In this document: one piece after another, positions 1 through 64,000 of the stretch | Layout of the letters: every line of letters begins with the position of its first letter | Position numbering within the stretch: the stretch's first letter is position 1 | From: Opitutus sp. GAS368 | Lineage (GTDB): Bacteria; Verrucomicrobiota; Verrucomicrobiia; Opitutales; Opitutaceae | Direction: 5' to 3' | Assembly (NCBI GenBank): GCA_945861645.1 | Contig: CAMAVZ010000001.1 | Coordinates: 64,001-128,000, forward strand | DNA length: 64,000 bases | Notes under the pieces: generated by a model | What the model was told of the DNA's origin: nothing | Database searches by the model: none | Seen by the model: only the letters and a program-made list of their open reading frames with translations | Position numbers and translations under genes: made by a program

Positions 1-25
1 CGGCGTAATAACTACGAGGAGCGCT

Positions 26-1516
26 TTAGGCTTCGGGTGTCGCCGTGGGCGACAGGGCTTGTTGGGTTGATCGCAAAGAAGGCCAGGCCAGCTCCGGCCG
101 GCGGGCGAGCTGGGCGCGGAGATCACGTACGATTTCGGGATATTCTGCCGCGTGATTTTTTGTTTCAGCCCGATCGTTGATGTAATCGAAAAGCTCAAAC
201 TGGGCGGCGCCGGCCGCATTATAGGAGGCGATCAGGCGCCAGCGATCGGTGCGGATCGTGCGTTGACCATTAGCCCAAAAAGCTAAGGCAGGTTTCGCCG
301 TCGGCGTCGTGGGCTGAGCGAGTTGGGGCTGCAGGTTGTGGCCATCAAGTTGTGCGGGAGTGGGGAGCCCGCAGAGCGCCGTGAGCGTGGGAAAAATATC
401 CACCGTCTCGACGAGGGCGGCACTGGCGGTACCCGGTTGAACTAGCCCCGGGCTCCGGATGAGTAAGGGCGAGCGCAAGGCGTTTTCGTAGAGGCAATGC
501 TTGCCCCAGATCGCGTGTTCCCCCAGCGAAAAGCCGTGATCGCCCCAGATGACGACGATCGTGTTCCCGTCGGGATCGATCTTTTTCAACTCGGCGAGCA
601 CGCGCCCCACTTGGGCATCGACGTAACTTACGCACGCCGTGTAAGCCTGCCGCAGCTCCCGCGCATAAGCGGAATCATTGGTGGGATCGCGCCCTCCGTG
701 GCGGTAGTTGCTGCGAAATTCATTACTGTTATGCCACGTCGACGGCCAAGTGGGTTTCGCCGCGACGGCGGGATCGAGGGCCGGGATTTTTTGGGCATCA
801 TGCAAATCAAACCAGCGCTTCGGTGCCGCGAAGGGCAGATGGGGCTTAAAAAATCCGACCGCAAAAAACCAGGGCGCCGGAGAGCTCGCGAGCTCGCGCA
901 GATTTTTGACGGCTTCATCAGCAATCCAAGCATCAGGGTAAGCGGAGTCTGGTCCAGCGAAGGACTCGAGGGCGGGAGTTTTTCCGGGAGTACGGGCCAC
1001 CCCGTTGGCGTAGCCGTGCATGATGTGCTGGGCCTCTCGCCACGGGGTTTCTGGAATCCACGAGCGGGACCACGCCCCCGGCAATTCTTCAGGGCCTTCA
1101 TTCCAGAGCTGGCCGGTGCGGCCACCTGGATAGTGGGTGATCTTACCGAGCGCGAGGGTGCGATAGCCATGACCTTGAAACCAAGCGGGCAAATTAGCTT
1201 CGCCCCAACGAGCGTGAGTCAGGGCAATGCCGCCATTATCGACTTGCGCTACCTCGTTCGGATAGCGGCCGCGCAGCAGGGCGCAGCGGGATGCCCCGCA
1301 CGTAGGAACTTGCACATAATGGTGCGTAAAACTGCGCGCGGTTGCCGCGAACGCGTCGAGTTGGGGCGTCTGCGCATCGGTTGCGCCCAGGGCACCGAGG
1401 TCATGGCGCAGATCATCGATTGCAATAAACAGCACATTCGGCCGCGGGCGTTCGGCGGCGGCGAGCACCAGCGGGCTCAAGAGCAGGGTCAGTAACCAGC
1501 GGGGGAAATGCTTCAT
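26..1516 (-). CDS. Secreted sulfatase (S1 family, iduronate-2-sulfatase-like)
   Basis: Signal peptide MKHFPRWLL..; PNVLFIAIDDLR, CGASR-x4-G signature, GKITH, KPHLPF, GDHG..GEH..WGK. ATG at 1516 preferred over the ORF-track start at 1627. Confidence 0.9.
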   Translation of the reverse strand: MKHFPRWLLTLLLSPLVLAAAERPRPNVLFIAIDDLRHDLGALGATDAQTPQLDAFAATARSFTHHYVQVPTCGASRCALLRGRYPNEVAQVDNGGIALTHARWGEANLPAWFQGHGYRTLALGKITHYPGGRTGQLWNEGPEELPGAWSRSWIPETPWREAQHIMHGYANGVARTPGKTPALESFAGPDSAYPDAWIADEAVKNLRELASSPAPWFFAVGFFKPHLPFAAPKRWFDLHDAQKIPALDPAVAAKPTWPSTWHNSNEFRSNYRHGGRDPTNDSAYARELRQAYTACVSYVDAQVGRVLAELKKIDPDGNTIVVIWGDHGFSLGEHAIWGKHCLYENALRSPLLIRSPGLVQPGTASAALVETVDIFPTLTALCGLPTPAQLDGHNLQPQLAQPTTPTAKPALAFWANGQRTIRTDRWRLIASYNAAGAAQFELFDYINDRAETKNHAAEYPEIVRDLRAQLARRPELAWPSLRSTQQALSPTATPEA

Positions 1517-1738
1517 GGCAGATCGAGATGCGGGGGAATAGTGAGATGGGCGCGACGGATCCTGCGTTGCATTTTTAGCGGGCTGTCGGCGGAGTTCACT
1601 CGAGCTTTTTTTTGAACTGATGTCCACCGACCTTTTTTATTACGCTTGGGCCCGCCCCGCGGGTGATTGCGCTGGCCGAACGGATGATCAGCGTAAATCT
1701 TCATAACCGCGGCGGCGCCCGTCTGAAACTATTAGCCC

Positions 1739-2644
1739 ATGATTATCGCATCCCTTGATCAAGGCCGGGCTCGGCTCAATCGGCCTAGCTGGTTGGGTTG
1801 GCCGCTGGGCGTCCACGCCTTCGCGTGGGGTGGGTTGATCGCGCTGATACTTTTATTAATCGGCTTAACGCATTATTTTCGGGGTGATAATATTTGGCAG
1901 GGCTGGGTAGAAAGCCGCGGACTGCGGCAAGCGACTTATGCGGAGCGCATCTATTTTGATCAGGTTTTTCGGACCCAGGCGAATACGTGGTCAAATTTGG
2001 CTTACGTCCTCGTCGGTCTCTATGCTTTGGCGCTGGGGCGCTTTGATCAGCGTGCGCGAACTGCGGAGGGGCGCGGCTACCTGCGCGATACGCCGGCGCA
2101 CAGTTTTTTATTTGGGGCGGCTTGTTGTTATCTGGGATTTGGGAGCGGACTCTTTCATGCCTCGCTCACGCGGTGGGGGCAGCAACTGGATGTCGCGGGT
2201 ATGTACCCGCCGCTATTGAGCTGCCTTGCAATCCAAGTGGGTCGTGGGCTGCGCGGGGCCCAGCGCCGGTGGGGCTGGGCCTGGACTCCGCCGGTCGCTT
2301 GGCTGGTCAGTCTGGTGCTGCTGGTGAGCGGGCTGCTTTATTATTACAAATGGTCGATGTCGGCTAGCTTGGTGCTGACCACGCTGATCTTATCCCTCAC
2401 GGCCTTGACGCTGGCCGATATTATTTTCGCGCGGCGGGCCATGAGCTTTCGCTGGCCGGGGTTGGCCGCGGGCTCCCTTGGCTTAGGGGTGATGTGTCGC
2501 CAGCTGGATGTAGCCGGAAAATTTAGCGGTCCTGATACCTGGCTCCAAGGTCATGCCTTTTGGCATGTATTGACCGCGGCCTCCCTCGCTTGCCTTTATG
2601 CGTACCATCGCTCTGAGGTGAGGGCCGTGCCCGCGGTCGCCTAG
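1739..2644 (+). CDS. CREST-superfamily (alkaline ceramidase-like) 7-TM membrane hydrolase
   Basis: NTWSNLAY, GSGLFHAS, QQLD and HAFWH motifs; about 7 hydrophobic segments. Confidence 0.7.
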   Translation: MIIASLDQGRARLNRPSWLGWPLGVHAFAWGGLIALILLLIGLTHYFRGDNIWQGWVESRGLRQATYAERIYFDQVFRTQANTWSNLAYVLVGLYALALGRFDQRARTAEGRGYLRDTPAHSFLFGAACCYLGFGSGLFHASLTRWGQQLDVAGMYPPLLSCLAIQVGRGLRGAQRRWGWAWTPPVAWLVSLVLLVSGLLYYYKWSMSASLVLTTLILSLTALTLADIIFARRAMSFRWPGLAAGSLGLGVMCRQLDVAGKFSGPDTWLQGHAFWHVLTAASLACLYAYHRSEVRAVPAVA

Positions 2645-2682
2645 CGCATCGTTAGTTCGGCCCGCGCTTCAGCGGCGGCCGA

Positions 2683-3453
2683 TCAAAACTTTAGGTGCTT
2701 AACCGTCACGCCTTTGTTGATGAGCTGCTTGAGTGAATCAATGCCAATGCGCAGGTGCATTTCGACAAACTTAGCGTCCACTTGCTGGTCGCTCGCGTGG
2801 GTCTTCACGCCTTCTGGAGTCATGGGTTGGTCGGAGACGAGCAGCAGGGCGCCGGCGACGGTCTCATTGGCAAAAGCAGTGATGAAAATGGTCGCGGTTT
2901 CCATATCGACCGCCATGACGCGAATTTTGCGGAGATACTTTTTGAAATTCAGATCGTGCTCCCAGACGCGTCGGTTGGTCGTGTAGACTGTGCCGGTCCA
3001 ATAGTCGCGGCGATGATCGCGAATGGTGGTGGAGATGGCCTTTTGCAGAGCGAAGGCGGGGAGGGCGGGCACCTCGGGGGGGAAGTAATCGTTGCTCGTG
3101 CCTTCGCCGCGAATCGCCGCGATGGGCAAGATTAAGTCGCCAATTTCCGCGCGGTGTTTGATGCCGCCGCATTTTCCTAAAAACAGCACCGCTTTGGGGT
3201 TAATCGCGCTCAGGAGATCCATCACCGTGGCCGCGGTCGCACTGCCCATCCCAAAATTAATAATTGTGATCCCGTTGGCCGTCGCGCTGGGCATCGGTTT
3301 GACTTTGCCCATGACGGGGACGCGATGCCATTGCGCAAAGAGTTGCACGTAATGCTGGAAATTGGTGAGCAGAACGTAACGGCCAAAATTCTTGAGCGGT
3401 ACCCCCGTGTACCGCGGCAGCCAATTTTCGACAATTTTTTTCTTGGTCTCCAT
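2683..3453 (-). CDS. amn: AMP nucleosidase, short type (PNP/UDP phosphorylase fold)
   Basis: WLPRYTG, INFGMGS, FLGKCGG, AIRGEGTS, TTNRRVWE, VDMETAT. Confidence 0.85.
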   Translation of the reverse strand: METKKKIVENWLPRYTGVPLKNFGRYVLLTNFQHYVQLFAQWHRVPVMGKVKPMPSATANGITIINFGMGSATAATVMDLLSAINPKAVLFLGKCGGIKHRAEIGDLILPIAAIRGEGTSNDYFPPEVPALPAFALQKAISTTIRDHRRDYWTGTVYTTNRRVWEHDLNFKKYLRKIRVMAVDMETATIFITAFANETVAGALLLVSDQPMTPEGVKTHASDQQVDAKFVEMHLRIGIDSLKQLINKGVTVKHLKF

Positions 3454-3533
3454 GGGAGTGAAGCCCTTAAAAAATGACTTAGCGCCTCGGGTGGCGAGGT
3501 TATTTCAAGCGGGTCAGCCCGCGCCTTGCGGAC

Positions 3534-5549
3534 TTACCACCGGCCGCTCACTTCACAGCCCCACGTGGCTGGAGCGCCGGGGGTACCGTGAAAAACTCCG
3601 GGGGTGATGGAGCTGTAATATTTCTGGCTGGTCAGGTTGCGGCCAAAAGCGCGAAACTCCAAGCGGTCGTAGGTGTAGCCGGCCCGAGCTTCGAGCAAAG
3701 TGTAGCCGGCTTGCGAGAACGAGGCTGACTCCTGTTCATCGTAGAAGGTTCGACCGATCCAAGTGGCACCGGCGCCGCAAAAGAATCCTGACTCGGCGAC
3801 ATAATCAAATTGCAGGGCGGCGTTGCCGCTGGGCGCGTAAGGCGCGCGATTACCCGAGTAACTCACTTTGGTGAAGGGATCGGTAAAGGCTTGGAGGGTG
3901 GCCTGCGTTAACCCCGCGATCGCGCGGAGAGTAATCGTCGGGCTCAGCCGCCACAACGATTCCAATTCAGCCCCAAGCACGTGAGCGCGTTGGGCATTGA
4001 CCACGAGATACTCATCCGTGGACGTGGCCGGTACAGCGAACGAGCGTTCGATTTGATAGCCGCTGACGCGATAGGCGTAGGCTCTTGAGGTGAATGCCCA
4101 CCCCGTCGTGGTCTCAGTCGTGGTGAGGGCGGCTTCGAGGCCCCAGGTCCGCTGCGAATCGTAACCGGCGAGGTCGGCTCGACCGGTGTAGGCCGAGTAG
4201 CCGCCGGCCTTGAAACCGCGCGCTAGGGTGAAGACGGCATCAGTCCTGCGGTTTAAGTGGTGGGTCGCCGAGACGCTTGGCAGCAGGGCGCTCCAGTTGT
4301 CACTTTGCCGCTGCACCATGGCGCTCGGCACAATCTCCGTGCGGGTAAAATTCTTAGCTGTGTTTTCCAGCCGCAGGCCCGGGGTGATTAGCCAATCGGT
4401 GGTGGGCTTAAAATTGCCTTGGCCAAAAAAAGCCCAAGTGGCACTGGCCAGTTGAAAATTAGAGTTTTCGATGGTGTAACCGCTAAAGGTTCGGCTGGCT
4501 CCGCCCCGAGTGCGGGCGTGCGAATAAAATATTCCCCCAGTAAACCAATCACTCACGTATCGCACTTCTTCGTTAAAAGTGCGTTGCGACTGCGTCAGCA
4601 CGGAGTCGAAGTTGAAACCGCCAAATACAACGAGGCGATTGGCGTACGGTGACAAATCCCAATCCGTATAACTCGTGGTTGCCGTCAGCGTCGCCGTCGC
4701 GAGTCGCTGGGAAAGCCCCAACGCCAGCGCATTGAAGTCAGTGTCAGCCTGGCCTTCCTTGCTCCGTCTGACGCTCGCGAAAGACTCGCCCAGCGGCACC
4801 AGCGCCTGCGCGCCATCACGGGAGCGTTGAGTGAGGAGATGGACGGAAAATTCGAGCTCTGGCTGGGGACGGTAATGGAGCTGGACTCGGCCGAAGACGG
4901 CTTGGCGATCATCGACGGTCTGCTTGAGCTGGGTATTGTATAAATAGCCATCACGCTGGCTCGTGCCGAAGTGAAGGGCGGCATCAAACGTGTCGGTTCG
5001 CGCCGTTTGCGCGGAGGCGCTGAAGCTTGCTTGGCCCGCAGATCCGATGGCGGCCCCGACGTGGGCTTGGCTACTGGTGCCGGCCGGCCTTGAGGTGAAC
5101 TGAATCACGCCCGCATCACCGGCGCGACCAAACTGGGCCGCGGCTTGGGGGCCGCGGTAAATGGTCATCTGGCTGAAATCGTAAAGCTCCGTCGGAAAAG
5201 TGAAGGCGGTGGCCAGCGGAATGTTGTCGAGGTAAACGGGGGCCGAGGCGTCGCTGAAGAAAGGCGTATTACCTAATCCACGCAGGGTGGTGGTGGTGCC
5301 AAAACCACGGGCGCCGGCGTCATTGACCGCCAAGCCCACGGTCTGCTGCGCGAGATCGTACCAGGCTTCCGCCACCGTCGGCCCGGATTTCGTGCGGACG
5401 GTCGTGGTGGCGTTGGCGTTGAAGCTCAGCTGGTCGGTGACCGAGAGAGTCGGCAGTACGACCACGTCGGACACCACGGCTGACAGCGGCAAATGGCAGA
5501 ATAAAGTGAGAGCCGTCAGGGCGGCGATTGGGCGAATATTTCCGAGCAT
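3534..5549 (-). CDS. TonB-dependent outer-membrane receptor
   Basis: Signal peptide; plug motifs LRGLG, VYLDNIP, YRGPQAAAQFG..GVI; RGFKAGG; RNLT; C-terminal aromatic W. Confidence 0.85.
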   Translation of the reverse strand: MLGNIRPIAALTALTLFCHLPLSAVVSDVVVLPTLSVTDQLSFNANATTTVRTKSGPTVAEAWYDLAQQTVGLAVNDAGARGFGTTTTLRGLGNTPFFSDASAPVYLDNIPLATAFTFPTELYDFSQMTIYRGPQAAAQFGRAGDAGVIQFTSRPAGTSSQAHVGAAIGSAGQASFSASAQTARTDTFDAALHFGTSQRDGYLYNTQLKQTVDDRQAVFGRVQLHYRPQPELEFSVHLLTQRSRDGAQALVPLGESFASVRRSKEGQADTDFNALALGLSQRLATATLTATTSYTDWDLSPYANRLVVFGGFNFDSVLTQSQRTFNEEVRYVSDWFTGGIFYSHARTRGGASRTFSGYTIENSNFQLASATWAFFGQGNFKPTTDWLITPGLRLENTAKNFTRTEIVPSAMVQRQSDNWSALLPSVSATHHLNRRTDAVFTLARGFKAGGYSAYTGRADLAGYDSQRTWGLEAALTTTETTTGWAFTSRAYAYRVSGYQIERSFAVPATSTDEYLVVNAQRAHVLGAELESLWRLSPTITLRAIAGLTQATLQAFTDPFTKVSYSGNRAPYAPSGNAALQFDYVAESGFFCGAGATWIGRTFYDEQESASFSQAGYTLLEARAGYTYDRLEFRAFGRNLTSQKYYSSITPGVFHGTPGAPATWGCEVSGRW

Positions 5550-5603
5550 GTCGATCCATTGTCCTCCGAATTATTCCTAGCGCAAATGGAAAAGCGGCGA
5601 AAC

Positions 5604-6971
5604 CTAGCGCAGATCTTGCGCGGTGATATCATGCGTCCAGCGCGTCACCCCTTGCTTATCGATACAGCTGATCGTGACCACCCGCGCTCCCTTGGGTCCG
5701 TGCAAGGCCAGAATGCAAAAATTCTGATCACTGACCAAGGTGCCCTCGATGCGGTGCGGATCCTGGGCGCGTTCCGTGCGGCCGATGGACGAAACGCCGC
5801 TGCTGATGGGTGAGGAGGTTAATTCATAGACCCAGTGCGAGCCGCCAATGTTTTTCTTGGCGAGTTCAGTGAAGTGCACATCGCCGGTGAGAAAGATGAC
5901 GCCGGTGATCTGGTGGTCTTGAATAAATTTCAGCAATTCCTCCCGTTCTCGCTGATAATACGCGAAGGTTTCGCTCACACCGCCAAAGTCGGTGACTACC
6001 TGTCCGCCCGTAACAATAAATTTAAAGGTAAAATGATTGAGCGTTTGGGCGTGGAGTAAGGATTGTTTGAGCCAATCGAATTGGTGCGCACCGTACTGCG
6101 ATTTCTGGGGATTCTGCGCGTCCATGAGGTGGTCGTCATCGCGGTACCACCGGTTGTCCATGACGAAGAAGGCCGCATCGCTTTGATAAAATTTTTGGTA
6201 AACTCCGGGGTGGCCCGACTCGCCGTACATCGGATTGCCCCAGTAAGCTTTAAAAATTCGCAGCGTCTCATCCTTAAACTCGAAGCTCTTGTTCGCATCG
6301 TTCGAGCCGTAATCGTGGTCATCCCAAGTGGCGTAATGCGGCATGACGGCAAAAAGTTTACGCAATTCAGGCTGCGCGCGCGTCAGTTGAGCGCGGTACC
6401 AGAGCCCGCTGATGGAATCAAAATCGGTTTCGCGATAATACCAATTGTCGCCCCCCCAGAGCATGAAATCAGCTCCGCTGTCGGCCATGAGCCGAAAAGT
6501 CTCCATCGTTTTCCCGTAGTCCGGACCAGGCCGATCGGCGGCTGGTTCATTGAAGTAGGCGCAGGTCCCGAAGATGAATTTAATATCAGGGGCTGGGGTC
6601 CGCCACTCCCAGAGCGGGCTGGTTTTGAATTGGGCGGGAAAGGGCAACGCCTGCTTCACGCCATCAATACTAATCGCATACTCATACTGCGTCCCGACCG
6701 CGAGTAAGCCGGGGCGGAAATGCGAAATCTGTCCACCGATCGGCGTCGAACTTAAATTCGTTTTGGTGATGGTCTGCTTGGTTTCTGGTTGGCCGCGGCG
6801 CCAGTAGTCGAGGCTCACTTGCTGGGCGTCTTTTGTCTCCACCCAGATCAAGGCTTCGCGGCGCGCTTGATGGCCGAGCATCGGTCCGGAGACTAAGGTG
6901 CCCGCGGCCTCGACCCGAGCGAGAAGTAGGGCCATGCTGATCACCAACCAAAAAATTGCGCGCAGTTTCAT
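5604..6971 (-). CDS. phoD: Alkaline phosphatase D family protein
   Basis: Signal peptide; GDNWY, WDDHDYG.ND, DNRWYRD, TGDVH. Confidence 0.85.
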   Translation of the reverse strand: MKLRAIFWLVISMALLLARVEAAGTLVSGPMLGHQARREALIWVETKDAQQVSLDYWRRGQPETKQTITKTNLSSTPIGGQISHFRPGLLAVGTQYEYAISIDGVKQALPFPAQFKTSPLWEWRTPAPDIKFIFGTCAYFNEPAADRPGPDYGKTMETFRLMADSGADFMLWGGDNWYYRETDFDSISGLWYRAQLTRAQPELRKLFAVMPHYATWDDHDYGSNDANKSFEFKDETLRIFKAYWGNPMYGESGHPGVYQKFYQSDAAFFVMDNRWYRDDDHLMDAQNPQKSQYGAHQFDWLKQSLLHAQTLNHFTFKFIVTGGQVVTDFGGVSETFAYYQREREELLKFIQDHQITGVIFLTGDVHFTELAKKNIGGSHWVYELTSSPISSGVSSIGRTERAQDPHRIEGTLVSDQNFCILALHGPKGARVVTISCIDKQGVTRWTHDITAQDLR

Positions 6972-7066
6972 GGCCGGAGCAAAGCAACTCCGCGGGCAAA
7001 ATCAAAACCTCAATTCCGGCCGCGTTGATCGTGGCCAGTCATCCCGCGGGGAGGCGCGGGGTCGGT

Positions 7067-7333
7067 TTATTTATTATTAGGCGGACGGTCCTGGGGACCC
7101 CAGCGCCACTCGGGCGATTCCCCTTTCCACCAGCAGATGAAGATGAGGACGGTGCTGAGGGCGGTCGTGTAGATTAGGAGATAAGTGTGCGATCGACTGA
7201 TCAAAAGCGTGCCGGCAAGGAGCCCCGCTAGATAGACGACGAACACCACCCAGCCCTCCCAGCGCCGCGGCAAGCCCCAGCCCCAACCGAGGGTCTTCAT
7301 GGGCAACCAAGCTTGGTCTGGCGGAAGAGGCAT
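7067..7333 (-). CDS. Small conserved 2-TM membrane protein
   Basis: GWGWGLP..WEGW and KGE.P.WRWG flank two hydrophobic helices. Confidence 0.6.
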   Translation of the reverse strand: MPLPPDQAWLPMKTLGWGWGLPRRWEGWVVFVVYLAGLLAGTLLISRSHTYLLIYTTALSTVLIFICWWKGESPEWRWGPQDRPPNNK

Positions 7334-7354
7334 GCAGCTTGGATCAACCGGAGG

Positions 7355-8257
7355 CTAAACGGCACTCGCCAAAATATTCGCGTTATTGAGGTGCTCGACG
7401 CCGGTGTACTTCAGCGACTGCTCATCAGCGTGATAACTTGAGCGGACGAGTGGGCCGCTTTCCACGGTGCCGAGACCTGCCGCTAGAGCAAAATCCTTCC
7501 AGTGTTTAAATTCCTCTGGCGTTACCCACCGGTCGATCTTCCAATGCTGCGGCGTTGGTTGGAGGTACTGGCCGAGCGTGAGAATGTCGGTTTTGTCACT
7601 GGCAATATCGCGTAGGCATTGCTCGATCTCGGTGGGCGTCTCGCCGAGGCCGAGCATAATGCCGGTTTTTGTGATGAAGCCGCGGCTCTTGGCGTGGCGG
7701 AGCACGCTGCGGCTGCGATCATAACGCGCCTGCACGCGCACAGGTTTTTGCAGCCGCTCCACCGTTTCAACGTTGTGGTTAAAAATATCCGGTCGGGCAT
7801 CGAGCACGAGATCGACCTGATTAAAGTTTCCTTTGAAATCTGGCACGAGCACCTCAATCGCGCAGTGCGGATTTTTATGCTTGGTCGCGCGAATAGTTGC
7901 CGCCCAGACGCTGGCGCCGCCGTCGGCGAGATCATCGCGGGCCACGGAGGTAATGACGCAATGTTTGAGCCCCATTTTTGCGACGGCATCAGCCACGCGG
8001 GCCGGTTCCCCAAGGTCGAATTCGGTGGGCCGGCCGGTTTGGATCGCGCAGAAATTGCAGGAGCGCGTGCATATATTGCCCAAGATCATGACCGTGGCGG
8101 TGCCGCGCGACCAGCATTCCCCGATGTTGGGGCATTGGGCGCTCTGACATACCGTATGAAGCTTATTTTCCTCCACGAGGCGCCGCGTCGCCTGATAGGC
8201 GGGGCCGGCGGGCAATTTGGCGCGGAGCCAGTCAGGTTTGCGAGTAGGGGGATTCAT
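7355..8257 (-). CDS. lipA: Lipoyl synthase
   Basis: RKPDWL; CQSAQCPNIGEC; radical-SAM motif CTRSCNFC; RSSYHA. Confidence 0.97.
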   Translation of the reverse strand: MNPPTRKPDWLRAKLPAGPAYQATRRLVEENKLHTVCQSAQCPNIGECWSRGTATVMILGNICTRSCNFCAIQTGRPTEFDLGEPARVADAVAKMGLKHCVITSVARDDLADGGASVWAATIRATKHKNPHCAIEVLVPDFKGNFNQVDLVLDARPDIFNHNVETVERLQKPVRVQARYDRSRSVLRHAKSRGFITKTGIMLGLGETPTEIEQCLRDIASDKTDILTLGQYLQPTPQHWKIDRWVTPEEFKHWKDFALAAGLGTVESGPLVRSSYHADEQSLKYTGVEHLNNANILASAV

Positions 8258-8883
8258 TTTTCGACCTCCGCCACGACCGGCTCTTCGACCGGTTCGGCGG
8301 TCTCATCCCAGAGGCTCGGGGCTCCACGGCGTTGGGCCAGCCATTCCATGATGCCAGCAAAAAGTCCTGTGAACAGGAGATCGCCGAAAAGCGTGTTACG
8401 GAAAAAGAAAAGGGTGGGCGGATATTCTGGATGGCCAATGGTCAGCGCCTGCCACCAGCCGGCCAAGGTTTTCGCGTAAAAGACATCCCCAGCCCACGAT
8501 TGAGTATTGGTCACAAGGTAGAAAATTATCGCCCCGAGCAGGCCGCCATTGAGCAAACTGAGCCAAGATTTGCGCGAGCGCACCCACGCGCCGATGAGCA
8601 GTGCGCCGCCAAAACAAGCGGTGCGCGCGCCTAGGCCGGCGAGGGACCAGTGGAAGCCGTATTCGCGGGCGTAAAAATGATTGAGGTAAAGATCAGATAA
8701 AGCGAGGGCGCCAAAAGGAAGCGCCCAGCGCCAGCCGGGGCGAAAATAAACCCCGCCACAGAACGCGATCGCCATCACCGGAGAGAAATTAACGAGGGAC
8801 GGGTCAACCGTCGGAGCGAGTCGCGCGAGGGCCGCGAGCACGAGTAAAATAACGGCGATGAGCATGGTAATGAGTTTAGGCAC
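8254..8883 (-). CDS. DUF6580-type putative transporter (ECF S-component-like)
   Basis: NFSPVMAIAF, LSDL, IFYLVTN..W, FFRNTLFGDL; multiple TMs; 4-bp overlap with lipA. Start uncertain. Confidence 0.7.
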   Translation of the reverse strand: MPKLITMLIAVILLVLAALARLAPTVDPSLVNFSPVMAIAFCGGVYFRPGWRWALPFGALALSDLYLNHFYAREYGFHWSLAGLGARTACFGGALLIGAWVRSRKSWLSLLNGGLLGAIIFYLVTNTQSWAGDVFYAKTLAGWWQALTIGHPEYPPTLFFFRNTLFGDLLFTGLFAGIMEWLAQRRGAPSLWDETAEPVEEPVVAEVEK

Positions 8884-8919
8884 AAATGATCGGATGCACA
8901 GATTATTTCAATCAGCGGT

Positions 8920-9468
8920 TCAGGCTTGTTCGGCCTCACGGGCCATCAACCACAGCAGATCAGATATGCGATTAACATAGCACAAGAGCACGGGTCGCAC
9001 GGTGGGAGTTGGCGATCCGAGCCCCACGAGTTGGCGCTCAGCGCGACGGGCGGCGGTGCGCGCAAGGTCGAGGGCCGCGGCATGCACGTTCGCGCCCGGC
9101 GTGGCCCAACCATCAAATTTTGGCTGGCGGGCCTCGATCACGGCGATCGCGGCATCGAGGTTCGCTAACTCCGCTTCGCCAATTTTTGCAAAAGAGGACG
9201 CGGCGTAACGCGCGGCGTCACTCGGCGCGCAACTGAGTTCCCCCATGAGGCCAACGAGCTCGCGTTGGATTCGTTCGATCGCCGTGCCGCTCGTGCCGGT
9301 GGGGCGGGTGGCTTTGGCGAAACCTAAAGCGGCGTTGAGTTCATCCAGTACCCCCACGGCTGCGATCTGGGGATGATTTTTAGGCACCCGCTGTCCGTAA
9401 AGCAGGCTGGTGGTGCCATCATCGCCGGTGCGCGTAGCGATGGAGCGAGCGGGGGGGAGGTCAGACAT
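8920..9468 (-). CDS. PduO-type ATP:cob(I)alamin adenosyltransferase
   Basis: TRTGDDGTT, G.LDELNA..G, ARTAARRAER, NRISDLLW. Confidence 0.92.
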   Translation of the reverse strand: MSDLPPARSIATRTGDDGTTSLLYGQRVPKNHPQIAAVGVLDELNAALGFAKATRPTGTSGTAIERIQRELVGLMGELSCAPSDAARYAASSFAKIGEAELANLDAAIAVIEARQPKFDGWATPGANVHAAALDLARTAARRAERQLVGLGSPTPTVRPVLLCYVNRISDLLWLMAREAEQA

Positions 9469-9469
9469 A

Positions 9470-10039
9470 TTAAGATTTTTCCGCCAATTTACGGGTGCGC
9501 TTTTTCAAAGCTTTTACCAGAAGATCGATGTCGTTTAGGCTTGGCTTGGTCATGCGATCGATGAAGAGCACGCCATTCAGGTGATCAACCTCATGTTGCA
9601 CGCAGCGGCTCAACAGGCCATTGCAATGGAGGGTGTGATCGTGGCCGGCGGTGTCTTGAAATGTTACGGTGATGGTCTCAGGTCGCACCACATCGCCGCG
9701 GATTTTAGGGAAAGACAAACAGCCCTCCTCTGCAATGGCGGTGGGTTCGACCACCGATGTTACCTCGGGATTAACCAACACCAGCGGCATAAACAGATCC
9801 AGTGGCAGATGGGTGCCATCGTAGGTCCACTTAAATTTTGCTTCGACCCCGCTGAGGTCGACGACGCAAAGCTGCAGGGCTTCGCCGATTTGCTGAGCGG
9901 CCAGACCGATCCCTTCGGCCGCGTGCATGGTATCGATCATGACTGCAGCCAAGTGACGCAGGTGAGCGTTGTAGGCGGTGACCTTAGCGCCTTGCTTGCG
10001 CAAAATCGGATGGTTATAGTGAACAATTGGCAGCGACAT
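9470..10039 (-). CDS. def: Peptide deformylase
   Basis: GIGLAAQQ, EGCLS, QHEVDHLNG. Confidence 0.97.
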   Translation of the reverse strand: MSLPIVHYNHPILRKQGAKVTAYNAHLRHLAAVMIDTMHAAEGIGLAAQQIGEALQLCVVDLSGVEAKFKWTYDGTHLPLDLFMPLVLVNPEVTSVVEPTAIAEEGCLSFPKIRGDVVRPETITVTFQDTAGHDHTLHCNGLLSRCVQHEVDHLNGVLFIDRMTKPSLNDIDLLVKALKKRTRKLAEKS

Positions 10040-10118
10040 TGGTCTGAGTTAAGTTCGCTAGTGTATTTGTTTGTGCCGGCGCGCGGCAAATAAATTTGTT
10101 TCCGCCAGCTTAACCGTT

Positions 10119-11789
10119 ATGTCTTCCGCCATGCCCATCAATTCCCGACCGACCGACGCCCGGGCTGCTCCCTGGCAGCTCTGGCTGGGGTTGGGCGTAG
10201 GGCTGTTGGCCGTGGCTTGGCTACTCCCAGTCAATGTTAAGTCCCTCAATGTCGCGCTGCTTCGTGAGGCCGGCCGGGGGACCCAAAGCGTCGCAGGTTT
10301 TGGGCGCGACTTGCTCGAATTAGATAAACCAGGCCCCGCCGCGCTGGTGTTAGCCGCGGCGAAAAAAACGGGCGATAGTGGCGCGGGCGCTCTCGAGATG
10401 ATCGCCGATAATTTTTCCCGTCAGCATCGCGAGATGATGCCATGGGGAGGATGGGATGTCGCGCTGGAGCCCTTGCTGGCCAACCGCAACGCCGCCGCTT
10501 CGGCGGCTTCGCAGCCGGTGCTCAAGTTTATGATCTTGCCGCAGGCGCGCGATAATCTCCGGCGTTATCTGACCGTCTCGCGCTTACCTGCGGTCCAAAC
10601 TTTGCTGAAGACGGCAGCGCTGACTACGACGCAGCGCTTTGTGCCAGCTAATCGTCCGGGCGGACAACCGTTGGAAGCGGTTATCTTACTGACCGCTTAT
10701 CTTTGGCAGACCGAGCATCTCTCGGCTCCCCTGCAGCGTGAGGTGCGGGCTCTCGCAGAACGAGCGGTCCAGTCAGGGCAGATGGGCGAGTTGGAGGATT
10801 TTTATTTGGATATTCTCACGCTGGGTCAGCGGCTGAATTGGATTCAGTTAGCGGAGCTTTTGCGCACGACGGGCAGTCTCGGGACGGTGGGGCAATTTGC
10901 GCATTTGACGCGCATGGCCCCGGAGCATCTGCCGATTATTTATACGGCGGCCTTGATGGCTAAATCCGCCGACACCGTCGCGCATTATCTCATTACCTAT
11001 GGCCGACGCGGCCTCGATAGCTTGCAACTGGCGCTTTCCTTTGGCGCAGGAGCGGTGGTGCAACTGGTGCAACGGCAAGTGCCAGTTACGAGTGGGGCGG
11101 GACTAGAATTTGAATGGGGGGCCGCCTTTGCCCTGCGTCATCCTGAGCTCGCGCTCTTGGCAAAATACGCGGCTTTTCTGGGAGGCATCTTTCTGCTGCT
11201 CCGGGCCGTCGATACGGGGCTTTTTTTTACGGTGGAAGCAACCTTGCGCAGTGCTTTTCCCCGCATGAGTAGCGGCCTGATTGCGATCATTCTCACTTTT
11301 ATCTTTTTTGTCTTTTCGGAGCCTTTTTTGTTAAAGGCTGCTCCCGTTTCTGATTATAAAATTAAACTCACTATTCCAGTTATCGGCGCCTTGGCGGCGC
11401 CGGTGACGAGCGAAGTAACCACCCCCACCACCATGGACCTCTCCACCATTCTCTCGATCACGCTGTTCGCCTGCTTGCAGGTCGGCATGTACGTTATCTG
11501 TTTGCTGAAAATCGCCGAGATCGACCGGCAGACCTTGGTCGCCACCGCTAAGCTCCGCCTCATGGAGAATGAGGAAAATCTGTTTGATGGGGGACTCTAC
11601 CTGGGCATTGCTGGCACCGCGACCGCGCTGGTGCTGCAAGTCCTCGGCGTGATCGATGCGAACTTATTAGCGGCTTATTCCTCCAACTTGTTTGGCATTG
11701 TCTGCGTGGCCCTCGTGAAGATCCGTCACGTGCGACCCTATAAGCGGAAACTGATTGTGGAATCACTAGGCACCGCCGCGACGGTTTAA
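10119..11789 (+). CDS. Hypothetical membrane protein with large periplasmic domain and C-terminal MotA/TolQ/ExbB-like 3-TM module
   Basis: About 6 TMs; C-terminal LGIAGT and AAYSSNLFGI resemble the ExbB/ZorA TM2-TM3 motifs. Start at 10119 or 10131. Confidence 0.6.
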   Translation: MSSAMPINSRPTDARAAPWQLWLGLGVGLLAVAWLLPVNVKSLNVALLREAGRGTQSVAGFGRDLLELDKPGPAALVLAAAKKTGDSGAGALEMIADNFSRQHREMMPWGGWDVALEPLLANRNAAASAASQPVLKFMILPQARDNLRRYLTVSRLPAVQTLLKTAALTTTQRFVPANRPGGQPLEAVILLTAYLWQTEHLSAPLQREVRALAERAVQSGQMGELEDFYLDILTLGQRLNWIQLAELLRTTGSLGTVGQFAHLTRMAPEHLPIIYTAALMAKSADTVAHYLITYGRRGLDSLQLALSFGAGAVVQLVQRQVPVTSGAGLEFEWGAAFALRHPELALLAKYAAFLGGIFLLLRAVDTGLFFTVEATLRSAFPRMSSGLIAIILTFIFFVFSEPFLLKAAPVSDYKIKLTIPVIGALAAPVTSEVTTPTTMDLSTILSITLFACLQVGMYVICLLKIAEIDRQTLVATAKLRLMENEENLFDGGLYLGIAGTATALVLQVLGVIDANLLAAYSSNLFGIVCVALVKIRHVRPYKRKLIVESLGTAATV

Positions 11790-11801
11790 GGAGACTGCGC
11801 G

Positions 11802-13190
11802 ATGAACAAGACGCTCTTATTAATTATGTGCGACTTTATGTTGCTCAATCTCCTCGCGCTCACGCGCTGGGAGAAAGCGGAGCCATCGCATACGCAGCTC
11901 GAGTCCGCGGCCCCGCGCTCGGCCGTCAATGCGCCCGCCATCAATGCGGACATGGTCGAGTTGATGCGCCTCACGCTCGAGGATGAAAAAACTGCCCGCG
12001 ACGCACTCGCCACGCAGCTAGCCGCCACGCGGGGTTCTTTGTCAGAGCGCGAGAAAAATCTGGCCGCGCTGCAACAGCAGAAGGGCCAGCTTGAAAATTC
12101 CTTGGCGGCCAACCAATCGAGTACCCGCGAGTTAGAGAAACGCTTTACGGCCACCGCGCAGGAGGCGGCCTTGTCCAAGGAACAGTTGGCCAAAATGCAG
12201 CGCGAACTGGAAGAGCGTCGCGCTGAGGCGGAGCGACAGAAAGCTGAGTTGGTGCGCTTGGATCGGCAAAATGCCGAAGCCCGGCAGCGGATTGAAAATC
12301 TTAATGTCGCCGTCCGCGTGGCCGAGCAGGAAAAAAAGTTGATTAGTCAAAACCTGACCGAGGCCAAACAGCAGGTGGAAGTCGAGCGACTCGAGCGCGC
12401 TAAAGTGCAGGAGCAAACTTCGCAGCTGACGCTGGGCGTGGGTCAATTGGCCCAACAATCAGGCGCCCTGAGTCAGGAGATTCGCAGTAATCGGCCCATT
12501 AATCCCAATATTATCTTCAGCGAATTTTTGGCGAATCGGGTGCAATCAAAATTTATTGCGCGCCGGCCAGGATTATTTAGCCCGACCGTGAAGGAGCATA
12601 ACACGCAAACGATTTTGGTGAGCGATGGTCAGCAAATTTATGCGCTGATGCATTTGAGCGACACGCCTTTTGTGTTGGGAGAAATTGCGATCGATTATGA
12701 TCAAGTAGCGGGTCGGCTGACCCGGGGTTCCTTCAGCGCGCCCTTGGCTGAGCTGCATTTTCTACGCTTGGATCCGCGCGTGATGGTGGCGCCGATCGAT
12801 GCCTCGCTGGCGGCCCTGATGGGTGGGAAAATCTATCGGCTGGCAGCGGAGCCTTTTAAATTTCCCGAAGCTGTCTTGGTGCGCGCGGATGACGGTCGTT
12901 ACGGCGAGACGCCCTTCCGCATTGACGCAGCTAACGCCAGCTACGTGAAGCTCGACAACCGAATTACCACGCGACTCTTCGGGGAAATCGCGCCCAAGCG
13001 CGGCGATCTCGTTTTTAGCAAAACGGGCGATCTGATTGGCATGATGGTCAACAGCGACTACTGCGCCGTGCTCGGTAATTTTACGGCCGCTTACATTCTG
13101 AAGACCGGAGAAAATCCTGAACCAAAGACGAGCGTCGTTTTATCGGAAGCATATACCCGGCTCCAGCGGTTACCTTTTAAATTACAGTGA
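11802..13190 (+). CDS. Hypothetical protein: N-terminal Asp-containing TM, long coiled coil, C-terminal trypsin-like fold
   Basis: LLLIMCDFMLLNLLAL; E/Q/R/K/L heptad region about aa 50-230; GDLVFSKTGDLIGMMVN resembles the PA-clan C-terminal strands. Confidence 0.6.
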   Translation: MNKTLLLIMCDFMLLNLLALTRWEKAEPSHTQLESAAPRSAVNAPAINADMVELMRLTLEDEKTARDALATQLAATRGSLSEREKNLAALQQQKGQLENSLAANQSSTRELEKRFTATAQEAALSKEQLAKMQRELEERRAEAERQKAELVRLDRQNAEARQRIENLNVAVRVAEQEKKLISQNLTEAKQQVEVERLERAKVQEQTSQLTLGVGQLAQQSGALSQEIRSNRPINPNIIFSEFLANRVQSKFIARRPGLFSPTVKEHNTQTILVSDGQQIYALMHLSDTPFVLGEIAIDYDQVAGRLTRGSFSAPLAELHFLRLDPRVMVAPIDASLAALMGGKIYRLAAEPFKFPEAVLVRADDGRYGETPFRIDAANASYVKLDNRITTRLFGEIAPKRGDLVFSKTGDLIGMMVNSDYCAVLGNFTAAYILKTGENPEPKTSVVLSEAYTRLQRLPFKLQ

Positions 13191-13262
13191 GGCGTTGGGC
13201 CCCGTCGGTGTACTCCGATCACAATTTTCCGGGTCTCTAATCGTCGTGGTCGATGCTTGAGC

Positions 13263-14033
13263 TTACAGACTCGTTGGTAAGGTGAGTTCGCGCACCCAGA
13301 TATTGCGAAAGGCGATGGGATTGCGGTGATCCTGTAGCATGAGCGGAAGTTTGGCGGCATGCGGAACATATTTGGGCTCGCCGCGATAAACTGTCGGGCC
13401 GCGCACGATGGCATCGTGCTGCACGAGCACGCCATTATGTAAAACCGTCAGCCGCGCGGGGCTGAGCAGGGTGCCATCCGCGGCAAAGCGCGGGGCTATA
13501 AAGACGGCCTCATAGGTCTGCCACTCGCCCGGGGGGCGACTGGCATTTACGAGCGGGGGATGCTGTTTATAAATTGAGCCGGCTTGGCCATTGACGTACG
13601 TGGGGTTATTAGACGAATCGAGCACCTGCAATTCATAGAGCCCCATGAAAAATACTCCGCTGTTGCCGCGGCCTTGACTCGAACCGACGACTTGGGCCGG
13701 AGTGCGAAATTCGAGATGCAGCTGGACGTCGCCGAAAGATTGTTTCGTCTGTTGATCATATGTGGGCGCAGGCGCGGGCTTAGTCGCCACCACCATTGCG
13801 CCAGCTTCAATCTGCCAAAGGTGGCCGTTGGCCTTGACTGGCTTCCAGGCCGCGAGCGAGGTGCCGTCGAATAATACGAAGGCGTCGGAGGGAACAAGGC
13901 CCGCGGTTGCCGTGACTACCGCTGGTACGGGCTGCCAATATTCCGTCACTTCAGGGGGCGGGAGATTTTCGGCATAGGTCAATCCAGTTAGGCCCGATAA
14001 TAAAAATAGGGCAGCGGAGGTGGGGCGCGTCAT
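13263..14033 (-). CDS. DUF1080 (3-keto-disaccharide hydrolase-like) secreted protein
   Basis: Signal peptide; LFDG, GNSGVF, YELQVLD, LQDH..P..FRNIW. Confidence 0.88.
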   Translation of the reverse strand: MTRPTSAALFLLSGLTGLTYAENLPPPEVTEYWQPVPAVVTATAGLVPSDAFVLFDGTSLAAWKPVKANGHLWQIEAGAMVVATKPAPAPTYDQQTKQSFGDVQLHLEFRTPAQVVGSSQGRGNSGVFFMGLYELQVLDSSNNPTYVNGQAGSIYKQHPPLVNASRPPGEWQTYEAVFIAPRFAADGTLLSPARLTVLHNGVLVQHDAIVRGPTVYRGEPKYVPHAAKLPLMLQDHRNPIAFRNIWVRELTLPTSL

Positions 14034-14117
14034 GGGGAAAAATTTGTGCAAGCGCGGCTAGGAGGCAAGAGCAGGAATCGCCGCCACGGCGAGAGCGCGT
14101 GCATCGATCAGGCTGAC

Positions 14118-15236
14118 TTAGGCAAACACGCCGCCGCCGAGTAGTTGCTCGCCACGGTAGAGCGCCATGATTTGGCCGGAGGCAAGGGCGCGTTGCGGTT
14201 GGGTAAAAGTTATGCGGGCCGATCTGGTTGTTGGCGGCGCGGCGGAATCTCCTGATGCTAGGGTCGGATAAAAATTAATCCCGACGCGCGGGTCGCGGTA
14301 GCGCACCCGGCATTCGATGGCTTGCGGTGAGCTCGCGGCCGATGGGGTGATGGGTTCACCAATAAAGCTGAGACGGTGAATTTGGCATTCGTGGGTCCAC
14401 AGGCCAGGTGCAGTCGGGCTGTCGAAAGCGACAAGTAAGGCGTGATCGCTGACGCGTTTGCCGGTGACGACATAAGCTTGATCGTCCGTGTTCGAGGGAA
14501 TGCGAATGCCGCGGCGTTGGCCAATCGTGTAATAGTGAAGCCCGCGATGTTCGCCGAGGATCTGCCCATCGGTGGCGCGTACAATGGGACCCGGGTGATC
14601 CGGCACATATGCCGCGAGAAAATCAGCCATCTTGACGGCGCCGATGAAGCAGATCCCTTGGCTGTCTTTTTTGTCCGCCGTCGCGAGGTGGGCGGCGGTC
14701 GCGATCCGTCGCAGTTCGGGCTTAGGCAGATGGCCAATCGGAAAGCGGGCGAAACGCAGTTGTGCCTGCGTCAGGAGCGCGAGAAAGTAGGATTGATCCT
14801 TATTTTTATCGAGCCCTTCTCTTAAAATATAATGATCCGGCGCGATCGCGATGCGTTGAGCATAGTGACCGGTCGCAAGAGCCGTGAAGCCTTCCGCTTC
14901 GGCGTAGGCGCGGAGGACGCCAAACTTAATGCGGCTATTGCACATCACATCAGGATTGGGGGTGAGCCCGTGCTGGTAGCCTTCGAGGAGATAATCCACG
15001 ATCAGTCGACGGTAGTCGGCCATGAGATTGAGGACGCGAAATTCAAGGCCGAGTTGATCCGCTACCGCGCGGGCATCGGCGATATCCTGCATCCAGGGGC
15101 AGTGGCCGATCACGTTATCTTCATTGATCCAATTTTTCATGTACGCGCCGACCACCGTGAAGCCTTGCTGCTTCAGGAGGAGAGCGGCGACGCTGCTGTC
15201 GACGCCGCCGGACATGGCCACTAAGATACGTTCCAT
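14118..15236 (-). CDS. mnmA: tRNA-specific 2-thiouridylase
   Basis: [38 protein letters not shown]. Confidence 0.97.
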
Positions 15237-15361
15237 CGGCTTAAGCAGTTCGCGGCGCAGGCTTTTTGTCAATCCACCTGCGCGCGACGATTCGAGACCC
15301 CGCATATTTTGCTGCGCGCAGTGATGCTTTACAGATGAGGGCGGGGGCTTAGCTTCAGAGG

Positions 15362-16324
15362 ATGCGATATTTTATCATCAGCCTGTGCCTTGCGGTGATC
15401 ACGATGCGGGCAGAAACCTTAACGCCTACGGCGGCTCCGCCTTTAGTTATTCCTGCGCGAACAGCGGCGCGGCCGGTCCGACCTTATCCCGACGTCGATC
15501 ACGTAGTCATCATCAGTATCGATGGACTGCGGCCGGATCGACTTTTGTTGGCCAACACGCCGACCCTGCGCGGTCTCATCGCGCGCGGCGCCTATACTTT
15601 TTGGGCCAAAACCACCGCCTTGGGCACTACCTTGCCCTCGCATACCAGCATGCTGACGGCGGTGAAGCCGCGTAAGCACGGCATTTTATGGAATACAGAT
15701 TTACCGCTGAAGGCAGCGATATACCCCAATTATCCGACGCTGTTTGAGCTGGCGCGTCGTGCGGGTTACACGACCGCAATGGCGGCGGGGAAAACTAAAT
15801 TTAATGGTATCAACAAGCCCGGCACGATCCAACATGTTGATGTATCCAGTAAAGACGAGGTCGAGGATGAATCCGTCACCGTCGCGGCGGAAAGCATGAT
15901 CGCCGCGCATCAGCCGGAAGTTTTATTTATACATTTGCCCGCGGTGGACTACGCGGGCCACAAATATGGTTGGGCTTCGGTCGAGCAATTGGCCACCATC
16001 GAAAAGGTGGATGGCCAGGTGCAGCGGATCTTTACCGCGCTGGCGCGGGCGGGTTTGACGGAGCGCACGGTGGTGATGCTGACGTCCGACCATGGCGGGG
16101 CGGGTAAGACGCACGGGCAGGAGGATGATCCGCGGAGTCGGCATATTCCTTGGATTATGGTAGGGCCGCACATCCAGCCGGGTGACCTCACCCGTGAGGC
16201 TGATTTGGTGGTTAATACGGAAGACACCGGTGCGACGGCCTGTTATTTATTAGGTTTATCCCAGCTGCCGTATTTCGACGGTCGACCGGTGTTAGCGGCC
16301 TTGATCAATCCCCCCGCGCCTTGA
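15362..16324 (+). CDS. Nucleotide pyrophosphatase/phosphodiesterase (alkaline phosphatase superfamily), secreted
   Basis: SIDGLRPD, Thr nucleophile in TTLPSH, DYAGH, SDHGG. Confidence 0.85.
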
Positions 16325-18795
16325 TGAAGCTTGATTTGTCGTCGGTGGATTATCCGCATCGCATCGTCCGCGCTTGGTTGAATTCTACTTCCTCGGGCGT
16401 GATTGCGCTTGATGCCGATTGGCAAGGCGATGCGCTCCCGCTGTTGGCGCCGGGGGAGCCGGCTTTTGCGTTTGCGAATTTGGGGCCAGCGGCGGCGTCA
16501 CTCTATGCCGAAGAGGCGGCGTACTATGTGGATGAGGCGGGGCAATTAGTTTTCGTGCTCGATCCGGCTGATTACAGCTGGATCGATTTTAAAACGATGC
16601 CGGTTTATGTGGCGGGTAGTTTTAATGGCTGGGCCGCCGCGATTGGTCAGCCCGAGTGGCGTTTGCAACTGAGCGGGTTAAATGGTCGGCCCGTTTGGCT
16701 GGGGCGGACCCGCGCTGCGCCCTTGCTCACCGCGCCGCCGCAACAATTTAAATTTATTACCGCGGAAGGGCGTTGGTTAGAGTTGCCGCGTGAGGCGAGC
16801 AATGGAGTTAGTGCGGGTCAGGGATATTTAAATCGGGCAATTTTTCCTCACCGCACGGGGCGCAATTTATTTCAATTTACGACCATTGAGCCGCTGCTAC
16901 TGACGCAGACTTATTCCGTTATTCAGGTGCGCGATGGCCGGCACGCGCCGAAGACTCGGCTGCGCTTGGGGAAGTTCTTCCATGAGCTGAGCAGTCCGCT
17001 ACCGATGGGCGCGCAGGTGCATCAAGCCGAGACGACGTTTCGGCTCTTTGCGCCCCGGGCTAAGTATGTGCGGCTTTTCCTTTGTGAAAAACTAACGGAG
17101 CAGGAGCACGCTTTTGGCTATGAATTAGACCGACGGGATGAGGCCGGCCGTTGGTCCGGAGTGTGGGAAGCGCATCTCGATCGAAATCTGCATGGCTGGT
17201 ATTACTGGTATTCGATCAATGGGCCCCATGATTTTTTTGGTCATTTTCAGCCCAGTCACAAAGTGCTCGATCCCTACGCGCAGGCGGCAGTGGGGCCCGC
17301 CGGTCCGGGGGTAGTGCTCGATCCCGCTTGGGTGGGGCGCGGGGACCGATCGTGGGCTACGCCGCCTTGGCAGGATTTGGTGATCGCCGAGGCGCACGTG
17401 CGTGATCTCGTCGCGCACGCGCCACTCCCGCTGGCGGCGAACGCGCGCTTAGGCTTTGCCGGTCTGACGCAGTGGGTGAATCACCCTGATTTTTATTTAA
17501 AAAAATTGGGCGTGAACGCGGTCGAGTTGCAGCCCATTCATGAGCATGATGCGCGGCACTCGGCCGACTATCATTGGGGTTACATGACTACGAATTTTTT
17601 TGCGCCGGCGAGCGGCTATGGTTTGGTGCCGGGAAGCATTCAGGTCGTCAAAGAATTCCAAGCCCTCGTGGCCGCTTTTCATCGCCAAGGGATCGCGGTG
17701 ATTATCGATGTGGTTTATAATCATGTGGGGGAGCCGCCCCACCTGCAGTTAATCGATAAGCTTTATTATTTTGAACTCGATGATCAGGGGCAACTCACCA
17801 ACAGCAGTGGCTGTGGCAATGATGTCCGCTGTCGCTCGGCGATGGCCACCCGGCTGATCAGCGACAGCCTCATTCATTTAATCGAAGTGTACGGCGTCGA
17901 TGGCTTCCGTTTTGATTTGGCGGAGTTAATCGGGGTGGATGTGTTGCGCACGGTCGAGGCCGCGGTTAAAAAAGTGAAAGCCGATGTTATTCTCATCGCC
18001 GAGCCCTGGAGTTTCCGCGGACACAGCGCGGCCGCTTTGCGTTCCACGGGCTATACCTCATGGAATGACGGCTATCGGGATTTCTTGCGGGCCTATGTGC
18101 ACGGCCGGGGCACGGCGGAGAAAATGGAGTATTTTTTGAAGGGCTCGCCGTGGCATTTTGCTTACTGGCCAGCCCAGACCGTAAATTACACGGAGTCGCA
18201 CGACGATCGGACGTGGGTTGATATGATTACGGAGCGCGGCGATCATAATGGCTTCGATCCCACGCCCGCTGATCGGCAACGCACGCACTTGATGGCGGCG
18301 ATTCTCTTGGCCTCGATCGGAATTCCCTTGCTGGCAGCCGGCCAGGATTTTTTGCGGTCAAAATATGGCGTAACTAATACCTATCAGCGCGGAGATCTGA
18401 ATGCGCTCGATTACCAGCGGTGCACTCGTTTCGCCGCGACGCAGCAGTATTTCGCCGACTGGATTGCTTTTCGGCGTTCGCCCCGCGGACACCTGTTGCG
18501 CCAGTGGTCGCGGCCGAGCGAAGGATTTTTTCAATGCATCGCTCAGCTCGATGGCCCCGCGCTGATGGCCATTTATAATGCGGATGGGAGTCAGGGACCG
18601 GAGCGGATATTATTAGCGCTCAACCCGCATAGGGCGGCCGCTACGATTGCGTTGGGAAAATTTGCCGACTGGAACTGGCGGCCGATCGCTGACCAGGAGA
18701 GCTTTTATGTGGCAGGGCAGGGTCAATTGATGTCGATTTCGGTCGACCTCTGTATACCGGCGCTCGGTTGTAGTTTGTGGGTAACGGAGCGGTAA
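16324..18795 (+). CDS. GH13 pullulanase/isoamylase-type debranching enzyme with N-terminal CBM48-like domains
   Basis: VYVAGSFNGW, FRLFAPRA, DPYA, WGY, DVVYNH, GFRFDLA, AEPW, ESHDD; TGATG coupling to the upstream gene. Confidence 0.88.
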   Translation: MKLDLSSVDYPHRIVRAWLNSTSSGVIALDADWQGDALPLLAPGEPAFAFANLGPAAASLYAEEAAYYVDEAGQLVFVLDPADYSWIDFKTMPVYVAGSFNGWAAAIGQPEWRLQLSGLNGRPVWLGRTRAAPLLTAPPQQFKFITAEGRWLELPREASNGVSAGQGYLNRAIFPHRTGRNLFQFTTIEPLLLTQTYSVIQVRDGRHAPKTRLRLGKFFHELSSPLPMGAQVHQAETTFRLFAPRAKYVRLFLCEKLTEQEHAFGYELDRRDEAGRWSGVWEAHLDRNLHGWYYWYSINGPHDFFGHFQPSHKVLDPYAQAAVGPAGPGVVLDPAWVGRGDRSWATPPWQDLVIAEAHVRDLVAHAPLPLAANARLGFAGLTQWVNHPDFYLKKLGVNAVELQPIHEHDARHSADYHWGYMTTNFFAPASGYGLVPGSIQVVKEFQALVAAFHRQGIAVIIDVVYNHVGEPPHLQLIDKLYYFELDDQGQLTNSSGCGNDVRCRSAMATRLISDSLIHLIEVYGVDGFRFDLAELIGVDVLRTVEAAVKKVKADVILIAEPWSFRGHSAAALRSTGYTSWNDGYRDFLRAYVHGRGTAEKMEYFLKGSPWHFAYWPAQTVNYTESHDDRTWVDMITERGDHNGFDPTPADRQRTHLMAAILLASIGIPLLAAGQDFLRSKYGVTNTYQRGDLNALDYQRCTRFAATQQYFADWIAFRRSPRGHLLRQWSRPSEGFFQCIAQLDGPALMAIYNADGSQGPERILLALNPHRAAATIALGKFADWNWRPIADQESFYVAGQGQLMSISVDLCIPALGCSLWVTER

Positions 18796-18920
18796 CCGGC
18801 ACGGGGGGATGGCTGATTTTTAGGCGGGCCCAGTCGCCTCTCAATATGGCACGCATCTCGCTTGCCAAGCTAGTCGGCCTCCTTTTCATAGCGGCCTCTA
18901 CCCATATTTCTGTCGGCTAG

Positions 18921-19994
<1,074 letters not shown>

Positions 19995-20026
19995 TCCCCC
20001 GCGCGGCTCTCCCCGCTATTATTTCG

Positions 20027-20066
20027 AGCGAGTAGCGAGTAATGCCTAGCTCCTACTCGCTTTTTT
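20027..20066 (+). terminator. Intrinsic terminator-like hairpin between gap and pgk
   Basis: AGCGAGTAG...CTACTCGCT stem followed by a T-run. Confidence 0.65.
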
Positions 20067-20111
20067 ATCAAGGCGCCTATTTGGTATCTTCCGCCCGATT
20101 TTCCCGTCGCC

Positions 20112-21356
20112 ATGTCGAAATTCAAATCTATCCGTGATCTCACTTTGGCTGGTCAACGCGTGCTGCTACGCGTCGATTTTAATGTGCCGCAGGACAAGGT
20201 CACCGGCGTGATCACGCATAACCAGCGGATCGTCGCTGCCTTGCCTACGATCAAATATGCGCTCGCCCAAGGCGCGGCGGTGGTGTTGATGTCGCATCTG
20301 GGTCGGCCTGACGGGCAAAAAATTGCCAAGTTTTCCCTTCGGCCGATTGCGGTTGAGCTCGAGCGGTTGCTTGGTCAGCCGGTGAAATTTTTGGATGACT
20401 GTGTGGGGCCGGCGATTGAGGCGGCTTGCGCGCGCTTAGTGCCCGGCACGGTGGTGTTATTAGAAAATTTGCGTTTCCACCTCGAAGAAGAGGGTAAGGT
20501 GAAGCTGGCGGATGGGACCACGCAGAAAGCTGAGCCGATCGCGGTGGCGGCCTTCCGCGCCTCGCTGACGAAATTGGGCGACGTATTTGTGAACGATGCT
20601 TTTGGCACCGCGCACCGCGCGCACTCGTCGATGGTCGGGGTGGGTTTGCCTGTGAAAGCGGCCGGCTTCCTGATGGAAGCTGAGCTGAAGGCTTTCGCGG
20701 CCGTCCTTGATCAGCCGCAGCGGCCGCTGCTGGCGATTCTCGGCGGAGCTAAAATTGCCGATAAAATTCCGCTGATTCAAAATCTCATTAAAAAAGCCGA
20801 TGAGATCATCATTGGTGGAGGCATGGCTTACACTTTCAAGAAAGTGACGCAGGGGATGGAAATCGGCACGAGTTTGTTCGATGCCGATGGCGCCAAGTTG
20901 GTGCCCGAGCTCGTTGCGCAGGCCGAGGCGCGCGGCGTAAAATTAATTTTCCCCGTGGACTATATTTGCGCTGATAAATTTGATCCGCAAGCCGCCACCC
21001 AGCCGGCGAGCGATGCCACGGGTATTCCGGTGGGTTGGATGGGGCTCGATGGTGGACCCCAGTCGAGTGTGCTCTATCGCGAGGCGATTTTACGGGCTAA
21101 GACCGTGATCTGGAATGGTCCCTCTGGCGTCTTTGAATTTGAGCAATTTGCTGGCTCAACCAAAGCGATGGCGGCGGCCGTGGCCGAAGCGACCGTTCGC
21201 GGGAGCATCACCGTGATTGGCGGCGGTGATACGGCGACCGCGGCGAAGAAATTTAACATCGCCGATCGCGTGACGCACTGTTCCACCGGCGGCGGCGCGA
21301 GCCTCGAATTCCTCGAAGGCCAAGTATTGCCCGGGGTGGCTTTCTTGGAAAATTAA
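20112..21356 (+). CDS. pgk: Phosphoglycerate kinase
   Basis: [42 protein letters not shown]. Confidence 0.99.
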
Positions 21357-21416
21357 ATTGTAGGAATCAATTTATCCCTGACTGTTAAGGACCGATTAAT
21401 TTAAAACTATTTTTAC

Positions 21417-22181
21417 ATGCATCGCAAAAAACTGATCGCGGGAAATTGGAAGATGAACAAGGCAGCGACTGATGGGGTCGCGTTGACCCGTGAGTTGATC
21501 GCGGCGCTCGGCCGTGAAACCGCCGTCGAGGTCGTGCTGTGTCCACCCTTTACCGCCTTGGAAAGTGTGGGTCGGGCGCTTGAGGGGCATGCGCTTAAGC
21601 TCGGGGCGCAAAATATGCATGCGGAGAAGAGTGGCGCTTTTACCGGAGAAATTTCGGCGGAGATGCTGCGGGGTCTTTTTGTGACCTATGTGATTCTCGG
21701 CCATAGTGAGCGCCGCTCTTACAATGCGGAGACTGATGCCAGTATTAATCAGAAAGTTTTGGCGGCGTTGGCCCATCAATTGAAACCTATTTTGTGTGTC
21801 GGGGAGACGCTGGCTGAGCGCGAATCCGGGGCTACCCTGGCCGTCGTGCAACGGCACGTTGAGCGCGGGTTACAGGGCGTGGCGCCGGAGCAAATGGGTG
21901 CCTGCATTATTGCCTACGAACCAGTCTGGGCGATCGGCACGGGCCAAGTGGCCACCACGGCCCAGGCGCAAGAAGTGCACGCTTTCATTCGCGAGCTGCT
22001 AACCAAGCTTTATGGCGCACCGCTGGCACAGAAGGTCCGCATTCTTTACGGTGGTTCGATGAAGCCCGCCAATGCGCCTGAATTATTGGCCGCGCCGGAT
22101 ATTGATGGCGGCCTAATTGGCGGGGCCGCCTTGGAGGCTAAATTATTTATCGAGCTCGTGCGGGCGGCGGCGGCCCGTTGA
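21417..22181 (+). CDS. tpiA: Triosephosphate isomerase
   Basis: AGNWKMN, GHSERR, AYEPVWAIGTG, YGGS. Confidence 0.99.
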   Translation: MHRKKLIAGNWKMNKAATDGVALTRELIAALGRETAVEVVLCPPFTALESVGRALEGHALKLGAQNMHAEKSGAFTGEISAEMLRGLFVTYVILGHSERRSYNAETDASINQKVLAALAHQLKPILCVGETLAERESGATLAVVQRHVERGLQGVAPEQMGACIIAYEPVWAIGTGQVATTAQAQEVHAFIRELLTKLYGAPLAQKVRILYGGSMKPANAPELLAAPDIDGGLIGGAALEAKLFIELVRAAAAR

Positions 22182-22198
22182 GGCCCCGCTCCTCGGGC

Positions 22199-23080
22199 TC
22201 AATGCGAGCGTGTGCCCAAGTGGGTGGCGAGGGCGGCGAGAAAAGTGGTATCCCCTGCTAATTGACTGAGGGCGGCCAGCGCCGCCTTGGTTTGGCGAGC
22301 GGCGTGCTTGGCTGAGGCTTCTAACCCGTGGATTTTTACGTAGGTTGTTTTGTCCGCCTGCGCATCTTTGCCCGCAGTTTTACCGAGCGTTGCCGTGTCG
22401 GCGGTCGCGTCGAGCATGTCGTCGGTGATTTGAAAAGCCAAGCCGAGGTGTCGGCCGATGATCCGCAAGCGAGCGAGTTGCTGATCGTCCGCACCGCCGC
22501 ACCGCCCGCCCACCACCAGCGCCGCGCTGAGCATCGCGCCGGTCTTGCGGTGATGAATGTATTCTAAGTCAGCGGCCGTCACCTTGGCTTTTTTTTCCGC
22601 TAGGAGATCTTCCATTTGGCCACCAATAAGTTGCTCGCTTCCGGCGGCATCGCCGATTTCGCGCGTCAGGGCGGCGCAGAGAGTTGGGGTGGTGGCGTAG
22701 TGGCGGGGGAGAAGTTGAAAGGCCAAGGTGAGCAGTGCATCGCCGGCGAGAAGGGCGGTGGCTTCGTCGAATTGCTTATGGGCGGTGGGGTGGCCGCGCC
22801 GGAGGTCATCATTATCCATGCACGGCAAGTCATCGTGGATCAGCGAATACGTATGGAGGCATTCGAGTGCGATGGCCGCGGGGAGGGCATCGACCGCCGC
22901 GCCGCATGCGTCGGCGGCGGCCAAAACTAAAACGGGGCGGAGTCGTTTGCCGCCGGCCTGCAAGCTGTAGCGCATCGCCGTATGGAGGCGACTGGGCCGC
23001 GTGGTCGCCGTCGGGACTAAGCAATCGAGACCTTGCTCAATGCGTTCACGATAGTGCTTAAGTTGGCCGTGAAAATCCAT
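22199..23080 (-). CDS. ispA: Polyprenyl (farnesyl/geranylgeranyl) diphosphate synthase
   Basis: GGKRLRP, HDDLPCMDNDDLRRG, KTG, FQITDDMLD. Confidence 0.93.
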   Translation of the reverse strand: MDFHGQLKHYRERIEQGLDCLVPTATTRPSRLHTAMRYSLQAGGKRLRPVLVLAAADACGAAVDALPAAIALECLHTYSLIHDDLPCMDNDDLRRGHPTAHKQFDEATALLAGDALLTLAFQLLPRHYATTPTLCAALTREIGDAAGSEQLIGGQMEDLLAEKKAKVTAADLEYIHHRKTGAMLSAALVVGGRCGGADDQQLARLRIIGRHLGLAFQITDDMLDATADTATLGKTAGKDAQADKTTYVKIHGLEASAKHAARQTKAALAALSQLAGDTTFLAALATHLGTRSH

Positions 23081-23214
23081 CGGGCGGTCAGAATTTATCC
23101 CTGCAGGGAAGTTGGCAAACGGATTCCACCGCGCTCACCAATGCCGCTGCCCTAGGCCCAAGAAAGGCTCGCCAAGCGCGCGGCGCCTAATCATACCCAT
23201 GGTCAATTTTTCGG

Positions 23215-23478
23215 ATGCCCACCTACGAATACATTTGTTCTAAATGCGGCCATGAAATGGAGGCGTTTCAGTCGATGAACGACCAACCGCTCAAGCTTTG
23301 TCCAGCGTGCAAGCGCCGCGTCCTCAAGCGCCAGATCGGCGGCGGTGCGGGCCTGATTTTTAAAGGCACGGGCTTTTACACTACTGATTATAAGAAAAAA
23401 TCTGGCGATAAAAGCGAGAGTACCTCAGCCGCGCCAGCTACCACCAGTCAACCGGCGGCTTCGGTCGCGAAAAAATAA
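23215..23478 (+). CDS. FmdB-family zinc-ribbon protein
   Basis: MPTYEYICxxC..CPAC..FKGTGFYTTDY. Confidence 0.9.
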   Translation: MPTYEYICSKCGHEMEAFQSMNDQPLKLCPACKRRVLKRQIGGGAGLIFKGTGFYTTDYKKKSGDKSESTSAAPATTSQPAASVAKK

Positions 23479-23492
23479 CCTCCCTACTACCT

Positions 23493-24311
23493 ATGAGCTT
23501 TAATAAAATTGATGGAGCACTGTATGGTCCGAGCACCCTCGAGGTCGCTCTCGGTGCGGCCTTAGGTCTTGCACTGGGTGCGGTGGTGGCGGCGACTTAT
23601 TTAGTGCTCAAGCCGGTGATCGTAGTAACCCAAATGCCCAAGGAGATGTCTCTGACTTCCGTTTATTATCAACCGGGTTCGGCGAACAAAGCCAAGAGCA
23701 CGGATTGGCCGGCGAAGCAAAATCAATTTATTGCTGGAACGACGGTGCAAGTGACGGAAGATGAATTAAACGCTTGGTCCTTGGCTGGGGGTACGCCGCC
23801 GCGGAACGCGATGGCGAGGTCGATTATCGCACCATCGATAAAATTAGCTGAGAAATCAAAATTTGCTGAGGTACCCGATAAAACTAAGCCTAGCGCGAAG
23901 GCTAAACCAGTGGAGGCGGGCCAAGCTTCAGGGGGACCCCAGCCGGCTACGGCGACCAAGATGGAGTTGCCGGTTACTGATACCTTCCTGACCACAAAGG
24001 TTTCAAATTTTCGTATCGTGGGTGATGCGCTCCAGATTGGCTGGCATTGTACTTTGAATGTATTTGGCCTCACGCGCGAGGTTGCCCTGGTGGCGACGGG
24101 GCATTTTGAGACCTCGGGGGCTCAAGTGAGCTTCGTTCCGGACAAAGTCTTTTTAGGTTCCTGCCCGCTGCATTGGCTGCCCATGGCCTCCAGCCAATTG
24201 CTGGCTTACGTTTTCAAAAATCAAAAGACGCCCGATAATATTCGCCTTGCCTGGGCTAAGTGCACCGCGGTGCAGGTTGTCGATGGTGGATTAAGGTTGA
24301 TCTTGCCTTAA
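23493..24311 (+). CDS. Hypothetical membrane-anchored protein
   Basis: 272-aa ORF co-oriented between the FmdB gene and murJ; single N-terminal TM. Confidence 0.7.
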   Translation: MSFNKIDGALYGPSTLEVALGAALGLALGAVVAATYLVLKPVIVVTQMPKEMSLTSVYYQPGSANKAKSTDWPAKQNQFIAGTTVQVTEDELNAWSLAGGTPPRNAMARSIIAPSIKLAEKSKFAEVPDKTKPSAKAKPVEAGQASGGPQPATATKMELPVTDTFLTTKVSNFRIVGDALQIGWHCTLNVFGLTREVALVATGHFETSGAQVSFVPDKVFLGSCPLHWLPMASSQLLAYVFKNQKTPDNIRLAWAKCTAVQVVDGGLRLILP

Positions 24312-24338
24312 GGCTTCGCGCGTTTTTTTGCCCGCGCT

Positions 24339-25922
24339 GTGTCGAAGCACTTAAAAAACATCAGCGTTATCGCGACAGCTACGGTGGTGTCGCGGGTGTT
24401 GGGCTTAGGGCGAGAAATGATGATTGCGGCGGTGTTCGGTACGAGCGCGCTGAGCTCTGCATTTGTTTCGGCTTTTACCTTACCCAATCTTTTTCGTCGC
24501 TTACTCGGGGAAGGGGCGCTCACGGCGGCGTTTGTGCCGACCTTAAGCCAAGAATTGGAACACTCTCAGCGAGCTGGGGCTTTCACTCTCGTCAGTAAGG
24601 TGACGAGTTGGCTGTTAGTGGTGACGGCGGGCGTGGTGGCCTTGGCGATGCTGGGATTAGCCAATGCCGGTTTATTTTTGCGGCTGCTGGGTCCGCTTGG
24701 GTTGTCCTCGGCGACGGCGCAGCGTTTATTGTTAGGCGCTGATCTCGCGGTTTTTTTATTCCCCTACTTGGTGCTGGTTTGTCTCGCGGCGGCCTTCAGC
24801 GCCGCTTGCCAGGTGCTGGGGCGATTTACTGAGCCCGCGCTCTCCTCCATTTGGTTGAATCTGGCGATCATGGGGGCGCTGGGTTTGGGGGGCTGGTGGG
24901 CTTGGGGCGATGCGGCGCGAATTAATTTACTCTGCGGTGGGGTGCTTGTCGGGGGATTTTTTCAAATGGCGGTGCCCGCTTTAGTTCTTTGGCAAGAGGG
25001 CTGGCGCCCCCGTTTTGATTTGCGGCCGGATGATCGCGTGCGGGCAATTGTGCGGTTGATGGGGCCGACGGTAATTGGCTCCGCCATTTATCTGATCAAT
25101 ATTTCAGTTTCCCGCTTCATCGGGCTGTCCCTCAATGATCAGGCGGCCGCCGTGCTTAATTGGGCAACGCGGGTGATGGAGTTGCCCCTTGGGGTCTTTA
25201 CGGCGGCGATTACGACCGTGATTTTTCCCCTGATTGCCCGCCATGCGGCGCGAGCTGACTGGGATAAATTAGGGGAAGATTATCACAAAGGCCTGCGATT
25301 GGTATTGGTCCTGAACGTGCCGGCGGCAATTGGGCTCGCCTTGTTGAGCCAGCCGATCGTGCGATTATTATTTCAGCGGGGAGCTTTTCAGTCGAGCGAT
25401 ACGGCTTTGATGGCCCCCCTATTGGCGGTGTATGCGCTCGGTTTGCCGTTTTTAGCTTTCACCACCGTGGCGCTGCGGGGCTTTTATGCCTTGCAGGATA
25501 TGGCCACGCCCGTGCGCGCGGCCTTATTAAGTTTTGTGGTTAATTTTATTTTGAGCATCGCGCTCATGGCGTGGCTTTCAACGGTGGGACTGGCATTGGC
25601 CAGCACCTTGGCGGTCGTGGCGCAGGCGTGGTTTTTGCAATCTCGGCTCACGCGCCAGCTGGCCGGGCTGGGGTTTGCGCCCTTGCTGCCTAATTTATTT
25701 AAAATCGCGATTGCCAGTGGCTTGATGGGCGTCGTCGTGTGGGGCGGTCTGCGCGCGCTGGCGGCACTCGCGCTTTCGAGCCAGCGTCACGATTGGCTGG
25801 TGGTGGGCGGTTTAATTCCTGTCGCCGGGCTCGTTTACGGCGCGCTCCTTTGGCTGTTCAAAATCGAAGGTCGGGCTGAGCTCGCGGCGCTGCTGGCCAA
25901 GGTCAGAGCTAAATTTGCGTGA
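24339..25922 (+). CDS. murJ: Lipid II flippase MurJ (MviN)
   Basis: SRVLGLGRE, PNLFRRLLGEGAL..AFVP, ELPLGV, FQRGAF; GTG start. Confidence 0.95.
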   Translation: MSKHLKNISVIATATVVSRVLGLGREMMIAAVFGTSALSSAFVSAFTLPNLFRRLLGEGALTAAFVPTLSQELEHSQRAGAFTLVSKVTSWLLVVTAGVVALAMLGLANAGLFLRLLGPLGLSSATAQRLLLGADLAVFLFPYLVLVCLAAAFSAACQVLGRFTEPALSSIWLNLAIMGALGLGGWWAWGDAARINLLCGGVLVGGFFQMAVPALVLWQEGWRPRFDLRPDDRVRAIVRLMGPTVIGSAIYLINISVSRFIGLSLNDQAAAVLNWATRVMELPLGVFTAAITTVIFPLIARHAARADWDKLGEDYHKGLRLVLVLNVPAAIGLALLSQPIVRLLFQRGAFQSSDTALMAPLLAVYALGLPFLAFTTVALRGFYALQDMATPVRAALLSFVVNFILSIALMAWLSTVGLALASTLAVVAQAWFLQSRLTRQLAGLGFAPLLPNLFKIAIASGLMGVVVWGGLRALAALALSSQRHDWLVVGGLIPVAGLVYGALLWLFKIEGRAELAALLAKVRAKFA

Positions 25923-25982
25923 GGGGCCGTGCTGGTTAAGCTTGGCCAGAAAATTAAACCTGCCGTCGGTCTATTTTAAATT

Positions 25983-26264
25983 ATGCCTATGCCTGAAATT
26001 CTGCACCATGTCGCGGCGCACCGCTACGCAGTAACCGTTGATGGTCACTGGGCGGTTTGTGACTACCTGCTTACGGACGGGCGGATGATCTTCACGCATA
26101 CGCTGGTTCCACCTGAATTGCGGGGGCAGGGTCGGGCGGAGCAACTCGTGCGTCGGGGATTGGCTGATGCCCGTGCGGCTGGTCGCCAAGTCGTGCCCGC
26201 TTGCTCTTACGTGGCAAAATTTATCAAAAGGAATGCGGAATTTCAGGATCTCCTAGCCGGCTAG
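25983..26264 (+). CDS. Small GNAT-family acetyltransferase (YjdJ-like)
   Basis: FTHTLVP..LRGQG, VPACSYV. Confidence 0.88.
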   Translation: MPMPEILHHVAAHRYAVTVDGHWAVCDYLLTDGRMIFTHTLVPPELRGQGRAEQLVRRGLADARAAGRQVVPACSYVAKFIKRNAEFQDLLAG

Positions 26265-26329
26265 GATGGAACATATTGTCTCCCGGCAGTTGGTTGTGCG
26301 GTCAAGCGGTGCACGGTTTTGAGTGGGCA

Positions 26330-26360
26330 CAAAAAAACCCGCAGCCATGAGCCGCGGGTT
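26330..26360 (-). terminator. Intrinsic terminator of rpmB
   Basis: Minus strand: AACCCGCGGC-TCATG-GCTGCGGGTT followed by a T-run. Confidence 0.8.
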
Positions 26361-26376
26361 GAAGAGGTGAAGGAGC

Positions 26377-26607
26377 TTAGGCCTTCTGCACGAGTCCGGC
26401 CTTGATGGCCTTGACTGAGACCCACATGCGTTTGGTGCCACCGTTGGGCAGCTTGATCTTGATCCACTGCAGATTGGGGCGAAACAGCCGCGTCGTCAGG
26501 CTGGTGACGTGCGTGCCGATGCCTCCGCTCTTCTTGGATTGGCCTTTACGGTTAATAATTCTGCCCTTGGTGGGGCGTCTGCCGGTGATTGCGCAAATTC
26601 GTGCCAT
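26377..26607 (-). CDS. rpmB: 50S ribosomal protein L28
   Basis: MARICAITG..KKSGGIG..R.FRPNLQ. Confidence 0.95.
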   Translation of the reverse strand: MARICAITGRRPTKGRIINRKGQSKKSGGIGTHVTSLTTRLFRPNLQWIKIKLPNGGTKRMWVSVKAIKAGLVQKA

Positions 26608-26693
26608 GGTGTTGCTTGAGTTAAAGGGTCGGAAGTAAAGGATCGTCCGACCGCTTAGCAAGGGCAATTTTGGTTTTCGGCCCTGGCGCAGCT

Positions 26694-27680
26694 TTATTTA
26701 CGTAAAGCATAGAGGGCCTGAAACTTCTGGCCCATGTTGGCGGGGTGCATCAGCTGCATCAGCATGCGCTTTCTCGGACTGAAACTGCTCGTCTCGGTGG
26801 TGGTTATGTGAGCGAGCACCTTGGCGGCATGGGCCATGAAAAAACTTTCTTGGGAGTCGACGCGAGTTTCCCCGAAACCGGCGCGGACTAGGCCATCTTC
26901 GAGCCAATCCCAGCAAATATGACAGGTGAGATCTTGTTTGCCAGGCCGCGCGAGGAGGTCGTTGCCCATTTTTTGGCGGTGGTAGGTGCGGCCGGTGCCG
27001 CTGGGGAGGTGTTCCGCGAGCTCAGGCCAGAATTTCCCGTAATCGAAGGCGATGAATAGCCCCTTCCAGTTGGGTCCAATGATGCGCTCTAAGATCGGAA
27101 TAGTGCGCAGGGGCATATCGATGTGATAATTTTCCTCCGACTGTTTGGGGAGACGGTCGGTGTGGGCCGCGAGTTCAGGGGTTAATTCCGGTAACTCCAC
27201 TTCCCGCAAGGTGCGGCCCGCTAAGGCGACGCCTAGCTCGCGCCAGCGCCCTTGGCGCCAGACAACCCGGTGAAAGGGTTGGGCATCGAAGAGTTCATTG
27301 GAAAAAACCACCGCGTTGGGCGGGAGGACAAAGGGCTGGCCGAGGGCAATGATCTGATAACTGCCAAAGGGGTGGGCGAGGTTCCGTAAAATGCCGCCGC
27401 CGGGTTCGGCGCCGATCTCAACAAACACAAAATCTGCCGGCTGGGCGGGGGCCAGCAGCTTAACGACCGCGGCGATCACGAGCTCGCCAAAGATCGGACT
27501 AAAGGTTGTAGAGGTGAAGAAATCCGCTTTGTCATCGCGGCCGACGCGCTTGAAGTTACGGGTGTAATAGCCCGCGGTCGGGTGATACATGGCCAGCTCC
27601 ATGAAGCGGGCAAAAGACACGCCAGTGGCCGCCGTTGGCTCAGTAGCAAAGATTTCAAAAAAGTCGGAGGAGGAACCCAT
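26694..27680 (-). CDS. SAM-dependent methyltransferase, MidA/NDUFAF7 family
   Basis: FARFMELAMY..GYY, DFFTS, EIGA, SNELFDA, DYG, DLTCH. Confidence 0.88.
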   Translation of the reverse strand: MGSSSDFFEIFATEPTAATGVSFARFMELAMYHPTAGYYTRNFKRVGRDDKADFFTSTTFSPIFGELVIAAVVKLLAPAQPADFVFVEIGAEPGGGILRNLAHPFGSYQIIALGQPFVLPPNAVVFSNELFDAQPFHRVVWRQGRWRELGVALAGRTLREVELPELTPELAAHTDRLPKQSEENYHIDMPLRTIPILERIIGPNWKGLFIAFDYGKFWPELAEHLPSGTGRTYHRQKMGNDLLARPGKQDLTCHICWDWLEDGLVRAGFGETRVDSQESFFMAHAAKVLAHITTTETSSFSPRKRMLMQLMHPANMGQKFQALYALRK

Positions 27681-27778
27681 TTGCCAATAGAGGCAAATGT
27701 GCCCACTGAAAGCCATGACCAAACTATTTTTCGCGCAATTGCGGTCTGGGGCTAATCCCTGACCCGCCGTCCCCTGTT

Positions 27779-29038
27779 ATGTTTAAACGTATATTCTTCC
27801 TCGGGGCAGCAGTTTTGGCCAGTTATGGCCTCGGCCAATACGTGGCACACTCCGGGGCGCCCAGTTGGTGGCCGGACCGCACGCGGGACCAAAGCGTGCG
27901 CTATTATCGGGAGGTGATACAATTAGTGCAGGCAGGTTACGTGGGGCAGGCGCCTGCCGACTACGAGGAGCTCACCCGGGCAGCCCTTGAGGGCATGGTC
28001 AAGACTCTCGACCCGCATTCGCAATTTCTGCGGGCTGATGCTTTTCAGGAAACCGAGGATGAGTTAACGAATGCATTTGGTGGGGTGGGCATTCAGGTGG
28101 AACAGCGGGATGGGCAAATCGTCATTGTCACGCCAATCGCGGGCACGCCGGCTGAACGCGCGGGGATGTGGCGCGGGGATCGCCTGCTGCAAATTAATGG
28201 GGCCGTCTTAAAAAATCCGACGGTGGATAAAATTATCAAGCTGGTGCGCGGTGCACCCGAGACCGAGGTGGCCTTGACCGTTTTTCGCCCCAGTCAAAAT
28301 CGCAGTCTGGAATTTAAGCTCAAGCGGGAGCGCATTCAGCTCAATAGCGTCCGCAACGCCGCTCATCACGCCGGCGGGATTGGCTATCTAGCGATTACCC
28401 AATTTAGCGAACGCACGGGCGATGAATTCAAGGCGGCGTTGACGGGCCTCGAGGCTGTGGGCTTACGGGCTTTGGTGATCGACCTACGCAATAATCCCGG
28501 CGGCTTGCTCGATGCGGCCATCGCCGTCTGCAACGAGTTTTTTGAACGCGATGAGCTCATCGTTTATACGCAAGGGCGCACGCCGGAGTCGCGGGAGAAT
28601 TTTAAAGCGGATGGTCGGCACGTGCGCCGGACTTATCCCATGGCGATTCTCGTCAACGGCGACACGGCCAGCGCTGCCGAGATTGTTGCGGGGGCCATGA
28701 AAGATACGCGGCGAGCGTTCATTGTGGGCGAGAAAACCTTTGGTAAGGGTTCAGTCCAAAGTGTGATACCGTTGCGCCAGGGCGAAGGGTTGCGGCTGAC
28801 GACAGCGCGTTATTATACGCCGAGTGGCATTACGATTCATGAGCGCGGCATTACCCCGCAGGTCGAACTGGAAATTTCCGCGGAAGATGAAGCCAAGTTG
28901 CGCGTGCAACACACGCGACTTGATCTGACGGCGGCCGCGGAATTTCATGAGCGGTTGGGCTTTGCGCGCATCGAGGATTGGCAACTCAACGCGGCGGAGG
29001 AAGTGCTGGCGGGGGTGCTCGTGGCGCAGAAAAAATGA
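27779..29038 (+). CDS. C-terminal processing protease (S41A) with PDZ domain
   Basis: LDPHS, PDZ loop GGVGI, DLRNNPGG, TASAAEI, TFGKGSVQ, TTARYYTPSG. Confidence 0.93.
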   Translation: MFKRIFFLGAAVLASYGLGQYVAHSGAPSWWPDRTRDQSVRYYREVIQLVQAGYVGQAPADYEELTRAALEGMVKTLDPHSQFLRADAFQETEDELTNAFGGVGIQVEQRDGQIVIVTPIAGTPAERAGMWRGDRLLQINGAVLKNPTVDKIIKLVRGAPETEVALTVFRPSQNRSLEFKLKRERIQLNSVRNAAHHAGGIGYLAITQFSERTGDEFKAALTGLEAVGLRALVIDLRNNPGGLLDAAIAVCNEFFERDELIVYTQGRTPESRENFKADGRHVRRTYPMAILVNGDTASAAEIVAGAMKDTRRAFIVGEKTFGKGSVQSVIPLRQGEGLRLTTARYYTPSGITIHERGITPQVELEISAEDEAKLRVQHTRLDLTAAAEFHERLGFARIEDWQLNAAEEVLAGVLVAQKK

Positions 29039-29112
29039 TCAGCTTGTACTCATTCTGCCGCGGAGTGGGCTTGCGCGCCTCGCCTCGTCTCCACCAAATT
29101 AACGACTAATCG

Positions 29113-30153
29113 ATGATTCTGGCGTTTGAAAGTTCCTGCGATGAGACCGCCGTTGCCTTGTTTGATCCGGGCTACGGCTTGGTGGGCGAGTGGGTGCATA
29201 GTCAAATCACATTGCATGAAATTTATGGTGGCGTGGTCCCCGAGCTCGCCAGTCGTGAACATTTGCAGAATTTTGGTCCGCTGTTGCAGTTGGCGCTTGC
29301 GCAGCAGCCGGCCTCGGCCGTTACCAAAATTGCCGTAACCGCCGGTCCTGGGTTAGCCGCGTGCCTTGCGATGGGTTTAGCCACCGCTAAAAGTCTTGGC
29401 CTGGCTTGGCAGATTCCCGTGGTGGGGGTGAATCACCTCCGGGCTCATGCCTTTTCGCCCTTCTTGGCTTTGCACGCCGCGCACCCCACCACGTTTGACT
29501 CCGAGTTGGCTCGCTTGCTCCCGCAGCTGGGTTTGCTGGTGTCTGGGGGTAATACAATTTTACTTTCCATCGATGAATCGCGGCGGATTAAATTATTAGC
29601 GACCACGCTGGATGATGCCGCGGGTGAAGCGCTGGATAAAGGCGCTAAACTCATGGGGCTCGGCTATCCGGGTGGACCCCAAGTAGAAAAATTGGCGGCG
29701 ACTGGGCAGGCAACGGCCTTTGAATTTCCCAAGGCGGTGGCGCAAAATGCTTCGCTGGAATTTAGTTTTTCCGGACTCAAGACGAGCCTGCGTTATCAAT
29801 TAGAAAAAATGCCCCCGGCCACCATTGAGCAACGGCGGCCTGATCTTTGTGCGAGTTATCAGCGGGCGGTTTTTGAGTCGCTGGTACGCAAGTCTCGGCT
29901 GGCGCTAGCGCGGGGTGCCTATCGCAGCTTTGGTTTGTCCGGGGGCGTGGCGAACAATCAGACGCTGCAGGCAGAATTGGGCAAGTTAGCGCGACAGCAG
30001 GGCGTCACTTTTTGCCGTGCCCAACCACCGCACACGGGCGATAATGCCGGCATGATCGCCTTCGCCGCTTGGGTGGAGCGGGAGGTCGGGGGGCTTAATG
30101 TATCCGGCCATGCGCTGGGCATTAACCCAAGCCAATCGCTCGTCGTGAAATAA
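29113..30153 (+). CDS. tsaD: tRNA t6A threonylcarbamoyltransferase
   Basis: ESSCDET, GGVVPELASR, HLRAH, DDAAGEALDK, FSFSGLKT, DNAGMI. Confidence 0.95.
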   Translation: MILAFESSCDETAVALFDPGYGLVGEWVHSQITLHEIYGGVVPELASREHLQNFGPLLQLALAQQPASAVTKIAVTAGPGLAACLAMGLATAKSLGLAWQIPVVGVNHLRAHAFSPFLALHAAHPTTFDSELARLLPQLGLLVSGGNTILLSIDESRRIKLLATTLDDAAGEALDKGAKLMGLGYPGGPQVEKLAATGQATAFEFPKAVAQNASLEFSFSGLKTSLRYQLEKMPPATIEQRRPDLCASYQRAVFESLVRKSRLALARGAYRSFGLSGGVANNQTLQAELGKLARQQGVTFCRAQPPHTGDNAGMIAFAAWVEREVGGLNVSGHALGINPSQSLVVK

Positions 30154-30168
30154 AAAGCGCGCCGCGTT

Positions 30169-33100
30169 TCAGCGCCGCTTAACGCTCGGGCGGGCTAATT
30201 TTGCCCGGAGATACGGAGCGGTGGGGCTGCGCTTAACGTCTAATAAGTTGGCGAGTGGTCCTTGATAAATAATCTCGCCGCCGCGCGGTCCACCGCCGGG
30301 TCCGAGTTCGATGACGTAATCGGCTTCGGCCAGCAGATCGAGGTGATGTTCGATCACAATGACGCTATGGCCTTGCTCGACGAGATTGTGCAGCACGCGA
30401 ATGAGCTTTTCGCAGTCACTCAGATGCAGCCCGATGGTGGGTTCCTCGAGCAGGTAGAGATTGCGCACCGTGAGATCATGCGAGCGTTCGCGAAAGCTCG
30501 GCAGGCCTTTCGCTAATTCTGTGACGAGTTTTAGCCGCTGCGCTTCCCCGCCGGAGAGTGAGGGGCTGCTTTGGCCCAAGGTCAGGTAACCCAATCCGCA
30601 ATCGATCATCAGTCGGCACACTTGCGAGAGCTGCGAGTGGAAATCAAAAAAGAGGGCGGCCTCATCGAAGGATAGGCGGAGCACTTGGCCGATGGTTTTA
30701 TTTTTCCACGTAATGTCGGCTAGCTCTGGGCTATAGCGGGAGCCGTTGCAGTCATCGCAGGGCAGATAAGAATCTGGCATGAAGGCCATTTCCAATTTGA
30801 TCCGGCCGGCTCCAGAGCAAGTCGCGCAACGGCCGCCCGCGGTATTGAAGGAAAAACGGCTGGCCGTGTAACCGCGCAGTTTGGACTCGGGGAGCGTCGC
30901 AAAAAATTGTCGAATGAGATCAAAAATTCCGAGATAAGTTGCCGGCGTGGAACGCGGGGTCTTGCCGATGGGGTTTTGGTCAACCTCGATGACCGCCTTG
31001 AATTTACTGACTCCCGTGAGTTGGGCAAAAGGCGGCGCCGGGTTGGCGGGCGTATTTTTGGCCTCCGCCGCAAATTTCGCCCAACGTACAAAATCTTTGC
31101 CGGTAAGCTTAGCTTTACGGTTTTGAATCGCGCAGTTCACCGCGGGGTCGAGAATATCGCGAAAGAGGGTCGATTTTCCCGCGCCGCTGGGACCGCAGAC
31201 CATGACGAGTCGACCGAGGGGCAGGCGCAGCGATTGGTTGCGCAGATTGCGATAGGTTATCCCCTTTAATTCCAGCCAGGCGACTGGGGCCGTGGGGGGC
31301 GCTGGCTGGCTCGCGGGACGTCGGCCCGCCAGTTTGATTAATTCTAGAGGGCGATATGCGCCGCGCAGCGGGTGGGTGATGCCTTGCTTGAGGTAACGCC
31401 CAGTGAGTGAGGCGGCATTTTTTTTAAGTTGAGCGGGCGAATCGTTAGCCAGGACGGCGCCGCCGTGAATCCCCGCCCCGGGCCCGAGGTCGATAATCCG
31501 ATCAGCTCGTTTCATGAGGCCATCGTCATGTTCAACTACCAGGAGGGTATTCCCTTTGGCCCGCAGGGCTTCCAGCGTAGCGATGAGTTGATCATTATCG
31601 CGGGCGTGCAGTCCGATCGAAGGTTCATCGAGCACATAGAGCACCCCGGAGAGATTGGAGCCGAGCTGGGCCGCGAGACGAATGCGCTGGGCTTCTCCGC
31701 CCGAGAGGGTTTCGGTGGGTCGATCGAGTTCGAGATAATCAAGACCCACCGATCCAAGAAAACGGAGACGTTCGGCAATTTGCGGAATGATGTCTTGCGT
31801 GATGAGGCGGCCGCGGGCTTCGAGTTGCAGATTGCGCAGGGTGGCGAGCAACTGATCGGGCGTGAGCCGGCTTAAGGCGGGCAGCGTGATGGGGTCACCT
31901 TTTTTTAGCGGTAACTTGACGGCCCGCGCGATGCGGCTGAGGCGTTCGCCCTGACAAGTGGGGCAGAGTTGACCGTCGGCGGACGGATCATCGGGGTCGA
32001 AGGAGCGGAGGGCATCGACCACTTCCACTGGGCGCTCCTCTTCTTCATCGGGCTGCAACATCCAAGTGTAAATGTGGCCGTGGCCGCGGCAGGTGGGGCA
32101 CCAGCCTTTGGGCGAATTAAAGGAAAAGTTTTTCGGATCGAGCGAGGGGAAGGACTCGCCCGAGGTGATGTCCGTGCGCGTGGTGGAAAACCAAGAAAGA
32201 ATTTGGCCGTTGGGGGTGAGTAAGAAACAAGCGCCTTGGCCTAATTTTAGCGCGGTCGTGAGCGCGGTCGCCCGGCTGAGTGGTGGGGATGCTTTCAGAT
32301 CGGCGACGACCACTTCGATGTCATGTTCTTTGTAGCGATCGAGCTTCTGGAAGTTTTCGACGCGGCTGAGTCGGCCATCATTACGCATCAGTGAGTAGCC
32401 CTGTTTTTCGATCCACTGCGCAATGGGTTCGTGGTGACCTTTGCGGGCGCGAATGAGGGGGGCGCAGAGGTAGAGATGCTTCGCTTTACGTGCAGCCGGC
32501 TGGGCGATCACTTTTTCGAGGAGTCGCTGCAGCTGAATGGGGGTCAACGGCGTGACGGCGCGGCCGGTTTCCGGATGATGCTGCACGCCGAGACGGGCGT
32601 AGAGGAGGCGAAGATATTGAGCGACCTCGGTAATCGTCGCGACCGTAGATTTACGCGAGCCGCGGGTGCTGCGCTGTTCGATGGCGACGGTGGGAGGAAT
32701 GCCCGTGAGTCGATCGATATCCGGCCGCGGCAGTTGCTCCACGAATTGGCGAGCATAGGGCGACATCGATTCCATGAAGCGCCGTTGGCCCTCGGCAAAA
32801 ATAATATCAAACGCTAAGGTGGATTTGCCGGAGCCCGACACGCCGGTGACGACGGTGAGTTGGCGATGGGGAATGGTGAGCGAAATATTTTTTAGATTAT
32901 TTTCCCGCGCCCCTATCACGGTCAACTCGGGCACCGCGCGTCGCGGGGTGGCGGCATAATGCGCGGCCGGCTCAGCTACGCGCCGCGCCGCGTCCGCTTG
33001 GTTGAACTCACGATTGCTGAGCGCCACGCGGAGGAAAGGCGAAGTGGCGGTGGTTGCGTGGGCGAGATCCTCCGGGGTGCCGGCGAGCACAATCTGGCCG

Positions 33101-36051
33101 CCCTGGGCACCGGCTTCGGGTCCGATTTCGAGAATCCAGTCGGCGGATTTAAGGACGTCGAGATTATGCTCGATTACGATAATGCTGTGGCCGCGGTCGA
33201 CGATGCGCTGCAGCACCGCCAGCAGGCGTTTTACATCATGTCGGTGAAGGCCCGTGGTCGGCTCGTCGAGGAGGAGCAGCGCGCCGGGCGGGGGTGGCCG
33301 CGGCTGGTTTTCGATTTTTGATTGGCGCGCCGGCGCAGCAGGATTTTTTTTAGGGCGGGATTTTTCCTTGATGAGGTGGTCAGCGGATTCATCGGTGAAA
33401 CCAGAGAGGTAGCGGATAAGTTTCAGGCGCTGGGCCTCGCCGCCCGAGAGAGTATTCAGCGGTTGGCCGAGGGGTAAATAGCCGAGGCCCACTTCCGCCA
33501 AAGCGGCGAGGCGTTGGTGAATTTTAGGATGCTCAGCGAAGAGCGGCAAGGCGTCGGCAATCGTTGTGGCCAGCAGCGCGGCCACCGACTGACCGTGCCA
33601 GGTGATGGCGAGTACCTCCAGCTTAAAGCGACGACCTTCACAAACCGCGCAGGGGACGAATACATCAGAAAGAAACTGCATCTCGACCCGCTCACTCCCT
33701 AACCCTTGGCAGTGATCGCAGCGACCCTCGCCGGAGTTGAAGGAAAAACTGGAGGCGTTGAAGCCCGCGGCTTGGGCGGCCGGGACCGCCGCATAAAGTT
33801 CACGAATTAATTCCCAAGCCTCACAATACAGCGCGGGATTCGATCGCGGCGTTCGGCTGAGCGGCGATTGGTCGACCAGCACGACTTCGCTGAACGCTAA
33901 ATCAGAATGGATGGATTCGATCGCGGCGGGATCATCGGTTAGCAGTTGGCGCTGGGCCAAAAGCCCTTGATGGATGACGTGATTAAGTAAGGTGGATTTA
34001 CCGGAGCCAGATACCCCCGAGAGACAGACGAAGCGCTGCAGTGGCAGGCGGAAGGAAAGTGCGTGGAGGTTGTGCTTGGACGCGTTCTGAAAATTTAACC
34101 AAGGGGCCGTCGCGGTGGATCGGCGGGCGGGGGGGAGCTCGATGTGTTGCCGACCCGACAGATAAGCGCCGGTGAGGCTGCGCGGAGATTTAAGCAGCGC
34201 CGCGAGGTTGCCTTGAAACACGAGGTGTCCGCCCCGCGCACCCGGTTCAGGCCCGATTTCGATCAAATGATCGGCCGCGCGAATCATCGCTTCATCGTGC
34301 TCGACCACGACCACCGTATTGCCGGCGGCGGTGAGAGTGCGAATGATGCTGATGAGACGATCGATGTCGCGTGGGTGTAAACCGACGGAAGGTTCATCGA
34401 GCACGAATAGCGTATCAACGAGCGCGGTGCCGAGGCAGGCGGTCAGATTGACGCGTTGTACTTCACCGCCGGAAAGGGTGCGGGAGGTGCGGTCGAGCGT
34501 GAGATAGCCGAGACCAACCTGTTCCAGATAGCGAAGTCGAGTGACGATCGAGTCATGGGCCAAGTCCCGTTGGTGCGCGGCTGATGGACTGGTTGGCGCG
34601 CCATTCGAATCAGCCGGCTTGAGCAGGGCGAGTAGGGTGCTGACTGGCAGTTGATAAAGCTGGGGCAGGGTATAGCCGCGCCATTGCCAGCAGAGGGCTT
34701 CGGGTTGCAACCGAGCGCCGTGGCAATCAGGGCATTGGTTGTAGGTGCGATAGCGCGAAAGAAAAACGCGCACATGCATTTTGTAGGCGCTTTTTTCCAG
34801 CCAGCGAAAAAATCCCTTCAGGCCGTACCAATAATCCGGCCAATGTTTTTCTCCCTCACTGTTATAGCCGGGCTCGCCCTCGATGACGTAAGCTTGTTGC
34901 GCGGGGCTAAGCGTGGCAAAGGGGACGTGAGTGGGGATGCCTTTTTTTTTGGCGAAAGATAAAAAATCTTGTTTGGACTCACCGTAGACTTCGCTTTCCC
35001 ACGGTTTAATCGCGCCCTCATCGATGGACCGCGATTGATCGGGGAGGGCGAGCCGGTAGTCGATTTCGATTACCCGGCCAAACCCGCGACATTTCGGGCA
35101 GGCGCCCAGCGGGGAATTAAAAGAAAACATACCCGGTGAAGCGGCGCGAAAAGTGCGACCGGTCTGGGGCGAGTGGAGGCCTTGGGAGTAATGCCCGGCG
35201 GGCGCGAGGTTATCGGCGGTGAAGAGATAAATCTGGCCTTGGCCGAAATGCAGACAGGTTTCGGTGGCTTCCTGGAAACGCGTTTGGTGTTCAGTGGTGA
35301 GCAGCAAGCGATCTTGGATGACATAAACGCAGGGCCAATTATGTGCGTCTAAGCTGTCGCGATCGGCGGGCGAAGCCGCCAAGGTCGCTAGCAGATCATC
35401 GATTTTATGCAGGGTCAGAGTTGCCGCGGGAGCGGGCGCGGCGGGCGACTGCTGGGCTGAGGCGCGGGTGGGCACCAACCCGCGCGTGTAACCTTGGCCT
35501 TTAATGCTGGTGAGCATTTCTGGCCACGCGAGGTTGGTCGGGCGCGTGATCCGAAAGCATAACAGTAAGGTGGCGGGCTGGGCGGACGGTCGAAAATGAG
35601 CGGCGTACGTTTTTTTCCAGATGGTGGCTGGGGTATCATCTTCGACCGGTTCCCCCGTGGCGGGATCGTAGCAGGTGGCCACATGACTGAACCAAATTTT
35701 GGCGAAATCGGTTAGCTCTGTCATGGTTCCCACGGTGGAGCGGGAGGTTTTGACCGTGTTGGTCTGCTCGATGGCGATCGACGGCCGGATATTTTCAATC
35801 GCATCAACCTTAGGCTTATCGAGAAGATCGAGAAATTGGCGGGTGTAGGCCGAGAATGTTTCGACGTAGCGCCGCTGACCCTCGGCGTGCAGCGTATCAA
35901 AAACAAGCGATGATTTTCCCGCCCCGCTCAACCCGGTGACGACGATGTAGCGACCGAGGGGGAGATCTAGGTCGAAGCCTTTGAGGTTGTGCTGGTGAAC
36001 ACCGCGGAGGCGAATGGATTCAGGCGCGGAGGAGGGAGGCACGGAGGGCAA
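30169..36051 (-). CDS. uvrA: Excinuclease ABC subunit A, tandem-fused double UvrA (1960 aa)
   Basis: Four Walker A motifs (GLSGAGKS, GVSGSGKS x2, GPSGAGKS), four LSGGE signatures, two AEGQRR motifs, Zn fingers. Confidence 0.95.
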   Translation of the reverse strand: MPSVPPSSAPESIRLRGVHQHNLKGFDLDLPLGRYIVVTGLSGAGKSSLVFDTLHAEGQRRYVETFSAYTRQFLDLLDKPKVDAIENIRPSIAIEQTNTVKTSRSTVGTMTELTDFAKIWFSHVATCYDPATGEPVEDDTPATIWKKTYAAHFRPSAQPATLLLCFRITRPTNLAWPEMLTSIKGQGYTRGLVPTRASAQQSPAAPAPAATLTLHKIDDLLATLAASPADRDSLDAHNWPCVYVIQDRLLLTTEHQTRFQEATETCLHFGQGQIYLFTADNLAPAGHYSQGLHSPQTGRTFRAASPGMFSFNSPLGACPKCRGFGRVIEIDYRLALPDQSRSIDEGAIKPWESEVYGESKQDFLSFAKKKGIPTHVPFATLSPAQQAYVIEGEPGYNSEGEKHWPDYWYGLKGFFRWLEKSAYKMHVRVFLSRYRTYNQCPDCHGARLQPEALCWQWRGYTLPQLYQLPVSTLLALLKPADSNGAPTSPSAAHQRDLAHDSIVTRLRYLEQVGLGYLTLDRTSRTLSGGEVQRVNLTACLGTALVDTLFVLDEPSVGLHPRDIDRLISIIRTLTAAGNTVVVVEHDEAMIRAADHLIEIGPEPGARGGHLVFQGNLAALLKSPRSLTGAYLSGRQHIELPPARRSTATAPWLNFQNASKHNLHALSFRLPLQRFVCLSGVSGSGKSTLLNHVIHQGLLAQRQLLTDDPAAIESIHSDLAFSEVVLVDQSPLSRTPRSNPALYCEAWELIRELYAAVPAAQAAGFNASSFSFNSGEGRCDHCQGLGSERVEMQFLSDVFVPCAVCEGRRFKLEVLAITWHGQSVAALLATTIADALPLFAEHPKIHQRLAALAEVGLGYLPLGQPLNTLSGGEAQRLKLIRYLSGFTDESADHLIKEKSRPKKNPAAPARQSKIENQPRPPPPGALLLLDEPTTGLHRHDVKRLLAVLQRIVDRGHSIIVIEHNLDVLKSADWILEIGPEAGAQGGQIVLAGTPEDLAHATTATSPFLRVALSNREFNQADAARRVAEPAAHYAATPRRAVPELTVIGARENNLKNISLTIPHRQLTVVTGVSGSGKSTLAFDIIFAEGQRRFMESMSPYARQFVEQLPRPDIDRLTGIPPTVAIEQRSTRGSRKSTVATITEVAQYLRLLYARLGVQHHPETGRAVTPLTPIQLQRLLEKVIAQPAARKAKHLYLCAPLIRARKGHHEPIAQWIEKQGYSLMRNDGRLSRVENFQKLDRYKEHDIEVVVADLKASPPLSRATALTTALKLGQGACFLLTPNGQILSWFSTTRTDITSGESFPSLDPKNFSFNSPKGWCPTCRGHGHIYTWMLQPDEEEERPVEVVDALRSFDPDDPSADGQLCPTCQGERLSRIARAVKLPLKKGDPITLPALSRLTPDQLLATLRNLQLEARGRLITQDIIPQIAERLRFLGSVGLDYLELDRPTETLSGGEAQRIRLAAQLGSNLSGVLYVLDEPSIGLHARDNDQLIATLEALRAKGNTLLVVEHDDGLMKRADRIIDLGPGAGIHGGAVLANDSPAQLKKNAASLTGRYLKQGITHPLRGAYRPLELIKLAGRRPASQPAPPTAPVAWLELKGITYRNLRNQSLRLPLGRLVMVCGPSGAGKSTLFRDILDPAVNCAIQNRKAKLTGKDFVRWAKFAAEAKNTPANPAPPFAQLTGVSKFKAVIEVDQNPIGKTPRSTPATYLGIFDLIRQFFATLPESKLRGYTASRFSFNTAGGRCATCSGAGRIKLEMAFMPDSYLPCDDCNGSRYSPELADITWKNKTIGQVLRLSFDEAALFFDFHSQLSQVCRLMIDCGLGYLTLGQSSPSLSGGEAQRLKLVTELAKGLPSFRERSHDLTVRNLYLLEEPTIGLHLSDCEKLIRVLHNLVEQGHSVIVIEHHLDLLAEADYVIELGPGGGPRGGEIIYQGPLANLLDVKRSPTAPYLRAKLARPSVKRR

Positions 36052-36145
36052 GAAAGAGACGAATTGCGGGAAAGCAACTCGAGCATGCTGACGGCCGTGG
36101 CTGTGTTCGCCCGTGCGCCGCCGGCTCGGTTCAGCGGGCCGTCAG

Positions 36146-37231
36146 CTAAGTCTGGGTCAGCTCGCGGAAGAGATTTAAATGGGCTTGAACTTGATGGGTC
36201 GGGGCAAAATTGGCATGGGCGTGGCGGCGGCCTTGCTCGGCAAAGCGGTGGCGCAGGGCGGGCTCGCGAATTAACCTTTCGAGGGCTGCGCCGAAGCCGG
36301 TCTGATGGTGGTTGGCAATCAGGTAACCGGAGCGGTCGGGTACAAAGCATTCACCGACGCCGACGATATCATAAGCTACGGTGGGTAAGCCATGGAGCTG
36401 AGCTTCGATTAAAAAATTGGGCAGCGACTCACTCTGAGAAGCTAATACGGCGAGATCCGCCGCGAGATACAGTGGCGCGGGATTTGATTGGTAGCCGAGA
36501 AATTTAACGCGCGAGCCGAGGCCAAGGTCATGCGCGAGCCGCGCGCACTTCTTGCGCGCGGAACCTTCGCCGGCGAGCCAGAGCTGCCAGTCGAGGTAGC
36601 CGGGAAGTTTCGCGCAAATCTCAATTAATTCGCGTTGATTTTTTTCTGGGCGAAACATGGCCACATTGAGTAGCACCATCGTAGTGGGCGTGGCCTGATG
36701 GAGGCGCCGCAAGGCTTGATTGCGGGCGGCGTTTGCTTCGTTTGAGCAAAGCACAGAATTATGGATAACGGTAATTTGATGAGCGGGGAGGTTGTGCTGA
36801 TCAGTCAGGACGCGTTTAGCCACATGACTGTTCGCCACAATATGGCGGCACCGTTGGAGGGAGCGCACAAATAAGTAGGGCAAGGGTTTGCCGGTGCGCA
36901 TGGTGCAAATAACTGCGGCCTGAGGAAGGCGTTGCTGGATGAAGCCAGCGTAGCAGTTGGCCATTCGGCCCATGCAGAGCACGAGTTGGGGGGCGGCTTC
37001 CTCAGCTGCCTTGAGCAGGCCAGGCGCAAACCAATCGAAGTGGGTGTCGAATGATTGGAGCGAGCGACAGGCGAACGGTTGTTGCTCGCCATCCCGTTCG
37101 AGGATGCCCCGTGGGCGGAAGGTGAGCAGCGTCACTTCATGCCCAGCTTGAGCAAACGTGGTGGCCATGAACACCGATTGGCGTTCAGTGCCGCCACTGC
37201 GGAGGTAATCTTGGACGATTAGAATTTTCAT
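36146..37231 (-). CDS. Glycosyltransferase family 4
   Basis: GGTERQ, VANS, EKNQ, ESLPNFLIEA (E-x7-E). Confidence 0.9.
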   Translation of the reverse strand: MKILIVQDYLRSGGTERQSVFMATTFAQAGHEVTLLTFRPRGILERDGEQQPFACRSLQSFDTHFDWFAPGLLKAAEEAAPQLVLCMGRMANCYAGFIQQRLPQAAVICTMRTGKPLPYLFVRSLQRCRHIVANSHVAKRVLTDQHNLPAHQITVIHNSVLCSNEANAARNQALRRLHQATPTTMVLLNVAMFRPEKNQRELIEICAKLPGYLDWQLWLAGEGSARKKCARLAHDLGLGSRVKFLGYQSNPAPLYLAADLAVLASQSESLPNFLIEAQLHGLPTVAYDIVGVGECFVPDRSGYLIANHHQTGFGAALERLIREPALRHRFAEQGRRHAHANFAPTHQVQAHLNLFRELTQT

Positions 37232-37271
37232 TGCTCTGCGGAAAGGAGCGTCAAAGTTTCTTTATCAATCA

Positions 37272-37685
37272 ATGAACAACGCATTCGTCAATCTGCTGCT
37301 GCGTGGCTTGATCTTGGCCTTGGGGGTCACGCTGAGTACCCAGTTGGTGGCGGGGATCACTTATGATTCTGGGGCCACTCTCTTGGCGGTCGTGCTCGTA
37401 TTGACTTTTTTTAACGCAGTGCTGAAGCCGATTTTACTGCTTTTTGCGCTGCCTTTTATTGTCCTAACGCTTGGAATCGGCACCTGGGTCATTAATGCCT
37501 GCTTGTTTTATTTTGCCGGTCGAGTGGTGGAGGGTTTTCACGTGGCCAGCTTTAGCTCGGCCTTGTGGGGTGCGCTCATTGTGAGCCTGACGAGCCTGAT
37601 TTTGAATCGGTTTATGGCGCCAGGCAAGCCACCGCGTCCGCCGCCGAGCAATCCTGCTAAACAGGATGATGTGATCGATATCTAG
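37272..37685 (+). CDS. YvlD/DUF360 4-TM membrane protein ('phage holin family' Pfam label)
   Basis: NAVLKPIL..LP...LTLG...INA, F.SAL.GAL. Confidence 0.85.
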   Translation: MNNAFVNLLLRGLILALGVTLSTQLVAGITYDSGATLLAVVLVLTFFNAVLKPILLLFALPFIVLTLGIGTWVINACLFYFAGRVVEGFHVASFSSALWGALIVSLTSLILNRFMAPGKPPRPPPSNPAKQDDVIDI

Positions 37686-37772
37686 GTTAGAGGGGGTGGC
37701 GCTAAACTTTCCTCGTTTCCGTTTGACGAAAATGGCCGTCATGGCGACGTTGCCCGCTTAAATCTCTCTATT

Positions 37773-39167
37773 ATGGCAGACGCAATATACGACTTGGTGA
37801 TCATCGGGGGCGGTCCAGCTGGCTACGTCGGCGCGATTCGCGCTGGGCAGCTGGGCAAGAAGGTCGCGGTGATTGAGCAGGAACGCGCGGGCGGCACGTG
37901 CCTCAACTGGGGCTGCATTCCCACCAAGGCTTTGCTAAAAAGTGCCGAACTTTATCGCACGATTCAAAAAGCGGACGCTTATGGCCTGAGTGTCACCGGC
38001 GCCTCTTTCGATTTCGCCAAAGTGATTGAACGCTCGCGGGGCGTCGCCACCCAAATGGCCAAAGGCGTCGAGTTTCTCCTGAAGAAAAACAAGGTCGATT
38101 ATTTTGTGGGCCAAGGCTCGGTCACTATTCCGGGCATGGTGGAGATTACCTCTGGTGAACATCGGGGTAAATTTTTCCGCACCCAAAATATCCTGCTCTG
38201 CACGGGGCAAAAGCCCAAAGCCTTGCCGGGCTTGCCCGTGGATGGGGTGCGGGTGATGACCTCGCGTGAGGCGCTCGCCGCTAAGACTGCCCCCAAGACG
38301 CTGGCCATTATCGGGGCGGGGGCCATCGGCGTGGAATTTGCTTATTTCTTCAACGCCTTTGGTACGAAGGTTACTCTCATCGAGATGTTGCCACAGGTGC
38401 TGCCGGTGGAAGATGAGGAAGTGGCCAAGCTGTTAGAGCGGAGTTTTACCAAACAGGGCATCGCCGTTCACACCGGGACCAAGAGCGAAAATATCCGCGT
38501 CGGCGCGACCACTGTGAAACTCGATCTCGTCAAAGATGGGGCCAAGACTGAACTCGAAGTCGAGACCGTCTTGGTCGCGATTGGGATTACCTCCGCCCTC
38601 GACGGACTCACTTCCACCAAGGTGAAGCTTGAACTCGATCGCGGCTTTGTGCAGGTCGGCCCCGATTATCAAACGAGTACCCCTGGTATTTATGCGGCCG
38701 GTGATATTCAGGGTCCGCCGTGGCTGGCGCACGTGGCGTCCTTTCGGGCCGTGCAGGCCGTGGAGGGGATGTTTGGTCACAGCCAGCCCAAGCCAGTCGG
38801 TATTTTTCCGGGCTGTACGTACTGCCAGCCGCAAGTCGCGAGCACGGGCCTCACCGAAAAAGCCGCCAAGGAGAAGGGGTTGAATTACAAAATCGGGAAA
38901 TTTCCCTTCAGCGCCGTCGGCAAGGCCGTCGCGGCCGGCGATACGGAGGGTTTCGTTAAGGTCATCGCGGACGCGCAGACCGGCGAGATTTATGGGGTGC
39001 ATATTATTGGCCATGAGGCCACGGAGCTCATCGCAGAATACGGTTTGGCGATGAACCTCGAGGCGACGATCAACGATGTGCATCATTCCATTCACGCTCA
39101 TCCGACGCTATCCGAAGCGCTCGGCGAGGCGGCCCTCGCCGCTTTGGGTCGGGCCATTCATATCTGA
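37773..39167 (+). CDS. lpdA: Dihydrolipoyl dehydrogenase
   Basis: GGGPAG, GGTCLNWGCIPTK, GAGAIG, HAHPTLSE. Confidence 0.97.
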   Translation: MADAIYDLVIIGGGPAGYVGAIRAGQLGKKVAVIEQERAGGTCLNWGCIPTKALLKSAELYRTIQKADAYGLSVTGASFDFAKVIERSRGVATQMAKGVEFLLKKNKVDYFVGQGSVTIPGMVEITSGEHRGKFFRTQNILLCTGQKPKALPGLPVDGVRVMTSREALAAKTAPKTLAIIGAGAIGVEFAYFFNAFGTKVTLIEMLPQVLPVEDEEVAKLLERSFTKQGIAVHTGTKSENIRVGATTVKLDLVKDGAKTELEVETVLVAIGITSALDGLTSTKVKLELDRGFVQVGPDYQTSTPGIYAAGDIQGPPWLAHVASFRAVQAVEGMFGHSQPKPVGIFPGCTYCQPQVASTGLTEKAAKEKGLNYKIGKFPFSAVGKAVAAGDTEGFVKVIADAQTGEIYGVHIIGHEATELIAEYGLAMNLEATINDVHHSIHAHPTLSEALGEAALAALGRAIHI

Positions 39168-39353
39168 GTCGAGTCAGGGTTAGTCGGCGTGCCTTGGATC
39201 GACGGGGGATGACTCTTGGTTGGGAGAGACCTTCCTCCCTTTTCGTCCTTATCCCAGTCCAAATAAAACACGCGCCCACATCTGCTGGCCTCGTTTGTAA
39301 TATAATGTGTTACAAACCGAGCCCCCGTAGGGTGGTGGTGAGGTGAGGGGGCT

Positions 39354-39587
39354 TTGGCTGGGCGGATAGTTGTTTTCATCCAATGCCTTTTGGCTACTGC
39401 CACAGCTCAAGATATCTATCCGACCGCCCTCAGTGCCGTCACTGGCAGCAGCACGAATACTCTGTGGGCTCCCAGCGGCAGCGGCTCCGGCGGATCGGCG
39501 GCCTACCGCGTGACTAATTCCCTCGAAATGCAAAATGCCACCGATCGAGCCACGGTCGCGAGCCTAACCGGCAATTTCCTGCGCTGA
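39354..39587 (+). pseudogene. Short ORF resembling the N-terminal fragment of a secreted protein
   Basis: TTG start after GAGGTGAGGGG; signal-peptide-like ..LLATATA/QD; S/T/G-rich; ends 33 bp from the tRNA 3' end. Confidence 0.35.
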
Positions 39588-39620
39588 GCCGATGGCGCGC
39601 AGACCGCTCAAGTATCAAAC

Positions 39621-39695
39621 TGGTGCGAGTGCCGGGAGTCGAACCCGGATCATCAGCTTCGGAGGCGGATACACTATCCATTGTGCTACACTCGC
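39621..39695 (-). tRNA. tRNA-Arg (anticodon CCG)
   Basis: GCGAGTG/CACTCGC acceptor stem, encoded CCA, D-loop GGA with A20, anticodon loop CT-CCG-AA, T-loop TTCGACT. Confidence 0.95.
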
Positions 39696-39794
39696 AGAGA
39701 ACCGAACGCACAGCTTTCTCGGGTAGCCCGGCTTTTCAAGCTGTTTTAATCGTTCGGTGGCAACCAAGTCTCGGGCTGGTTTCGCCCGCGGCGC

Positions 39795-41027
39795 TTAATG
39801 CGCGACGGTGATCGGGGCCGTCAAGGGCTGACCAATTTCTTCGAGCAATTTTTTGAACCACGGTTGCGTCGTAGCAAAAGCTTTGCCGCCTTTGATGCGG
39901 GGGAATTCGATGGCGCGCAGGACGTCACCGCGTTCTTCATCATGGCCGATGAGGCCACTGACTCCGGTCCGAGCGCACTCGATGGCTTTTAGTACGCAGG
40001 TATCGATGAGCTGGAGATCTTCGGCATTGGCGGGCGCTGAGCGGGCGAAATAGCCGCTCTTCTGCACCAACACCTTCTCGGCGCCGAGCATGGTAGCAAA
40101 ACGTTCGGCAAACCATTTGCCGGGATTGATGGTATCGAGGCGGACGTGACCAAAGGCGTCCCGATCGATGGGGGCGCCGCGGGCAGTCATTTCCGCAATG
40201 ATGCTGTCGAGACCGGCCCCTTCGCTCACGAATAAATTAATATTTCCCTGCCGATCCATGAGGGCCCGTAGGCGTTTAGCCTCAGCTTCAATATTCAAGG
40301 CGAGCTCTGGTAAATAGATCGCATGCACCGCGTAGCGCTCCCGTGCCAAGCCGATAGCTGGCACCCACGTTTTAGTGGCGAGGCTCTGTTGATAAACGCG
40401 GGCGGTGGCTGCGGTGAGCCAACCGCAACTGCGGCCCATCACTTCATGGACGATGAGCGTGCGGGCGCTGGCGCCGAGCTCAGTTACGACGTTGGCAAAA
40501 AAATGCGCGCCTTGTTCCGCCGCGGTGACGGCACCGAGGCTCTGCTTAATTGGGATAATATCGTTATCAATCGTCTTGGGTAGACCGATGACGTTGAGCT
40601 GATAATTATGTTTCTGCAGATAGGCCGCGAGGTCGGCCGCGGTGGTGTTCGTATCGTCGCCACCGACAGTGTGGAGAATATCAACTCCGTCCCGCTGCAG
40701 CTGTTCCGCCGCGACGGCAAGAGGGAGCTGGCCCTCTTTGACGAGACCACGCTTAACCGCATCTTTAACATTAGTGAGTTTGACGCGGCTGTTGCCAATG
40801 ACGCTGCCGCCAAATTGGCGCAGGACGCTGGCCTGGGCGCGAATTTCTGGGGTGACGACAATATGATCACCGAGGAGTAGGCCCTTGTAGCCCGAGCGGT
40901 AGCAGATGATCTCCCAATCAGGGCATTGCCGCGTGTAGTGGAGAATGAGCTGACCGACGGCGGCGCTCAGGCAGGGGGCGTGACCACCGGCTGTGAGGAT
41001 GGCGACTTTCTTCTTTGGTGAGCTCAT
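39795..41027 (-). CDS. pfp: Pyrophosphate-dependent phosphofructokinase
   Basis: TAGG.APC, GGDDT (PPi-type Asp), PKTIDND, EVMGR..GWL, KSGYFARS. Confidence 0.93.
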   Translation of the reverse strand: MSSPKKKVAILTAGGHAPCLSAAVGQLILHYTRQCPDWEIICYRSGYKGLLLGDHIVVTPEIRAQASVLRQFGGSVIGNSRVKLTNVKDAVKRGLVKEGQLPLAVAAEQLQRDGVDILHTVGGDDTNTTAADLAAYLQKHNYQLNVIGLPKTIDNDIIPIKQSLGAVTAAEQGAHFFANVVTELGASARTLIVHEVMGRSCGWLTAATARVYQQSLATKTWVPAIGLARERYAVHAIYLPELALNIEAEAKRLRALMDRQGNINLFVSEGAGLDSIIAEMTARGAPIDRDAFGHVRLDTINPGKWFAERFATMLGAEKVLVQKSGYFARSAPANAEDLQLIDTCVLKAIECARTGVSGLIGHDEERGDVLRAIEFPRIKGGKAFATTQPWFKKLLEEIGQPLTAPITVAH

Positions 41028-41169
41028 AGATCGAGGGCGCAAGCCAAGCAGCCTAACGATCCCAAATCAACCTTCAGCCGCGATTGGGGGCGGCTTATTT
41101 TTCCCCCGCCTGCATCTGGCGATGGACCAACTCGATGAGCGGCTTAAAGAGGTCGTGAATCATAGGAAT

Positions 41170-41194
41170 AAAAAAGGCAGGCGATGAGCCTGCC
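41170..41194 (-). terminator. Intrinsic terminator downstream of the small basic protein gene
   Basis: Minus strand: GGCAGGC-TCATC-GCCTGCC-TTTTTT. Confidence 0.8.
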
Positions 41195-41275
41195 AGATTA
41201 TGCAAGGTGGAGGAAAGCGAGGGGCGAGGTGACCGTGGACCGCGTGGTTACCTAGACCGTTTGCTGCAACCAAGC

Positions 41276-41431
41276 TTAGACGTCAGCTTTGGTCTTGCGC
41301 AGACCTAAGACGCGATCGCCTTCCTTCCATTGGCCACGCTTCTTGAGGAGGCCGACGCGCTCGAAGCGCTTGAGGACATTGCGTTTGATGACGAGGCCGC
41401 CACCGGACTTGAGGCTGTTGTGCTGGGACAT
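41276..41431 (-). CDS. PVC-superphylum small basic protein (51 aa)
   Basis: MSQHNSLK..KRNVLKRFERV..L..W...VLGLRK pattern. Confidence 0.9.
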   Translation of the reverse strand: MSQHNSLKSGGGLVIKRNVLKRFERVGLLKKRGQWKEGDRVLGLRKTKADV

Positions 41432-41663
41432 AAAGAGGGTTGGATAAGGATTAATTCTGCCTGTGCGAGGGTGGGGATGTAGAGTTCGTCTTAGACCATG
41501 ACAAGTACTTTTCAGCTCAATTTTTTCGCCTATTATTACGAGGAAACAGGAGTGGCCGTAGGCTGCGTGCAATCGGTCGATGCTCACGGCCTAGCCACGC
41601 CAGCGGTTAGTCGTATGATCCGAGGTCCTCGGATCGTGCCAGCGTCAACGACTAAGCCTGACC

Positions 41664-42611
41664 CTATTGCTCTTTACCCACCATCCGCTCGGCCAGTTCC
41701 AACCCCGAAAGCGCCGCGCCTTCTACCCGCGGGCCACCCAGCGCATCCCCCGCTAAACCGAGGCCCAACTCGGGCAGCCACACACATCGCTCAGCATATG
41801 CAGTGACTGGCTCGCTAAACTTCCAGCGCTGCAACGCCACGTTGACCACGGGCGCACCCAACCGGTCCGCCATCCCCGGCACGATCAATGCCGCTAGCTC
41901 GGCTTCTGTCTTCGCGTAGTGCTCCGCCGTAAATGATGGACTTAAATGGACCGTCACCGCCCCAGCTTTGCCCGATGAAATTCCTTTCTTGGTGTTGTCG
42001 GCGAGCCACCGCACCGGTCCCTCTGCCAGCGCTACGCCCTCGGCTGGCACCGCGCTGGCTCCGCCCAGCGTCAGCAACAGCGCCAAGCAGGGATGATAGC
42101 TCAGCCGCGCCAACGGCTCCGCCAACTCGATCGGCAAGTCCACGCCTCCCGCCTTCAACAATGCCAACGACTGTGGTAACGGTGCCGTCAGCACCACGTG
42201 GCCAGCTTGCTGCGCCAACTGATTTTCTATCGTCAGCTCCCACCCGCCAAGTTTGTGCTGCACTTTTACCACCTTCGCCTCCCGCCGCACATCGAGCCCG
42301 TCCGCCAAAAATTTTCCCAACGCATTCATGCTCGGCTGTGCGATCCAGCGATGCGCCGATGCGCCCGGCCAGGGCGCGACTACGCCGGCCGCCGCCCACT
42401 CGTTCACCATGGATGCGAAACGCTCCGACTTCGCCGTGAAATACTGTGCGCCCGTGTCAAATACGGCTGCCTCGACCCGCTTAGTGGCCAACCGCCCGCC
42501 AAATCCACGGCTTTTTTCCAATACCACCACGTCCTTACCTCGGGCCTTTAGCGCCCGCGCCAGCAAAAGCCCAGATATGCCTGCGCCCACGACTGCGATG
42601 GTTTCATTCAT
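41664..42611 (-). CDS. Renalase-like NAD(P)/FAD-dependent oxidoreductase
   Basis: VGAGISG, EKSRG.GGRLAT.R, DTGAQYF, QRW, AGD...VEGAALSG. Confidence 0.9.
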   Translation of the reverse strand: MNETIAVVGAGISGLLLARALKARGKDVVVLEKSRGFGGRLATKRVEAAVFDTGAQYFTAKSERFASMVNEWAAAGVVAPWPGASAHRWIAQPSMNALGKFLADGLDVRREAKVVKVQHKLGGWELTIENQLAQQAGHVVLTAPLPQSLALLKAGGVDLPIELAEPLARLSYHPCLALLLTLGGASAVPAEGVALAEGPVRWLADNTKKGISSGKAGAVTVHLSPSFTAEHYAKTEAELAALIVPGMADRLGAPVVNVALQRWKFSEPVTAYAERCVWLPELGLGLAGDALGGPRVEGAALSGLELAERMVGKEQ

Positions 42612-42731
42612 CGCGCGGTAGCCTTCCCGACCTCGCGTGGGGTGCAACGCTGATTCCGAGTCCGTGGTTTCCATGTCCGAACATTGCACTGCTCAGTCGC
42701 CGTTCGCTCGCCCCAAGCTATCGCATTCAGT

Positions 42732-42881
42732 CTAGCCGCCGTGCTTCCGCATCCGGCACGCATCCGAACAAAACTTTACCTCGTCCCACACCTTCGCCCA
42801 TTTTTTCCTCCACGTAAATGGCCGACCGCAAACGACGCAGGGCTTCGTCGGTAGATCAGATTTTTTTCGCATCTTTGGCAT
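42732..42881 (-). CDS. DUF2256 small Cys-rich protein (49 aa; not in ORF track)
   Basis: Hand translation: MPKMRKKSDLPTKPCVVCGRPFTWRKKWAKVWDEVKFCSDACRMRKHGG. Confidence 0.9.
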   Translation of the reverse strand: MPKMRKKSDLPTKPCVVCGRPFTWRKKWAKVWDEVKFCSDACRMRKHGG

Positions 42882-42907
42882 GGGGGCAATCCTCCGGTCT
42901 AAAGTGC

Positions 42908-44488
42908 TCAGAGCTCGCCCCGCGCCGCGGGTGCGCCGCCGTTCGTCTTGATTCTCTTGGCCTGCTCTTGAATCGCCGCCCGATTCGCTGGATTAAGGCG
43001 TGCAATATTTTTAACCTGCAAAGCCATCCGCTGATTCCTGGCGAGCAACGGCTCGTGCCGCAGCAGGAAATCCCAATAGAGCGTTGTAAACGGGCAGGCG
43101 TCCTCGCCCACCGACTTCGCCGGATCAAATCGACACCCCGCGCAATAATTACTCATCCGGTCGATATATTTCCCGGTCGCGGCGTATGGCTTTGAGGCCA
43201 TGATCCCGCCGTCGCCATACTGCGACATTCCGAGGGTGTTCGGCAGCTCGACCCACTCAACGGCATCCACATAGACGGCCAGATACCACGCGTGAACTTT
43301 TTGCGGTTCCACCCCGAGCAGCAACGCATAGAGCCCCGTGACCATTAATCGTTGGATATGATGCGCGTAGCCATGCGTCAACGTCTGGCCAATACTTTGC
43401 CGCAGGCAGTTCATCTCGCATTGCCCCGTCCAATAAAATTCCGGTAATTTTTCCTTCGCCCCCAGCGCGTTCAGCTCTTCGTAGCGCGGCATGAATTTCC
43501 AATAAATGCCCCGCACATATTCCCGCCACCCGAGGATCTGCCGAATAAAGCCCTCTGCGCTGGCGAGGTGCACTTTCCCCTCGCGATAAGCCTGCTCCGC
43601 CGCCGCCACGACTTCGCGTGGGTTGAGCAATTTCATGTTCAGCGCCGCCGAAATCCGCGAATGAAATAGCCACGGTTCCTCTGTCCACATCGCATCCTGG
43701 AATTGCCCAAAGTTCGGCAACCGGTGCTCGATAAAATCCCGTAAGGTAGCCCGGGCATCTTCTGGCGTTACCGGCCAGGCGAACTCCGCGAGTTTGCCCG
43801 GATGGCTCGCAAACCGCTTGGCTACGAGCGCTAGTACCGCCCGCGTGGTCGCATCAGGTTTAGTTAAAAGCGGCGCCCGCAATTTTGCTGCCGCGGGTCC
43901 GCCCTGCTTGAAACTGCCCCGATTGTCGTGGTCGTAATTCCACTCGCCGCCTTCCGGCTCACCTTTTTTATCCAGGAGTACGCGATGCTGGCGCCGCACC
44001 TCGCGGTAGAAAAATTCCATCCGCAACATTTTCCGGCCTTCGGCATGCTTAGCAAAATCCGCCCGCGTCTGAAAGAAATGCCGATCGTCCCTCACCTCGA
44101 GCGGCAACACTGCCGCCTGCGCTGCCGCCGTCATGGCCGCCTGCACGCGCCACTCCCCCGCCTCCGTCATCACCAGCCGTTCGGGTCGCACCTTGGCGAG
44201 CGCTCGCGCCAACTCCCCGGCGAGCGTCTGCGTGTTCCCCGCTGCATCGAGCTCCGTATAATTGACCTTTCGCCCGAGCTTTTTTTGGGCATCGCGAAAG
44301 TGGCGCATGGCCGCCAAGAAAACTGCGATTCGTGGTTGGCTTGTCCAGACGTGTTCCGATTCCTCGGCGACCTCCGCCATCCAGATCACGTCGCGCTTCG
44401 GATCAAAGCCGTCGAGCGCTGACGAATCAGCGTCGAGCTGATCCCCGAGCACGAGCACGAGCGAACGCACCGCTGGCGCCGCGCTCAA
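42908..44488 (-). CDS. FeS-type bacterial cryptochrome/(6-4) photolyase (PhrB/CryB-like)
   Basis: VLGDQL, AMRHF, MEFFYR, WNYD..NR, RQILGWREY, HHIQRLM, WVELPN; four Cys (MNCL, YCAGC, ACPF). Confidence 0.92.
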   Translation of the reverse strand: MSAAPAVRSLVLVLGDQLDADSSALDGFDPKRDVIWMAEVAEESEHVWTSQPRIAVFLAAMRHFRDAQKKLGRKVNYTELDAAGNTQTLAGELARALAKVRPERLVMTEAGEWRVQAAMTAAAQAAVLPLEVRDDRHFFQTRADFAKHAEGRKMLRMEFFYREVRRQHRVLLDKKGEPEGGEWNYDHDNRGSFKQGGPAAAKLRAPLLTKPDATTRAVLALVAKRFASHPGKLAEFAWPVTPEDARATLRDFIEHRLPNFGQFQDAMWTEEPWLFHSRISAALNMKLLNPREVVAAAEQAYREGKVHLASAEGFIRQILGWREYVRGIYWKFMPRYEELNALGAKEKLPEFYWTGQCEMNCLRQSIGQTLTHGYAHHIQRLMVTGLYALLLGVEPQKVHAWYLAVYVDAVEWVELPNTLGMSQYGDGGIMASKPYAATGKYIDRMSNYCAGCRFDPAKSVGEDACPFTTLYWDFLLRHEPLLARNQRMALQVKNIARLNPANRAAIQEQAKRIKTNGGAPAARGEL

Positions 44489-44607
44489 CGCACCACCTCC
44501 GCCACGCCGTTCGTGGTGATAGCCATCGCCTTGCCGGCGAGCGGGCGCTCGAGCCCAGTTGAGTGCTCGGTGATGAGCCAGACAGGAGTGATGCTAGGAG
44601 TGTTCAT
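44485..44607 (-). pseudogene. Probable remnant of an SDR oxidoreductase N-terminus (40 codons)
   Basis: PVWLITEHSTGLERPLA resembles the SDR motif VWLITGxSTGLGRxLA with the glycines lost. Confidence 0.45.
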
Positions 44608-45279
44608 GGTGCGAAGCAAGTGGTGGGAACGGGAGGAAGATGGTAACGTTAACCGGTAGTGCCGCCAACCCCGACTCCGGCTCACCCGCCAAGTGCGCCG
44701 TGGGCGGGATGCGAGCGGTTCTTATTCGTCACCGGCAGAATCTGATTTTGGGGTGGGGGCGGATAGAAACCTGAGTTTGCATGGGCTAAGAGCATACTTA
44801 GTTTTTAGGCTACATCAAGTCCGGCTGGCCGCGCGCCAGGCCGGCGGGGCGTTAACCGAGGCCGCGCAAACAAAATCCACCGAACCGATCTGGTTTTAAG
44901 GAGGAGCTCACTTGGTCAGACCGATGAGAGCGGCAATAGCCGTTGGCTCGGACCGAACGCCTGCGTTTTGCAGCTGGGCGGCGGTTTTTTTAGATAACTG
45001 CAATGGGTCAGCTTGGATCAATCTTCTGCTAACTGCGTTGGCGCCAGATCGGCTCGGCCGATCATAACGGCAGGCCACGGGCGGCAGTTAGTAAAAGGCT
45101 GGTCCAATCTTAGGGGAACAGGCTGCGCCAGTTAATGCTGAAGTTAAGATTACGGCCTGCGATTGGTTAAACCTTGAGCGGGAGGACTTAGGGCGCGGGA
45201 GGGAAATAGTGAAATTGGCCCTTGACGCTCTTGCCGGTCGCCGTAGGCCTATCCGTTCACAATCTTCCCGACTGCCACT

Positions 45280-45480
45280 ATGAGAGACGAATACATCCGC
45301 GAAGCCCAGAAGGTCATTCCTGACCCTAATATTTTGATCAACGTGATTTCCCGTCGCGTCAAGCAGCTCCGCCGCGGCAGCCGCCCGCTGGTCGAGTCGC
45401 TGGAAAAGCTCAGTCCTGAGGACGTCGCCCTGCGCGAGGTGATTGAAGGCAAGATTAGCTACGAGCTCCACACGGCCTAA
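45280..45480 (+). CDS. rpoZ: RNA polymerase omega subunit
   Basis: LINVISRRVKQL..G..PL...VALREV.EGK. Confidence 0.9.
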   Translation: MRDEYIREAQKVIPDPNILINVISRRVKQLRRGSRPLVESLEKLSPEDVALREVIEGKISYELHTA

Positions 45481-45512
45481 AGTAACCCTCGGGGGTTGAT
45501 GTCGGATTCTAC

Positions 45513-45544
45513 GAAGCGAGGCCTTGGCCTCGCTTCTTTTGTTT
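45513..45544 (+). terminator. Intrinsic terminator after rpoZ
   Basis: GAAGCGAGGC-CTTG-GCCTCGCTTC-TTTTGTTT. Confidence 0.8.
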
Positions 45545-45583
45545 GTCACTGCCCGTTGTCTGCCGCATCACTGTTCTTCGCCC

Positions 45584-46057
45584 ATGGCCGCCCAGTCGCA
45601 TGATTCCGCCCGTTACACCGAGCTTCGCAATTCGAAGGCGCTGCGCGATTATTTCATTCACGATAAATTTGAAGCGGGGATTAAATTAGTTGGTACGGAG
45701 GTGAAGTCGATCCGGGCAGGAAAGGCGCAGATCACCGATGCCTTCGCGCGCGTGGAGAAAGGCGGCGTCTGGCTCTATGGAGCTTACATTCAGGAATACA
45801 CGCACGGCGGGCCCTCGCAGCATACCCCGCGGCGCGTGCGGCAGTTGCTCTTGCATGAAAGCGAAATTCGTAAGCTGCAGATCGCGGTGGAGACGGGTGG
45901 GAAGACGCTGGTCGCCCTGCGGATGTATTTCAAAACGGCGCTGGTCAAGGTCGAGATCGCCACTGCTACCGGTAAAAAGCAGTTCGACAAGCGCGCGGAT
46001 GTCAAAAAGCGTGAGTTGCAAATGGAAGCCCGTAAGGCCCTTAAATTTCGTCGATGA
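45584..46057 (+). CDS. smpB: SsrA-binding protein
   Basis: N.KA..DY, EAGIKLVGTEVKSIR, LLLH..EI, GKKQFDKR. Confidence 0.97.
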   Translation: MAAQSHDSARYTELRNSKALRDYFIHDKFEAGIKLVGTEVKSIRAGKAQITDAFARVEKGGVWLYGAYIQEYTHGGPSQHTPRRVRQLLLHESEIRKLQIAVETGGKTLVALRMYFKTALVKVEIATATGKKQFDKRADVKKRELQMEARKALKFRR

Positions 46058-46977
46058 AAAGAAAAACATTTCAAAGCGTTCAGGTCCGGGTGCCTGGCAG
46101 TACCTCAAATTGCGGCGCGGGCTTCGATACCCTCGGCTTGGCTCTGACGATTTATAACACGATCACGCTGACGCGCGGCGCTTGGCGGGGGGCGCGGGCG
46201 GCGACGAAGCGCGACGCGGCTGGGCTGACGATGGCGGACGAGGCGGCGCAGTTATTCTTTGTCCGCGCGGGGGTGGAAGAGTTTGGTTATACGCTTAAAA
46301 TTGTGGGCGCTGTGCCCATTTCACGCGGCTTGGGTTCCAGCGTAACTCTCCGGGCCGGCGTGGTCGCGGCGCTCAATGAATTAAGCGGGGTGCGCCTGAC
46401 CAAGGATGATCTGGGCAGTTTGGTCACGCAACTCGAGGGGCACCCCGATAATGCCACTCCCGCCGTCATTGGTGGCTTTTGCGTGGCGCGTTGCGATGCC
46501 CATACGGGGGCATTGCTCGGCGTGCTCCGGAAGGCGATTGGGCGTGATCTTTGTTTTGTGGTGGGCTCGCCTGATCAAGAACTCGAAACCAAGAAGGCCC
46601 GAGGGATTTTACCGAAGGAGCTGCCGTATTTTGATGCCATTAAAAGCGTGAATAGTGCAGCCTATGTGGTCGCGGCGATGGTGTCCGGGCAATATGATCG
46701 GTTGCGCGATGCCGTGTGCGATTTTCTGCATGAGCCTTACCGGTTGCCGCTGATCCCTGGCGGCAAAGCCGCGATCGACGCTGGCGTCAAAGCGGGCGCG
46801 CTGACGGGGTGGTTGAGCGGTAGCGGCTCCAGCGTGCTCTGTGTAGCGCGACCGCGCGAGGCGGCTAAAGTTGCGCGGGCAATGGCGGCGGCTTTTGCCG
46901 CGCATAAAGTGCCGGCGACCGTGCGGCGCTTGTTCGCTGATAATCAGGGTCTCGTGGTCGTGCAGCGGCGCGCTTGA
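46054..46977 (+). CDS. thrB: Homoserine kinase
   Basis: PGSTSNCGAGFD.LG, PISRGLGSS, EGHPDN, LHEPYR, SGSGS. Confidence 0.93.
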   Translation: MKRKTFQSVQVRVPGSTSNCGAGFDTLGLALTIYNTITLTRGAWRGARAATKRDAAGLTMADEAAQLFFVRAGVEEFGYTLKIVGAVPISRGLGSSVTLRAGVVAALNELSGVRLTKDDLGSLVTQLEGHPDNATPAVIGGFCVARCDAHTGALLGVLRKAIGRDLCFVVGSPDQELETKKARGILPKELPYFDAIKSVNSAAYVVAAMVSGQYDRLRDAVCDFLHEPYRLPLIPGGKAAIDAGVKAGALTGWLSGSGSSVLCVARPREAAKVARAMAAAFAAHKVPATVRRLFADNQGLVVVQRRA

Positions 46978-46987
46978 GCGAGCGCGC

Positions 46988-47917
46988 TCAATGCATCGCG
47001 ATTGCGCAGGTCCCTAGTCCGCCCCGATAGAAATTGAATTGCACGTTGGGGTGATCGGCGAGGAGCGACATGGGTACGACGCTGTTCGCGATGCCGCGAC
47101 TGATCATCAAGGTCGTCAGTCGTTGCCCAAAGGGACTATCATGTGCACCGGCCTGCCAAATAGAAACCTTCTCGGCTTGCCACGTTTCCTGGGGTCCCAC
47201 GGTGATCGCTTGGGTAGGCACGAGTGAAATGTTGCCACCTCCGGAAGTACGCCCGTTTTGGGCCAGCGTGACGGGATGGAGCTCGACGACTCGCGTGCCT
47301 AATTGGCGAAATTCAGCCGGCGTCGGGGGAGCATCGCGATAGGCCCCCATCCGTTTCACGGGATCATTAAAGGCCCAGTGTTTAGTGTCGCCTTGTCCGC
47401 CTTGCATGATGGCACAGCGGACCTGCGACCAGCTTTGAACATAGGCGGTAAAGTCGCCTTTCGGAAAGTGGAGGTTGGCCTCGGGCATGGCGAGTTCCGA
47501 ACGGATGCGGTTAAAACATAATTCGCGGTCGGCTCGTTCAAAGGAGAGGGGGTGTGTGAGTGGCACGGCCGCGCCGTTGGCGTACCATTCGTCCATCCCC
47601 CAGAAGTGAGCGTGGCGAAGTGAGAGATTGAGTTCGTTGACGAGGCGCGCCACGAGCGGCAGTTGCTCAGTCGGGCCGATGGGACCGCAGATGCCGACGG
47701 GTTGGTCGGCGGTCGCCTGACGCCAGGCCGTGATATATTCAAGCGCCTCGGCGAGGTAAAATTCTTCAAGGGTGTCGTAGAAAACAATTTTAAAGCCATC
47801 CCGCGCGAGGTTCGCCATGTCGGCGGGAGTCAATCGGGCGGCTTCCTCAATCAAGGTCTGGTCCAGCGTGGTGTAGTCCCACCAATCAGGAGCAATGGTG
47901 CTATATTTTATAGGCAT
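46988..47917 (-). CDS. Divergent glucosamine-6-phosphate deaminase/isomerase (NagB-like)
   Basis: [33 protein letters not shown]. Confidence 0.75.
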
Positions 47918-47949
47918 AGGAAAATGGATCAGTCGTGATACCGAGCGCG

Positions 47950-48750
47950 CTATCCGATGGCCAAGCCGCGTTCGTAAGTGCGATTGACGAGATATTTTTT
48001 CCCGAGAGCGGTGCGCAGCGGATCAGCCTCGGCAGTACAAAATCCGAGGCGCGAGTGGCGCCGCCAGCCTTCCGCCCAGCGAAACTTTCCAAACTGTTTG
48101 CCTACCGCCCGAGCCGTAGCAGTCATATTGCGCAAATAAGAATTCATGCCTTGGGCGGCTTGCAGCCAGCTTTGTTGGCTTTCGTGGTAGGCTAGTGCTG
48201 CGAGTTTCTTGGCCTGGACCGATGTTGTATTAACGTACGCTCCAGCGACAACACGACGACGCAAGCCGTCGCAGAGTCCGTGGGGCAAAGCGTGATAAAC
48301 GGTGGTTTCTCCCAACCAAGCAGCGGTGCGGGGTTGGGCTGAGAAATTAGGGATCCCGCGGGCAAACGCCGCCGTGACCGCGAGTCGCGAAGTGGTGGCG
48401 TGATCCTCCATGTAGTCCTGCGGGGAATGGGTTAAAACGATTGAAGGTTTAACCGTGCGCATCACTGCCGTCAGGGCGCGTAATAAGCGCACTGAGTACA
48501 CGATCTCTAAGTCATCAGTGTAGCTTTCATGATATTCTGCACCAAGCAGAGCGGCGGCTTTTTTGGCCTCACGCCGCCGAGTTCGGCGAACGGTGGCGGC
48601 GGAGTGAATGCGGCTGCCGCCATGCCCAGAAGATAAATTAAGATAGTGAATCTGATACCCAGCCGCGCGCAGGAGGAGCAGCGTACCGGCCATCATAAAC
48701 TCGATGTCATCGGGGTGCGCGGCAATCGCGATGGCAGTGGGCGGCGACAT
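47950..48750 (-). CDS. PIG-L/LmbE family deacetylase
   Basis: AHPDDIE, RRREA, DYMEDH, HESQ. Confidence 0.9.
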
Positions 48751-48808
48751 AACTGAAAGGCGATGGGGCGGAGCCTGTTTCAGTTTTTACTCTCGTTGCA
48801 CGGGTTGG

Positions 48809-49057
48809 CTAAGTAATTCCATTAGCCTTGAGCAGCGCCGCAAGTTCGATCGCATCCACTTCGCCTTTGATGGTATTTAAGTGGCTGAGTACGACCATGC
48901 GATCATCGGCGCCGCAGCTAGATATTTCGATCATCCAGTCTTCGGGCTGGGCCGCACGCACAATTACTTCGTCGCTCCAAGCGATGACTTCCGTGGCTTC
49001 AACAAAACCCTGCGTGATGCCGCGAATAAAATATTCTGCTTTGGTCCGATAGTTCAT
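48809..49057 (-). CDS. Hypothetical protein (82 aa, helical, acidic)
   Basis: Clean ORF co-oriented with its neighbours; fills the intergenic gap. Confidence 0.65.
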   Translation of the reverse strand: MNYRTKAEYFIRGITQGFVEATEVIAWSDEVIVRAAQPEDWMIEISSCGADDRMVVLSHLNTIKGEVDAIELAALLKANGIT

Positions 49058-49102
49058 GCACAGATTCTTCCGTGCTAGCCTGATGCTGCCAAGTGCGAAA
49101 GT

Positions 49103-50551
49103 TTAGGCGAGCAAGCCGGGGAGAACATGGCCGTGCACGTCGGTGAGGCGGAATTGACGGCCTTGATACCGGTAAGTGAGTCGCTCGTGATTAATACCGA
49201 GCAGGTGCAGGATCGTTGCTTGCCAATCGTGAACGTGGACGGGGTCTTTAATGACATTATAGCTGAAATCATCCGTCTCACCGTAGGCGACGCCGGGTTT
49301 CACGCCGCCGCCAATCATCCAGGTGCTGTAGGCCGAACCGAGATGATCACGGCCGTGCCCATCTTTTTTGGTGACGTCGCCTTGGACAAAAACGGTGCGG
49401 CCGAATTCACCGGCGAAAATAACTAAGGTGTCTTCGAGCAGGCCGCGTTGCTTTAAATCTTGAATGAGCGCCGATGTGGGTTGGTCGGTATCGCGGCATT
49501 GAATCTCCAGTTGCGTGGAGAGGTTGCGGTGTTGATCCCAACCGCCATGCATCAGTTGAATAAAATGCACGCCGCGTTCGGCGAGGCGACAAGCCAGCAG
49601 ACAGTTGCGCGCGTAGCTGCCCGCGCGATTTACGTCGGGACCATAACTTGCGAGGGTCGCCGGCGACTCGGTCGTGAGATCCAGCAGGCCAGGCACGCTC
49701 GCTTGCATCTTGAAAGCCATTTCATACTGGGCGATGCGGGTATCCGTTTCCGGATCGCCATGTAAATCGAGCTGATGGTGATTCAGCCCAGCGATGTCAT
49801 CAAGCAGCGCTCGCTTCTGGGCGCGATCAAGTCCGGGGGCATCATTTAAGTAGAGGACCGGTTCCCCTTCGCTGCGCAGACGGACGCCTTGAAATTTAGA
49901 AGGAATAAATCCGCTGCCCCAGTAATGTTCATAGAAAAGTTGGCCGCAGGTTTTCTCGCGGTCGGAGGAGGTCATGACCACAAACGACGGCAAATCTTCG
50001 GCCAGTGAGCCTAGGCCGTAGGTGAGCCAAGAGCCCATACTCGGGCGGCCGGGAATTTGGGAACCCGTGAGACAGAAGGTGACGCCTGGGGCGTGATTGA
50101 CGGCTTCAGTCCGCATGGAGCGGATCAGGCAGAGCTCGTCGGCGTGGTTGCCAATATGCGGAATGAGCGAGCTCAGCCAGCGGCCGGATTGGCCGTACTG
50201 TTTGAAAGGTTTGAGCGCCGGGAGAATCGGGAATTTTTTTTGCGTCGACGTCATCGTCGAAAGGCGCGCCCCGCTGCGTACTGATTCTGGTAATTCCTGC
50301 AGGCGGAGGGCCTCTAATCCGGGTTTATAGTCAAAGAGGTCGACTTGGGAAGGACCGCCGCCTTGCCAGAGAAGAATCACGCGCTTCGCTTTCGCTGGAA
50401 AATGCGGCAAGCCGTTACCCGAAGCAGTTAAGGCGGCTAGGGTATTGGGGGTGAGCAGTGAGCTTAGGGCGGCTGCGCCAATGCCAGTGGCGGCGCGGCC
50501 AAAAAATTGCCGGCGCGTGAGTTGCAGGTGGGCTTCGCTAAGCGGGTTCAT
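49103..50551 (-). CDS. DUF1501 family protein (Tat-type leader)
   Basis: TRRQFF, AKAKRVI..Q.GGPSQVDLFDYK, GWDQH, GEFGRT, GRDH, RLTDVHG. Confidence 0.92.
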   Translation of the reverse strand: MNPLSEAHLQLTRRQFFGRAATGIGAAALSSLLTPNTLAALTASGNGLPHFPAKAKRVILLWQGGGPSQVDLFDYKPGLEALRLQELPESVRSGARLSTMTSTQKKFPILPALKPFKQYGQSGRWLSSLIPHIGNHADELCLIRSMRTEAVNHAPGVTFCLTGSQIPGRPSMGSWLTYGLGSLAEDLPSFVVMTSSDREKTCGQLFYEHYWGSGFIPSKFQGVRLRSEGEPVLYLNDAPGLDRAQKRALLDDIAGLNHHQLDLHGDPETDTRIAQYEMAFKMQASVPGLLDLTTESPATLASYGPDVNRAGSYARNCLLACRLAERGVHFIQLMHGGWDQHRNLSTQLEIQCRDTDQPTSALIQDLKQRGLLEDTLVIFAGEFGRTVFVQGDVTKKDGHGRDHLGSAYSTWMIGGGVKPGVAYGETDDFSYNVIKDPVHVHDWQATILHLLGINHERLTYRYQGRQFRLTDVHGHVLPGLLA

Positions 50552-53028
50552 GACTTCGTGAGGGTTTCGTCAAGATTGAGGAGTGCGAGGCAGACCGCCG
50601 TGTAGGCGGCGTGTTCGGCCAGCGCGAGAGTCGGGTCGCGGGGAATAGCACCGACGGTCAGAAATTTTTGAGCGGCGGAGGGATCTGCGGTGAAGCGGGA
50701 CAGTTGTTTAGCGAGGCTGGCGCGGAGGATTTTCCTTTCGGTCGTATCAGGGTTGCGAGCGAGCACGAGGCGAAAGGCGTGTTCGAGCCGACGATCGCGC
50801 GAGGGAGTTGCCTGCAAGGTCCGGGCCGCCAGCGCGCGCGCCGCTTCAATGAAGGTCGGGTCGTTGAGGGTGGTTAAAGCATGCAATGGGGTGCTCGTGA
50901 TCGCCGTGCGCACATTGCACGTATTGCGTGCGGAAGTATCAAACATGTTGGCCGGAGCGACGGTCCGGCGCCAGAAAGTGTAGAGACTGCGCCGATAAAG
51001 ATCATCGCCGGTGGACTGAGGATAAGTGAAGTCGCGCTCCTTCGTGATCGCGAGGGAGTCCCAAATATCGGCGGGCTGATACGGGTAGACGGGCTTGCCG
51101 CCCAATTTATCAACGAGGAGCCCGCTAGCAGCGAGCGCCTGATCGCGAATCATCATCGCGGGAAGGCGGAGTCGGGCCCCGCGGGCGTAAAGTCGGTTTT
51201 CTGGATCGCGTTCCAGCAAAGCCGGCGTGACGCGCGATGACTGCCGGTAAGTTGCGCTCGTCACGATGAGGCGGTGGAGATTTTTTGTATTCCAACCGCC
51301 TTCGCGAAATTCTGCAGCTAGCCAGTCGAGCAGAGCCCGATGGACGGGTGCGTCGCTCTGCACGCCAAAATCTTCGCTCGTTTTAACGAGGCCAAGGCCA
51401 AAGAAAGTTTGCCAGTAACGGTTGACGATGACGCGAGCGGTGAGCGGTTGTTCAGAACTGACGAGCCAGCGGGCGAGGCCGAGGCGATTGCGCGGAGCCT
51501 CGGCGGGGAGTGGCGGCAAGAAAGTAGGCGTGGCAAAAGAAACTTTTTCCAAGTGCGCTTCGTAGTTGCCGCGATCGAGGATGAAGGTGTCGCGGACTTG
51601 GTTGTCATCCATCACCATGACGCGCGGATACTCATCAGTTTTTAGGCGATTGAGTTCACTGAGGAGGTGATCGATCTCGGGGTTGAGGACGGGGAGAACT
51701 TGCTTAAAAAAGTAGCGGCGCAGATCGCCGGCCGGAAGTTCGAGCCGCTCCTTGGCGGGTAGGGCGGCGGTTGCGCGCAGCACGGGATCCGGAAATTTTT
51801 CATCGCCGGCGATTTTGGCTTCCCAGTCCGAACGAATTTTTGCGATGAGCTCACTCGATTTCATTGCGGCGAGCTTCGCTTCGAGCGCGGCGAGTTGGGC
51901 CTTGTGCTCGGGGGTCGCGAGATCGAGCACGGGGGCCGCGGTGCGGACTTTGGCCGTGGATCCATTGACGATGCCATTTTCCGAGACGTGATTAAAACCG
52001 GCGAGCAAGGAGTAATAATCGCGTTGAGTGACAGGGTCAAATTTGTGGTCGTGGCATTGAGCGCAAGCGACGGTGAGGCCCAGCCAATTGGTGGCGGTGG
52101 TATCGACGCGGTCGAAGAGAGTGACGTAACGCTGCTCCTCGGGGATGGCGCCGCCTTCGCCGTTGAGGAGATGGTTGCGATTAAACGCGGTCGCGATGCG
52201 TTGCTCGGTGGTAGGCGTGGGGAGGAGGTCGCCGGCGAGTTGTTCGATCGTAAATTGATCGAAGGGTTGATTCGTGTTGAGGGCCTGGACTACCCAGTCG
52301 CGCCAAATCCATTGGAAGGTATCGCCGTCTTGTTGATAGCCGTTGGAATCAGCATAGCGGGCGGCATCCAGCCAAGGCAGCGCCATGCGTTCGCCATAAT
52401 GCGGGGAGGCCAGCAGGCGATCGACTAGTCGCTCGTAGGCGTTGGGCGATTTATCGCCGAGAAAATCTTCGAGTTCGGTGGGCGTCGGCGGGAGACCCGT
52501 CAGATCGAGGAACACGCGCCGAATGAGGGTGGCGCGCGGTGCTTCGGGACTGGGGGTGATTTGTTCAATTTCGAGTCGAGCCAGCACGAAGCGATCGATC
52601 GGATTATGCACCCATTTTTCTCGGCGAACGGGTGGCGGGGTGGGGCGGGTAATGGCGGTAAAGGCCCAATGGGGAGTGTAGGGAGCGCCCTCGGCGACCC
52701 AGCGTTTCAGCAGGGCTTTCTGCGCGAGCGTGAGGGCGCGGTGGGAATTAGCGGGCGGCATCTGCTCGTCATCCAGCGTGGAAAAGATGCGCGTGATGAG
52801 GTCGCTGTCATCAGGTTGATGCGGAATAATTACCTCATGGCTCAGTTGGCCCTCGCGGGTGTCGAGGCGCAGTTTGGCTTTACGCTTGGTGGCATCCTGA
52901 CCGTGACAGTAAAAACAATTTTCGGCCAAAATAGGCCGAACATCTTGGGCATAGTCCACGGGTGGCGGGGTCGGGATCGCGAAAGCGGTTCCGAGGGTAG
53001 CCAAGTAGGGGAGGATTTTTTTCAACAT
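50548..53028 (-). CDS. Planctomycete cytochrome C + DUF1549/DUF1553 (PSD1) protein
   Basis: CFYCHG, WAF, NPIDRF, YGERMA..WLD.ARYAD, CAQCHDHKFDP, RRSLY. Confidence 0.92.
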   Translation of the reverse strand: MLKKILPYLATLGTAFAIPTPPPVDYAQDVRPILAENCFYCHGQDATKRKAKLRLDTREGQLSHEVIIPHQPDDSDLITRIFSTLDDEQMPPANSHRALTLAQKALLKRWVAEGAPYTPHWAFTAITRPTPPPVRREKWVHNPIDRFVLARLEIEQITPSPEAPRATLIRRVFLDLTGLPPTPTELEDFLGDKSPNAYERLVDRLLASPHYGERMALPWLDAARYADSNGYQQDGDTFQWIWRDWVVQALNTNQPFDQFTIEQLAGDLLPTPTTEQRIATAFNRNHLLNGEGGAIPEEQRYVTLFDRVDTTATNWLGLTVACAQCHDHKFDPVTQRDYYSLLAGFNHVSENGIVNGSTAKVRTAAPVLDLATPEHKAQLAALEAKLAAMKSSELIAKIRSDWEAKIAGDEKFPDPVLRATAALPAKERLELPAGDLRRYFFKQVLPVLNPEIDHLLSELNRLKTDEYPRVMVMDDNQVRDTFILDRGNYEAHLEKVSFATPTFLPPLPAEAPRNRLGLARWLVSSEQPLTARVIVNRYWQTFFGLGLVKTSEDFGVQSDAPVHRALLDWLAAEFREGGWNTKNLHRLIVTSATYRQSSRVTPALLERDPENRLYARGARLRLPAMMIRDQALAASGLLVDKLGGKPVYPYQPADIWDSLAITKERDFTYPQSTGDDLYRRSLYTFWRRTVAPANMFDTSARNTCNVRTAITSTPLHALTTLNDPTFIEAARALAARTLQATPSRDRRLEHAFRLVLARNPDTTERKILRASLAKQLSRFTADPSAAQKFLTVGAIPRDPTLALAEHAAYTAVCLALLNLDETLTKS

Positions 53029-53405
53029 GCTTAGCATGACGCCGCGCATCGGGCGCAAAAGTATTAGCGGTGGGCGAAAGGAGTACGAATCAGATTCAAC
53101 GACGGATGATCAACGAAAACAATTATCAAAAAATAAGCAGGGCGTTGAATCAGCAGGCAAGGGGTAAAGCGGTGATGTCGCTCCTCGCTGGCGGTTTATT
53201 TATGAATGAAAAATCATTTGGCCAGTTAATCGCGGCTCGACTGCATTAGACCTCAACCCCCAATAGAAACTCGGAGGAGGCGGAGCACTAAGCGCGGGAA
53301 TCAGGTGGGCTCGCGCCAGCATACCATCGCCGGCTAATTTAAACTGCGTTCATTTATTGACGTAGGTTTTAGTTAGATATCACAGTGCTACGGTTAGTTT
53401 ACCCC

Positions 53406-54119
53406 ATGACCCCGATCGTCCAAATATCGTTAGATCTCACTAACCTCGAAGAAGCCCTCGCTACCGCGACTACGGCACGGCGGGCGGGAGTTGATTGGTT
53501 AGAGGCAGGAACGCCGCTCATTTTAGCCGAGGGATTGCATGGCGTTCGGGCCTTGCGCGAGCGCTTCCCTGGGGTGCCGATTATTGCTGATCTAAAAACC
53601 ATGGACGGCGGCTACCTTGAAGCTGAAATGATGGCCAAGGCCGGCGCGACTCATGTGGTCGTGATGGCGCAAGCGCATCCTGAAACCATAAAAATTGTGG
53701 TAAAGGCTGGTCGTGATTACGGCATCAAAGTCATGGGGGACAATTTGGGTTGTCCCGATATGGTGGCGGGAGCGCGAGAGCTAGAAGATCTCGGCTGTGA
53801 TTACGTCATTCATCACATTGGCTATGATGAACGCCGTGGCATCGTCGCGGCTGGCGGGAAAATGCCGAGTCCGCTCGATCAGTTGCGGGCAGTGGTCGCC
53901 GCCGTGAGTGTGCCCGTGCAGGCGGTTGGGGGGCTGACGTTGGAGCAAGCCGTGCGCACTCCTTCATATGGTGCACCGCTCGTGGTCATCGGGGCGCCGC
54001 TGGCGGTTGATGCCGATGCTTTTCGCACCGCCGATGGTAATTTAGAGGGCACCCTAAAAATTATTTGCGACCGCGTGCATGCGTATGGCGATATACCGAT
54101 CATTAATAAAAAGAAATGA
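53406..54119 (+). CDS. HPS/KGPDC (OMP decarboxylase superfamily) protein
   Basis: QISLD, EAGTPLI, ADLKTMDGG, H.GYD, AVGG. Confidence 0.85.
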   Translation: MTPIVQISLDLTNLEEALATATTARRAGVDWLEAGTPLILAEGLHGVRALRERFPGVPIIADLKTMDGGYLEAEMMAKAGATHVVVMAQAHPETIKIVVKAGRDYGIKVMGDNLGCPDMVAGARELEDLGCDYVIHHIGYDERRGIVAAGGKMPSPLDQLRAVVAAVSVPVQAVGGLTLEQAVRTPSYGAPLVVIGAPLAVDADAFRTADGNLEGTLKIICDRVHAYGDIPIINKKK

Positions 54120-55153
54120 ACATGAAAAGCCTGGCCGTAGTTAATTATTCATCGACGCCGCACAGCGTTGAGCTGCGCGAATTTTCAAAACCAGAACCGG
54201 GTCCAGAGGATATTATCATGGCCGTTGAGGCCGTGGGGGTTTGTGGCAGTGATCTGCACCAATGGACCGGTTCGCATAGCTGGAAGGTTAATTATCCGGT
54301 GGTGCTCGGGCATGAGTTCGGGGGGCAAATTGCTGCCGTCGGCTCCGCCTTGAAAGGATGGCAAGAGGGCGACCGCGTGGTCAGCGAAACGGCGGCGGTC
54401 ATTGACGCTAACAATCCGCTGAGTCGCGCCGGTAAGTATAATTTAGATCCCACCAGAAAAGGATTTGGCTACGGCGTAGATGGGGCGATGACCCGTTACG
54501 TGCGCGTGCCGGCTCGTTGCTTGCACCGGGTGCCGGCGGGGTTGGCCATCGAGCACGCGGCGCTCACAGAGCCGTGTTGTGTCGCTTATAATGCGGTGCT
54601 GCATAATGCACGCATCCTGCCCGGTGATCGGGTCATTGTTTTGGGGCCCGGTCCGATTGGGATTTTATGTGCGGCGATGGCGCGGCTCGCTGGAGCGGAA
54701 GTAGCCTTGGTGGGGTTGGAGCGCGATCGTCACCGGCTCGATATTGCGAAGGCCTATGGTTGCACCACTTTGATGGGCAACGAAGAGGCCGTGGCTTGGG
54801 CCTTGGCGCGCGATGGTCTCGGGGTGGACGGCGTGGTTGATGCCGCCGGCGCCTCGGCCGCTTTAAAATTAGCGCTCGATCTCGTGCGGCCGGCGGGGTG
54901 GATCAGTAAAGTGGGTTGGGGCCCGCAGCCTTTGGGCTTTTCGCTCGATCCCCTCGTGCAAAAAAATATCACCCTCCAAGGTAGCTTCAGTCATAATTGG
55001 CCGATGTGGGAGCGGGTACTCGCTTTGCTGGCTTCCGGCCAACTCGATGTGCGCCCAATTTTAGGTGGCATCTGGCCGTTGACTGGTTGGCACGAGGCTT
55101 TTGAAAAAATGCATACGGGCGCGATTGTGAAAGCGGTGCTCAAACCGAGCTAA
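54116..55153 (+). CDS. Zn-dependent (MDR) sugar-alcohol dehydrogenase
   Basis: GVCGSD, GHE, EP, GPGPIG. Confidence 0.9.
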   Translation: MNMKSLAVVNYSSTPHSVELREFSKPEPGPEDIIMAVEAVGVCGSDLHQWTGSHSWKVNYPVVLGHEFGGQIAAVGSALKGWQEGDRVVSETAAVIDANNPLSRAGKYNLDPTRKGFGYGVDGAMTRYVRVPARCLHRVPAGLAIEHAALTEPCCVAYNAVLHNARILPGDRVIVLGPGPIGILCAAMARLAGAEVALVGLERDRHRLDIAKAYGCTTLMGNEEAVAWALARDGLGVDGVVDAAGASAALKLALDLVRPAGWISKVGWGPQPLGFSLDPLVQKNITLQGSFSHNWPMWERVLALLASGQLDVRPILGGIWPLTGWHEAFEKMHTGAIVKAVLKPS

Positions 55154-55165
55154 CCCTAGGCTATC

Positions 55166-55936
55166 GTGCGCTTAAAAGATAAAGTCATTATTGTTACGGG
55201 GAGCACATCGGGCATCGGCCAAGCGATTGTCGAGCGAGCGGTGGCCGAAGGGGCGCGGGTGCTCATTCATGGGATCGATCAAGCTGCGGGAGAAAAACTC
55301 GCCCTCACTTTAGGAAGTGCCGCAAAATTTCACTGGGCTGATCTGCTGGATCCGGCGAGTCCGGCCCGAATTATTGCGGCGGCCGTGCAAGCCTTTGGTC
55401 GGATTGATGCGTTGGTTAATAATGCAGCTATCGTGGTACGGAGCACGCTGGCGACCGCGACCCTGCCCGCTTTTGAACGGACGATCGCGATCAATTTAAG
55501 GGCGCCCTATTTTCTCATTCAGGCGGCTTTCCCGTACCTCAAGGCGACTGAGGGGTGCGTGTTGAATATCGGCTCGATTAACGCGCATAGCGGAGAGTCG
55601 ACGCTATTGGATTACAGTGTTTCCAAGGGTGGGTTGCAGACTTTATCCCGCAATCTGGCCAACGCTCACGGCGTCGATCGGGTGCGGGTGAATCATCTAA
55701 ACGTGGGCTGGGTTTTAACCGCGCGAGAATATGCGGATCAGCAGCGTTATGGCTTACCGGCCGATTGGCCCGAGACGCTACCGGCAGTTTTTGCGCCGTC
55801 GGGTCGTTTGCTGTTGCCGGCAGATATTGCGGCGGCCGCGATTTACTGGCTGGGGGACGAATCACGCCCTGTGACGGGTTCTGTGGTCGAGCTGGAGCAA
55901 TTTTCCGTAATCGGTCGCAACGCCGTTAAGGTATAA
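55166..55936 (+). CDS. SDR family oxidoreductase
   Basis: TGSTSGIG, NNAA, YSVSK. Confidence 0.92.
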   Translation: MRLKDKVIIVTGSTSGIGQAIVERAVAEGARVLIHGIDQAAGEKLALTLGSAAKFHWADLLDPASPARIIAAAVQAFGRIDALVNNAAIVVRSTLATATLPAFERTIAINLRAPYFLIQAAFPYLKATEGCVLNIGSINAHSGESTLLDYSVSKGGLQTLSRNLANAHGVDRVRVNHLNVGWVLTAREYADQQRYGLPADWPETLPAVFAPSGRLLLPADIAAAAIYWLGDESRPVTGSVVELEQFSVIGRNAVKV

Positions 55937-55940
55937 ATTT

Positions 55941-56840
55941 ATGCCCAAACTCGCCGCCTTCCCCAAGGCGTTCATGCAGCCTTTATGCCGCGAAGGCACC
56001 ATGACGCTCCAAGCTTGGATCGATTTAGCCGCCCCGCTGGGGTTGGATGGACTCGAATACTACAGTGGCTTTCTGGAATTAGCCGATCCCGCGCAGTGGC
56101 CGGCCGCCCGACGCGCCGTCGAGGCGAGTGGACTCGTGATTCCGATGCTGTGTTGTTCGCCTGATTTTTCCCATCCCGACCTCGCTTTCCGCCAAGCGGA
56201 AATTGCCAAAGAAAAAAATTGGATCCGCATGGCGGCTACGCTGGGAGCCAAATTTTGCCGAGTGCTTTCGGGGCAGCGGCGGCCGGAATTAACTCGGGAG
56301 CGCGGCTTGGAACTGGTGGCGCAGAGCATTGAAGCCTGCTTGCCGGAGGCCGAGGCCTGTGGGGTAACCTTGGTGATCGAAAATCATTATAAGGATGATT
56401 TTTGGACTTACCCCGAGTTTGCGCAAAAAATGGATGTCTTCTGTGAGCTCGTAGATAAAATTCACCATCCGTGCTTTGGGGTTAATTATGATCCGAGCAA
56501 TGCCTTCTTGGCGGGTGATGATCCCCTCGAGTTGCTGCGTCGCGTTAAGCACCGCGTGCTTACGATGCACGCGAGTGATCGATTCTTAATCGAAGGGACG
56601 CTGGCTGATTTGCAGAAAGAGGAAGCGGGGGTGGCGGGCTATGCGCGCCGCTTGCGCCACGGCACGATTGGTAAAGGTCTCAATGATTATGATACTATTT
56701 TTCGTGAATTAAAGCGCGTTGGTTTTGATAGCTGGATTAGCATCGAAGATGGCGTCGATGGCATGGACCAACTCGTTGAGAGTATAAAATTTATCCGACA
56801 AAAAATGGCCCAAACCTGGCCCGAGCCGCGCGAGGGTTAA
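55941..56840 (+). CDS. Sugar phosphate isomerase/epimerase (xylose-isomerase-like TIM barrel)
   Basis: IENH, YDPSN, MHASD, G.IG.G..DY, SIE. Confidence 0.88.
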   Translation: MPKLAAFPKAFMQPLCREGTMTLQAWIDLAAPLGLDGLEYYSGFLELADPAQWPAARRAVEASGLVIPMLCCSPDFSHPDLAFRQAEIAKEKNWIRMAATLGAKFCRVLSGQRRPELTRERGLELVAQSIEACLPEAEACGVTLVIENHYKDDFWTYPEFAQKMDVFCELVDKIHHPCFGVNYDPSNAFLAGDDPLELLRRVKHRVLTMHASDRFLIEGTLADLQKEEAGVAGYARRLRHGTIGKGLNDYDTIFRELKRVGFDSWISIEDGVDGMDQLVESIKFIRQKMAQTWPEPREG

Positions 56841-56889
56841 TTAACTTCGCCGGCGGTGCTCTGGTTTGAGTCCAAACGGTGCGCCCTGC

Positions 56890-58230
56890 TCAGCGCACCA
56901 AGCACGGCCGTTTGGGATCAAATTTCCACCCCGGCAACAGGTATTGCATGGCGATCGTGTCGTCGCGCGCTCCGCCGCCGATCCGGCGATAAAGCTCATG
57001 GGCTTGCGCTAATTGCGCGAAATCAATTTCGAGCCCTAGTCCGGGGCGAGTAGGGACGGTGATTTTGCCCTGGTGAATGACGAGGGGCTCACGCGTGAGT
57101 CGTTGGCCATCTTGCCAAATCCAGTGGGTGTCGATGGCGGTGACACGTCCTGGGGCCGCGGCGGCGACGTGCGTGAACATCGCGAGGGAGATATCAAAAT
57201 GATTATTGGAATGAGAGCCCCAGGTGAGCCCGCGTTCCTGACAAAGCTGCGCGACGCGAACGGAGCCTTGCATGGTCCAAAAATGCGGATCGGCGAGCGG
57301 AATATCGATCGCCTGCAAGGCCAGCGCTTCAGCCAACTCTCGCCAGTCGGTCGCGATCATATTGGTCGCGGTTGGCAGACCGGTCGCCCGCCGAAACTCG
57401 GCCATACTTTCGCAGCCGGTTAATCCCGGTTCTGCCCCGCAGGGATCCTCCGCATAGGCGAGGATCCGCTGTTGACCGGTGCAAAGACGCACCGCCTCCT
57501 CGAGCGACCAAGCGCCATTGGGATCGAGCGTAATCCGCGCTTGCGGGAAGCGCTCGGCTAAAGCGGTGACCGCTTCGATTTCCTCCGCGCCGTGGCGGAC
57601 CCCGCCTTTTAGTTTAAAATCGTTAAACCCATAGCGGGCTTGGGCCGCTTCAGCTAAGCGCACAATGTCGGCCGAACTAAGGGCGGCTTCATGCCGTCGC
57701 CGGCCCCAGTCATCGGGCGCGCTGGGCTCACTCGGATAAGCGAGGTCAGTTTTTCCGCGATCACCAATGTAGAAAAGATACCCGAGTACCTCAATCGACT
57801 GGCGCTGCTGGCCGGCGCCAAGCAAGGCGGCCACGGGCAACTGACAAAATTGTCCGTAGAGATCCAGCATCGCCGCTTCGATCGCCGTCATCGCATGAAT
57901 TGTCGTACGCTGATCAAAAGTTTGCAGACCCCGCCCGCCCGCATCGCGATCACCAAAACGCCGGCGCACGGTCTCAATGACTGCCGCACTTGCACTGATC
58001 GGCTGGCCGATGACCAGTTCGCTGGCCTCCTCGAGGGTTTGGCGAATTTTTTCTCCGCCGGGCACTTCGCCGGCCCCAGTGCCGCCGGCGCTATCAGTCA
58101 GGATTAAAATGTTGCGGGTAAAATAAGGCCCGTGCGCGCCACTTAAATTGAGCAACATGCTGTCATGTCCCGCGACTGGCACCACCCGCATCGTGGTTAT
58201 TTTTGGGGCAGTGCGGTCGTCCGAAATCAT
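56890..58230 (-). CDS. gudD: Glucarate dehydratase (enolase superfamily)
   Basis: [55 protein letters not shown]. Confidence 0.92.
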
Positions 58231-58262
58231 GATGCAAGCAAGCGGCTGGAGTGCGCGCTGAC

Positions 58263-59600
58263 TTAGAGCGACTTAAGCTCGAGGCGCTTGATCTCTCCCA
58301 CAATAAAGAGGTAGCTCACGACTGCGAGGGCGGCGTGGGCGCTAACGTAGACCAGCGCCCAATTGAAGGAGCCCGTGGCTTTCAAGATATAACCAATCGC
58401 AATTGGGGTGATAATTCCCGCGGTATTCCCGAAGGTATTAAATAAACCGCCGCACAAGCCCGTGACCGACTTCGGCGAGGTGTCGGCAATTACCGCCCAG
58501 CCGAGTGAGCCCAAGCCCTTGCCGAAAAAGGCCAAGCTCATGAGTGCGATGACGGCCCACGAGGTGCTCACATAATTACAGGCCACCATGCTGACGGACA
58601 GCAATAGTCCCGCCACAATGGGGAGCTTTCGAGCCAGCGTGAGTGGATGGCCGCGGCGAATTAGCCAATCCGAGAACCAGCCCCCGAGAATGCCGCCACC
58701 AAAGCCGCACAGGGCAGGCAGCGTGGCGACAAAACCTGCTTGTAGAATGGATAAGCCCCGCTCCTTCACGAGATAGATGGGGAACCAAGTGAGGAAAAAC
58801 CAGGTGATGGTGGTGATGCAATATTGGCTGAGATAAATGCCCAACAGCATGCGATTGCGCAGTAATTCACCCAGCACCGCCCAGCGAATGCCACTCTGTT
58901 TGGTTGGTTTAGCCGCCGATTCGAGGTCGATGAGTCCGCCGCCGCGTTCGATGTAGGTGAGCTCTGCTTGATTCACGCGGGGATGTTCGCGCGGTGGGTA
59001 AACCAATTTGGGCCAAGCCAGCGCGAATATTATGCCGATGCTACCCATGAACCAAAAAACATATTCCCAACCCCAGCGATGGGCGATCCAGCCCATGATG
59101 GGAGTAAATAGCACGGTCGCAAAATATTGAGCTGAATTAAAAATAGCCGAAGCTTGGCCGCGCTCCGCCGTGGGAAACCAGCTGGCCACGATTCGCGCAT
59201 TCGCCGGAAAGGAGGGGGCTTCGGCGGCGCCCAGTAAAAAACGCAGACCAAACAAAACCATCACCGCCACTTTGCCATCAAGCCCACCGACGCAGCCCTG
59301 CAGCAAAGTGAACAAGGACCACAGCCCAATGCTCCAACCATAGACTTTCCTTGAACCGACTCGATCGAGGAGCCAACCGCCCGGAATTTGCGCGATGACA
59401 TAGGACCAGGCAAAAGCTGAAAAAAGATAGCCCATCGCGACCGCATCGAGTCCGAGTTGCTTCGATACCGCCGTTCCCACGATCGAGAGCGTCGCGCGAT
59501 CAGCGTAGTTGATTGAGGTCAGTAAAAACAGAATCAACACGATCTCATACCGCACTCGGGTGCGTGGGGCGGCGGCGGCGGAATCAAGTGGCAGGCTCAT
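58263..59600 (-). CDS. gudP: MFS D-glucarate/galactarate transporter (ACS family)
   Basis: [45 protein letters not shown]. Confidence 0.88.
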
Positions 59601-60512
59601 TTATTGTGAACCTAAACCTTGTATTAAAGCGGCGAGCTGGGCGGATTCGGCGGCGGTTAAATCAACTAAAGGCGGTCGCACTGGTCCGGCGTCGTGGCCG
59701 ACAATCCGCGCGCCCGCTTTAATGATGCTCACCGCATAGCCGGGCATCCGATTGCGGATAGCTAAAAATGGGAGGAAAAATTGGTCCAGCAGTCGTCCCA
59801 TCGTGACGTGATCATCCGTCGAGACGGCCCGATAAAAATCCATCGCAGTTTTGGGAATGAAATTAAATACTGCCGAGGAATACACTGGCACGCCGAGCGC
59901 TTTGTAGGCCGCTGCATAAACTTCGGCCGTGGGCAAACCGCCGAGATAAGCGAAACGATCACCGAGTTTACGTCGAATCGTTACCATGAGCTCAATCTCG
60001 CCCAAGCCATCCTTGAAGCCGATTAAATTGGGGCAGCGCTCCGCCAAGCGGACCAAGGTGTCCGCCTGCAGTCGGCACGCCCCGCGGTTGTAAATAATGA
60101 CACCTAATTTAACGGAGCGACACACGGCTTCGACATGAGCCGCCAAGCCCTCTTGCCCCGCTTCGGTCAAATAGTGGGGCAGTAACAGGATTCCCTGCGC
60201 ACCTAGCTGTTCGGCTTCTTGCGCAAAAGCCATGGCCTGACGCGTCGGTCCTCCCGCTCCGGCAATAATCGGCACCCGCGGGTGGCACGTTTTGACGGCA
60301 GTACCGACCACGGCGCGATAATCAGCCGTAGTTAAGGAAAAAAATTCCCCCGTACCGCCGGCCGCAAAAAGCACGGTCGCGCCATACGGCATGAGCCACT
60401 CTAACCGTCGGGTATAAGTCTCCGCGCAAAAATCGCCCGCGGCATCAAAGTCCGTGATGGGAAAAGACAGCAATCCGGCGGCCATCGTTTTTTTCAATTC
60501 AGCAGGATTCAT
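59601..60512 (-). CDS. kdgD: 5-dehydro-4-deoxyglucarate dehydratase (DHDPS family)
   Basis: [38 protein letters not shown]. Confidence 0.93.
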
Positions 60513-60574
60513 CTGGGGGAATGATAAGGGTTAGCCATTAAGCCCGGGCCGCTCTCAGGATAGCGCGGTCGCCA

Positions 60575-61459
60575 TTATTTTTTCTTGGGACTTGGCTTGG
60601 GGTCAAGATTCGCGGCCAGTTGGGCCGCGGTGACGCTAGACACCACGCCCGTCTGGGGCACTTCGACTTGCGCGATCCAGAGTAATGCATTCAGCACAAC
60701 TTTGCGCTGATTGTCGTTCCCCCAATTGAGATGCGTATGGCCGCCCGTGAAGCCAAAGCCGCGGCCCCCATGGGGTCGGTCATAGACCCACATCATGGTT
60801 TCCGCCCGCCCCTCGGCTTGGATGATATGGGCATAAGGTCCCTTGGGTGAAACGTAGGGGCCGCCCCGCACAGTCGTCGAGGGCTGGGCGGTCAGGATCG
60901 GCGTGAGGCCTTGCGAATTTTCGGGCCAGCGCAGGTTGAAATACCATTCATCGCGGTTGCTGAAAGGTTGGACCCCGCGGGCGACGGGATGGTCGGGGAA
61001 ATGCTGATAATCAGGCGACCACATGGGATTACAGGAATAGTTCGTTTCGTAGTAGCCGCCGATCCATTGCAGAAATTCTGGCCCGCCATTTTTTGCCGGG
61101 ATCTCGACGCCGTAGTGCATGAAGCCGAGGCCGACGCCTTTTTGTGCGAGGGCACGGAGAATCTCGCGGCGATCAGCTTGAATGGCGGGATGCTTATCGC
61201 CGCCGTCGCAGTAAAGCACCACCGCATCCGCGCCGTCGAAGGCGTCGGGCGCCTCCGGCCAGCCATTGCGATGCACCGTTGTTTTTACGCCCGGAGTATT
61301 GGCCAAGCATTGTTGCAAGAGCAGCAGACCGGCATGAAATTCATGCATGCCAGGCGGATGGCTAGGCTTACCGGCAATGAGCACGATGTGTTTATCCGCG
61401 GCGGGGAGCAGCCCAGTCGGCAGGAGGATGGCCGCGAGGAGAAACAGTAGATTCTTCAT
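60575..61459 (-). CDS. ThuA-domain secreted protein
   Basis: Signal peptide; G.PSH..G.HE, HP..RGV, DEWY, GFTGGH. Confidence 0.85.
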   Translation of the reverse strand: MKNLLFLLAAILLPTGLLPAADKHIVLIAGKPSHPPGMHEFHAGLLLLQQCLANTPGVKTTVHRNGWPEAPDAFDGADAVVLYCDGGDKHPAIQADRREILRALAQKGVGLGFMHYGVEIPAKNGGPEFLQWIGGYYETNYSCNPMWSPDYQHFPDHPVARGVQPFSNRDEWYFNLRWPENSQGLTPILTAQPSTTVRGGPYVSPKGPYAHIIQAEGRAETMMWVYDRPHGGRGFGFTGGHTHLNWGNDNQRKVVLNALLWIAQVEVPQTGVVSSVTAAQLAANLDPKPSPKKK

Positions 61460-61506
61460 GGGGTTAGTCGTAAAATTACCGTAGGCTCGCCGGTCGCCTT
61501 CGAGAT

Positions 61507-62442
61507 CTACCTGGAAGCAGCGGCAGGCATAGGACTCGCCGGTTTGGGGCTTGGGGTGAACGGTTGATTGATCATCGCGCGAGGGGCGACCTGCCGTAAA
61601 TTCGGACTCATGTTAGTGGCGGGGGCATCACCGAGGGCCCACTTGAGGCCGCCGGTCAAAATTTGCTGAAAGATAGTATTAGTCCAGATGTCCTCGCGGT
61701 GGCCCATCGCGGTGTACCAGACGCGCCCTTGGCCTTCATAGCGGGCCCAAGTATTGGGAAAAGGGGGCCGTTGGTAATCATCGCCCTCGAGGGCGGGATC
61801 ATTGAAGACGGTGAGCACATGCAGATCAGCGGCGAAATCTTTCAGTGAATACCACTCCTCCATTAAACTATATTCAGTCCCCACATTTTCAAAGCCGGGG
61901 AAGCTGGGATCGATGACTTGATTGCGGCCGACTTGCTGTTTGCCGTGGCGAATGAATTCCGCCCCGATAAAATGGACATAAGCATCCGCCTGCGCCCCAT
62001 GATTAGCAAAACGATCGGGCCCTTTGCCGGCCTCATTGCCCGTGTGAAAGGTGTCGGTCGCGGAGTGCGTACCGACAAAGCCTTTGCCGCTGCGCACAAA
62101 ATCAAAAAGCGCTTGCTTGCCGGCGAGGGACATCGGCGGGTTTTTATCAGTGCCTTCCGCGCAAAGATCGCCCGTGGTGTAAAACATCACGGCGTCAAAT
62201 TGCGCCAAGTAAGTGGGGGAAAATTTGGAACCATTTTTAGAGAAAACAAATTCCCAATTGTTCGCTGCGCCCAGGGCGAGCAGTTGCTTTTCCGCAAAAC
62301 TGGGCGAGCCGTCTTTGTAAGAGATTACGGCATGCTCGTAGCCGGATGATTTAGTGAAAAAAAGAATTTTGCGCGCCGGATGATTCGCGGCGAAACAAGC
62401 AGCGGCGTAGGTGGCGACGAGCAGGCAGAGCAGTGAGCGCAT
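61507..62442 (-). CDS. ThuA-domain secreted protein
   Basis: FTKSSGYEH, GFVGTHSA.D, EEWY, GRVWYTAMGH. Confidence 0.85.
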   Translation of the reverse strand: MRSLLCLLVATYAAACFAANHPARKILFFTKSSGYEHAVISYKDGSPSFAEKQLLALGAANNWEFVFSKNGSKFSPTYLAQFDAVMFYTTGDLCAEGTDKNPPMSLAGKQALFDFVRSGKGFVGTHSATDTFHTGNEAGKGPDRFANHGAQADAYVHFIGAEFIRHGKQQVGRNQVIDPSFPGFENVGTEYSLMEEWYSLKDFAADLHVLTVFNDPALEGDDYQRPPFPNTWARYEGQGRVWYTAMGHREDIWTNTIFQQILTGGLKWALGDAPATNMSPNLRQVAPRAMINQPFTPSPKPASPMPAAASR

Positions 62443-62494
62443 GGGTAGGGGGGATTAATAAAAAAGAGGCTAATTTCTCAGCGTCGTGATCGCG

Positions 62495-63535
62495 TTAATT
62501 TTTGGCCCCGCCGGCATGAGGGGTGGAGGGTGCATGATCGTGCGCATAATGCTCGGCTAACATATCGCGGGCGAAATCGCCGGTAAAATTGCGCCACACG
62601 GTATGAATATGATTGGCGTTGTTTTGCGTGTTGTCGAATTCGATGACGAAGGTCTTGCCCTGGATGCGATAGTAGTGTCCGGCCCGGCGGTCGAGTACTC
62701 CGGCCCAAGCGAAATGGATGCCATCAAGATCGGCGGTGGCGAGTGCGGGGGCGGCGATTGCTGTTCGGTAACGATCAAAATAAAGCTGGAGTAAGGCGCG
62801 GAGTTGTTGGCGTTGAGTGGGGGTCAGGGCCGTGGCTGCCAGACCGAGGGGAGCCAGGGGCTCGACGCGCACTCGGTTGCCAGTCGCGATGTCATGCGGG
62901 GCGGTGGCGGCGATCACGGCGCTCGCTCGCTGGGTCGCATCAAGCGAATTGACGAATTCTAGGGCCAGATCCTCTTCGGCTGCTAGCACACGCGTACCGA
63001 GTTGTGGGCCCGTGCGGACTTCAGCCGGATTGGTGCCAAAAAATGAGGGGGTGACGACGATATGCTCAGCATCAGGGATCGTGAAATTGAGCGACAGATG
63101 ATGGCCTTCAAAGCGCCAACCCCAGGGCGGGTGCCCGGGGTCGCTAAAAAGTGTCACATAGTAAAGAGTCGGATCGCGGCGAAGGGGATCATGCTCCATC
63201 TCGCGGAGTACATTTTCGAGGGTGATAATCGTCTCCGCCTGCAGCGATCCGCGCTGACTTAGACCGGAACGCAAGAGGGTGTGCGCGAGTTCTTGCTGGG
63301 CAAGGGTCATGTCTTTGAGCGGTAAACCGAGCCGTTTGGCAGGCACAAAAGACCAGTGCGTGCGCTCAGGGGCCGTGAGGGGAAAGATGGTGCGCGTTCG
63401 TTGCGCTGGGTCGAGGGCGGTCAGAAAATTCTGGGCAGCCGTGGCCATCGCGCTGCTCGCGTCGTGTCCACGCAGAGCAATGACCGTTGATAGCATCGCG
63501 CCAATAGCGAGGCCGCGGTGGAGGGTAAGGCGCAT
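62495..63535 (-). CDS. DUF3500 family protein
   Basis: WSFVP, WGWRFEGHHLSLNF, TPSFFG, YYRIQG, NHIHTVWR..GDF. Confidence 0.88.
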   Translation of the reverse strand: MRLTLHRGLAIGAMLSTVIALRGHDASSAMATAAQNFLTALDPAQRTRTIFPLTAPERTHWSFVPAKRLGLPLKDMTLAQQELAHTLLRSGLSQRGSLQAETIITLENVLREMEHDPLRRDPTLYYVTLFSDPGHPPWGWRFEGHHLSLNFTIPDAEHIVVTPSFFGTNPAEVRTGPQLGTRVLAAEEDLALEFVNSLDATQRASAVIAATAPHDIATGNRVRVEPLAPLGLAATALTPTQRQQLRALLQLYFDRYRTAIAAPALATADLDGIHFAWAGVLDRRAGHYYRIQGKTFVIEFDNTQNNANHIHTVWRNFTGDFARDMLAEHYAHDHAPSTPHAGGAKN

Positions 63536-63703
63536 GGAGCGAGATTCCTGAAAGCTGACTCGGCGGCAAGGGAGGAAATACCGCCAGGCCAGGCCTCCTT
63601 TAGCATTTATTACATGGGGCGGGCGCACGGCTTGGGGCGTTTAGCTGAGGCGCGCCTTGCTATTGCGCATCAAGAAAAACCAACTCTGAGATCGGTGCCC
63701 CGC

Positions 63704-64000
63704 TCAGGTGGTCAGGCCAAGCAGGCCGCGGGTAAGTTGGAAATCGACGAAGCCCTGAGCGTTTGAAGCGGTGAGGCGATCGCTCTGCGCGGTGGCAATG
63801 ATTATGCGCATCAGATCAGCTACATCCGCCGCCGAGTTACCGCTGAGAAAGAGATCGATGTCATCAGCGGGGATGATGCCGCGTTGCGAGGGTTCAGCCC
63901 CTTGGATGACGGGCAACAAGGGATGGCCCTGCTGGGCGTGGGCGTGGGCGATACTGAGGCCGAGATGGGCGCCATTACCACCGAAGCCGGTGAGATTTTC
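63704..64000 (-). CDS. 3' end of a probable UxaA/GarD-family sugar-acid dehydratase (runs off the window)
   Basis: Open from the window edge: ENLTGFGGNGAH..GHPLLPVIQ..DDIDL..GFVDFQLTRG. Confidence 0.55.
   Translation of the reverse strand, partial: ENLTGFGGNGAHLGLSIAHAHAQQGHPLLPVIQGAEPSQRGIIPADDIDLFLSGNSAADVADLMRIIIATAQSDRLTASNAQGFVDFQLTRGLLGLTT

Follow-up and report, generated by a model that had tools for sequence, protein, structure and literature searches.

An unannotated membrane gene pair conserved across Verrucomicrobiota, a candidate ion-driven motor with a protease-like periplasmic head

Two adjacent genes of the window (the whole 64,000-nucleotide stretch of DNA that was analysed), called A and B here, encode membrane proteins whose pairing is conserved phylum-wide in Verrucomicrobiota. 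With moderate confidence, we consider that the pair is an ion-driven motor of the 5:2 type, in which the B dimer itself would be the periplasmic force transducer. The original prediction described two co-oriented genes 12 bp apart without recognizable annotation. Both proved to be real ORFs with an intergenic gap of 12 bp (Table 1), and searches of Pfam, NCBIfam and PADLOC at E ≤ 10 yielded no family for A and only coiled-coil noise for B. The ATG start of gene A at 10119 agrees with the 556-aa orthologue P0003, its stop codon is TAA (11787-11789), and 8 nt separate the GGAG sequence from the ATG of gene B. The pair is flanked by genes for peptide deformylase, cobalamin adenosyltransferase, a DUF6580 protein, 3-keto-disaccharide hydrolase, MnmA and a phosphodiesterase; as the original prediction had it, no tonB, tolA, flagellar or zor gene adjoins it. 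The GC content of the window is even, and scans of positions 9900-13500 for promoters and terminators returned fewer sites than in shuffled sequences. Metatranscriptome contigs from the RNA libraries X15 and X16 span both genes and the A-B junction: a 500-nt contig of X15 lies at 11385-11884 with one difference, and a 3,173-nt contig of X16 comes from a strain of about 95% identity. These contigs are a hint that the pair is expressed; they do not prove a single transcript, and parts left uncovered in a given run carry no evidential weight.

Table 1 Features of the A-B locus, in positions of the window.
Feature	Position	Strand	Evidence
Gene A, 556-aa polytopic inner-membrane protein	10119..11789	+	ORF list, translation, orthologues of 549-556 aa, AF2 model
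Alternative start of gene A, TTG	10071	+	ORF list
A TM1, residues 19-40	10173..10238	+	hydropathy; helix 19-35 in model
A all-helical domain, residues 45-340, putatively periplasmic	10251..11138	+	AF2 model
A TM2 and TM3, residues 342-400 (342-367, 380-400)	11142..11318	+	hydropathy, model, conservation
A C-terminal core module, residues 438-556	11430..11786	+	conservation, short-form matches, alignment
LGIAGT in A TM5, residues 495-500	11601..11618	+	alignment of 80 sequences
AAYSSNLFGI in A TM6, residues 518-527	11670..11699	+	alignment of 80 sequences
GGAG, ribosome-binding site of gene B, adjoining the A stop codon	11790..11793	+	sequence
Gene B, 462-aa bitopic protein	11802..13190	+	ORF list, translation
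B transmembrane helix, residues 4-21 (hydrophobic stretch 3-21)	11811..11864	+	hydropathy, N-terminus alignment
B coiled-coil stalk, residues ~45-230	11934..12491	+	weak matches to coiled-coil families
B C-terminal trypsin/HtrA-like double beta-barrel, residues ~231-456	12492..13169	+	AF2 model, Foldseek, VIA, conserved columns

Of 41 relatives, 32 have gene A; a phylum-wide sample of 301 Verrucomicrobiota genomes gave matches in 114, with a single match per genome in all but one of them. Gene B lay directly downstream of A in five of five distant Opitutales genomes. The same order was found in all 57 fetched loci (56 by automatic call and L084 by tblastn) and, in a second set of 80 loci, in all 79 with an A ORF (73 automatically, and six, which had alternative starts or mis-picked ORFs, by eye). 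The two sets overlap and cover Opitutales, Lentisphaeria and Kiritimatiellales, and confirm the anticipated co-location of A and B across the phylum. The spacing between the two genes is often -3 to +20 nt. When 26 wide loci were compared, A and B were the only gene families common to all; no third conserved gene was found across them, a Ser/Thr kinase following B in just seven.

The topology of A was read from hydropathy and an AF2 model (pLDDT 90.3, pTM 0.86), which together agree with the predicted layout of an N-terminal TM, a soluble domain of about 300 aa, further TMs and a hairpin at the end. The all-helical domain occurs in the Opitutales type and a few other long forms, and is absent from the short forms of 170-220 aa. 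It is probably periplasmic, because the C-terminus of A is rich in K/R and the N-termini of the short forms are rich in K. A fold search with this domain gave no convincing match, only TPR-like pieces of 50 residues at Z 6. The TM2-TM3 segment ends in an invariant Glu401-Pro402 and is followed in the model by a disordered loop (residues 401-440) and by helices at 441-470, 475-489, 491-508 and 516-555. TM4 and a TM5-TM6 hairpin, with a short acidic helix on the cytoplasmic side (ENEENLFD) between them, make up the C-terminal core module. It is the best-conserved part of A, with 13 of the 16 invariant columns falling within residues 450-539.

Both hairpin helices carry a conserved motif. The predicted LGIAGT was located at its expected position in TM5; Gly496 and Gly499 are invariant, and conservation of the GxxGT threonine was found as well, residue 500 being Thr in 78 and Ser in 2 of the 80 aligned sequences. 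In TM6, Ser522 of the AYSS sequence is present in 80 of 80 sequences and Gly526 is invariant. The predicted AAYSSNLFGI is thus present, but the strict pattern A(L/F)x(T/S)(T/S)xxG that had been invoked does not hold for the A protein of the window owing to Asn523; the same column is Thr in 55 of the 80 relatives, and the family consensus AYSSTLFGI does fit. Lys534, Arg539, Gln454 and Tyr458 are also invariant or nearly so, and conserved polar or acidic residues (Glu401, Gln454, Asn484-Glu485 and Asp490) lie in or beside the membrane helices. Outside Opitutales, apart from a few long forms, only the last ~120-190 aa of A are present. In Lentisphaeria and Kiritimatiellales the short form is a stand-alone protein of three to four helices, which matches positions ~430-555 of the A profile. 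Since the core module occurs as a self-standing protein, the module and B together appear to be the functional unit, with the module as its core.

B has a sole hydrophobic helix, preceded by a cytoplasmic tail of only 3-4 residues. The lone Asp predicted in this helix was found at codon 11832-11834 (Asp11), about one third into the helix from the cytoplasmic side, and is invariant in 55 distinct B N-termini. Its conservation exceeds chance, because these N-termini share no invariant column besides M1 and D11, and the remainder of B drops to 12-17% identity. The surroundings of the Asp are ExbD/TolR-like, for example MIDVMVLSVLAL in Kiritimatiellales. The invariant Lys534 of A sits near the cytoplasmic end of TM6 and could pair statically with Asp11, a point that counts against a motor.

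Behind the helix, residues 41-231 of B gave only weak matches, all of them to coiled-coil families such as SMC, CENP-F and TolA, in agreement with the coiled coil that had been described there. The stalk of about 185 residues would measure some 27 nm if it were one continuous helix. The beta-rich, trypsin-like head proposed for B was borne out by an AF2 model (pLDDT 90.2). Foldseek against the PDB returned 105 matches with E ≤ 0.001, Deg1 and HtrA entries on top and E values down to 2.8e-5; the 50 matches listed by VIA were all trypsin-like proteases or the RsgI9 S1C domain (Z 11.0-12.8, 153-191 residues aligned). On this model, the head is an HtrA/trypsin-type double beta-barrel that lacks conserved Ser/His columns. 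In the alignment of 57 B sequences, G, G, G, D and R alone form columns that are invariant or nearly so; no Ser or His column is among them, and an active protease was therefore rejected as an identity of the head. The conserved motif of the head is RGDLVF.K.G..IG. A weak alignment of B with the two HtrA proteins of the genome (P = 0.087) places GNSGG opposite PKRGD, with Arg at the position of the Ser. The PF13365 profile had no match in B; run against the genome at E ≤ 1, it returned two other genes. Neither an ExbD/TolR (PF02472) nor an OmpA-like domain was matched in B by Pfam or NCBIfam.

In the 5:2 motors (MotAB, ExbBD, TolQR, AglRQS and ZorAB), an A subunit with GxxGT and A(L/F)x(T/S)(T/S)xxG helices is paired with a downstream B subunit whose single TM carries an essential Asp. 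The two-motif signature of A and its Asp-bearing partner resemble this arrangement; no statistical proof was obtained that A is kin to the MotA/ExbB motors. With PF01618 run against the genome at E ≤ 1, three canonical genes came up, A not among them. Against 17 module sequences the profile matched one (E = 0.032; 14.4 bits, cut-off 22.9), amid many noise matches to other membrane families. PDB profile searches with A, the module and the B N-terminus returned no motor chain, only designed helical proteins, FtsX and the like, above E = 0.02. Alignments of A with ExbB/TolQ by hhalign reached P values of 0.007-0.035 (probability 1.5-5.4%), a small margin over reversed-profile controls (P = 0.086 and 0.26). 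These non-significant alignments are collinear over three helices, placing TM4 opposite ExbB TM1, GxxGT opposite GLLGTV, and AYSST opposite ALxTT, within the ALxTTxxGL of ExbB/TolQ; they imply a deletion of about 58 residues of the cytoplasmic domain in A. A pattern of both motifs written from ExbB/TolQ, G[LIFMV]xG[TS]-x12-40-A[LYIF]x[STA][ST]xxG[LIV], matched 29 of 36 PF01618 proteins; among the A sequences, it matched 53 of the 80 long forms and all 16 short forms. The background was two unrelated sequences among 5,752 genome frames of at least 100 aa, and none in five shuffles. In its strict form the pattern fails on the A protein of the window, again at Asn523, and on one of the three PF01618 proteins of the genome.

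In structure comparisons, residues 438-556 of A matched ZorA (8qyh_A; Z 9.3, rmsd 4.1, 116 aligned; ZorA chains at Z 8.0-9.3), ExbB (6ye4_A; Z 7.8) and MotA (8ucs_G; Z 7.0, rmsd 3.6, 103 aligned). Ribosome recycling factor (Z 11.2) and other generic bundles of three helices scored higher. A Foldseek query of the PDB with the full-length A model gave no match at E ≤ 0.001, and a query of the named clusters of the ESM Atlas with residues 430-556 gave no usable match. A search for bridging relatives from L056, the short form that weakly matches PF01618, returned 91 sequences, all unannotated short forms of the Kiritimatiellales type and none with PF01618. A predicted complex of four A(430-556) and two B(1-45) chains, a stoichiometry other than 5:2, reached 0.24 and 0.06, where the mark was 0.32, and counts neither for nor against a ring. 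In the comparison of the A terminus with PF01618 and with ExbB, MotA and ZorA structures that had been suggested, the profile missed it and the fold matches were not specific. The predicted divergent 5:2 motor is partly supported, by its pairing, invariant Asp11, GxxGT threonine and head fold; homology of A to MotA/ExbB is not established by the profile, hhalign and fold tests, the last of which stay within the helix-bundle background.

Other weak matches of A, to NCX_Mj (Z 7.6) and CorA/Mrs2 (Z 8.2-8.8), together with the conserved polar and acidic residues at its membrane helices, could mean that A by itself conducts ions or transports small solutes, with B as a regulatory or localizing subunit whose periplasmic head senses the state of the envelope and gates A. 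We regard this as improbable, since those matches have an rmsd of 5-9 Å and do not exceed what helical proteins give by chance, the short form of three to four helices is small for a transporter, and the invariant Asp of B would be left unexplained.

A passive scaffold or sensor spanning the envelope is a more serious candidate, though still an unlikely one. B would then be a coiled-coil ruler, anchored in the membrane and tipped with a ligand-binding pseudoprotease head, A would serve it as chaperone or anchor in the membrane, and the Asp would make a static polar contact, for example with Lys534 or Gln454, with no flow of ions. The missing statistical support for the motor link speaks for this reading, as does the S1C-NTF2 domain of the anti-sigma factor RsgI9, a non-catalytic S1C domain that was the second-best VIA match of the B head among those listed (7sjy_B; Z 12.2, 174 aligned); Lys534, Arg539, Gln454 and Tyr458 of A could hold a charged partner. 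However, neither protein has a cytoplasmic output domain, making inward signalling hard to picture, and a mere anchor needs no three-helix module so conserved across classes. The invariant Asp in a single-pass helix, the G-x-x-G-T / S-T hairpin upstream and the strict gene order form instead the signature of a motor.

For the motor, we infer stoichiometry, ion coupling, movement and target as follows. A and B would be an inner-membrane energy transducer run by an ion gradient, like ExbB-ExbD, TolQ-TolR, MotA-MotB and GldL-GldM. The last three helices of A may form a ring with TM4 outside and the TM5-TM6 hairpin inside, and the N-terminal helices of a B dimer may occupy its lumen. With Thr500 and Ser522 of A opposite it, Asp11 of B would gain and lose protons, shifting B relative to A. 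Nearly all the mass of A and B is periplasmic and neither has a cytoplasmic ATPase domain; therefore, if the machine is active, an ion gradient is its only possible drive. The work output would have to be periplasmic, because A is almost without a cytoplasmic domain and B almost without a cytoplasmic tail. The stalk would carry its non-catalytic HtrA-like head to bind an envelope target, and in Opitutales the ~300-aa periplasmic helical domain of each A may surround or regulate the stalk.

Among known systems, ExbB-ExbD(-TonB) and TolQ-TolR(-TolA) share with the pair the A-then-B order, the tight linkage and, if it is a motor, a periplasmic output. The probable topology of the A core of three helices is that of ExbB (periplasmic N-side, cytoplasmic C-terminus), and its final two helices carry motifs like the GxxGT and A-x-x-S/T-T-x-x-G of ExbB/TolQ; B, like ExbD/TolR, spans the membrane once at its N-terminus, with an invariant Asp towards the cytoplasmic end of the helix. 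On the other hand, A has no significant sequence match to ExbB (PF01618), its cytoplasmic domain is reduced to about 25 residues and the periplasmic loop of its hairpin to about seven, and in Opitutales A is enlarged by three helices and a periplasmic domain of 300 aa. In B, a long coiled coil with a protease-like head takes the place of the ExbD/TolR domain (PF02472), and no separate TonB/TolA partner adjoins the pair. The TM5-TM6 loop of A, far shorter than that of ExbB, is an observation against a motor.

The motor of gliding and type IX secretion, GldL-GldM / PorL-PorM, pairs a small A-type subunit with a B-type subunit in which a very short N-tail and a single helix precede a long, dimeric shaft in the periplasm. 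The charges that matter there belong to GldM (Arg) and GldL (Glu) rather than to an Asp of the B helix, and the GldM shaft is built of globular domains, not of coiled coil. The short N-tail, single helix and long shaft of B and the small A-type subunit recall this motor, whereas the Asp in the helix, the coiled-coil shaft, the lack of a Pfam or NCBIfam match for A and B, and the lack of adjoining type IX genes set the pair apart. Zorya ZorA-ZorB is a divergent 5:2 unit of the MotAB-like kind whose coiled-coil tail is very long, and ZorA is among the structural matches of the A core; however, that tail is cytoplasmic and on the A subunit, whereas the coiled coil here is periplasmic and on B. 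A Zorya-like anti-phage defence was rejected for the pair, given the absence of a PADLOC match to ZorA/ZorB and of zorC/D genes, the single copy per genome (with the one exception above), the housekeeping neighbours and the even GC content. HtrA/DegP/DegS S1C proteases and the RsgI9 S1C domain share the double beta-barrel trypsin fold of the head; B differs from HtrA/DegP/DegS in having no PF13365 match, no conserved Ser/His column and no PDZ domain, and, in the weak alignment, Arg of RGD at the Ser position.

Transpore-helix-vWA proteins join an Asp-bearing pore helix directly to a non-ExbD periplasmic domain, a layout that B would share, and are proposed to rotate in a pentamer and pull on the envelope without TonB/TolA (PMC12204202). 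They are reported there from Verrucomicrobia among other phyla, paired with tolQ-like genes (PMC12204202). In those pairs A is a recognizable TolQ homologue and the head a vWA domain (PMC12204202), whereas here no profile recognizes A, and a coiled coil bears an HtrA-like pseudoprotease as head. GldM/PorM and the transpore-helix-vWA proteins (PMC12204202) are precedents for a B subunit whose periplasmic shaft is of a novel type. Literature searches returned no paper on the A-B pair; the supplementary homologue lists of PMC12505986 and PMC12204202 might include members.

More tentatively, and short of what we would call probable, the pair may represent a sequence-orphan family of ion-driven rotary or power-stroke motors across Verrucomicrobiota (Opitutales, Lentisphaeria and Kiritimatiellales). 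At three to four helices and without a cytoplasmic domain, A would be smaller than any other known A subunit, and B would be both axle and force transducer, its pseudoprotease gripping a target in the outer envelope independently of TonB/TolA. If a motor, the pair would be a new branch of the 5:2 family invisible to current profiles, and would show the limit to which A can be reduced, three helices without a cytoplasmic domain. After the transpore-helix-vWA proteins, themselves a proposal, it would be a second example of a B subunit delivering force without TonB or TolA. It would also point to an energy-dependent envelope process in a phylum important for polysaccharide turnover in freshwater, soil, gut and marine settings. 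If not a motor, the pair is still a conserved, wholly unannotated envelope complex with a pseudoprotease head, expressed as far as the RNA contigs hint. It is present in Victivallis vadensis DSM 14823 and Pontiella sulfatireligans F21, and therefore genetics and cryo-EM may be feasible.

Genes A and B are compactly arranged, the TAA stop codon of A being followed immediately by GGAG and, after a further 8 nt, by the ATG of B. The neighbouring genes encode a peptide deformylase, a cobalamin adenosyltransferase, a DUF6580 protein, a 3-keto-disaccharide hydrolase, MnmA and a phosphodiesterase, all either encoded on the other strand or unrelated. The pair therefore forms a unit of its own. GC content is uniform along the window. 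Metatranscriptome contigs from four runs of three studies covered both genes and bridged their junction, which is compatible with expression as a single unit but does not prove it. The DUF6580 membrane protein gene did not recur beside the pair in other loci.

Features of the A-B pair and of associated loci (window coordinates for nucleotides unless a locus or contig is named; protein residues where stated)
Feature	Position	Strand or orientation	Basis	Details
DUF6580 gene	8254-8883	-	E=1e-33	membrane protein; between lipoyl synthase and adenosyltransferase
Gene A	10119-11789	co-oriented with B		556 aa; alternative in-frame TTG at 10071
Gene B	11802-13190	co-oriented with A		462 aa
A TM1	residues 19-40		hydropathy, AF2 model	
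A all-helical domain	residues 45-340		hydropathy, AF2 model	
A TM2	residues 342-367		hydropathy, AF2 model	
A TM3	residues 380-400		hydropathy, AF2 model	
A Glu401-Pro402	11310-11324			invariant
A disordered loop	after TM3		AF2 model	40 residues
A TM4	residues 441-470		hydropathy, AF2 model	helix; start of compact C-terminal end
A short helix	residues 475-489		hydropathy, AF2 model	invariant ENEENLFD region, 11568-11591
A TM5-TM6 hairpin	TM5 491-508, TM6 516-555		hydropathy, AF2 model	
B cytoplasmic tail				3-4 residues
B TM helix	residues 4-21			carries Asp11
B stalk			matches to coiled-coil families only	~185 residues
B head	C-terminal		model, pLDDT 90.2	trypsin/HtrA-type double beta-barrel
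Kinase gene	L053:6376-8349	+	PF00069, E=2.6e-34	~660-700-aa protein; equivalents in L051, L055, L057, L058, L061, L064
Canonical operon, source genome (locus L019)	C40:7012-9100			

Relatives of A numbered at least 1,568 in 90% clusters (551 clusters at 50% identity), all of them unnamed and without Pfam domains. A was present in 32 of 41 related genomes, namely the source genome, all 24 of the genus and 7 of 16 others of the order, each of a different family; a sample spanning the phylum had it in 114 of 301 genomes. Beyond Opitutales and a few lineages, matches were confined to profile positions ~430-555 and to open frames of ~170-250 aa. Therefore, the C-terminal module is an independent protein there. 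Record titles place these short-form lineages in Lentisphaeria/Victivallales and Kiritimatiellales; Victivallis vadensis DSM 14823 and Pontiella sulfatireligans F21 are among them.

With B defined by position alone, as the next ORF downstream of A on the same strand, it was present in all 57 loci of a first set (56 by automatic call and L084 by tblastn at 50% identity) and in all 79 loci of a second set that had an A ORF (73 by automatic call, the other six having alternative starts, a GTG start or a mis-picked ORF); the two sets have several contigs in common and so overlap, and related genomes are not independent. Fifty-five of the automatic calls in the first set had Asp at residue 11, and the remaining one (L076) had an upstream start. 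Met1 and Asp11 were the sole invariant columns among 55 distinct B N-termini. Homology of the B head was detectable phylum-wide (E 1e-5 to 2e-9). In A, the column of Thr500, the Thr of the GxxGT motif, was T in 78 and S in 2 of 80 sequences. The original prediction of an ion-driven motor had named the gene pairing, the Asp and this Thr as features to be followed across the phylum, and all three proved conserved.

The elements of A were delineated from hydropathy and from an AF2 model (pLDDT 90.3, pTM 0.86) that drew on 80 diverse relatives. Of the family's 16 invariant columns, 13 fall within residues 450-539, among them Phe450, Gln454, Asn484, Glu485, Gly496, Gly499, Ser522, Gly526, Lys534 and Arg539. 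Because the C-terminus is K/R-rich and the N-termini of the short forms are K-rich, a cytoplasmic location is predicted for the C-terminus and for the 470-490 loop, and a periplasmic one for the 300-aa helical domain. The periplasmic end of TM3 bears an invariant Glu-Pro, and directly ahead of TM5, on the cytoplasmic side, is an invariant acidic cluster (Asn484, Glu485, Phe489, Asp490), the corresponding stretch in the short forms being LENADIFFDLPLY. To our knowledge, the cluster matches no known motor motif; it may serve for ion exit or as a metal site.

A had no match in Pfam, NCBIfam or PADLOC and no relevant match in PDB profile searches, and a search of the source genome with PF01618 (the MotA/ExbB/TolQ family) detected three canonical genes but not A. 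Of 17 module sequences, a single one was matched by PF01618 (E=0.032), against a background of noise hits to other membrane families, and the most ExbB-like short form retrieved 91 relatives, none annotated as PF01618. Profile-profile comparison of A with 29-36 PF01618 proteins from the same phylum gave P=0.007-0.035 and probabilities of 1.5-5.4%, against P of 0.086 and 0.26 for reversed profiles, a similarity that is suggestive only. The extended alignment with ExbB was collinear in all three helices (TM4/ExbB TM1, G(L/I)xGT/GLLGTV and AYSST/ALxTT), with a single gap of ~58 residues at the position of the ExbB cytoplasmic domain. A two-motif pattern derived from the ExbB side matched 29 of 36 PF01618 proteins, 53 of 80 long forms and 16 of 16 short forms, compared with two unrelated frames among 5,752 in the source genome and none in shuffles. 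The A of the window fails this pattern owing to Asn523. The motif test adds some weight to a MotA/ExbB kinship. The modelled structure of residues 438-556 matched ZorA (Z 9.3), type I ZorA (Z 8.0), ExbB (Z 7.8) and MotA (Z 7.0), but ribosome recycling factor, spectrin repeats and designed bundles equalled or exceeded these scores, and the fold similarity is thus non-specific. These sequence and structure comparisons do not establish A as a member of the family; in architecture, motifs and partner, its likeness to the divergent MotA/ExbB-like subunit proposed originally is real.

The description of the B head as trypsin-like was correct as to fold. A Foldseek search with the model yielded 105 matches in the PDB at E<=0.001, with Deg1, the trypsin-like domain of an IgA1 protease and HtrA1 at the top, and the 50 VIA-align matches listed had Z of 11.0-12.8 over 153-191 residues, among them the non-catalytic S1C domain of RsgI9. 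The conserved columns in 57 head sequences were three Gly, one Asp and one Arg, and no others. The PF13365 profile did not detect the head, and a weak alignment to the HtrA proteins of the source genome placed PKRGD opposite GNSGG, with Arg in the nucleophile position. A protease function is therefore very unlikely. B is 485-756 aa long in Lentisphaeria and Kiritimatiellales (L051-L070, L091-L170) versus 440-544 aa in Opitutales, the extra residues lying between the TM helix and the head. A stalk of this length would, if it formed a single straight coiled coil, far exceed the usual width of the periplasm, so that it may fold back or contain additional domains.

Neither protein has a cytoplasmic domain capable of nucleotide binding, and the bulk of both is periplasmic. 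The invariant Asp in the helix of B, the invariant Thr/Ser and Gly in the hairpin of its partner, the strict A-to-B order and the periplasmic stalk, taken together, make a small ion-driven motor the most economical reading, and one we moderately favour; B would then serve at once as axle and force transducer. The same Asp could instead make a static contact, for example with the invariant Lys534 of A, in a passive scaffold or sensor, which we regard as rather unlikely. That A is a channel and B its regulatory partner seems improbable.

As a motor, the pair would be comparable to GldLM, to the transpore-helix-vWA proteins proposed in PMC12204202, and to ExbBD-TonB or TolQRA condensed to a two-chain form. 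The pair was undescribed in the literature searched, which included passages of PMC12505986 and PMC12204202. The source genome also carries a canonical operon encoding a TolQ/ExbB (234 aa), an ExbD/TolR (140 aa) and a proline-rich TonB/TolA-like protein (269 aa), and two more PF01618 genes. Therefore, the A-B pair is additional to the ordinary Ton/Tol-type motors and not a replacement. No third gene was common to all 26 wide A-B loci. A Ser/Thr kinase gene was found 3' of B on the same strand in only 7 of 26 wide loci, all from short-form lineages, and could encode a lineage-specific regulator of the pair.
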